IMG/VR virus record: IMGVR_UViG_3300023038_000043
Span: 1 to 9,440 of that record
Origin: a virus
Lineage: Duplodnaviria > Heunggongvirae > Uroviricota > Caudoviricetes
DNA length: 9,440 nt
Reading direction: 5' to 3' (one strand)
In this document: piece after piece, positions 1-9,440 of the stretch
How positions within the stretch are numbered: position 1 is the first letter of the stretch
How the letters are laid out: each line of letters starts with the position of its first letter
Notes under the pieces: generated by a model
What the model was told of the DNA's origin: nothing
What the model saw: only the letters and a program-made list of their open reading frames with translations
Databases searched by the model: none
Made by a program: the position numbers and the translations under genes

Positions 1-358
1 GCAGGGTGCCACCGGCATAAACAATCTCGCCCCCCTGCGGATCCGGCATCCATCCAAGCAGGGCTTTCCAGAGTTCTCTCCGGACATCATGAACGGCGTC
101 ATAGGCTGCCCACTGCCCTTTTTCATCACGCTCATTGCTGAGCACAACAATAACGGAGAAGCCTTCTGTCAAATCCTGCCAGTAATCGGTCTGTGATTTT
201 TGTTCCCCCGGCGCATCGTCAGAGGGGACAACATAGGCAGCAGGCAGTCGCAGTTTTCCGGCATCAGGGATCGCCTTAAACTGCGCCGCGCCACTAATAC
301 GGTTCTCAAAACGCGGGCATCGCTCACGCAGCGCCGCAATTATCGTTGTCAGTTTCAT
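1..358 (-). CDS. Tail-proximal structural protein, 5' portion only (possibly tail terminator/completion, DUF3168-like); runs off the window start
   Basis: Hand translation of the reverse complement from ATG at 358..356 gives MKLTTIIAALRERCPRFENRISGAAQFKAIPDAGKLRLP... with no stop to position 2. Its ATG overlaps the upstream gene's TGA (ATGA coupling). Position is immediately after the head-completion genes. Function is from recollection of similar prophage proteins, not a search. Confidence 0.5.
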   Translation of the reverse strand, partial: MKLTTIIAALRERCPRFENRISGAAQFKAIPDAGKLRLPAAYVVPSDDAPGEQKSQTDYWQDLTEGFSVIVVLSNERDEKGQWAAYDAVHDVRRELWKALLGWMPDPQGGEIVYAGGTL

Positions 359-879
359 TTATGCTTCCTTTTTACCGGACGTAACGAACGCTGCAGCTCA
401 CGGGACAACAGTTCCTGCGTCCAGTGACGCCGCCGCTCAATAACGTCAGCCATAAAGTTATTACGCGGGACCAGCCGGAAAGTCGAAGAATGATGCTTCT
501 TCTGCCGCTTATCCTTTTTATCCATTCCATACGCTGAATGGCGAACGCCGTAATACAGAAACGCCGGATAATAAGGTGCCCCCTCAGGGAAGCGGCGATT
601 CCCCTGCCCGTTTTTCTGGTCAGGGGAAATTTTCACCATCAGTCCGGGGCGACGCGTCGTTTTTTTGGGAACGTAATAACCGATGGAGCGGGCCAGACGC
701 CCGGTCTGATACCCCGGATTCTCTCCCGGACCGGAACGCCCGCGTTTAATCACCAGACGTCTGGCGTCGCGCATGTAAACGCGCCCGATTTGCACAAACG
801 CCCGTCGAAGACGGGCGCGATTAAACTCCAGCTCCTTTGGTTGTTTAAAGTCGACGTGTAAAAATGCTGTCTGATTCAT
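355..879 (-). CDS. HK97 gp10-family-like neck/tail completion protein (174 aa from ATG at 879; in-frame GTG alternatives at 918 and 888)
   Basis: ORF track 355..918; the first ATG is residue 14 (MNQTAFLHVDFKQ...), preceded by GGGGTG-type SD. Position after the head-closure gene matches HK97-like order. The 5' end overlaps the upstream gene by about 35 nt. Confidence 0.6.
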   Translation of the reverse strand: MNQTAFLHVDFKQPKELEFNRARLRRAFVQIGRVYMRDARRLVIKRGRSGPGENPGYQTGRLARSIGYYVPKKTTRRPGLMVKISPDQKNGQGNRRFPEGAPYYPAFLYYGVRHSAYGMDKKDKRQKKHHSSTFRLVPRNNFMADVIERRRHWTQELLSRELQRSLRPVKRKHK

Positions 880-1261
880 GGCATTCACCCCGTCGTCGCG
901 CTGTACGCAGTTCTTCACATTCCAGTAATAAAAAACGCCGCTGACCGTTCAGGTCGCGTATTCGCCGGATCCGGTACTCCTGACCGTAATAAACCACCTC
1001 ATGATCTGCCGTGATGTCGTGACGGAAACGGATCGTAAAATAATGTGTAACGATATTTTCTGTCTGCACTGAGCCCTGATAAGCGGCAGCGCCTGGCTGG
1101 GCCACCTTTGCCCAGACATCAAACGACTCCAGATACGTCGGCTCCGTATCAAAATCAGCGGTGGGTTCATCCACACGGAGGCGGATCTTTATCCGGCGAT
1201 TCAGTTCTCCGGGATCCGGTAAAAGGTAAGTGGCACTGGTCTGACTTTGCCTGATTTTCAT
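845..1261 (-). CDS. Head closure / head-tail adaptor protein (SPP1 gp16-like family)
   Basis: ATG at 1261..1259 overlaps the connector stop in an ATGA arrangement (tcat at 1258-1261). The C-terminal half (VWAKV...IRFRHDIT...VVYYGQEYRIRRIRD...RFLLLECEE) resembles head-closure family proteins as I recall them. The N-terminal extension in the ORF track was rejected. Confidence 0.65.
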   Translation of the reverse strand: MKIRQSQTSATYLLPDPGELNRRIKIRLRVDEPTADFDTEPTYLESFDVWAKVAQPGAAAYQGSVQTENIVTHYFTIRFRHDITADHEVVYYGQEYRIRRIRDLNGQRRFLLLECEELRTARRRGECHESDSIFTRRL

Positions 1262-1581
1262 AGAGGCACAATCCTGTAAGGACCAGCGAGCCATCTGAAA
1301 CTCACTGGCGTTTCAAGTTTCTCAACATTGGTACTCGCTGAACGATTTTCATAAAAATGACTGACCAGCATCAGCATGGCCAGACGAATGTCATCAGTCA
1401 GATGTATCCCGTCAGGATCATCTTCCGGAATCGTCTCATCCGGTGCATACAACTTCCTGTTCAGATAGGACTCTGTTCTTTTCTGTACCGCCTGTGCCAG
1501 CAGTTTCAGAAGATCGCCGTCACTATACAACCCATCATCGAGCCGGAGATGAGACTTAATTTCCTCTTCTTTCAGGAGCAT
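1258..1581 (-). CDS. gp6-like head-tail connector protein
   Basis: Internal ATG at 1581..1579 with AGGAGG 5-6 nt upstream (rc of 1586-1591) gives MLLKEEEIKSHLRLDDGLYSDGDLLKLLAQAV..., 107 aa, typical of the Phage_connect_1 family. It lies immediately downstream of the capsid gene. The longer track ORF overlaps the capsid 3' end and lacks an RBS. Confidence 0.75.
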   Translation of the reverse strand: MLLKEEEIKSHLRLDDGLYSDGDLLKLLAQAVQKRTESYLNRKLYAPDETIPEDDPDGIHLTDDIRLAMLMLVSHFYENRSASTNVEKLETPVSFRWLAGPYRIVPL

Positions 1582-1591
1582 ATTTCCTCCT

Positions 1592-1613
1592 GTGCCCGCG
1601 TAATGGCGGGCAC
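1592..1613 (-). promoter_or_regulatory. Intercistronic hairpin between capsid stop and connector SD (perfect 8-bp stem, 6-nt loop)
   Basis: gtgcccgc (1592-1599) / gtaatg loop / gcgggcac (1606-1613) are exact reverse complements. On the mRNA the hairpin is preceded by a U-run and directly abuts the AGGAGG of the next gene. A competing repeat pair cgcgtaatg (1598-1606) / cattacgcg (1623-1631) overlaps the capsid stop codon. Confidence 0.5.
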
Positions 1614-1624
1614 AAAAAACCGCA

Positions 1625-2851
1625 TTACGCGGCAGCTTTCTTGCTGGTTGCAGCCCCAATTTTCATCAGCTTAATCGCCTGAGAATCCACCAGCATACCG
1701 CCGGTTCGCTTGGTGGTATAAAAACCCACAAACGGTTTGTTGGTGTACGGATCGCGCAGGATACGGGTACCGATGCGATCAACGATGGTATAGCCACGTT
1801 TGAAGTTACCAAACGCAATGGCTTTTGCATCGGCGGCAATATCCGGCATCTGCTCATTCTCAACGATGCCATACCCTGCCAGAGAAGAAGGCTGACCCAG
1901 CTCAATACCCGGACGCCACAGATAATTTCCGTCGTTATCCTTCAGCAGACGAATGGCAAACAGGCTGCTGTTGTTCATCATGAACTTCGCGCCGCTGCGG
2001 TGCGCCTTACGCAGGGTGTAAATCAGTTTAATGATCGCATCAGCGGTCACGCCAGAAGCCGCACCGGAAGCGATATGCTGAAGTTTGCCAAACTTACGGG
2101 TTTTGTCATCTTCATCGGTGGACTCATAAGCCAGAAAACCTTTTGGTTTTTTGCTGCCGTCGCCACTGGTAAAGGCAATTTCTTCCTGTTCGGCAAATTC
2201 CAGCGCCAGCTCACTGTTGATCCAGTCTTCCACATTGAAGAAAGCGTCATCGAGCATTTTCTGGGTGGCCTGCGGGTTGCCGTAGATTTCCCCCATAAAG
2301 GGTTCAATCAGCCCCAGTTTTGAGGTGGCGGTTTCCGGACGCGTATCCGTTTCCCCCACCCATCCGGACTTAGTGCCGCCCAGATTCACCAGTTTTTTAT
2401 AATCCGAGCCACCGAGGGTGATCACAGTGGCTTCCTGGCGCATCACCACCTCATCTTTCAGCAGCGTCAGGATGGTACGATCCAGTTCTTCCGGAATGGC
2501 ATAACCACCATCTTCATCATTACCTACCTGAAGCGCCTTACGTTCAAGTTCACGCAGACCGTCTTCACGCCCCTTGCGCATAAATCCGATAAACGCTTCT
2601 TTGTGTTCACCGGCAACTTTATTTTTCGTGCCGCCTGCCGGACGCTTAACTTCAGCCAGCTCAGCCTCAAGATCGCTTTTCAGGTTTTCCAGCTCGCTGA
2701 TTTGCCCGTTCAGGCTTTCCACCTGTTCGGCCAGCTTGCTTTTTTCCTGTTCGATCGCGTCAATGCGCTTGTCGTTTTTTGCCTTAAAATCGTCAAACTT
2801 CTGCTGCAAATCCTGCGCGACCTGTTCAACGTCTTTAATATCAACAGCCAT
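1625..2851 (-). CDS. Major capsid protein, HK97 family, with N-terminal coiled-coil delta/scaffold-like domain
   Basis: 408 aa; ATG at 2851..2849 with AGGAG 7 nt upstream. The N-terminus is a heptad-like charged coil (EQVAQDLQQKFDDFKAKNDKRIDAIEQEKSKLAEQVESL...) followed by a long region typical of HK97-fold capsid proteins. It directly follows the prohead protease. Confidence 0.93.
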   Translation of the reverse strand: MAVDIKDVEQVAQDLQQKFDDFKAKNDKRIDAIEQEKSKLAEQVESLNGQISELENLKSDLEAELAEVKRPAGGTKNKVAGEHKEAFIGFMRKGREDGLRELERKALQVGNDEDGGYAIPEELDRTILTLLKDEVVMRQEATVITLGGSDYKKLVNLGGTKSGWVGETDTRPETATSKLGLIEPFMGEIYGNPQATQKMLDDAFFNVEDWINSELALEFAEQEEIAFTSGDGSKKPKGFLAYESTDEDDKTRKFGKLQHIASGAASGVTADAIIKLIYTLRKAHRSGAKFMMNNSSLFAIRLLKDNDGNYLWRPGIELGQPSSLAGYGIVENEQMPDIAADAKAIAFGNFKRGYTIVDRIGTRILRDPYTNKPFVGFYTTKRTGGMLVDSQAIKLMKIGAATSKKAAA

Positions 2852-2864
2852 TATTTACTCCTGG

Positions 2865-3515
2865 TTAAAATTTAAGATTTTTCAGTGCATTCAGTGCGAC
2901 ATCCACATCCTCAGCATCACGCAGGGATAAAGCGCCATATCCCCCGGCCATGAATGCTTTGGCCTGGGTTCGCGAGAGTCCAACATCGCGCAGGACTCGC
3001 TCAATAATTTTCTGATCGGGGATCTCCCCACGCGCCAGCGCATTTTTCACATCGCTGATGCGTGCTTCATCATTGGAAGGAAACGTCACCAGACTGACCT
3101 CCCACAGGTCGATCTCTTTCAGCAGGAATACCCCTTTTTCCCGGTCGTACTCCCAGTCTTTCAGGATGTAGCCAATAGAAAGGCCGGTTAAAGAACCGGC
3201 CTTCATATGGGCATGTGCACGTTTTGCCAGGGGATCATCATCAACGAGTAATCGCCCCCTGACATAAAGCCCGACATCATCTTCTTTCATTTCGGTGTAC
3301 ACACCGATGGGCTCATCCATACGGTGCTGCCAGAGCAACGCAGGCAGCGCCTTTTTTTCGCTCCATTTCTGGAGTGTTGTGGTAAAGGCTCCGGGGATCA
3401 CCACATCATCGTGGCTGTCCTTAACACCAAAAACAGAACCGTAACCTTCAAATTCCCCGGAATCACTGACGGATTTCAGGTTCAGCGGTATATCAAGACG
3501 CTGTTTTATCTGCAT
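2865..3515 (-). CDS. Prohead protease, HK97 family (216 aa from ATG at 3515; longer alternative from ATG at 3545)
   Basis: The ATG at 3515..3513 is preceded by AAGGAGA (rc of 3523-3531), whereas the 3545 ATG has no SD. MQIKQRLDIPLNLKSVSDSGEFEGYGSVFGVKDSHDDVV... is typical of HK97 gp4-type proteases. Sits between portal and capsid. Confidence 0.88.
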   Translation of the reverse strand: MQIKQRLDIPLNLKSVSDSGEFEGYGSVFGVKDSHDDVVIPGAFTTTLQKWSEKKALPALLWQHRMDEPIGVYTEMKEDDVGLYVRGRLLVDDDPLAKRAHAHMKAGSLTGLSIGYILKDWEYDREKGVFLLKEIDLWEVSLVTFPSNDEARISDVKNALARGEIPDQKIIERVLRDVGLSRTQAKAFMAGGYGALSLRDAEDVDVALNALKNLKF

Positions 3516-4734
3516 CTCCACTCTCCTTTTTCTTACCGTTGTCATCGCCAGCAGAGGGACTGGTGGTCATGTTCATCGGTGTCAGATACACATCACCGCC
3601 TGGTCGGGGATTCATATCCTCCAGATCACGGCAGTCATTAGGGGAATAAATCCCCCAGTTGATCCCCGTGGCATACGCTTCAAAGCGGGATTTCATGTCG
3701 CCACGCAACAATGCTCCGGCATTAAATTTGGCGTAAAACCTCCCCTGTTTGCTCTCCCTGACCAGCCCTGTATTGATCCGTTGTTCAATACGGGTCAGAT
3801 ACGGCACAAGGGAATAGTTGATAAATCCGAGCCCCAGCTCTTCAATATTGTTGAAGGTGGCGCGATCGGTGTTCTGCACCATGTGCAATGGCACACGGAA
3901 CAGACGACAGATTTCTTCCAGCTGAAACTTGCGGGTTTCCAGGAACTGGCTGTCCTCGGCGTTCAGCGCCATCGACTTCCAGTCCAGCCCCATTTCCAGA
4001 ATCATCGGGCGGTGAGCATTGCCAAGCCCCGTGTGACGCTCCTCAAAATCTTTCTTCAGACGCTCGTAAGCATCCGGCGTGAGCTTTTGTTCCGTACGCA
4101 ACACACCGGATGTCACCGCACCATTACCAAACAACCTGGCACCGTGCTCCTCGGTTGCCGCTGCCAGTGAAATGGCCTCACGCGCATACGCAATGGGATT
4201 CAGCCCCACCAGTCCGTCCAGCGTCAGAGTGCGCACATGCCAGATTTTATCCTGGGTCAGCACATCCACGGAACCATCCGGAAACGTCACCTGATAAACC
4301 GGCTGCCACTGGCTGTTCAGCTTCGGTTCCACACAGCCCGGATCTATCGGAAGAAGCTCCACCACTTCCCCCAGTGCCTTTACCTTGTAGGCGTAAAAAT
4401 TCCCCCGCAGACACAGGCAGACAATGACCAGTTCCCAGAATTCCTGCGGCGTCATGTAGCCATTGGGTTTTGCCGAAATCAGCTTATGCAGCCGTTCATC
4501 CACCGCCCGTGTTTTAAGGGTGCCGCTGATTTTGTAGAGACTGCAGGGCAGCATACCAACAGACTCAGCCAGCACCCTGACGCAGGAATAGACCGCCGTC
4601 AGCCGCATGGCCCGCTGGCTGCTGATCCGCTTTCCGGTATAGGTGTCGTATGACAGCCCGATAGCCTCCGCCAGCTCTGCTGGCGTGGTCACCGGTGCGT
4701 CACTTTTTCGTTGAAATAACCCCGAAAAGAACAC
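3493..4734 (-). CDS. Portal protein, HK97 family (apparent GTG start)
   Basis: 413-aa ORF with GGAGG 6 nt upstream of the first (GTG) codon at 4734..4732. Size, position between terminase and protease, and acidic C-terminal tail are typical of portals. Overlaps the protease gene 5' end by at least 23 nt. Confidence 0.88.
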   Translation of the reverse strand: MFFSGLFQRKSDAPVTTPAELAEAIGLSYDTYTGKRISSQRAMRLTAVYSCVRVLAESVGMLPCSLYKISGTLKTRAVDERLHKLISAKPNGYMTPQEFWELVIVCLCLRGNFYAYKVKALGEVVELLPIDPGCVEPKLNSQWQPVYQVTFPDGSVDVLTQDKIWHVRTLTLDGLVGLNPIAYAREAISLAAATEEHGARLFGNGAVTSGVLRTEQKLTPDAYERLKKDFEERHTGLGNAHRPMILEMGLDWKSMALNAEDSQFLETRKFQLEEICRLFRVPLHMVQNTDRATFNNIEELGLGFINYSLVPYLTRIEQRINTGLVRESKQGRFYAKFNAGALLRGDMKSRFEAYATGINWGIYSPNDCRDLEDMNPRPGGDVYLTPMNMTTSPSAGDDNGKKKESGDADKTAS

Positions 4735-4916
4735 TATTTACCTCCGCCGACAGACTGCCGTGTACGGTCGAGATATCGTGCAACCAGCCACGACCAGAAC
4801 AGGCACAGCGCCCCGGCAACAACAAAACCCGCCGGGGGATAAATCAGCCAGGCGCCATACGCCAGCAAAAGCACACCCAGCACGCCCACCAGAGGCGTGA
4901 GAATTATCAGAAACAT
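4734..4916 (-). CDS. Small predicted two-TM membrane protein (60 aa) between terminase large subunit and portal
   Basis: ATG at 4916..4914 with GAGG 6 nt upstream; [49 protein letters not shown]... is strongly hydrophobic with host-like CTG-rich codons. Its stop TAG (4736..4734) overlaps the portal start codon. No family recognised. Confidence 0.5.
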
Positions 4917-4927
4917 AATGTCCTCGG

Positions 4928-6685
4928 TTAAAGCGAGCGGATACCAACACTAATCAGGTGTTCAGACAGATCCGGCTCCGGTTCACCGCCATTGACCAGC
5001 ATCCGGCTCATTGCTGTAAACATCGCAACAGGGCCGTCGATTTTTGCTTCAGGCGTGGATTTGTTCGGGAAGATATTGTCGTTTTTGTCCGGTTTTACCG
5101 TAACGTTAGACATCATCCAGTTCATGACCGGGTGATTGCTGTGGTGAAAACGCCCGGCATAGACCAGTGATTCCGTTTCCTTCATGGCCTCTGACAGATT
5201 GCGGACCGTCTGCGGAACTTCCACCAGCGGTATCCCTTCTTCAGCCAGAGCCAGACTGAACTGCATTGCACTCCACGGGTCAAATCCCAGCTCCCTCAGG
5301 TTTTCACCACCAATCCATTCCAGTAAGTCACTTTTTATCTGAGCATGATCGATAACATCACCATCCGTCAGGATGAGCTTATCCATCTCCGCCCATTTCC
5401 GGTAAAGTTCTGCCTGCTGCCGCGAGCACCGCTCCAGCCGTCCTTCCGGGAGCCAGAATTTAAAATCAGCATGAACATGTCCGTTATCGGTTCGCCAGAG
5501 TTTTGCCGCCGCACAGATATCAATCTTATGAGCAAGGTCGACGCCGACCCACATGGGATACGTTTTCAGCTCATGTCGTGGGGCAATATATTCGCATTTC
5601 TCCCACTTAATCATGTCCATCCAGGCAGACTCTGCTGTTACCCACACATTCATGTGTTTCGTGAAAAAATTCACCCGCGCTGAAACCTGTTCCTTCGCTT
5701 TTTTCGCCAGACGACGCAGATCATCCCAGCGTTTACAGATGCCCAGGCCCGGATTCGCTTTCTGCCAGACCGTTTCATCAAACGGATCATCTCCCTCATC
5801 GAGCGTGTAAATAATCGCAAAGTAGGAGTCGTCTTTTACCGCGCCCTCCACGTCACTGTTATAGCCTCGCAATACCTTGATGGCGTAATCGCGTTGCTCG
5901 TAACAAATCCCTTCCTTGTTAAAGCCCGCCGTGGTGATACCAAATAACAGGGACTGCAGACGGGCACCGGTTGCCGTTTCCAGAACGTCCCACACGTCGC
6001 GGGTTTTATGTGCATGCAGCTCATCAATAATGGCGCAGTGGATGTTCAGACCGTCCAGGTTGTTTGCATCCGAGGAAAGCGGTTCAAATTTTGATGCACT
6101 CTGCTCCTGGTAAATCGCCAGCTTGTTGAAATCAAACAACCGCCCGAGTGTCGACCGGGCTTTTCTGACCATATTTTTGGCGTCTTCAAACACGATTCTG
6201 GCCTGGTCACGCGTGGTTGCGGCTGAATACACCTCAGCCCCGCCTTCACCATCTGCCCCCGTCATATACAGACCGATACCCGATGACAGGGTTGATTTTG
6301 CGTTTTTACGGGCGACTTCGTTGTACGCCGTCCGGAACCGGCGCACCATCACCGGGCGCCCGCTGCCATCGCTGCGCATGACAACTTCCCCGGTCTCTTC
6401 ATTCACCAGCGGAATGACAAAACCAAAAATATTAATGAGGATAAAAACATGCCAGTCCATCAACTCAATGGGCTGACCTGCCAGCGCCCCTTTCACATGG
6501 GGCACAAATTTGTAGAAATTCAGGATGTGCTGCGCACGGGGTTCACTGAAATAAATCCCCCGCTCTTCGCCGTACTTCAGATCATCAAGAAAACGCTGGC
6601 AGGCCAGACGGACAAATTCGCCAGCGACAATTTCTCCTGCAACAACACGTTCGGCGTAGCGGATCCCGTCAGCCACTTTTGCCAT
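4928..6685 (-). CDS. Terminase large subunit (Terminase_1-like ATPase/nuclease)
   Basis: 585 aa; ATG at 6685..6683 shares a nucleotide with the small-subunit TGA (TGATG coupling). Contains a Walker-B-like hydrophobic-DE motif ([14 protein letters not shown]) and overall terminase-like layout. Lies between the small subunit and portal. Confidence 0.93.
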
Positions 6686-7167
6686 CAGTCTCTCGCTTTT
6701 AAAAGCTCTGCCAGTGGATCAACATCATCCGGTCCGGCGGTATTTACTTTCGCCCGGCTTGCCGGTGACATACCAAACTCTGCAAGCATCGCCCGGATCC
6801 GCTTCCAGGCATCCGCCTTCATCGCCGCAGCCGGATGTGCCTTGATCATCACATCGCCATTCTGCGTTTCCGTGCGGTAGGTATAACCCTCAACATCGAG
6901 TGTTTCGCAGTGATGCCGGTATTCGATGTAGGCTTCCACCAGTAACTCGAGTGCACGCGCATCAAGCTGAGAAATGATCCCTTCCGCATTCAGCTCTTCC
7001 GCCATTCGCCTGAACCAGTACTTCCCCTGCGCCCCTAAATGTTGCGGAATTTTAGGGAGACCTTTTTCATCCTTTTTAGCGGCTTTTTTGGGGTCTTTAA
7101 CGGGGCGCTTTGAGGGGTTGCCTCGTATCAAATGCAGGCGTGGCGGGGTTTTCGGGGGTCCTGACAT
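6685..7167 (-). CDS. Terminase small subunit (P27-family-like)
   Basis: 160 aa; ATG at 7167..7165. Basic Lys/Pro-rich N-terminus (PPKTPPRLHLIRGNPSKRPVKDPKKAAKKDEKGLP) followed by a helical region, typical of P27-type small subunits. Immediately upstream of and coupled to the large subunit. Confidence 0.85.
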   Translation of the reverse strand: MSGPPKTPPRLHLIRGNPSKRPVKDPKKAAKKDEKGLPKIPQHLGAQGKYWFRRMAEELNAEGIISQLDARALELLVEAYIEYRHHCETLDVEGYTYRTETQNGDVMIKAHPAAAMKADAWKRIRAMLAEFGMSPASRAKVNTAGPDDVDPLAELLKARD

Positions 7168-7180
7168 AATCGGTTTTACC

Positions 7181-7193
7181 TATCAATCGTTTG
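7181..7193. promoter_or_regulatory. IHF core-consensus match (TATCAATCGTTTG fits WATCAANNNNTTR), candidate cosB-like bending site
   Basis: Exact match to the IHF core consensus read directly in the sequence, 14-26 nt upstream of the terS start and next to an A7 tract (7205-7211). Functional assignment is inference by analogy to lambda cosB. Confidence 0.3.
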
Positions 7194-7244
7194 ATCGCAT
7201 TCCCAAAAAAAGTTTTCGAACCTGCGGCGATGCGAGAAAGGGTT

Positions 7245-7296
7245 GGCGGGCGGTCCCGGACAGCCAGGGCTGCAGGGATTTGACCCGCCCCTCCCC
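7245..7296. other. Candidate cos (cosN-like) site: GC-rich nested inverted repeats between HNH endonuclease and terS
   Basis: GGCGGGCGGTCCCGG (7245-7259) and GACCCGCCCCTCCCC (7282-7296) are imperfect inverted repeats flanking a central palindrome cagcc-ag-ggctg (7261-7272). Location between an HNH endonuclease and terS is where HK97-type phages carry cos. The exact nick positions cannot be derived from sequence alone. Confidence 0.35.
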
Positions 7297-7313
7297 ACAA
7301 GTGAGAATAATTA

Positions 7314-7664
7314 TCACCTGATTCGTTCGCGCGCTGTTTTCGCTTTGTGGCAGGGCCAGCACAGACTCTGCAGGTTGCTGTCTGCGTCTGTTCCGCCATG
7401 TGCTTTCGGGATGATGTGGTCGACAGTTTTCGCCTCGCGCACCACACCGACACGCAGACACAACTGACACAGACCTTTATCGCGCTTCAGAATACGGGCA
7501 CGAATCACCGTCCATTTTGAGCCATAACCACGCTGGTGGCGGCTCAGTCCGCGCTGGTGCTGTGCCCAGCCTTCACCACGATGTTTATCGCAGTAGCCAG
7601 AACTGTCTGTCGTTGTGCCTGCGCAGCCTCGCTTACGGCATGCGCGGGGGATCCGTGATGGCAT
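7314..7664 (-). CDS. HNH endonuclease (packaging-associated, HK97 gp74-like)
   Basis: 116 aa; Cys-x2-Cys...His...Asn...His...Cys-x2-Cys layout (CQLCLRVGVVREAKTVDHIIPKAHGGTDADSNLQSLCWPCHKAKT) plus an N-terminal Cys cluster. Located directly upstream of cos/terS. Confidence 0.9.
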   Translation of the reverse strand: MPSRIPRACRKRGCAGTTTDSSGYCDKHRGEGWAQHQRGLSRHQRGYGSKWTVIRARILKRDKGLCQLCLRVGVVREAKTVDHIIPKAHGGTDADSNLQSLCWPCHKAKTARERIR

Positions 7665-7682
7665 AGAATTTCACTCTCCTGA

Positions 7683-7691
7683 TGGTAAAAT
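7683..7691 (+). promoter_or_regulatory. Candidate extended -10 promoter (TGgTAAAAT) for the plus-strand 70-aa gene
   Basis: TGn plus TAAAAT (5/6 match to TATAAT) lies 33-41 nt upstream of the ATG at 7724; no good -35, which is tolerated for extended -10 promoters. GGAG RBS at 7715-7718. Confidence 0.3.
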
Positions 7692-7723
7692 AACCATTCC
7701 TTAAAAACCTATACGGAGAACAA

Positions 7724-7936
7724 ATGAAAAATACTATTTCAAAAGGATTTCACCGGACAGGCGTTCTGTTGGCTATTTTGGTGTTGATGTTGAGCTTTGG
7801 TTTCTTTTTATTAACAGGTGCTGGTACAGGAATCTCGTTATTTGCTGTATTAGTTTCCCTGGTATGTGCCTTACTGACATACGGCATACTCAGACTGGTC
7901 GGATGGGCCGTTAACGGATTCATAAAAGATAACTAA
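7724..7936 (+). CDS. Small two-TM membrane protein (70 aa), opposite-strand AT-rich moron-like gene
   Basis: ATG at 7724 with GGAG 5 nt upstream; MKNTISKGFHRTGVLLAILVLMLSFGFFLLTGAGTGISLFAVLVSLVCALLTYGILRLVGWAVNGF... has two hydrophobic helices. About 40% GC by hand count versus visibly GC-richer flanks, and AT-rich codons (tta, att, ttt). Followed by a hairpin. Confidence 0.6.
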   Translation: MKNTISKGFHRTGVLLAILVLMLSFGFFLLTGAGTGISLFAVLVSLVCALLTYGILRLVGWAVNGFIKDN

Positions 7937-7945
7937 AACATTATC

Positions 7946-7970
7946 GCAGCCCCTCACACTGAAGGGCTGC
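7946..7970. terminator. Hairpin between convergent small genes (7-bp stem gcagccc/gggctgc, about 11-nt loop); weak bidirectional terminator candidate
   Basis: Perfect 7-bp GC-rich inverted repeat 10 nt after the plus-strand TAA (7934-7936) and 15 nt after the minus-strand 60-aa gene stop. Flanking U-tracts are poor on both strands, so termination is probably partial. Confidence 0.35.
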
Positions 7971-7984
7971 TGTAATGCTGGTGA

Positions 7985-8167
7985 TCAGTTCTGCGTACAC
8001 AGTCGAACGCCATCAATAAGCTGGCAGACCTGAAACGCGGTATCGAAAAGCTGGCGCGCCTTATCCAGACTGACGCATCCCACCAGGAAAAAAGGCACCA
8101 GTATCGCTACCAGTGCCCATTTCGCCGCCGTTCGCGGCATTCTGTGTGTCCAGTGTTTTCGGTTCAT
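7985..8167 (-). CDS. Small lipoprotein-like / membrane protein (60 aa) with candidate lipobox LVGC
   Basis: ATG at 8167..8165 lies 1 nt after the upstream 37-aa ORF stop (TGAcATG), preceded by a GGTGGTG SD-like sequence. Basic n-region, hydrophobic h-region (WALVAILVPFFLVG), then Cys, leaving a roughly 29-aa mature peptide with 3 Cys. An internal ATG at 8140 would give a canonical 22-aa signal peptide. Confidence 0.5.
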   Translation of the reverse strand: MNRKHWTHRMPRTAAKWALVAILVPFFLVGCVSLDKARQLFDTAFQVCQLIDGVRLCTQN

Positions 8168-8168
8168 G

Positions 8169-8282
8169 TCACCACCAACGCACAGCCAAAATCAGAACAG
8201 CAATCACCACAAGGCGAATTGCAAAGGCCGCAGCCCTTGTCAAATCAAGGCTCGCGGGAGTTTCCACTTCAATACCTTTCAT
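8169..8282 (-). CDS. 37-aa tail-anchored hydrophobic peptide (below the ORF-track length cutoff)
   Basis: Hand translation: ATG at 8282..8280, GAGG 9 nt upstream, product MKGIEVETPASLDLTRAAAFAIRLVVIAVLILAVRWW, stop TGA at 8171..8169, tightly coupled to the 60-aa gene. A TATAAA -10-like hexamer (rc of 8307-8312) lies upstream. Confidence 0.4.
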   Translation of the reverse strand: MKGIEVETPASLDLTRAAAFAIRLVVIAVLILAVRWW

Positions 8283-8373
8283 AATGGACAACCTCAAAAA
8301 GAATCTTTTATACTTTCCCACGAGGATTTTCTCCGTACTCACTACTCACAATTTCCTCTTTGACGTGAAAACT

Positions 8374-8416
8374 AAAAACCCCGGACTGTTCCAGCAGCCG
8401 GGGTTTTGTTTTTTAT
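8374..8416. terminator. Strong bidirectional rho-independent terminator
   Basis: AAAAA (8374-8378), stem CCCCGG(A)CTG (8379-8388), 6-nt loop, CAGCCGGGG (8395-8403), then TTTTGTTTTTTATTT (8404-8416). Stem is 9 bp with one bulge. U-tracts are available on both strands. Sits immediately after the 93-aa gene stop. Confidence 0.75.
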
Positions 8417-8694
8417 TTACTGCCTTGGGTGCGGCATCTGGCTATTTCATTCCTGGCTTTACTGTCACCGCGACAGATACAACGCACCGTGTCTCCGGTC
8501 AGCGTGGTAATGTAGGCTTCATCCGTTTTTTCCACCGAAATGCATGGTACATTTCCATCCCGGCAATACTCCACTTGGGCAGCAAGGTGAGTGTTGCGCG
8601 GGTAAAATTCCAGGCGATACATATTCCCCAGAACATGCACTTCTTCAACCTGACGCCCATCTTCCGTTACCGTGATTTTTTTCAGTGCGTACAT
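8413..8694 (-). CDS. Hypothetical Cys-containing protein (93 aa), no recognised family
   Basis: ATG at 8694..8692 with perfect GGAGG 5 nt upstream (rc of 8700-8704); MYALKKITVTEDGRQVEEVHVLGNMYRLEFYPRNTHLAAQVEYCRDGNVPCISVEKTD...CICRGD...; no TM segment or signal peptide. Bracketed by terminator-like hairpins on both sides. Confidence 0.55.
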   Translation of the reverse strand: MYALKKITVTEDGRQVEEVHVLGNMYRLEFYPRNTHLAAQVEYCRDGNVPCISVEKTDEAYITTLTGDTVRCICRGDSKARNEIARCRTQGSK

Positions 8695-8723
8695 ACATAC
8701 CTCCGTTCTTTCGTTTTTTGAGC

Positions 8724-8747
8724 AATAAAAAAGCCGCTCATGGCGGC
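8724..8747 (-). terminator. Candidate rho-independent terminator downstream of the endolysin gene (5-bp GC stem plus U-run on the minus-strand transcript)
   Basis: gccgc (8733-8737) / gcggc (8743-8747) stem with tcatg loop; on the minus-strand RNA the hairpin is followed by UUUUUUAUU (rc of 8724-8732). Short stem, so strength is uncertain. Confidence 0.35.
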
Positions 8748-8764
8748 CCTGTATGTTTTGCAAG

Positions 8765-9142
8765 CTATCGTTTCAATTGAAAATGTGGGCCGTCTTTAAG
8801 CGTCCGCCAGTCACCGCCCCATTCGATGGCAGTTCCAAGCTCTGCGGCAGCCTGCTTAAATGCCTGCGCGATTTTCTCGTACAGAGGCCAGTCCCATGAC
8901 ACCTGGCTGCCAACATAAGCCACAACATCCACAGCATCACCGGTCAGGTGGCGGCTGTTCATGGTCTGGCTTTTCCCTTCCGCGACCAGCTGTTTCTGGC
9001 GTTCTTTCGTGCGCAGCCCTTCCGTAATACCGAAATCAACCTCCGTCAGCTCCAGCGCACGGCGAACAACAGCAACCAGCTGTGGTTTGACGCCCTCCAG
9101 ATTTTTTTCACTGCGACGACTGAATCTGAATTTACCCGACAT
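8765..9142 (-). CDS. Endolysin, peptidase M15 family (VanY / L-alanyl-D-glutamate peptidase-like)
   Basis: ATG at 9142..9140 with GGAGG 5 nt upstream; the track ORF begins at an upstream GTG that overlaps the SD. Motifs SRHLTGDAVDV and WGGDW...DGPHFQL match the His/Asp/His zinc-binding signature of M15 peptidases as I recall it. Immediately downstream of a membrane protein. Confidence 0.82.
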   Translation of the reverse strand: MSGKFRFSRRSEKNLEGVKPQLVAVVRRALELTEVDFGITEGLRTKERQKQLVAEGKSQTMNSRHLTGDAVDVVAYVGSQVSWDWPLYEKIAQAFKQAAAELGTAIEWGGDWRTLKDGPHFQLKR

Positions 9143-9144
9143 GC

Positions 9145-9420
9145 TCACCTCCGGAATGAAAGGATTTTTGAAACGTTCCCGCGTGCACGTATCACCAGCA
9201 CGCAGAACAGCAGATTAAGCCCCACCGCCAGCCAGTTCGCCGCTAACGGGCGACCGCACAGATAGCTGAGTGGTGCAAAGGCATAAAGCAGCATCAGTAG
9301 CCAGGCCAGCCATGACATCAGCGGTTTATGTCTCGACTCACCACGACGATAAAAAAAGAGCGTCAGCACGATAACCGTGCTTAACACCACATTCAGTAAT
9401 CCGGGAAGGTTACTTAACAT
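9145..9420 (-). CDS. Putative holin (three predicted TM segments, 91 aa)
   Basis: ATG at 9420..9418 with GGAGG 5 nt upstream (rc of 9426-9430); the track ORF starts at an upstream GTG. Three hydrophobic stretches; the stop lies 2 nt from the endolysin ATG and overlaps its SD. Called by position and topology only. Confidence 0.55.
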   Translation of the reverse strand: MLSNLPGLLNVVLSTVIVLTLFFYRRGESRHKPLMSWLAWLLMLLYAFAPLSYLCGRPLAANWLAVGLNLLFCVLVIRARGNVSKILSFRR

Positions 9421-9440
9421 TACCGCCTCCACCCCGCAGA

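Follow-up and report, generated by a model that had tools for sequence, protein, structure and literature searches.

A YmfR-family membrane-protein gene as a portal-linked part of the head-gene module in a subset of HK97-like phages

The 9,440-nt stretch of viral DNA analysed here (the window) contains a short, strongly hydrophobic ORF between the genes for the terminase large subunit (TerL) and the portal protein. The original prediction regarded this ORF as unexpected and inserted, and proposed that it could be a moron or an assembly/exclusion factor. This raises two questions: whether the ORF is peculiar to this phage or a regular gene of the head region, and what its product might do. For the window, the outcome is mainly a correction: the small ORF is a standard YmfR-type gene, not an oddity.

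All three genes of the junction lie on the minus strand (Table 1), and the interval 4734-4927 consists of exactly the small ORF and its 11-nt spacer. The anticipated two-helix hydrophobic ORF with a GAGG ribosome-binding site (RBS) of its own was borne out, both by a GRAVY of 1.17 and by the GAGG at 4925-4922. Its stop codon does overlap the portal GTG, as had been proposed; the two share one base, the G of TAGTG. In addition, the portal Shine-Dalgarno (SD) sequence lies inside the small ORF, where the final codons GGA GGT (G58-G59) form it while encoding protein. Given the stop/start overlap and the embedded SD, translational coupling is the natural reading. In relatives, the portal gene starts with ATG where the window uses GTG, and the SD site is occupied by purine-rich GGAGG, GGGGG or GGTG; the GG[DEK] protein ending of enteric relatives follows the portal RBS. 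At the upstream edge, the TerL stop and spacer, TAAC[CT]GAGGnnATTATG, are kept in 80/80 close relatives, defined here as viral contigs with a portal at least 89% identical to that of the window.

Table 1. Coordinates of features at the terminase–portal junction (window positions).
Feature	Position	Strand	Basis or detail
TerL, 585 aa	4928..6685	-	Pfam TerL_ATPase E 1.9e-27, TerL_nuclease E 4.6e-52; TAA 4930-4928
Mosaic joint, last TerL codons	4945..4986	-	megablast match boundaries: relatives share TerL (>=4986) or small ORF + portal (<=4945)
Spacer, 11 nt (ccGAGGacatt)	4917..4927	-	small-ORF Shine-Dalgarno GAGG 4925-4922, 5 nt 5' of ATG
YmfR-family small membrane protein gene, 60 codons + TAG	4734..4916	-	ATG 4916-4914, TAG 4736-4734
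Predicted TM helix 1, residues 2-25	4842..4913	-	hydropathy, column profile, AF2; family-invariant G14, G21
Tight turn Y26-P-P-A-G30	4827..4841	-	column counts Y84, P60, P104, A94, G102 of 117
Predicted TM helix 2, residues 31-48	4773..4826	-	column profile + AF2; invariant G35
Variable basic C-terminal tail, residues 49-60, predicted cytoplasmic	4737..4772	-	most variable protein part
Portal Shine-Dalgarno GGAGG	4741..4745	-	6 nt 5' of GTG, within small ORF
Portal protein, 413 aa	3493..4734	-	Pfam Phage_portal E 1.2e-108; GTG 4734-4732

The small ORF is a genuine, catalogued gene of the YmfR / phrog_502 family, and as such already known. Residues 1-55 of the window protein align with positions 3-57 of the 58-position phrog_502 profile (E 5e-27), which is matched by 117/117 diverse family members, and a family HMM built here scores the window protein at 88.6 bits. 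RefSeq names homologues 'protein YmfR', after the gene of the E. coli K-12 cryptic prophage e14 (WP_000605606.1). Identity is 88-93% to enteric members (the K-12 YmfR, phiP27 and ST64B proteins) and 42-53% to those of phiKO2, Marinobacter AS1 and Azospirillum Cd; E. coli ECL27977 has an annotated protein of identical sequence, WP_032083405.1. The family, the 60-residue length, the TerL–portal slot and the one-base portal overlap are common to e14 YmfR, phiP27, ST64B Sb3, SfI, SfII, phiKO2 Gp3 and AS1 gp3, among which the phiP27 gene is labelled 'putative integral membrane protein' and those of SfI and SfII membrane protein. The window allele differs from phiP27, ST64B and e14 in being joined to another TerL type (36% identity). 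Otherwise it shows no difference of substance from known relatives and represents another allele.

An exhaustive profile search recovered 453 clusters (50% identity) at E<=1e-3, mostly of 45-76 aa; a scan of viral contigs with the family alignment returned close enteric copies only. No Pfam or NCBIfam family matched the window protein, and among 117 relatives the Pfam matches were scattered, weak and confined to unrelated membrane DUFs, in one or two members each. An RNA-element explanation was dropped, as Rfam found no match in the whole window. In the literature searched, mentions of ymfR are confined to lists of genes, a single transcriptome table and deletions of e14, and no functional study of any YmfR / phrog_502 family member was found.

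The original prediction named a non-coding or frame-disrupted interval in close relatives as evidence against a real gene. Instead, 80/80 close relatives carry an undisrupted ORF whose start, RBS and overlap match those of the window, and conservation acts at the protein level. These relatives carry 33 protein alleles, variable sites are distributed 21/11/29 over the three codon positions, and the NG86 dN/dS is 0.23-0.35 at dS ~0.7-1.5. Judged from these substitution patterns, the small ORF is under purifying selection.

Analysis of the predicted protein points to a compact membrane hairpin. Two hydrophobic stretches flank the sequence YPPAG, and AlphaFold2, run on the 117-sequence alignment, returns helices H2-25 and H27-57 with a mean pLDDT of 88. 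The best-conserved motif of the family is the turn, GAW[LM]IYPPAG, which is seen from Proteobacteria to Firmicutes and CPR. Three glycines are also conserved across the 117-member profile (G14 in 115, G21 in 116 and G35 in all 117), and the window protein carries every residue of the motif G14...G21-A-W-x-[IV]-Y-P-P-A-G...G35. Lysine and arginine average 0.21 per protein in the loop versus 1.63 at the N-terminus and 1.54 in the C-terminal tail, a positive-inside pattern. The predicted topology is thus N-in/C-in, with the YPPAG turn on the outer face of the inner membrane. Placed at matching depths (21+35 = 14+42 = 56), G14, G21, G35 and S42 would fit intramolecular helix packing. A YmfR-type protein of ~60 residues would therefore form a tightly packed hairpin of helices within the cytoplasmic membrane, with both termini facing the cytoplasm and the conserved W-x-x-Y-P-P-A-G turn at the outer face. 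Structural comparisons gave no further lead: Foldseek with the AlphaFold2 model retrieved no PDB entry and, from BFVD, no more than phage proteins that are uncharacterised (E>=0.07), the family profile matched PDB sequences only through chance transmembrane similarity (E>=0.08), and no homologue was found in solved virion or portal structures.

The position of the gene is conserved too, and the idea of an unexpected insertion is not supported. The portal gene lies directly downstream in 43/46 genomic loci, TerL mostly upstream, and of the three remaining loci two are truncated by the end of a contig. These loci span Enterobacterales, Aeromonadales, Burkholderiales, Alphaproteobacteria, Ruminococcaceae, Paenibacillus, Geobacter, Dehalococcoidia and Saccharibacteria. 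The one-base overlap with the portal start is present in 37/45 cases, and the small ORF begins within -7..+14 nt of the TerL stop. With an annotated family (YmfR, phrog_502; phiP27, ST64B, SfII, phiKO2) occupying this slot in different bacterial phyla, the small gene is a standard portal-linked part of the head-gene module, the rule in its lineage and not an insertion. In Yanshouia hominis, the gene still precedes the portal gene without an adjacent TerL. Locus L020, apparently without an upstream TerL, is a prophage from which the TerL region is missing, and locus L033 seems degraded.

Within this module, the gene follows the portal. Similarity among the small proteins correlates with portal similarity at a Spearman coefficient of 0.81, versus 0.43 with TerL similarity. 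TerL is less than 50% identical in 46/80 loci whose portal is at least 89% identical, the joint falling at window ~4945; there, nucleotide identity in the 46 loci rises from ~0.2-0.45 to 0.87-0.96. Phage Evi presents the reciprocal arrangement: its TerL is 99% identical and its portal 28%, and alongside lies a divergent 53-aa family member (29.9 bits versus <=8.5 for 200 shuffles), which is found in 80/80 Evi-type loci. Sequence comparison across these joints places the small gene in the portal/head module: it always stays with the portal, never with TerL. Such co-segregation could arise secondarily, because the small ORF contains the SD and start of the portal gene. Together, the identity, gene structure and portal linkage of the ORF can be stated with high confidence.

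The gene is, however, absent from HK97 itself. The family HMM found no member there (six-frame ORFs <=9.3 bits) and none in 80/80 HK97-type loci, where TerL is coupled directly to the portal gene. The HK97-type portal is 32% identical to that of the window, as similar as portals that do have the small gene. HK97-like heads can therefore assemble without the protein, and because HK97 lacks it, the gene is accessory, not universally required.

Taken in aggregate, these data suggest the following course of events. The small gene is a built-in late head operon member in a large share of HK97-like phages, and an SD of its own would start its translation directly after TerL. Ribosomes finishing at its TAG could restart on the overlapping portal start, whose SD lies in the final codons, and in evolution the gene moves with the portal and never with TerL. 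Its product would most likely be a late, membrane-resident accessory factor, working at the inner membrane with the portal or in prohead initiation. In this model, the conserved hairpin would provide the anchor, and the variable cytoplasmic tail would make the lineage-specific contact. As a whole, this explanation, which blends gene structure, portal linkage and a portal-assembly role, is given an even chance of being right. The portal-assembly function taken by itself, which is drawn by analogy, is tentative and on balance doubtful. Against it stands the pattern of conservation: the cytoplasmic tails that must touch the portal are unconserved, and the hairpin and its outward turn are the most conserved parts. 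HK97-like proheads are not known to form on a membrane, and the heads of this phage class are considered to assemble free in the cytoplasm.

The analogy is with phage T4, in which gp40, together with host YidC, is a membrane factor that helps assembly of the gp20 portal (PMC4493910). The likeness, for which no homology is claimed, is that of a factor which the phage encodes and which works at the inner membrane when portal and prohead are initiated (PMC4493910). The two cases differ in that HK97 lacks a YmfR-type gene. T4 gene 40 and gene 20, moreover, are not adjacent. One extension of the analogy would see in the family a morphogenetic factor so far overlooked, which in many HK97-like phages would link the forming portal ring or the start of the prohead to the cytoplasmic membrane, a minimal counterpart of gp40; we consider this unlikely. 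If it were true, it would place a membrane tie in a class of phages whose heads supposedly assemble in the cytoplasm. The family combines wide spread, fixed position, purifying selection, portal co-inheritance and absence from HK97, and what is at stake is membrane use in some HK97-like head assembly as against a separate late membrane function. Transertion, in which co-translational mRNA targeting would place portal synthesis at the membrane, was also considered and judged unlikely, the 60-aa protein being too short. Translation of a protein of this length ends before much of the chain leaves the ribosome.

A late membrane function apart from portal assembly could take the form of a holin-, pinholin- or antiholin-like or depolarising protein that tunes lysis timing or host physiology. 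Class II holins and pinholins of the S21 type are ~60-70 aa late proteins with two TM helices, N-in/C-in topology and a basic C-terminus. By prediction, the YmfR-type protein shares the length, both helices, the topology, the basic tail and expression in the late operon; its TM1 is rich in Gly and Ala, the membrane hairpin itself is the best-conserved surface, tandemly duplicated members (P0147, P0190 and P0232, with two HMM stretches each) suggest oligomeric hairpins, and absence from HK97 is as expected of an accessory function. The topology is compatible with a class II holin, but it is not holin-specific, and holin Pfam families matched 0/117 family members. The YmfR-type gene differs from these holin genes in lying away from the endolysin, and its product in its very short, conserved inter-helix turn. 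In the window, a full lysis cassette is present ~4 kb upstream (holin phrog_217 at 9432..9145, endolysin at 9148..8765), and a near-identical prophage already carries a class II holin, a lysozyme and a further lysis protein. A lysis-related role would also leave the fixed pre-portal position across phyla and the portal co-inheritance unexplained, and it appears quite unlikely. A moron-type or superinfection-exclusion protein, which would benefit the lysogen or block DNA entry of other phages as HK97 gp15 does, is a little less probable still. In PHROGs, phrog_502 belongs to the category 'moron, auxiliary metabolic gene and host takeover', where its annotation says no more than 'membrane protein'. 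The product is a small inner-membrane protein, like many exclusion proteins, the gene is missing from HK97, and the defective e14 of K-12 keeps ymfR intact between TerL and portal genes reduced to pseudogene fragments. The likeness to gp15, an inner-membrane superinfection-exclusion protein annotated as 'moron product', lies in its being a small membrane protein in an HK97-like late structural operon. The gp15 gene, however, has its own annotated terminator and is lineage-specific, whereas the YmfR family is without such signals and holds its position across phyla. Promoter-like matches numbered 4 versus 3.2+/-1.7 in shuffles, no excess over chance; the sole nearby match (4931..4903) has its -10 inside the small ORF and would fire within it, and no minus-strand terminator-like site was found between TerL and portal. 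The GC content of the small ORF (0.579) is ordinary beside the 0.50-0.58 of neighbouring genes, the ORF lies a few nucleotides from both neighbours and is coupled to the portal, the 80 close relatives show no presence/absence variation, and neither the window protein nor any of four diverse relatives matched a PADLOC profile at E<=0.1. In K-12, ymfR mRNA rises with the other e14 genes under SOS-type stress (log2FC 4.52), so that ymfR is co-induced with the prophage and not singled out (PMC10012262). Morons are lineage-specific, unlike this gene with its slot filled across phyla, and the moron proposal of the original prediction is not supported.

Two further readings were weighed. In one, the peptide is irrelevant and the small ORF is an upstream ORF or a spacer in translation, through which the rate of portal synthesis is set. 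The portal SD and start are embedded in its end, the overlap is conserved, few portal copies are needed, and HK97 couples the portal straight from TerL. A spacer, however, would not preserve a two-TM hairpin of constant length over 453 clusters. The motif GAW[LM]IYPPAG and the glycines G14/G21/G35 persist from phylum to phylum, against free variation at third positions and saturated dS; this reading has very little probability. The other equates the ORF with lambda gpW, the head-tail joining protein, and comes close to having no probability at all. Lambda W occupies the equivalent slot, as a small gene flanked by terminase A and portal B, where stops and starts overlap as well, and the label 'head-tail joining protein W' stands on several GenBank records, ON470580, ON470584, ON470603 and PQ793804. 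The sequences are nonetheless unrelated: BLASTP gives no alignment even at E<=100, and gpW, a soluble head completion or adaptor protein, is hydrophilic without a hydrophobic stretch, as against the strongly hydrophobic small-ORF product. At the sequence level, identity with gpW is thus refuted. The window also has an Ad1-type head-tail adaptor elsewhere, at 1258..1659. The database labels 'head-tail joining protein W' and 'moron' on the small ORF are unjustified.

Every gene in this part of the window is carried on the minus strand, and a small hydrophobic ORF (hereafter the small ORF) occupies the junction between the large terminase (TerL) and portal genes.

Genes of the lysis, packaging and head modules in the window
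Feature	Coordinates	Strand	Detail
Holin	9432..9145	-	
Endolysin	9148..8765	-	
HNH endonuclease	7664..7314	-	
P27-type small terminase (TerS)	7167..6685	-	
Large terminase (TerL)	6685..4928	-	stop TAA at 4930-4928
Small ORF	4916..4734	-	60 codons; ATG at 4916; end ...GGC GGA GGT AAA TAG
Portal	4734..3493	-	GTG at 4734-4732
S78 prohead protease	3545..2865	-	
HK97-fold major capsid protein (MCP)	2851..1625	-	
Head-tail adaptor, head-closure and neck genes	downstream of 1659	-	

The TerL stop is followed by the spacer ccGAGGacatt and the small-ORF ATG. At the other end, codons 58-59 encode the portal GGAGG (4745-4741), and the first base of the portal GTG is also part of the small-ORF TAG. The sequence thus agrees with the original prediction of a two-helix hydrophobic ORF with its own GAGG and a stop overlapping the portal start.

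Comparison with close relatives indicates that the small ORF is a real gene. Frame disruption or conservation at the nucleotide level only was looked for and was absent: in 80/80 viral contigs whose portals are 89-99% identical to that of the window, the 60-codon ORF is intact and keeps its ATG, its TAAC[CT]GAGG...ATTATG context and the one-base overlap. These contigs hold 33 protein and 44 nucleotide alleles, in which variable sites at codon positions 1/2/3 number 21/11/29 across the ORF and 11/5/18 in the hydrophobic core, and replacements are conservative (A/V/S/T/G and L/M/F). Against more distant enterobacterial copies, the Nei-Gojobori dN/dS is 0.23-0.35 at a dS of about 0.7-1.5. Occasional family copies are frameshifted or truncated: in Shigella flexneri (CP182557.1, 3078-3182) the C-terminal half alone is in frame, P0145 runs into the +1 frame, and the family proteins P0137 and P0146 are also affected. 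Such copies are to be expected in decaying prophages and contrast with the 80/80 intact ones in viral contigs.

The small ORF belongs to a family already annotated in databases, with no assigned function. Its product matches phrog_502 (E 5e-27), as do 117/117 diverse relatives, and an identical annotated protein is carried by E. coli ECL27977; scans of Pfam and NCBIfam returned no model for the family. The homologue in the E. coli K-12 prophage e14 is named "protein YmfR" in RefSeq and is flanked by TerL and portal pseudogene remnants, while those in phiP27, ST64B (Sb3), SfI/SfII and phiKO2 (Gp3) are labelled "membrane protein". The label "head-tail joining protein W" on GenBank ON470580, ON470584, ON470603 and PQ793804 was rejected as a positional mis-annotation, because lambda gpW, which occupies the same genomic slot, is hydrophilic and shows no similarity to the hydrophobic small-ORF product. 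In the e14 prophage of W3110 (3030-3212), ymfR is intact between a TerL and a portal that are both truncated; the survival of so short a gene (183 nt) may be accidental, or it may point to a role in the lysogen.

When 1.84 billion representative proteins were searched with the family profile, 453 clusters (formed at 50% identity) scored E<=1e-3; nearly all are 45-76 aa long. Scanning one genome per species from a motif seed that contained no portal sequence gave 46 loci. The hosts include Escherichia/Shigella, Edwardsiella, Mangrovibacter, Serratia, Citrobacter and Pseudaeromonas; Massilia and a Burkholderiaceae MAG; Reyranella, Shinella, Rhizobium and Sulfitobacter; Ruminococcaceae MAGs, Yanshouia and Paenibacillus popilliae; and Geobacter, a Dehalococcoidia MAG and a Saccharibacteria MAG. 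A PF04860-type portal directly follows the small ORF in 43/46 loci, usually with TerL directly before, and 2 of the 3 exceptions stop at a contig edge. The overlap with the portal start is exactly one base (TGATG, TAATG or TAGTG) in 37/45 cases, the window included; in most others the stop lies within a few bases of it. The small-ORF start ranges from 7 nt inside to 14 nt past the TerL stop. One 5.6-kb contig (JAEWTL010000102.1, "MAG: Bacillota bacterium") carries an enterobacterial-type TerL/YmfR/portal/protease/MCP block with proteins 86-89% identical to those of the window; as it is most likely mis-binned, it was left out of the Firmicutes evidence.

Comparison of relatives shows that the small ORF travels with the portal rather than TerL. 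Megablast matches at the junction fall into two sets, one covering TerL only (window >=4986) and one covering the small ORF and portal (window <=4945). Among 80 close portal relatives, 34 have the TerL type of the window, and TerL identity is below 50% in the other 46; along these 46 loci, nucleotide identity to the window climbs sharply near 4945, which lies five codons ahead of the TerL stop. Conversely, phage Evi and 80/80 Evi-type loci pair a TerL 99% identical to that of the window with a portal only 28% identical, and this divergent portal is accompanied by a different, 53-aa hydrophobic ORF, itself a divergent YmfR-family member (29.9 bits versus 8.5 for the best of 200 composition-matched shuffles). 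Across 32 loci, the small-protein score correlates with the portal score at a Spearman coefficient of 0.81, versus 0.43 with TerL. The portal is also the partner kept in Yanshouia hominis, where the small ORF precedes it with no adjacent TerL. The homology switch falls exactly at the last TerL codons (4930-4986), which look like a module-boundary sequence for head-module exchange by recombination. On the minus strand, the final TerL residues (…GIRSL*) and the RBS patch downstream of them (ATCCGCTCGCTTTAAC[CT]GAGG) are common to two TerL types only about 36% identical.

In HK97, TerL and portal overlap directly, and no YmfR-family member was found in its whole genome; 80/80 HK97-type loci likewise have the direct overlap and no family member. 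Yet identity to the portal of the window is alike for HK97 (32%), phiKO2 (35%) and Evi (28%); the small ORF is therefore a stable lineage-specific accessory and no universal requirement of HK97-like assembly.

The proposal that the ORF is an unexpected insertion, perhaps a moron, is unsupported, as an ORF before the portal is ordinary for this prophage class, its GC and GC3 fall in the range of neighbouring genes, and promoter-like and terminator-like matches in the region show no excess over shuffled controls. The one promoter-like match near the small ORF, a sigma-70-like sequence (TTAACC, 17 nt, GATAAT; 9/12) at 4903-4931 (-), spans the TerL stop and the first small-ORF codons. It would start transcription within the small ORF, and such matches occur in the region in chance number. 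Rfam and PADLOC searches gave no match. In K-12, ymfR mRNA rises 2^4.5-fold alongside other e14 genes during the antibiotic-induced SOS response (PMC10012262), which suits a prophage-induction gene. In Shigella phage SfII (KC736978.1/NC_021857.1, ~2362-2541), a depositor-annotated "terminator" overlaps the homologous membrane-protein gene; the equivalent place in the window has no terminator-like hairpin.

The small-ORF protein has a GRAVY of 1.17, with two hydrophobic segments joined by YPPAG, and AlphaFold2 (117-sequence alignment) predicts a helical hairpin with mean pLDDT 88. In the family consensus, ...G-x-x-G14-x-x-L-x-x-[YF]-G21-A-W-[LM]-[IV]-Y-P-P-A-G-[FY]-I-V-x-G35..., G14, G21 and G35 are essentially invariant. 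Mean Lys+Arg per protein is 1.63 for the N-terminus and 1.54 for the C-tail, against 0.21 for the turn; both ends are therefore predicted to be cytoplasmic, with the turn outside. In an antiparallel hairpin, G21 matches G35 in depth, as G14 does S42; helix-helix packing is the probable role of the invariant residues. Tandem duplications (P0147, 122 aa; P0190, 102 aa; P0232, 114 aa) contain two hairpin units, each matching the profile, which hints that hairpins act together in a functional unit of at least two.

Our literature search found no functional study of any YmfR-family member, and solved structures include no relative. By analogy, we favor a model in which the product acts at the membrane to aid initiation of the portal and prohead. 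An inner-membrane hairpin would be produced late, in step with the portal, and would help or localise initiation there; the conserved hairpin would be the anchor and the variable cytoplasmic tail a lineage-specific contact. In T4, which provides a precedent, portal assembly takes place on the inner membrane and involves phage gp40 and host YidC (PMC4493910); the small-ORF product may resemble gp40 as a phage factor acting there. Three real weaknesses of this model are that HK97 manages without the gene, that the conserved surface lies in the membrane, facing outward, away from a cytoplasmic portal, and that the embedded portal Shine-Dalgarno sequence and start could alone explain co-inheritance with the portal. 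With lower probability, the product may be a holin-like or other membrane-active late protein, or an exclusion protein. A pure spacer ORF is very unlikely, because an amino-acid motif is conserved across phyla. Family breadth, fixed portal coupling and behaviour at mosaic joints merit a short experimental follow-up.

Yanshouia hominis BX1 (2369-5113) is organised unlike the window, with a TerS-like gene (weak Terminase_4), a small hairpin ORF, a portal and a ClpP-type protease, while the 3 kb upstream contain no large terminase; it may be a satellite-like or rearranged element. The 1764-nt record OR844959.1 ("Enterococcus phage Efm 3-10"), attributed to an Enterococcus faecium phage, matches the E. 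coli-type small ORF/portal region of the window at 94% nucleotide identity and probably reflects contamination or a wrong label. The capsid-forming satellite cf-PICI EcCIEDL933 has in its packaging module a "hypothetical gene 1792", and mutating it severely lowers transfer (10.1101/2022.09.08.507074). In the interval from the lysis genes to HNH (7700-8765) lie two small uncharacterised ORFs, 7985..8167(-) (phrog_7528) and 8413..8763(-) (phrog_33497), the latter possibly where a spanin would lie; on the plus strand, an ORF of 202 aa (8113..8721) matches no PHROG. The HNH-to-TerS interval is arranged differently in the near-identical ECL27977 prophage.

Follow-up and report, generated by a model that had tools for sequence, protein, structure and literature searches.

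The described packaging systems closest to the present locus are those of HK97 (and HK022), in which cos is cut by the gp1/gp2 terminase with gp74 and the genes lie in the order HNH, cos, terS, terL. HK97 DNA ends in 10-nt 3′ overhangs, and cleavage at cos is stimulated by the phage's HNH protein, gp74 (PMC9410871). The small terminase of HK97 occupies +15 to +29, a stretch which includes an essential A-tract (PMC11331095). A second set of phages, phiP27, SfV, SfI, SfII and SfIV, encodes small terminases of the P27 family. Run-off sequencing of the termini of SfI virion DNA revealed a 10-nt gap, TGCCCGCCCC (PMC3636060), and the phiP27 record carries the annotation of a 10-nt 'cos-site', CGCCCGCCCC. 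Lambda cos (cosQ-cosN-cosB, with IHF site I1) provides a further point of comparison, its three-part logic being that of an upstream element, a nick site and a downstream small-terminase site. The ends of lambda are 12-nt 5′ overhangs, as against the 10-nt 3′ overhangs of HK97.

The DNA analysed here, referred to as the window, is a stretch of 9,440 bp taken at its full length. The gap between its HNH and terS genes appears to hold, at 7205-7296 on the minus strand, the cos site of an HK97-like lambdoid prophage, of the HK97/phiP27 type; the probability of this reading is put at about 0.8. By every sequence-level test the site is one of the HK97/phiP27/SfV cos sites. The late operon of the window, on the minus strand, runs through holin, M15 endolysin, small ORFs, HNH, terS, terL, portal, S78 protease and major capsid protein. 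The portal, S78 protease and HK97-fold capsid genes share the minus strand with HNH, a P27-family terS and an HK97-like terL. The three genes around and beyond the gap are:

7314..7664, minus strand: HNH endonuclease gene, 116 aa (Pfam HNH, E 1.9e-16; PHROG 144)
6685..7167, minus strand: small terminase gene (terS), 160 aa, P27 family (Pfam Terminase_4)
4928..6685, minus strand: large terminase gene (terL), 585 aa, HK97-like (Pfam TerL_ATPase and TerL_nuclease)

The window TerL matches the HK97 TerL structure 6z6d (E 1e-35), its sole PDB match. The HNH protein is 34% identical to HK97 gp74 over 70 aa and is of the kind which accompanies HK97-type terminases. An HNH homologue lies upstream of terS in 35/35 species-level relatives. 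A sequence-only reading of this DNA had proposed an HNH-cos-terminase arrangement of HK97 type, and the Pfam and PDB matches, together with the same gene order in all 35 relatives, bear this out; the length of 146 bp which it gave for the gap is likewise correct, the HNH stop lying at 7314 and the terS start at 7167. It had also suggested that the packaging apparatus is intact, with which the intact HNH, terS, terL, portal, protease and capsid reading frames are consistent.

The packaging module is widely distributed. The assembly collection indexes the identical TerL protein in 529 blocks; the four places listed for it lie on NCBI genome contigs of 1.0-5.3 Mb, and these loci continue into full tail gene sets. 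One prophage with the identical TerL (locus L130, 5384-6610) has genes for the Shiga-toxin A and B subunits (Pfam RIP, SLT_beta) upstream of its lysis cassette, and the packaging module therefore also serves Stx phages. Several smaller reading frames accompany these genes. A 60-aa ORF between terL and portal (4734-4916, minus strand) matches PHROG 502 (membrane protein, moron category), and its position is conserved in all four listed loci with identical TerL. On the opposite strand just beyond HNH, a 70-aa ORF (7724-7936, plus strand) has a GGAG ribosome-binding site and looks by eye hydrophobic and membrane-like; it has no match in Pfam or PHROG and may be a moron gene or spurious. The plus-strand ORF at 8113-8721 likewise has no match in Pfam or PHROG, and the minus-strand ORFs at 7985-8167 and 8413-8763 match PHROGs 7528 and 33497.

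The gap was compared with that of 80 close relatives in IMG/VR (terS 96-99% identical) and of 35 distant, species-level relatives in GTDB genomes (terS 57-74% identical); the latter come from Citrobacter, Proteus, Providencia, Morganella, Xenorhabdus, Serratia, Pantoea and other genera. Across relatives (37 sequences) the 146 nt upstream of terS give an almost gap-free alignment. Read in packaging orientation, which is the minus strand of the window, the layout is a G-rich box, a 21-nt spacer, GAC/CGCCCGCCAA/ and a 31-nt block ending in T7, with slashes marking the predicted cuts. The features are:

7302-7316, minus strand: dyad box TGATAATTATTCTCA, which shares bases with the HNH stop codon and precedes the G-rich box by about 5 nt
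7277-7296, minus strand: G-rich box GGGGAGGGGCGGGTCAAATC, conserved, upstream of the cut and on the genome end packaged last
7256-7276, no strand assigned: 21-nt spacer of fixed length and variable sequence, holding the palindrome cagcc-ag-ggctg (7261-7272)
7243-7252, minus strand: predicted 10-nt cohesive end 5′-CGCCCGCCAA-3′, placed by the register of the relatives' ends and preceded by an invariant GAC (7253-7255)
7205-7235, minus strand: conserved 31-nt block TCGCATCGCCGCAGGTTCGAAAACTTTTTTT, +8 to +38 relative to the cut, with an A7/T7 tract at its far end; candidate small-terminase recognition site
7181-7193, plus strand: exact IHF consensus TATCAATCGTTTG, +50 to +62 relative to the cut, matching WATCAANNNNTTR

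The predicted cut is placed by the genome ends of relatives. Identity to the Stx2e phage phiP27 is 95-99% across the HNH gene and onward as far as 7245, with 98.6% over the HNH-side half of the site (7245-7313), and the annotated cos-site of phiP27 aligns with 7243-7252, where the minus strand of the window reads CGCCCGCCAA. SfII carries the SfI terminal sequence at this same aligned position, and the annotated or sequenced 10-nt ends of phiP27 and SfI are in the window's register. The HK97 record ends in TGAC followed by CGCCGCCAAA and restarts with GTTTGAATTT; when its ends are joined they align gap-free to the window, from the G-rich box to the cut, with the box ending in TCAAATC, the 21-nt spacer and GAC/CGCC all in line and 10 nt between the record-defined cuts. 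A contig of HK022 length ends at the same base as the HK97 record, 10 nt after GAC. Finally, Proteus phage Pm34, which belongs to the terS lineage of the window (terS 61% identical), has a linear record broken exactly at GGAC/CGCCCCCTTA. These break points, directly after GAC and 10 nt later, therefore bracket the predicted overhang. On this alignment the nick region at 7243-7252 is homologous to experimentally or record-defined genome ends of members of the HK97/phiP27 type. The virion ends of the present element and its cut register are read across by homology, with nicks expected between 7252 and 7253 and between 7243 and 7242; by analogy with HK97 only, the cohesive end would be a 3′ overhang. 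The candidate cos site which the sequence-only reading placed in the gap is thus upheld by a register common to the phiP27 annotation, the SfI termini and the HK97, HK022-length and Pm34 record ends, and the comparison with cos sequences of HK97-like phages which it proposed yields a gap-free joint alignment with matching cut positions.

Only the HK97, HK022-length and Pm34 record ends were counted as informative. As evidence of termini, the record ends of SfII, which starts right after the HNH gene, of mEp235, which starts at the terS ATG, and of Providencia phage PSTRCR_117lys, which starts inside the conserved block, were rejected. That of Fraca (LR597645.1) was also set aside, as about 60 nt of its cos-proximal region is duplicated at both ends (L005 125-186 and L006 801-865) in what looks like an assembly artefact, with unrelated coding-like sequence before the copy at the record start. 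A full-text literature search with the overhang strings returned unrelated papers only, and a search for a Pm34 paper found none.

The sequence of the overhang is less uniform than its position. Its last two bases are AA in the window and CC in phiP27, and HK97 has CGCCGCCAAA against CGCCCGCCAA in the window. The loci L009-L088, whose terminases are nearly identical (96-99% in terS), have two overhang alleles some 85 nt before terS, GGGAC-CGCCCGCCAA and AGTAC-CGCCGCCTGA. The overhang sequence therefore seems loosely constrained, and the exact nick position on the terS side is a matter of register and not of sequence identity. Some of these close-relative loci are recombinant within the spacer.

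Over the 35 distant relatives the 10-nt overhang at 7243-7252 holds 1.72 bits per column, the 31-nt block 1.70, with the window matching the consensus at 29/31 positions, and the G-rich box 1.36 over 7279-7296, with the window matching at 17/18. For comparison, the first 60 coding bases of terS (7108-7167) hold 1.67 bits per column; the conserved boxes are as conserved as the terS coding sequence. The spacer, measured over 7259-7278, holds 0.78 bits per column, and 7297-7313, which immediately precedes the G-rich box, 0.29. Also conserved are the 25 nt directly before the terS ATG, which contain the ribosome-binding region. The G-rich box lies at an equal distance from the cut in HK97, SfII, phiP27 and Pm34.

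The A7 tract which the sequence-only reading noticed downstream of its repeats is present at 7205-7211. It forms part of the most conserved block of the region, and on sequence grounds it would be no accessory of the IHF site and resembles instead the A-tract read by the HK97 small terminase. The T7 tract occupies +32 to +38 in the window, as against an A/T tract starting at +24 in HK97. By analogy with the site bound in HK97, the 31-nt block would be the binding site of the small terminase and the equivalent of cosB, read partly through the shape of the A-tract. The length of the T tract varies among the close relatives (T6, T7 or T8 at the position of window 7205-7211; L009-L088). In distant relatives the T tract runs straight into a GGGGnnCCCC palindrome (L089-L123, some 40 nt before terS). 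This palindrome is absent from the E. coli clade of the window (window 7194-7204), which has the IHF consensus a few bases further downstream. On the protein side, terS residues 1-29 (window 7081-7167) are predicted to be disordered, with pLDDT below 50, yet are nearly invariant and basic (GPPKTP..L.L.RGNPSKRP), and GNPGKR in the terS N-terminus is common to phiP27 and SfII. These 29 residues are candidates for a DNA-binding arm comparable to that at the N-terminus of the HK97 small terminase.

The two sides of the cut have different distributions. A scan of IMG/VR for GGNTCAAATC-N21-GACCGCC returned at least 80 loci, 68 of them with the G-rich box. The sequence after the cut sorts by the class of small terminase encoded downstream: 36 of the 68 are of the window type, 19 of the HK97 gp1 type, five of the SfII type and five of the phiP27 type, with three unclassified. 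Small terminases of the four classes are 20-25% identical or show no detectable similarity. HK97 gp1 has no Pfam match and no BLASTP similarity to the Terminase_4 protein of the window, and the HK97 sequence downstream of the cut is unrelated to that of the window. The phiP27 and SfII small terminases, although of the same Pfam family, are only 20-25% identical to that of the window. phiP27 resembles the window in the HNH gene and in the left half of cos as far as the cut, beyond which the right half is a different sequence. Thus the left half, made up of G-rich box, spacer and GAC/CGCC, precedes four unrelated or distantly related terS lineages. The 31-nt block, by contrast, is found only before the terS lineage of the window; the other lineages have other sequences there, which likewise contain an A/T tract. 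In 65/65 loci of the four terS classes such a tract, 5 nt or longer, is present within +50 of the cut; HK97 too has one downstream of the cut, in the region bound by its small terminase (PMC11331095). The left half most likely serves TerL and HNH, both of which are homologous across all these phages. The window is itself mosaic at the cut, with a joint at 7243-7245: it is phiP27-like (95-99%) from HNH to 7245 and phi467-like from there through terS. Read from the alignments, this mosaic is an example of exchange at the joint between modules.

Part of the site is also carried by small elements. Four contigs of 12.3-13.7 kb have genes for an integrase, a DUF927 primase-like protein, PerC, ProQ/FinO and DUF1441, and no homologues of HNH, terminase, portal or capsid were found in them. 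Each has a 91-nt stretch, 89-96% identical to window 7205-7295, which spans from the G-rich box to the end of the T-tract, and the homology stops exactly at 7205. The cores lie at:

L136 2142-2232
L159 10822-10912
L198 8266-8356
L199 4817-4907

Judging from their gene content and this shared stretch, the four elements are probably PICI-like satellites of phages with a window-type terminase. Retention of the 91-nt core alone is as expected of a satellite which depends on its helper phage for packaging, and it speaks for 7205-7296 being the functional core.

Upstream of the G-rich box, the dyad box is one mismatch from the 7-1-7 Fur-box consensus TGATAATNATTATCA, a single match in the window where 0.01 would be expected. 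A related dyad box, with at most 4 mismatches, is present in 23/36 family loci, as against 5% of shuffles. It occurs in all four terS classes and in satellites which have no HNH; copies stand at L136 2122-2136 and upstream of the G-rich box in L089-L123 and L131-L210. The HK97 version has 4 mismatches to the Fur-box consensus, and a Fur identity for the dyad box is therefore doubtful.

A different organisation had been expected on the sequence-only reading, which described imperfect G-rich inverted repeats (7245-7259 and 7282-7296) nested around a central palindrome, the whole followed by an IHF site as in lambda. The palindrome cagcc-ag-ggctg is there, and so are the G-rich arms, the right one being the G-rich box; their pairing, however, does not stand. 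Ungapped, the 15-nt arms match at 6/15 positions, and exact complementarity is limited to 6 nt (GGCGGG at 7245-7250 with CCCGCC at 7284-7289). Folded as single-stranded DNA, 7236-7300 gives -14 kcal/mol against a shuffle mean of -12.7 (z -0.57), with 57/200 shuffles at least as good. As structure, the nested repeats are therefore not above chance. Their conservation is far above it, each arm being a box with 1.4-1.7 bits per column in the 35 species-level relatives. The central palindrome reads CAACC...GGCTG in most close relatives, without compensating change, and no spacer covariation was seen in fixed register, the spacer sequences of distant relatives being unrelated. The two arms are therefore two separate conserved boxes, and a hairpin or cruciform was rejected on the combined grounds of chance-level folding, 6-nt exact arms and the lack of spacer covariation in fixed register. 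Nor is cosN a nested palindrome: the cut falls in the terS-proximal arm (7243-7252) and not at the palindrome centre, and the predicted overhang is not self-complementary.

The IHF consensus belongs to a lambda-like reading, in which the nested GC-rich palindromes would form a symmetric cosN and IHF bound at 7181-7193 would bend the DNA for assembly of the small terminase. The exact match is confirmed as the sole match to WATCAANNNNTTR in the 9,440-bp window. Chance alone gives 0.36 matches per shuffled window, with at least one in 58/200 shuffles, and about 0.006 would be expected per 146 bp. The consensus is kept in 73/80 close relatives, including changes at the free NNNN and R positions, and its place in this clade, beyond the cut toward terS, is like that of I1 in lambda. 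It is found, however, in 0/35 distant relatives with the same cos architecture and in 0/4 of the satellites carrying the cos core, and is absent from the HK97-, SfII- and phiP27-type right halves. An IHF-organised cosB of lambda type is not borne out; the consensus, limited in this way to one clade, may at most be an accessory specific to the E. coli clade and would not define this cos type. Nothing was found in the literature on IHF dependence of HK97 packaging. Although the upstream element, nick site and downstream small-terminase site share the three-part logic of lambda, the terminase is not of the gpNu1/gpA type, terS being Terminase_4 and terL TerL_ATPase/TerL_nuclease, and the HK97 type, in contrast to lambda, requires an HNH protein. 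An inverted-repeat search found no repeated R-type sites downstream of the cut, only one 6-nt pair (TCGCAT with ATGCGA). The site thus departs from a lambda-type cos in terminase family, in R repeats (by the inverted-repeat search) and in the symmetry of cosN. Together with the unconserved palindrome and the placing of the cut in one arm, this makes a lambda-like cos unlikely.

Two further readings were considered. In one, the site would be a true cos homologue by descent which a defective prophage no longer uses. Cryptic prophages are common in E. coli, no more than 9.4 kb of this element is visible, and the best match among complete E. coli genomes is only 96% identical. All packaging and head reading frames are intact, however, the two boxes are close to the family consensus (29/31 and 17/18), and the identical TerL recurs across the assembly collection, its listed loci continuing into tail genes, all of which makes disuse rather improbable. 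The other reading holds that the region is no packaging signal and owes its conservation to signals for terS expression (promoter, terminator or ribosome-binding site) or to RNA structure. The conserved ribosome-binding region before the ATG agrees with this, as would one weak promoter-like match (TTGACC-17-GAGAAT, 7280-7308), but the latter is on the plus strand, antisense to the operon. No terminator-like site and no Rfam family was found in the region, folding is at chance level, the satellites keep the 91-nt core with no terS downstream, and the records of four phages are broken exactly inside the region. A terminator, promoter or RNA element was rejected as an identity for the site on the first two of these grounds and on the single antisense promoter-like match, and this reading as a whole is highly improbable.

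On the preferred reading, that of a cos site of HK97/phiP27 type, the P27-family small terminase and HK97-like large terminase, helped by HNH, would late in infection cut concatemers at GAC/CGCCCGCCAA/. Cutting would leave 10-nt cohesive ends, with 3′ overhangs if the phage behaves like HK97, and packaging would then proceed toward terS. The conserved nuclease machinery of TerL and HNH would read the left module (G-rich box, 21-bp spacer and GAC/CGCC), in which the G-rich box may act at termination, in the position of lambda cosQ. The small terminase of the lineage would bind the right module, which is the 31-nt block (+8 to +38) with T7 at its end. A broader proposal, to which the odds are somewhat less than even, is that HK97-type cos in general consists of two exchangeable modules joined exactly at the cut. 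The left would be universal, made up of the dyad box, the G-rich box as an undescribed termination element equivalent to cosQ, a ruler-like 21-bp spacer and GAC/CGCC, and read by TerL and HNH; the right would be private to each terS lineage. Recombination at the cut would then swap packaging specificity between phages, and satellites with the 91-bp core could ride on them. No description of the G-rich box, the dyad box or the modular joint was found in papers on HK97 packaging, the older primary literature lying outside the search, and the G-rich box at fixed distance, the upstream dyad box and the modular joint at the cut may be previously undescribed.

For a packaging module very common in E. 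coli prophages, the site fixes where the ends of the virion genome probably lie, which helps prophage annotation, genome linearisation and the prediction of what such phages transduce. The comparison provides a testable map of the bases which matter in HK97-type packaging, the candidates being the G-rich box, the 21-bp spacing, GAC/CGCC and the 31-nt block with its T tract. Small integrative elements with just the cos core are candidate satellites of these phages. Furthermore, the P27 family, though unrelated in appearance, may share the A-tract recognition shown for the small terminase of HK97.

What the first reader, a model, noticed from the sequence alone, without database searches (positions are those of the whole stretch)
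7670..7975. Opposite-strand AT-rich moron: 70-aa two-TM protein with its own promoter-like and terminator-like signals, wedged between the lysis cassette and the HNH/packaging genes
Every structural and lysis gene is on the minus strand, but this gene is on the plus strand, is about 40% GC by my hand count (flanks visibly richer), uses AT-rich codons, and has a GGAG RBS, a TGgTAAAAT extended -10 candidate and a downstream hairpin. That is the classic signature of a horizontally acquired moron expressed from the repressed prophage, at the lysis/cos junction where lambda carries bor. Such small membrane proteins are often superinfection-exclusion, anti-phage or host-fitness factors; this one matches none I recognise.
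Basis: partly seen in the sequence, partly recalled or inferred. Interest (0 to 1): 0.65.

Follow-up and report, generated by a model that had tools for sequence, protein, structure and literature searches.

The report
Opposite-strand prophage gene for small membrane protein
A real, self-contained 70-codon gene for a two-helix inner-membrane protein sits backwards between the lysis and DNA-packaging genes of an E. coli prophage (the spot where phage lambda keeps bor); it belongs to a large protein family that no database names, and its function, most plausibly blocking other phages, is untested.

Summary
The ORF at 7724-7936 (+) is a real gene. dN/dS is 0.12-0.34, all indels are in frame, and the invariant N-terminus still varies at synonymous sites. 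It lies in a 259-bp cassette (7680-7938) that is the GC minimum of the window (0.38 vs 0.52, z = -4). The cassette carries a TGnTAAAAT extended -10, whose "n" varies among alleles, and an invariant GGAG.

One detail is wrong. The downstream hairpin (7939-7977) is conserved flank, also present in relatives that lack the gene, and only its minus strand has a U-tract.

The protein is not an orphan. A profile search finds a family (>=438 clusters) of ~65-77-aa two-TM hairpins with cytoplasmic-face motifs GFHRxG and YxxxRxxGWxxxGF. No Pfam, NCBIfam, PHROG or PADLOC model covers it.

Every phage-borne member inspected, down to 23% identity, sits on the opposite strand at the lysis/packaging junction. 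This holds across four endolysin types and several terminase types. More distant members lie beside transposases or integrases.

It is therefore a classic moron, positionally analogous to lambda bor. Function is inferred only. My best guess is a lysogen-expressed inner-membrane exclusion or defence factor (about 0.35-0.4). It is an ordinary kind of element, but it exposes an unnamed, testable family.

The parts
7680..7938 (.). Exchangeable AT-rich cassette (moron): promoter, leader and ORF
   Evidence: Homology to STEC309 and UMNF18 prophages stops after the HNH RBS (about 7679) and resumes at about 7939. Those phages carry a different cassette of about 350 bp in the slot. GC is 0.382, the minimum of the window, z = -4.0.
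7683..7691 (+). Extended -10 promoter candidate TGgTAAAAT (hexamer 7686-7691). No -35. Predicted transcription start near 7698.
   Evidence: It is the only TGNTANAAT in the window. TG and TAAAAT are invariant while the middle base varies (G/T/C) in six alleles whose ORFs differ by dS 0.3-1.1. It is retained where the left neighbour is a lambda-type Nu1 instead of HNH. The start site is inferred, not shown.
7715..7718 (+). Shine-Dalgarno GGAG, 5 nt before the ATG, in an unstructured leader of about 26 nt
   Evidence: TACGGAG is invariant in five aligned loci of four alleles; two other alleles vary within the GGAG (ACGGAA in L031, TATGGAG in L030). The leader folds no better than shuffled sequence (dG -4.5, z +0.28).
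7724..7936 (+). Gene for a 70-aa two-TM inner-membrane protein. Predicted topology N-in/C-in. Motifs G8-F-H-R-x-G13 and Y53-x3-R57-x2-G60-W-x3-G65-F.
   Evidence: ORF. dN/dS 0.12-0.34, in-frame indels only, synonymous variation within the invariant first 11 codons. Helical hairpin in the AF2 model. Family invariants H10, R11, G13, Y53, W61. Antisense frames are not conserved as open frames.
7939..7977 (.). Strong hairpin shared by the convergent ORF70 and lysis-cassette transcripts. It is a conserved flank or boundary element.
   Evidence: dG -22.8 (+) and -26.7 (-) kcal/mol, z -4.1 and -6.3. Called terminator-like only on the minus strand. Present in relatives without the ORF and in lambda-terminase-type relatives with it.
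7314..7664 (-). HNH endonuclease gene, divergent left neighbour. Its RBS (7674-7679, complement GGAGAG) abuts the cassette.
   Evidence: phrog_144 E = 2.6e-43. 34% identical to HK97 gp74 HNH. In the nine HNH-linked loci with called genes (E. coli, E. albertii, Citrobacter) the spacing to the ORF is a constant 59-60 nt; in Erwinia and L037 it is larger (67 to about 450 nt).
7985..8167 (-). Convergent right neighbour: a 60-aa lipoprotein-like protein, the last gene of the lysis cassette
   Evidence: phrog_7528 E = 2.6e-34. Lipobox LVGC is visible in the translation. It is the constant last gene of the lysis cassette in relatives.

Best explanation
The element is a moron: a self-contained, horizontally exchanged transcription unit of 259 bp, placed against the direction of the late operon between the lysis cassette and the HNH/terminase packaging genes of a lambdoid, P27/HK97-type E. 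coli prophage.

Proposed expression (inferred): a -35-independent extended -10 promoter and an unstructured leader with a good SD would give constitutive, low-level expression in the lysogen. During lytic growth, Q-antiterminated late transcription reads through the cassette in antisense and should shut it off.

The product: a 70-aa helical hairpin in the inner membrane with both ends in the cytoplasm. The conserved GFHRxG and YxxxRxxGWxxxGF motifs would pack at the cytoplasmic face. The short periplasmic loop is the variable, indel-prone part.

Proposed function (inferred, not shown): it acts at the inner membrane of the lysogen as a superinfection-exclusion or anti-phage factor. It would interfere with genome entry of incoming phages, or trigger membrane failure on infection. 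The variable periplasmic loop would set specificity and the conserved hairpin would be the scaffold.

Confidence by layer: real gene and moron architecture about 0.85-0.9; lysogen-expressed inner-membrane protein about 0.7; exclusion or defence role about 0.35-0.4.
For: Real gene:
- dN/dS is 0.12-0.34 with dS up to about 1.1. Indels are in frame, and synonymous changes occur inside the invariant MKNTISKGFHR.

Cassette and moron behaviour:
- Breakpoints lie at about 7679/7680 and 7938/7939 relative to relatives that carry a different gene between the same flanks.
- GC is 0.38 vs 0.52.
- ORF dS to the tcmA_3 allele is 1.12 while the adjacent HNH dS is 0.16, so the two have different histories.
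- Lambda-terminase-type prophages carry the ORF, its promoter and a decayed remnant of the HNH 5' end, so the unit moved as a block.

Promoter and SD footprints. Leader unstructured.

Topology:
- Net positive charge at both termini and a neutral or acidic loop (sequence).
- Family members have 60-90-aa loop inserts containing paired Cys.
- AF2 hairpin.

Family: 100 representatives at E <= 1e-3 among 1.84e9 proteins and 438 clusters, with invariant H10, R11, G13, Y53 and W61.

Position:
- Opposite strand at the lysis/packaging junction in every phage-borne member inspected, including members only 23-31% identical.
- This holds with M15, GH108, GH24 or GH19 endolysins, and with HNH+Terminase_4/TerL, Nu1/gpA, DUF1441/gpA, Terminase_2/Terminase_6N or DUF4055-type packaging genes.
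- Non-phage members lie beside Tn3 transposase/resolvase, an integrase fragment, or IS elements.

Precedents:
- Lambda bor is at the same junction on the opposite strand.
- Small inner-membrane exclusion proteins such as T4 Imm and P22 SieA (PMC11436027).
- HK97 gp15 is annotated 'moron product'. Its exclusion activity is from my own knowledge of Cumby et al. 2012, J Bacteriol 194:5012.
Against: - No expression data exist. Neither the promoter nor the protein has been observed.
- There is no similarity to any known exclusion or defence protein: PADLOC 0 hits, PHROGs 0 hits, HK97 gp15 no alignment.
- Loop variability may simply reflect weak constraint rather than an arms race.
- The functional assignment rests on context and precedent only.
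- The conserved residues face the cytoplasm. That would fit a role involving a cytoplasmic or membrane partner at least as well as a periplasmic block of DNA entry.
- The environmental subfamilies are absent from IMG/VR, so the ancestral function need not be phage-related.
- The gene is rare: 16 of 5,426 complete E. coli genomes.
Confidence: 0.4

Rival explanations
1. Lysogenic-conversion or host-fitness factor unrelated to phages. The membrane protein would alter envelope physiology (stress, acid, antimicrobial-peptide or serum tolerance, transporter or sensor modulation), as Bor does for serum resistance from the same genomic position.
For: The position and orientation match bor. It is cargo of diverse mobile elements, including non-phage ones. 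The environmental subfamilies are not in viral contigs. The conserved cytoplasmic-face motifs suggest a conserved host partner. It also occurs in toxin-converting prophages such as the LT-II prophage.
Against: There is no homology to Bor/Iss or to any characterised small regulatory membrane protein. It is rare in E. coli. No phenotype is known.
Confidence: 0.2
2. Membrane-active toxin: an abortive-infection effector, addiction module or type-I-toxin-like or holin-like pore former. It would depolarise the membrane when over-produced or when triggered.
For: It is small, very hydrophobic and carried by mobile elements. A two-TM protein of about 70 aa resembles class II holins or pinholins in size. 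Many small hydrophobic prophage proteins are toxic (general knowledge).
Against: The leader is short and unstructured, with a strong SD and a constitutive-type promoter. This is the opposite of the long, translation-blocking leaders and antisense RNAs of type I toxins. No conserved antisense ORF or Rfam RNA was found. No holin or Hok family match reaches threshold. No cognate antitoxin gene is present in the cassette. Strongly conserved polar and aromatic motifs are atypical of simple pore-forming toxins.
Confidence: 0.12
3. Lysis-timing or holin modulator. It would act as an antiholin-like membrane protein that protects the lysogen from leaky holin, or that tunes lysis, which would explain its constant place beside lysis cassettes.
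For: It is strictly adjacent to the lysis cassette in all phage-borne members. It shares the membrane compartment with holins.
Against: It is transcribed against the late operon, so it would be silenced exactly when holins are made. The partner holin families differ between contexts: Phage_holin_3_7 plus Phage_holin_8 versus P21-type Phage_holin_2_1. Sister prophages with identical holins lack it. Non-phage members exist.
Confidence: 0.08
4. The cassette works mainly in cis. A convergent promoter plus a hairpin would insulate or attenuate read-through from the lysis genes into the packaging genes, or supply antisense RNA for processing the late transcript. The ORF would be incidental.
For: In this window the hairpin together with the reverse complement of the ORF's 3' end forms a terminator-like hairpin plus U-run on the minus strand. 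The ORF70 mRNA would be fully complementary to the late transcript.
Against: There is strong protein-level purifying selection with saturated synonymous divergence. The protein family is conserved far beyond any nucleotide similarity. The hairpin exists without the cassette.
Confidence: 0.05

Closest known systems
Phage lambda bor (Bor/Iss outer-membrane lipoprotein moron)
   Same: It occupies the same slot: immediately after the last lysis gene, before the packaging region, and transcribed opposite to the late operon. It is a small envelope protein. Its independent expression in the lysogen is established knowledge (Barondess and Beckwith 1990, 1995; from my own knowledge).
   Different: Bor is a secreted lipoprotein of the outer membrane. 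ORF70 has no signal peptide or lipobox and is a two-TM inner-membrane hairpin. There is no Pfam Lambda_Bor hit. It is a positional analogue only, not a homologue.
HK97 gp15 moron (superinfection-exclusion inner-membrane protein)
   Same: It is a small (62-aa) membrane protein encoded by a moron in an HK97-type genome. It is the functional model I favour. Its block of DNA entry is from my own knowledge of Cumby et al. 2012; the paper is listed in the references of PMC11436027.
   Different: gp15 sits among the tail genes on the same strand as its neighbours. By eye, its translation shows one N-terminal hydrophobic stretch followed by a charged tail. It has no detectable similarity to ORF70.
T4 Imm and P22 SieA (inner-membrane blocks to DNA injection)
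   Same: They are phage-encoded inner-membrane proteins that stop incoming DNA (PMC11436027). That Imm is likewise small with two TM segments is from my own knowledge.
   Different: There is no sequence relationship: no PHROG or Pfam hit of ORF70 or of 30 family members to any annotated family. Imm is made by a lytic phage, and SieA is much larger.
Class II holins / pinholins (for example S21, Phage_holin_2_1)
   Same: About 70 aa with two TM helices, encoded next to lysis genes.
   Different: ORF70 has the opposite orientation to the late operon. No holin family reaches threshold (Phage_holin_3_6 E = 4.1). The prophage already has two holin-family genes. The conserved GFHR and GW motifs are not holin features.
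Pfam DUF6050
   Same: It is the only Pfam model with a weak alignment over most of the protein (E = 0.009, 16.7 bits).
   Different: The score is below the gathering threshold (27 bits). Only 1 of 30 family members gives any hit. I treat it as hydrophobic-bias noise.

Membership tests
Moron (sense of Juhala/Hendrix 2000) | Extra gene present between two genes that are adjacent, or differently filled, in related phages | tested here: met
   The flanks are the same (HNH RBS on the left, hairpin on the right), but the slot holds a 98-aa minus-strand gene in STEC309, UMNF18 and SC407. I did not find an empty slot.
Moron (sense of Juhala/Hendrix 2000) | Own promoter | tested here: inconclusive
   The sequence supports it: a TGnTAAAAT footprint conserved across six alleles and across two different left neighbours. 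Activity was not measured.
Moron (sense of Juhala/Hendrix 2000) | Own terminator | tested here: inconclusive
   A strong hairpin starts 3 nt after the stop codon. However, it is shared flank sequence and lacks a U-tract on the plus strand.
Moron (sense of Juhala/Hendrix 2000) | Nucleotide composition unlike the surrounding genome | tested here: met
   GC 0.382 vs 0.521, z = -4.0, the lowest in the window. GC3 0.41 vs 0.50-0.63.
Moron (sense of Juhala/Hendrix 2000) | Expressed from the repressed prophage | not testable with these tools
   Needs RNA-seq, 5' RACE or tagging in a lysogen.
Unnamed GFHR / GW-GF two-TM hairpin family (defined here) | Length about 65-77 aa, with N-terminal [RK]-I-S-x-G-F-H-R-x-G, then TM1, a variable loop, TM2, then Y-x3-R-x2-G-W-x3-G-F | tested here: met
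   All invariant positions are present: H10, R11, G13, Y53, W61, plus F9, G65 and F66. Profile hits reach E = 8e-30 to 1e-3 over the full length.
Lambda Bor / Iss | Signal peptide with lipobox, and the Lambda_Bor domain | tested here: not met
   No lipobox in the sequence. No Pfam hit.
Known superinfection-exclusion and defence proteins (PADLOC, PHROG families including Imm, Sie and gp15 types) | Sequence similarity to a described family | tested here: not met
   PADLOC 0 hits. PHROGs 0 hits for ORF70 and no consistent hit for 30 members. No alignment to HK97 gp15.
Type I toxin-antitoxin toxins (Hok/Gef, Ldr, TisB and similar) | Single-TM peptide under about 60 aa, long structured leader, overlapping antisense RNA | tested here: not met
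   ORF70 has two TM helices and an unstructured leader of about 26 nt. No Rfam antisense RNA. No Pfam Hok hit.
Holins (class II / pinholin) | Match to a holin family and co-transcription with the endolysin | tested here: not met
   Only Phage_holin_3_6 at E = 4.1. The gene is on the opposite strand to the lysis genes.

The most novel reading that the evidence does not exclude
The GFHRxG...YxxxRxxGWxxxGF hairpin would be a previously unrecognised, widespread membrane module carried by mobile elements. It would form a new class of phage-exclusion or defence proteins, with a conserved cytoplasm-facing scaffold and an exchangeable periplasmic loop or domain as the specificity determinant. In enterobacterial lambdoid phages it would have been kept for a long evolutionary time as a fixed 'bor-slot' resident, while the lysis and packaging modules were swapped around it.
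Probability: 0.22. Interest if true: 0.6.

Novelty: new member of a known kind. Interest (0 to 1): 0.4.

Why it matters
Morons are where temperate phages keep genes that change the host: virulence, serum resistance, and exclusion of or defence against other phages. This one is ordinary in architecture. It does, however, uncover a large, motif-defined protein family with hundreds of clusters, from Enterobacteriaceae prophages to environmental metagenome contigs. That family has no Pfam, NCBIfam, PHROG or PADLOC model and no sequenced-phage representative, and genome annotation pipelines often skip it (7 of 16 complete E. coli genomes). Its strict placement at the lysis/packaging junction, kept across many module combinations, makes it a well-defined and cheap candidate for exclusion and defence screens, and a useful marker of mosaic boundaries in lambdoid phages. 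If it proves to be only a neutral or marginal membrane protein, the finding remains a routine annotation.

Tried and rejected
Searches that found nothing usable:
- Pfam, NCBIfam, PHROGs and PADLOC scans of ORF70 and of 30 family members gave no family at threshold. The weak DUF6050 hit (16.7 vs 27 bits) was rejected because only 1 of 30 members gives it.
- PDB sequence-profile search: best E = 0.34, a reaction-centre L chain 'G-I-H-R' stretch, which I take as chance.
- Foldseek against BFVD and PDB: nothing at E <= 0.001, as expected for a bare helical hairpin. The afdb50 library was unavailable.
- tblastn of ORF70 and two remote members against 50,697 sequenced phages, blastn of the cassette against the same set, and tblastn of ORF70 and one environmental member (P0115) against 72,556 plasmids: no match. 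The SEG low-complexity filter was on.
- IMG/VR scans with two environmental subfamily profiles: no relatives.
- The search for related loci with the full 30-sequence alignment failed because the alignment was too diverse.
- Two literature searches found nothing on this gene or family.

Ideas tested and rejected:
- Antisense ORF 7750-7923 (-): not conserved as an open frame in relatives.
- Rfam: nothing in 7100-8500 reaches threshold.
- Type-I-toxin reading: rejected on the short unstructured leader and the two TM helices.
- Homology to HK97 gp15: none.
- Fusion partners of long family members (tRNA_anti-like OB fold, DUF2569) gave no functional clue.
Full report

The window is the late region of a lambdoid prophage with P27/HK97-type head genes. 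All of these genes are on the minus strand:
- holin (9145-9432)
- M15 endolysin (8765-9148)
- two small ORFs
- a 60-aa lipoprotein-like gene (7985-8167)
- HNH endonuclease (7314-7664)
- P27-family small terminase, large terminase, portal, protease and capsid

The single exception is the ORF at 7724-7936 on the plus strand, 70 aa. An ORF of this length is not evidence by itself, because one search lists many spurious ones.

The composition claim holds. ORF GC is 0.399 and GC3 is 0.41, against GC3 of 0.50-0.63 in the neighbours. The 259-bp segment 7680-7938 is the GC minimum of the whole window: 0.382 vs 0.521, z = -4.0. No non-overlapping window falls below 0.44.

- GGAG at 7715-7718, 5 nt before the ATG.
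- TGGTAAAAT at 7683-7691.
- A strong hairpin at 7939-7977, with dG -22.8 kcal/mol on the plus strand and -26.7 on the minus strand, z -4.1 and -6.3.

**2. Is it a gene?**

Yes. Homologues from E. coli, E. albertii and Citrobacter are 54-67% identical, and every length difference is in frame. Pairwise dN/dS is 0.12-0.34 with dS up to about 1.1. The eleven invariant N-terminal residues are encoded with varying synonymous codons, so the constraint acts on the protein and not on the DNA or RNA. The antisense frames are interrupted in relatives. No Rfam family matches the region.

**3. Is it a cassette?**

Prophages in STEC309, UMNF18 and SC407 have the same flanks at about 91-97% identity. Between them they carry a different segment of about 350 bp, with a 98-aa minus-strand gene. 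Homology breaks just after the HNH ribosome-binding site (about 7679) and resumes at about 7939.

The promoter-like element therefore lies inside the cassette. The hairpin does not: it is a conserved boundary element, present with or without the ORF. The generic scan calls it terminator-like only on the minus strand. There, in this window, the reverse complement of the ORF's 3' end supplies a U-rich tail.

The promoter call is supported by phylogenetic footprinting, not by motif statistics, since one TGNTANAAT per window is expected by chance:
- TG and TAAAAT are invariant while the middle base is G, T or C in six alleles. TACGGAG is invariant in five aligned loci of four alleles, while two other alleles vary within the GGAG. 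The spacer between these elements diverges.
- The element persists where the left neighbour is a lambda-type Nu1 gene instead of HNH.
- Those lambda-type loci still carry a decayed remnant of the HNH 5' end upstream of the promoter. The ORF, its promoter and a scrap of HNH therefore moved as one block.
- The ORF and the adjacent HNH have different divergence histories: dS 1.12 versus 0.16 against the same relative.

**4. What is the protein?**

The AF2 model gives two long helices (3-30 and 39-69, mean pLDDT 70), and hydropathy shows two hydrophobic segments.

The topology N-in/C-in is an inference, based on:
- positive charges clustered at both ends (K2, K7, R11; R57, K68);
- a neutral or acidic loop;
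- distant members that insert 60-90 residues with paired cysteines into the loop.

No Pfam, NCBIfam, PHROG or PADLOC model matches. The first word-indexed search found only five clusters. An exhaustive profile search over 1.84 billion representatives found 100 proteins at E <= 1e-3. Most are 65-77 aa and match over their full length. A second profile search listed 438 clusters, none with a Pfam domain or an informative name.

The alignment shows invariant H10, R11, G13, Y53 and W61, and near-invariant F9, G65 and F66. This defines two motifs at the same (cytoplasmic) ends of the two helices: [RK]-I-S-x-G-F-H-R-x-G and Y-x3-R-x2-G-W-x3-G-F. Both have the form G-aromatic-x3-G. The loop is the variable part.

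Scanning 30 members individually confirms that no curated family covers them. PDB sequence and fold searches are uninformative.

**5. Context across the family**

In every phage-borne member I inspected, the gene is on the opposite strand between the end of the lysis cassette and the start of the packaging genes.
- Close alleles sit next to HNH + Terminase_4 + TerL. The spacing to HNH is a constant 59-60 nt in the nine HNH-linked loci with called genes, and larger (67 to about 450 nt) in Erwinia and L037. The endolysin is M15 or GH108, and the tails are myovirus- or siphovirus-type.
- Alleles 56-57% identical sit next to lambda Nu1/gpA, including an LT-II enterotoxin prophage.
- An Erwinia rhapontici allele (40%) lies between a GH24 lysozyme and Terminase_2/Terminase_6N.
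- Members only 23-31% identical to the query lie between P21-type holin plus GH24 lysozyme (or a GH19 lysin) and gpA/Nu1/DUF1441, DUF4055-portal or TerL packaging modules.
- A Salmonella prophage of another type carries a 96-aa member. It is followed by a 318-aa fusion of the same hairpin to an OB-fold domain, again against the local gene direction.

Non-phage members lie beside IS elements and a fimbrial operon, a Tn3 transposase and resolvase, or an integrase fragment. Two environmental subfamilies are absent from IMG/VR.

Abundance and annotation:
- 16 of 5,426 complete E. coli genomes carry an allele, and it is unannotated in 7 of them.
- No sequenced phage or plasmid in the collections has it.
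- 14 IMG/VR prophage contigs do have it.

**6. How it most likely works**

Shown:
- a real, selected gene;
- an exchangeable, AT-rich cassette;
- conserved promoter and SD footprints;
- an unstructured leader;
- a two-helix membrane hairpin with conserved motifs at one face;
- carriage on mobile elements.

Inferred:
- constitutive expression in the lysogen from a -35-independent extended -10 promoter;
- silencing during lytic growth by convergent, Q-antiterminated late transcription (Q-type antiterminators are present in the relatives);
- N-in/C-in topology.

Speculative but favoured (about 0.35-0.4): an inner-membrane superinfection-exclusion or defence role, following the precedents of HK97 gp15, T4 Imm and P22 SieA (partly my own knowledge), with the variable loop as the specificity element.

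The rivals, with my probabilities, are a phage-unrelated host-fitness factor like Bor (0.2), a membrane toxin or abortive-infection effector (0.12), a lysis modulator (0.08) and a purely cis-acting element (0.05). The arguments for and against each are given under 'rival explanations'.

**7. Comparison with known systems**

- Lambda bor is at the same junction and in the same orientation, but it is an unrelated outer-membrane lipoprotein.
- HK97 gp15 is the functional model, but it shows no similarity and sits elsewhere in the genome.
- The window's HNH is homologous to HK97 gp74, which lies at the right genome end next to cos. By analogy, cos here should lie between HNH and TerS, one gene beyond the cassette.
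- Holin, type-I-toxin and DUF6050 memberships were tested and not met.

**8. Verdict**

The moron interpretation is supported in every respect that can be computed, except the ownership of the terminator. The element is an ordinary kind of thing, a prophage moron for a small membrane protein.

It is still more than an orphan ORF. It is a member of a large, motif-defined, unnamed family with a strikingly constant genomic address in lambdoid phages. Interest is moderate (0.4). Novelty: a new member of a known kind.

Noticed in passing
window 8169-8763 (-): Two extra same-strand genes lie between the endolysin and the 60-aa lipoprotein gene: a 116-aa protein (phrog_33497) and a 57-aa C-terminal-TM protein (phrog_4493). 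In close relatives (L012, L013, L015) the endolysin and the 60-aa gene are adjacent. GC is 0.46-0.48. This is a second variable slot inside the lysis cassette.
   Followed up: partly
window 7985-8167 (-): A 60-aa protein with a signal peptide and lipobox (LVGC), phrog_7528, is the constant last gene of the lysis cassette. It is a candidate o-spanin-like lipoprotein, but no recognisable i-spanin partner is present. The only weak hit is NCBIfam spanin2 at E = 0.11.
   Followed up: no
window 4734-4916 (-): A 60-aa two-TM ORF sits between the large terminase and the portal gene. A small gene is conserved at this position in all relatives and is annotated only as hypothetical.
   Followed up: no
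L002 3083-3379 (-), L003 3086-3382 (-), L053 2586-2882 (-): The alternative occupant of the same slot is a soluble 98-aa protein on the late-operon strand. It has no Pfam family. The slot therefore seems never to be empty.
   Followed up: partly
L023 6346-6450 and L038 4364-4468 (Erwinia); L031 about 5900-5945 and L055 (lambda-terminase type): Fragments or decayed remnants of the HNH 5' end flank the ORF cassette. These are recombination scars showing that the ORF and the HNH start travelled together.
   Followed up: partly
L055 6133-7278 (E. coli O8:H8 16F5M1D1): Heat-labile enterotoxin IIA A and B chain genes sit inside the lysis cassette, between the holin and the endolysin, of a prophage that also carries an unannotated allele of the ORF.
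   Followed up: no
L020 7001-8183 (Salmonella enterica prophage): Two family members lie in tandem: a 96-aa hairpin, followed by a 318-aa protein that starts with a second GFHR hairpin fused to a tRNA_anti-like OB domain. Both are on the strand opposite to the surrounding phage replication genes.
   Followed up: partly
E. coli complete genomes, hits H26-H28 and H30-H32: RefSeq/PGAP annotation omits this gene in 7 of the 16 complete genomes that carry it. Family counts taken from annotations will therefore be too low.
   Followed up: partly
window 8285-8415: The intergenic stretch between the 57-aa and 116-aa genes has a plus-strand promoter-like site (TGGACA-18-TATACT, 10 of 12 matches). It also gives sub-threshold Rfam hits, including sar antisense RNA at E = 0.4. 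Probably chance.
   Followed up: no

What the first reader, a model, noticed from the sequence alone, without database searches (positions are those of the whole stretch)
7985..8300. Tightly coupled pair of tiny hydrophobic genes (37-aa tail-anchored peptide plus 60-aa lipoprotein-like protein) convergent with the moron gene
The 37-aa ORF (missed by the ORF track) ends in a C-terminal TM segment and stops 1 nt before the ATG of a 60-aa protein with a plausible lipobox (LVGC) and a roughly 29-aa, 3-Cys mature peptide. They are far too short to be Rz/Rz1 spanins. Possibilities include a Cor/Bor-like exclusion lipoprotein, an entericidin-like pair, or a toxic small membrane peptide. The plus-strand gene converges on them across only a weak hairpin, so read-through would make antisense RNA over the pair, an arrangement reminiscent of 3'-overlapping type I toxin-antitoxin loci.
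Basis: partly seen in the sequence, partly recalled or inferred. Interest (0 to 1): 0.6.

Follow-up and report, generated by a model that had tools for sequence, protein, structure and literature searches.

The report
Spanin-slot lipoprotein plus small membrane peptide
The two tiny genes are the last genes of a prophage lysis cassette: a 60-residue lipoprotein precursor sits where other lambdoid phages carry the outer-membrane-breaking Rz/Rz1 spanin pair, with no inner-membrane partner in view, and it follows a conserved 50-residue membrane peptide that precedes true Rz/Rz1 in other phages.

Summary
Both ORFs are under purifying selection and meet at a TGA-C-ATG junction. The upstream ORF most likely starts at GTG 8321, giving 50 aa rather than 37.

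They are not an exclusion, entericidin-like or 3'-overlap toxin-antitoxin locus. They follow holin (9145-9432) and M15 endolysin (8765-9148) on the minus strand. The lipoprotein (LPP) always ends a lysis cassette: behind three endolysin types and at least three holin types, and directly after the endolysin in 35 of 80 loci. No i-spanin-like gene lies beside it. Its phiP27 homolog is already listed by Kongari et al. 2018 as the shortest "o-spanin"; the i-spanin they paired with it looks spurious.

ORF1 is a separate accessory gene. Nearly identical copies sit 1 nt before LPP or before canonical Rz/Rz1. The only LPP pseudogenes seen are in cassettes that also carry Rz/Rz1.

Best reading (about 0.5): LPP performs the outer-membrane step of lysis without an i-spanin, and ORF1 is a coupled, tail-anchored lysis accessory. 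A conserved antisense promoter-like site plus terminator over ORF1's start suggests a roughly 90-nt antisense RNA; this is unproven. The convergent 70-aa gene is an incidental moron.

The parts
7985..8167 (-). LPP: 60-aa prolipoprotein. It has a long basic n-region, an h-region, lipobox LVGC with Cys31, and a 30-aa mature peptide with the pattern C-x16-C-x8-C. It is the last gene of the lysis cassette and occupies the Rz/Rz1 slot.
   Evidence: phrog_7528; invariant L28, G30, C31, C48, C57; pN/pS 0.25; always follows an endolysin; phiP27 homolog listed as an o-spanin.
8169..8321 (-). ORF1: 50-aa small membrane protein (GTG start; MGKYKRFFLRLSIMKGIEVETPASLDLTRAAAFAIRLVVIAVLILAVRWW). The N-terminus is basic and the single hydrophobic segment is C-terminal. 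The stop lies 1 nt before the LPP ATG.
   Evidence: phrog_4493, full length; start codon varies only GTG/ATG/TTG; core pN/pS 0.11; best 19-residue KD window is residues 29-47.
8280..8282 (-). It may be a second start.
   Evidence: ATG and GAGG conserved in ORF1 and ORF1D lineages. Inference only; no translation data.
8374..8415 (.). G+C-rich hairpin (CCCCGG...CCGGGG) flanked by A- and T-runs. It is a bidirectional terminator-like element that forms the upstream boundary of the ORF1 module.
   Evidence: homology among at least 5 upstream contexts begins at this hairpin; -22.6 / -21.4 kcal/mol.
8285..8314 (+). Sigma-70-like promoter match (TGGACA-18-TATACT) antisense inside ORF1 codons 3-13.
   Evidence: -10 and the 18-nt spacer invariant; -35 varies as TGGACA/TTGTCA/TGGTCA/TAGTCA in every module that the search, anchored on the conserved AAGTATAAA, picked up; synonymous divergence here is 0.087 against 0.267 in the core. 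Candidate only.
8320..8412 (+). Candidate antisense RNA of about 90 nt. It would cover ORF1's start codon and Shine-Dalgarno and end at the hairpin and T-run.
   Evidence: (MFE -30.9 kcal/mol, z -4.6). Rfam gives only sub-threshold hits. There is no expression evidence.
7946..7970 (-). Stem-loop after LPP; probable terminator of the minus-strand transcript (U-tract on the minus strand only).
   Evidence: The same sequence follows LPP in L165, which lacks the 70-aa gene.
8765..9148 (-). M15-family endolysin of the same cassette.
   Evidence: PF13539, 2.9e-12; phrog_465, endolysin.
9145..9432 (-). 3-TM holin (Phage_holin_3_7).
   Evidence: PF05449, 2.3e-21; phrog_217.
8413..8694 (-). 93-aa Cys-rich protein of unknown function. 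It is an optional insert between the endolysin and the ORF1 module.
   Evidence: phrog_33497; present in only a minority of cassettes.

Best explanation
The two ORFs are the distal end of the prophage's late lysis operon: holin, M15 endolysin, a 93-aa ORF, a hairpin, ORF1, then LPP.

LPP. It is made as a 60-aa precursor, lipidated at Cys31, and sorted to the outer membrane because residue +2 is not Asp. There it carries out, or is required for, the last step of lysis, breaching the outer membrane after the endolysin has removed the wall. In this it replaces the Rz/Rz1 spanin pair. No inner-membrane partner is encoded beside it, and its mature part is only 30 residues. The mechanism is therefore probably not the bridging and fusion of the two membranes that spanins perform. 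It is more likely direct destabilisation of the outer membrane by a small, helical lipopeptide, possibly disulfide-linked. That would resemble the about 28-residue colicin-release lipoproteins or the phiKT disruptin.

ORF1. It is a separate 50-aa, N-in, tail-anchored inner-membrane peptide. It always sits 1 nt upstream of the outer-membrane-step gene, whichever kind that is. It most likely tunes the timing or expression of that step: its translation is coupled to the downstream gene, and its own start may be controlled by a cis-antisense RNA.

Shown here: coding status, cassette membership, slot equivalence with Rz/Rz1, and absence of an adjacent i-spanin. Inferred: lipidation and outer-membrane sorting, lytic function, mechanism, ORF1's role, and the antisense RNA.
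For: 1. Cassette membership. In every related locus LPP is the gene after the endolysin. The endolysin is of three types (M15, GH108, and a 175-aa amidase-like protein) and the holins are of at least three types, while the packaging modules downstream differ. In 35 of 80 loci LPP starts 17 nt after the endolysin stop.

2. Slot equivalence. ORF1 copies 88-90% identical in protein sequence are followed 1 nt later either by LPP (P0125, 8 of 8 places) or by Rz (PF03245) with embedded Rz1 (PF06085) (P0136, 8 of 8 places; L162, L163; phages GER2 and PhiR12_2). Some LPP cassettes have bor on the opposite strand right after LPP, as lambda has after Rz/Rz1.

3. No canonical spanin. The 160 loci from the two window-seeded IMG/VR scans (L004-L163) gave no lambda-type Rz or Rz1 hit, apart from L162 and L163, the two whose cassettes carry Rz/Rz1. 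The complete phiSTEC1575-Stx2k genome has none either, and only two lipobox ORFs, one of them LPP.

4. Redundancy signal. 256 of 258 LPP hits are intact. The two with three in-frame stops are the two loci that also carry Rz/Rz1.

5. Selection. pN/pS is 0.20 for the mature part. The lipobox Leu/Gly/Cys and two further Cys are invariant.

6. Prior listing. Kongari et al. list the phiP27 homolog as an o-spanin with a 30-aa periplasmic part. The i-spanin they paired with it is a TTG ORF antisense to a gene with its own PHROG (phrog_36812), and it has no PHROG itself.

7. ORF1 is not LPP's i-spanin. It co-occurs with complete Rz/Rz1, LPP often lacks it, and its first 15 residues carry five basic residues (net +5), which predicts N-in.
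Against: - There is no experimental datum for either protein. All function is inferred from position and conservation.
- A 30-residue lipopeptide with net charge about 0 and a modest hydrophobic moment (0.42) is not obviously membrane-lytic.
- It has no sequence similarity to colicin lysis proteins, Rz1 or the spanin models (NF037950 E 0.11 only).
- AlphaFold gives only a generic helix at pLDDT 70.
- Spanins are dispensable under many laboratory conditions, so these phages might simply lack an outer-membrane-step protein and LPP might do something else.
- The pseudogene argument rests on one evolutionary event.
- I searched only for lambda/21-type Rz/Rz1, with a simple lipobox scan. An unrelated i-spanin elsewhere in these genomes is not strictly excluded.
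Confidence: 0.5

Rival explanations
1. Minimal two-component spanin. ORF1 would be an unconventional i-spanin (type I, N-out/C-in, C-terminal TMD) whose roughly 20-residue N-tail contacts the 30-residue LPP across a collapsed periplasm.
For: The gene order and tight coupling match 'separated' two-component spanins. [quoted passage not shown] The N-tail of the 37-aa form is net -1, so it could be translocated. ORF1 is followed by LPP in 78 of 80 ORF1-seeded loci.
Against: LPP stands alone after the endolysin in 35 of 80 loci and in all divergent lineages. ORF1 is kept under purifying selection directly upstream of complete Rz/Rz1. The supported 50-aa form has a strongly basic N-terminus, which predicts N-in. 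The combined periplasmic length would be about 50 residues, below the 62-residue minimum in the spanin survey.
Confidence: 0.1
2. LPP is a lysis regulator rather than the effector. It would be a periplasm-facing lipoprotein that modulates holin triggering or endolysin activity, while the outer membrane fails passively.
For: In E. coli lineages LPP always travels with the Phage_holin_8 + Phage_holin_3_7 pair, whatever the endolysin. Accessory small lysis proteins that act at the holin level exist, such as LambdaSo Lcc6.
Against: In Lelliottia/Enterobacter-type cassettes LPP accompanies a different single holin. Its slot is exchanged with Rz/Rz1, not with an antiholin, and it decays where Rz/Rz1 is present.
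Confidence: 0.15
3. LPP is a moron-type surface lipoprotein used for receptor masking, superinfection exclusion or serum resistance (Cor, Llp or Bor-like), and merely lodges next to the lysis genes.
For: It is a small outer-membrane lipoprotein in a temperate phage. Lambda bor lies next to Rz/Rz1. The family is narrow and confined to Enterobacteriaceae.
Against: It is on the late strand, 17 nt after the endolysin stop, with no promoter or terminator between them, so it would not be expressed in lysogens. It is linked to lysis modules, while the packaging modules downstream differ (P27-type, Nu1/GpA-type and DUF1441-type terminases). Tail genes lie outside most of the loci held, and the one complete genome examined has lambda-type tail genes. 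It has no Bor, Cor or entericidin Pfam hit. A true bor coexists with it on the opposite strand.
Confidence: 0.1
4. ORF1 with its antisense RNA is a type I toxin-antitoxin-like module (a membrane-toxic peptide silenced by a cis-antisense RNA) that inserted upstream of the spanin-slot gene. Its association with LPP would be positional only.
For: ORF1 is a 50-aa hydrophobic peptide. A promoter-like site and terminator on the opposite strand, covering ORF1's SD and start, are conserved in every ORF1-family module that the search, anchored on the conserved AAGTATAAA, picked up. Synonymous divergence is three-fold lower across the promoter-bearing codons. The module has a sharp upstream boundary and moves between cassettes.
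Against: No sense promoter lies between the hairpin and ORF1, so ORF1 depends on antiterminated late transcription. It is always coupled to a lysis gene and is never found alone in the loci held. There are no Rfam matches above threshold. The single promoter match is within the chance expectation for the region: 1 found against 1.3 expected.
Confidence: 0.1

Closest known systems
Two-component spanins (lambda Rz/Rz1), in particular the o-spanin component. The phiP27 entry in Kongari et al. 2018 (PMC6139136) is the direct homolog.
   Same: It has an outer-membrane lipoprotein signal and is the last gene of the lysis cassette. It occupies exactly the position taken by Rz/Rz1 downstream of ORF1. 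The phiP27 homolog (89.7% nucleotide identity, 88% protein identity) is already listed as an o-spanin.
   Different: No i-spanin lies beside it in any context. The listed phiP27 i-spanin looks like a false call. The mature part is 30 residues, with no Pro, and is predicted helical, whereas Rz1 is proline-rich with a mature part of about 40 residues. There is no PF06085 hit.
Colicin lysis / bacteriocin release proteins (Kil, Cal, pCloDF13 BRP; Pfam Lysis_col). Comparison from my own knowledge.
   Same: These are precursors of about 45-60 aa and mature lipopeptides of about 28-30 aa. They act alone to permeabilise the outer membrane and cause lysis-like release. Their signal peptides are conserved beyond generic need.
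   Different: There is no sequence similarity and no Pfam hit at E<=1. LPP is phage-encoded, sits behind an endolysin, and has two extra conserved Cys. Dependence on OmpLA has not been tested.
Disruptin (phage phiKT gp28; bioRxiv 10.1101/515445)
   Same: It is a non-spanin, single small protein proposed for the outer-membrane step in phages without spanins.
   Different: Disruptin is a cationic, non-lipidated antimicrobial-peptide-like protein. Mature LPP has net charge about 0 and carries a lipobox.
Unimolecular spanins (T1 gp11)
   Same: It is a single gene with an outer-membrane lipoprotein signal in a lysis cassette.
   Different: u-spanins need a C-terminal TMD to reach the inner membrane. 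LPP ends ...CTQN with no hydrophobic segment.
Accessory small membrane lysis factors (LambdaSo Lcc6; Mu releasin), compared with ORF1
   Same: These are small single-TMD phage proteins that act in lysis in addition to holin, endolysin and spanin.
   Different: Lcc6 has an N-terminal TMD and is encoded far from the lysis genes. ORF1 is tail-anchored and always lies immediately upstream of the outer-membrane-step gene. There is no homology.
P22 sar RNA, and the hok/mok/sok logic, compared with the candidate antisense RNA
   Same: A short antisense RNA starts inside the 5' end of the target ORF and covers its ribosome-binding site. Translation of the downstream gene is coupled to that ORF.
   Different: The Rfam hit to sar is sub-threshold: 20.5 bits against a gathering score of 43. 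There is no evidence of expression.

Membership tests
o-spanin (two-component spanin, outer-membrane subunit) | Lipoprotein signal peptide with lipobox, and no Lol-avoidance Asp at +2 | tested here: met
   The family shows L-[VASM]-G-C, with one P-V-G-C member (P0201). The Leu at -3 (bar P0201), the Gly and the Cys are the conserved core. Residue +2 is V, A, T, S, G or E and never D. Sequence-level only; lipidation is not shown.
o-spanin (two-component spanin, outer-membrane subunit) | Gene embedded in, overlapping or adjacent to an i-spanin gene (N-terminal TMD plus a periplasmic, usually coiled-coil, domain) | tested here: not met
   No such ORF flanks LPP in the window or in any of the context types examined. 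ORF1 has a C-terminal TMD and also precedes complete Rz/Rz1.
o-spanin (two-component spanin, outer-membrane subunit) | Located in the lysis cassette with holin and endolysin | tested here: met
o-spanin (two-component spanin, outer-membrane subunit) | Forms a periplasm-spanning complex with the i-spanin and is required for outer-membrane disruption | not testable with these tools
   This needs genetics and biochemistry. The mature length of 30 residues is the shortest in the Kongari survey.
Rz1 family (Pfam PF06085) | Sequence match to the family model | tested here: not met
   No Pfam family at E<=1. NCBIfam spanin2_1 gives only E 0.11 and 12.9 bits against a cut-off of 100.
Unimolecular spanin | N-terminal lipoprotein signal plus a C-terminal transmembrane domain | tested here: not met
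   There is no hydrophobic segment after Cys31.
Colicin lysis protein / BRP (Pfam Lysis_col) | Sequence match to the family. Small lipoprotein with a mature part of about 28 aa. | tested here: not met
   The size and lipobox fit, but there is no Pfam hit at E<=1. The resemblance is functional and size-based only.
Entericidin / Bor / Cor-type lipoproteins | Sequence match to the respective families, with expression from the prophage's own promoter | tested here: not met
   There are no Pfam, NCBIfam or PADLOC hits. LPP starts 17 nt after the endolysin stop with no promoter between them. A genuine bor coexists with it.
Type I toxin-antitoxin locus | Small hydrophobic toxin ORF with its own promoter, plus a cis- or trans-antisense RNA antitoxin | tested here: inconclusive
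The ORF1 peptide fits. An antisense promoter-like site and terminator are conserved. No sense promoter is found, there is no Rfam family, and there are no expression data.

The most novel reading that the evidence does not exclude
LPP may define a third kind of phage outer-membrane-step protein. It would be a stand-alone lipopeptide of about 30 residues (C-x16-C-x8-C) that replaces the whole Rz/Rz1 spanin complex without spanning the periplasm. In part of the family its expression would be gated by a coupled upstream membrane peptide (ORF1), whose ribosome-binding site is covered by a prophage-encoded antisense RNA. ORF1 would then be an unrecognised fourth component of many Stx and lambdoid lysis cassettes, including those with canonical Rz/Rz1.
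Probability: 0.3. Interest if true: 0.75.

Novelty: new variant of a known kind. Interest (0 to 1): 0.55.

Why it matters
About 13-15% of phages of Gram-negative hosts have no recognisable spanin (PMC6139136; bioRxiv 10.1101/515445). How they breach the outer membrane is largely open, and the cationic disruptin of phiKT is the only alternative named in the papers I consulted.

This family is common in E. coli, Shigella, Salmonella and Citrobacter prophages, including Stx2e and Stx2k phages. It sits in a genetically tractable host. It occupies the same slot as Rz/Rz1 behind a shared upstream gene. A direct swap or complementation test in the lambda system is therefore feasible.

If LPP works alone, it would be a very small lipopeptide effector of outer-membrane failure. 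It would also correct the published classification of phiP27 as a two-component spanin phage.

ORF1 is listed in thousands of index blocks of public assemblies (4369 for one variant, 2585 for another; the contig counts shown are capped at about 1000) and is annotated only as hypothetical. If it is a general accessory of lambdoid lysis cassettes, models of Stx-phage lysis and toxin release are missing a component.

Tried and rejected
- **Family scans.** Pfam, NCBIfam and PADLOC scans of both peptides gave nothing usable. PHROGs gave only families of unknown function.
- **Structure.** AlphaFold2 on the LPP alignment gave one continuous helix at pLDDT 70 and pTM 0.31, so I ran no fold search. A profile search of PDB sequences gave only noise.
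- **Remote homology.** A profile search of 1.84 billion representatives found only 23 proteins. Most are of similar short length, with no link to a larger o-spanin family.
- **Species genomes.** The genome-contig scan found only 3 species representatives.
- **Rfam.** At permissive thresholds over 7600-8800 there were only sub-threshold hits.
- **Literature on an sRNA here.** The EcOnc anti-sRNAs of EHEC lie at the pR' moron site, not at this position.
- **Literature on orphan o-spanins or a small ORF between R and Rz.** Nothing relevant turned up.
- **Database names.** Both proteins carry only "hypothetical", "putative transmembrane protein" or "lipoprotein".
- **+1 frameshift fusion of ORF1 to LPP or Rz at UGG-UGA-C.** Considered and rejected, by inference and not tested. 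tRNA-Trp cannot re-pair on GGU, and the fusion product would make no topological sense.
- **LPP as a deletion derivative of Rz1.** Considered and rejected. There is no similarity beyond the signal peptide, and the Cys and Pro patterns differ.
- **Search with the divergent-subfamily alignment.** I repeated it with the single protein P0199.
Full report
**1. What is in the window**

The minus strand carries a phage late region:
- holin, 9145-9432 (PF05449)
- M15 endolysin, 8765-9148 (PF13539)
- a 93-aa ORF, 8413-8694 (phrog_33497)
- a G+C-rich hairpin, 8379-8403
- the two small ORFs of the finding
- after a plus-strand 70-aa two-TM ORF (7724-7936): HNH endonuclease 7314-7664, P27-type small terminase 6685-7167, large terminase, portal, protease and capsid

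The finding therefore lies at the boundary between the lysis module and the packaging module.

The nearest public DNA is in STEC prophages and in phage phiSTEC1575-Stx2k (95.5% identity). Phage phiP27 shares only the lipoprotein gene (89.7%).

**2. The observation**

It is confirmed. On the minus strand the junction reads ...TGG TGG TGA C ATG AAC...

The 60-aa product (LPP) has a long basic n-region, a hydrophobic core, LVGC, and a 30-residue mature part with Cys at +1, +18 and +27. The upstream ORF ends in LVVIAVLILAVRWW.

Both are real genes.
- Each matches a PHROG of unknown function end to end.
- Each has many homologs in Enterobacteriaceae.
- Over 71 and 16 distinct alleles respectively, pN/pS is 0.25 (LPP) and 0.11 (ORF1 core). 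In the ORF1 core, 26 of 39 variable sites are at third codon positions.
- The two shifted frames give 0.9-3.0.

Two corrections follow.

ORF1 very probably starts at GTG 8321, giving 50 aa.
- The codon changes only to ATG or TTG in relatives.
- A GGAG lies 9 nt upstream.
- phrog_4493 aligns from residue 1 of the 50-aa form.
- A 38%-identical homolog (ORF1D, phrog_1115) keeps the extension at protein level.

The ATG at 8282, with its own GAGG, is also conserved and may be a second start.

LPP starts at the first Met. Codons 1-9 are under purifying selection. The RKHWTHR motif persists in relatives 57-63% identical to P0199, the divergent-subfamily query, and in Lelliottia-type proteins such as P0199.

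**3. Context across relatives**

I collected 160 IMG/VR loci seeded by either protein, and further loci from genomes and isolated phages.

LPP is always the gene after an endolysin.
- In 35 of 80 LPP-seeded loci it starts 17 nt after the M15 endolysin stop, with nothing between.
- In 23 loci the window-type ORF1 precedes it.
- In 22 loci a diverged ORF1D plus a 44-aa TM ORF precede it.
- The endolysin may be M15, GH108 or a 175-aa amidase-like protein.
- The holins are of at least three kinds.
- The packaging module downstream varies among P27-type, lambda Nu1/GpA-type and DUF1441-type.
- Some cassettes have bor on the opposite strand right after LPP, which is the lambda S-R-Rz/Rz1-bor layout.

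LPP therefore belongs to the lysis module. It does not belong to the tail or packaging modules. This argues against a receptor-masking or exclusion role.

**4. ORF1 is not LPP's partner**

In 78 of 80 ORF1-seeded loci LPP follows ORF1. In the other two, a lambda-like Rz with embedded Rz1 starts 1 nt after the ORF1 stop, behind an S21-type pinholin and a SAR-type lysozyme.

This is not rare.
- The ORF1 variant P0136 is listed in 2585 index blocks. All 8 places shown have Rz/Rz1 after it, for example in O111:H- 11128.
- The variant P0125 is listed in 4369 blocks. All 8 places shown have LPP after it.
- The same holds for isolated phages: ORF1 then Rz in Stx phage GER2, and ORF1D + TM44 then Rz in PhiR12_2.

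So ORF1 is a conserved accessory gene placed immediately before the outer-membrane-step gene. LPP and Rz/Rz1 are alternative occupants of one slot.

One case points to redundancy. Of the 258 LPP hits in all loci held, the only two with in-frame stops (three stops each, the same allele) are L163 and GER2. These are the two loci that also carry Rz/Rz1. The pseudogene there is still preceded by a relic of the ORF1-LPP junction. This is one evolutionary event.

**5. No i-spanin**

- No ORF with an N-terminal TMD and a periplasmic domain flanks LPP in any context.
- tblastn with lambda and phage-21-type Rz/Rz1 finds nothing in the 160 window-seeded LPP and ORF1 loci, apart from L162 and L163, which carry Rz/Rz1.
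- The complete phiSTEC1575-Stx2k genome has no such homolog. It has only two lipobox ORFs, LPP and a 138-aa moron after Q.

Kongari et al. 2018 list phiP27 as a "separated" two-component spanin phage with the shortest periplasmic length of their 677-genome survey: 32 + 30 residues. Their o-spanin (20706-20861) is the 51-aa form of LPP.

Their i-spanin (20348-20542) is a TTG-initiated ORF. It lies antisense to a 90-aa gene that has its own PHROG (phrog_36812) and a 46%-identical relative. It matches no PHROG itself and is absent from other LPP cassettes. I regard it as a false positive.

phiP27 also lacks ORF1.

**6. The protein families**

LPP is a narrow family. A profile search of 1.84 billion representative proteins returned 23 hits, most of similar short length. 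Species genomes with it are Salmonella, Citrobacter and Lelliottia.

The conserved pattern is a signal peptide, lipobox L-[VASM]-G-C, then C-x16-C-x8(9)-C.
- No Asp at +2.
- No Pro.
- Net charge near 0.
- Predicted helical (Kongari's Jpred figure is 83% helix).

In a continuous helix Cys+18 and Cys+27 would face opposite sides (9 x 100 degrees). That would favour intermolecular over intrahelical disulfides. This is inference only.

ORF1 is a 50-mer with three parts:
- a basic N-terminal stretch (five basic residues in the first 15; net +5)
- an acidic linker
- one hydrophobic segment containing an invariant Arg and ending in RWW

The predicted topology is N-in and tail-anchored, with essentially no periplasmic domain.

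**7. A candidate antisense RNA**

The homology shared by all ORF1 modules starts exactly at the hairpin 8379-8403.

On the plus strand, inside ORF1 codons 3-13, there is a sigma-70-like match (TGGACA-18-TATACT, 8285-8314). It is followed 59 nt later by that hairpin, whose T-run is better on the plus strand.

In every module that the search picked up (the search was anchored on the conserved AAGTATAAA), including the 38%-identical ORF1D and the Rz-linked modules:
- the -10 and the 18-nt spacer are invariant
- the -35 keeps T-x-G-x-C-A
- a hairpin with a T-tail follows 39-66 nt downstream; in 14 modules the hairpin pattern used did not match

Synonymous divergence over these 13 codons is 0.087, against 0.267 in the rest of ORF1.

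The predicted RNA of about 90 nt (8320-8412, +) would pair with ORF1's start codon and Shine-Dalgarno. It folds at -30.9 kcal/mol, z -4.6.

Cautions apply.
- One promoter match is what chance predicts for the region (1 found, 1.3 expected).
- Rfam gives only sub-threshold hits (sar, 20.5 bits).
- I found no expression data.
- The low synonymous rate could instead reflect the internal ribosome-binding site.

No sense promoter lies between the hairpin and ORF1. ORF1 and LPP should therefore be expressed only from antiterminated late transcripts.

**8.

- Entericidin, Bor, Cor and defence models: no hits.
- Convergent-gene antisense (3' type I TA): the 70-aa gene occurs in 5 of 160 related loci. 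The hairpin after LPP is strong (-22.8 / -26.4 kcal/mol) and travels with LPP. Read-through in this particular prophage cannot be excluded, because the plus strand lacks a U-tract, but it is not a conserved arrangement.
- "Too short for spanins" is correct for canonical spanins. It missed that the genes sit in the spanin slot.

**9. Most likely mechanism**

LPP is a late, lipid-anchored outer-membrane peptide. It completes lysis after wall degradation, functionally replacing Rz/Rz1 but without bridging the two membranes. In working principle it may resemble colicin-release lipoproteins or disruptin.

ORF1 is an accessory inner-membrane peptide. Its translation is coupled to the outer-membrane-step gene, and its initiation may be held down in lysogens by the antisense RNA.

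My confidence in each step:
- cassette membership, about 0.85
- ORF1 is not an i-spanin, about 0.7
- LPP is the outer-membrane-step effector, about 0.5
- the antisense RNA is real, about 0.4

None of these steps has been tested experimentally.

**10. Novelty**

The lipoprotein is partly known, through a bioinformatic o-spanin listing for phiP27. Four points appear to be new:
- it consistently lacks any i-spanin
- it is interchangeable with Rz/Rz1 behind a shared upstream gene
- ORF1 is a widespread, unannotated lysis-cassette component
- a conserved antisense element may exist

I rate the finding as a new variant of a known kind, of moderate to good interest, and readily testable in E. coli.

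Noticed in passing
window 8285-8314 (+) and 8320-8412 (+): A conserved sigma-70-like promoter match inside ORF1's 5' codons, followed by a terminator hairpin in the same orientation. Together they predict an antisense RNA of about 90 nt over ORF1's SD and start. The -10 and the 18-nt spacer are invariant in every module that the search, anchored on the conserved AAGTATAAA, picked up.
   Followed up: partly
L002 (phiP27) 3322-3516 (-), equal to NC_003356 20348-20542: The ORF listed as the phiP27 i-spanin in Kongari et al. 2018 starts with TTG, lies antisense to a 90-aa gene with its own PHROG (phrog_36812), and has no PHROG match itself. It is probably a false positive, which would make phiP27 an LPP-only phage.
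   Followed up: partly
L163 3423-3602 and L187 (phage GER2) 3875-4036: An LPP pseudogene with three in-frame stops, preceded by a relic of the ORF1-LPP junction, lies downstream of an ORF1-Rz/Rz1 cassette and a histidine-phosphatase moron.
   Followed up: yes
window 7724-7936 (+): A 70-aa two-TM ORF convergent with LPP. It has only a weak, sub-threshold DUF6050 hit and is present in 5 of 160 related loci, so it looks like a moron of unknown function.
   Followed up: partly
window 8413-8694 (-): A 93-aa Cys-rich protein (phrog_33497, no Pfam) is optionally inserted between the endolysin and the ORF1 module. Its function is unknown.
   Followed up: no
L021 3662-3844 and about 3865-3996; L186 (PhiR12_2) 2501-2829: A diverged version of the ORF1 module: a 60-aa ORF1D (phrog_1115) plus a 43-44-aa TM ORF (phrog_4906). 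It precedes either LPP or Rz. ORF1 may be a condensed form of this two-gene unit.
   Followed up: partly
L165 2301-2516: A 71-aa Cys/His-rich moron with its own terminator is inserted between the hairpin and the ORF1 core. The insertion removes ORF1's N-terminal extension and the antisense promoter region, yet the ORF1 core and LPP stay intact.
   Followed up: partly
L268 (phiSTEC1575-Stx2k) 19848-20063: A second, class II (S21-like) holin gene lies upstream of the Phage_holin_8 / Phage_holin_3_7 pair in the same late region. It may be a remnant of an exchanged lysis cassette.
   Followed up: no
window 9145-9148: The holin stop and the endolysin start overlap (the GTG-start endolysin ORF runs 9148->8765 and the holin ends at 9145). 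This is the usual tight coupling within the cassette.
   Followed up: no
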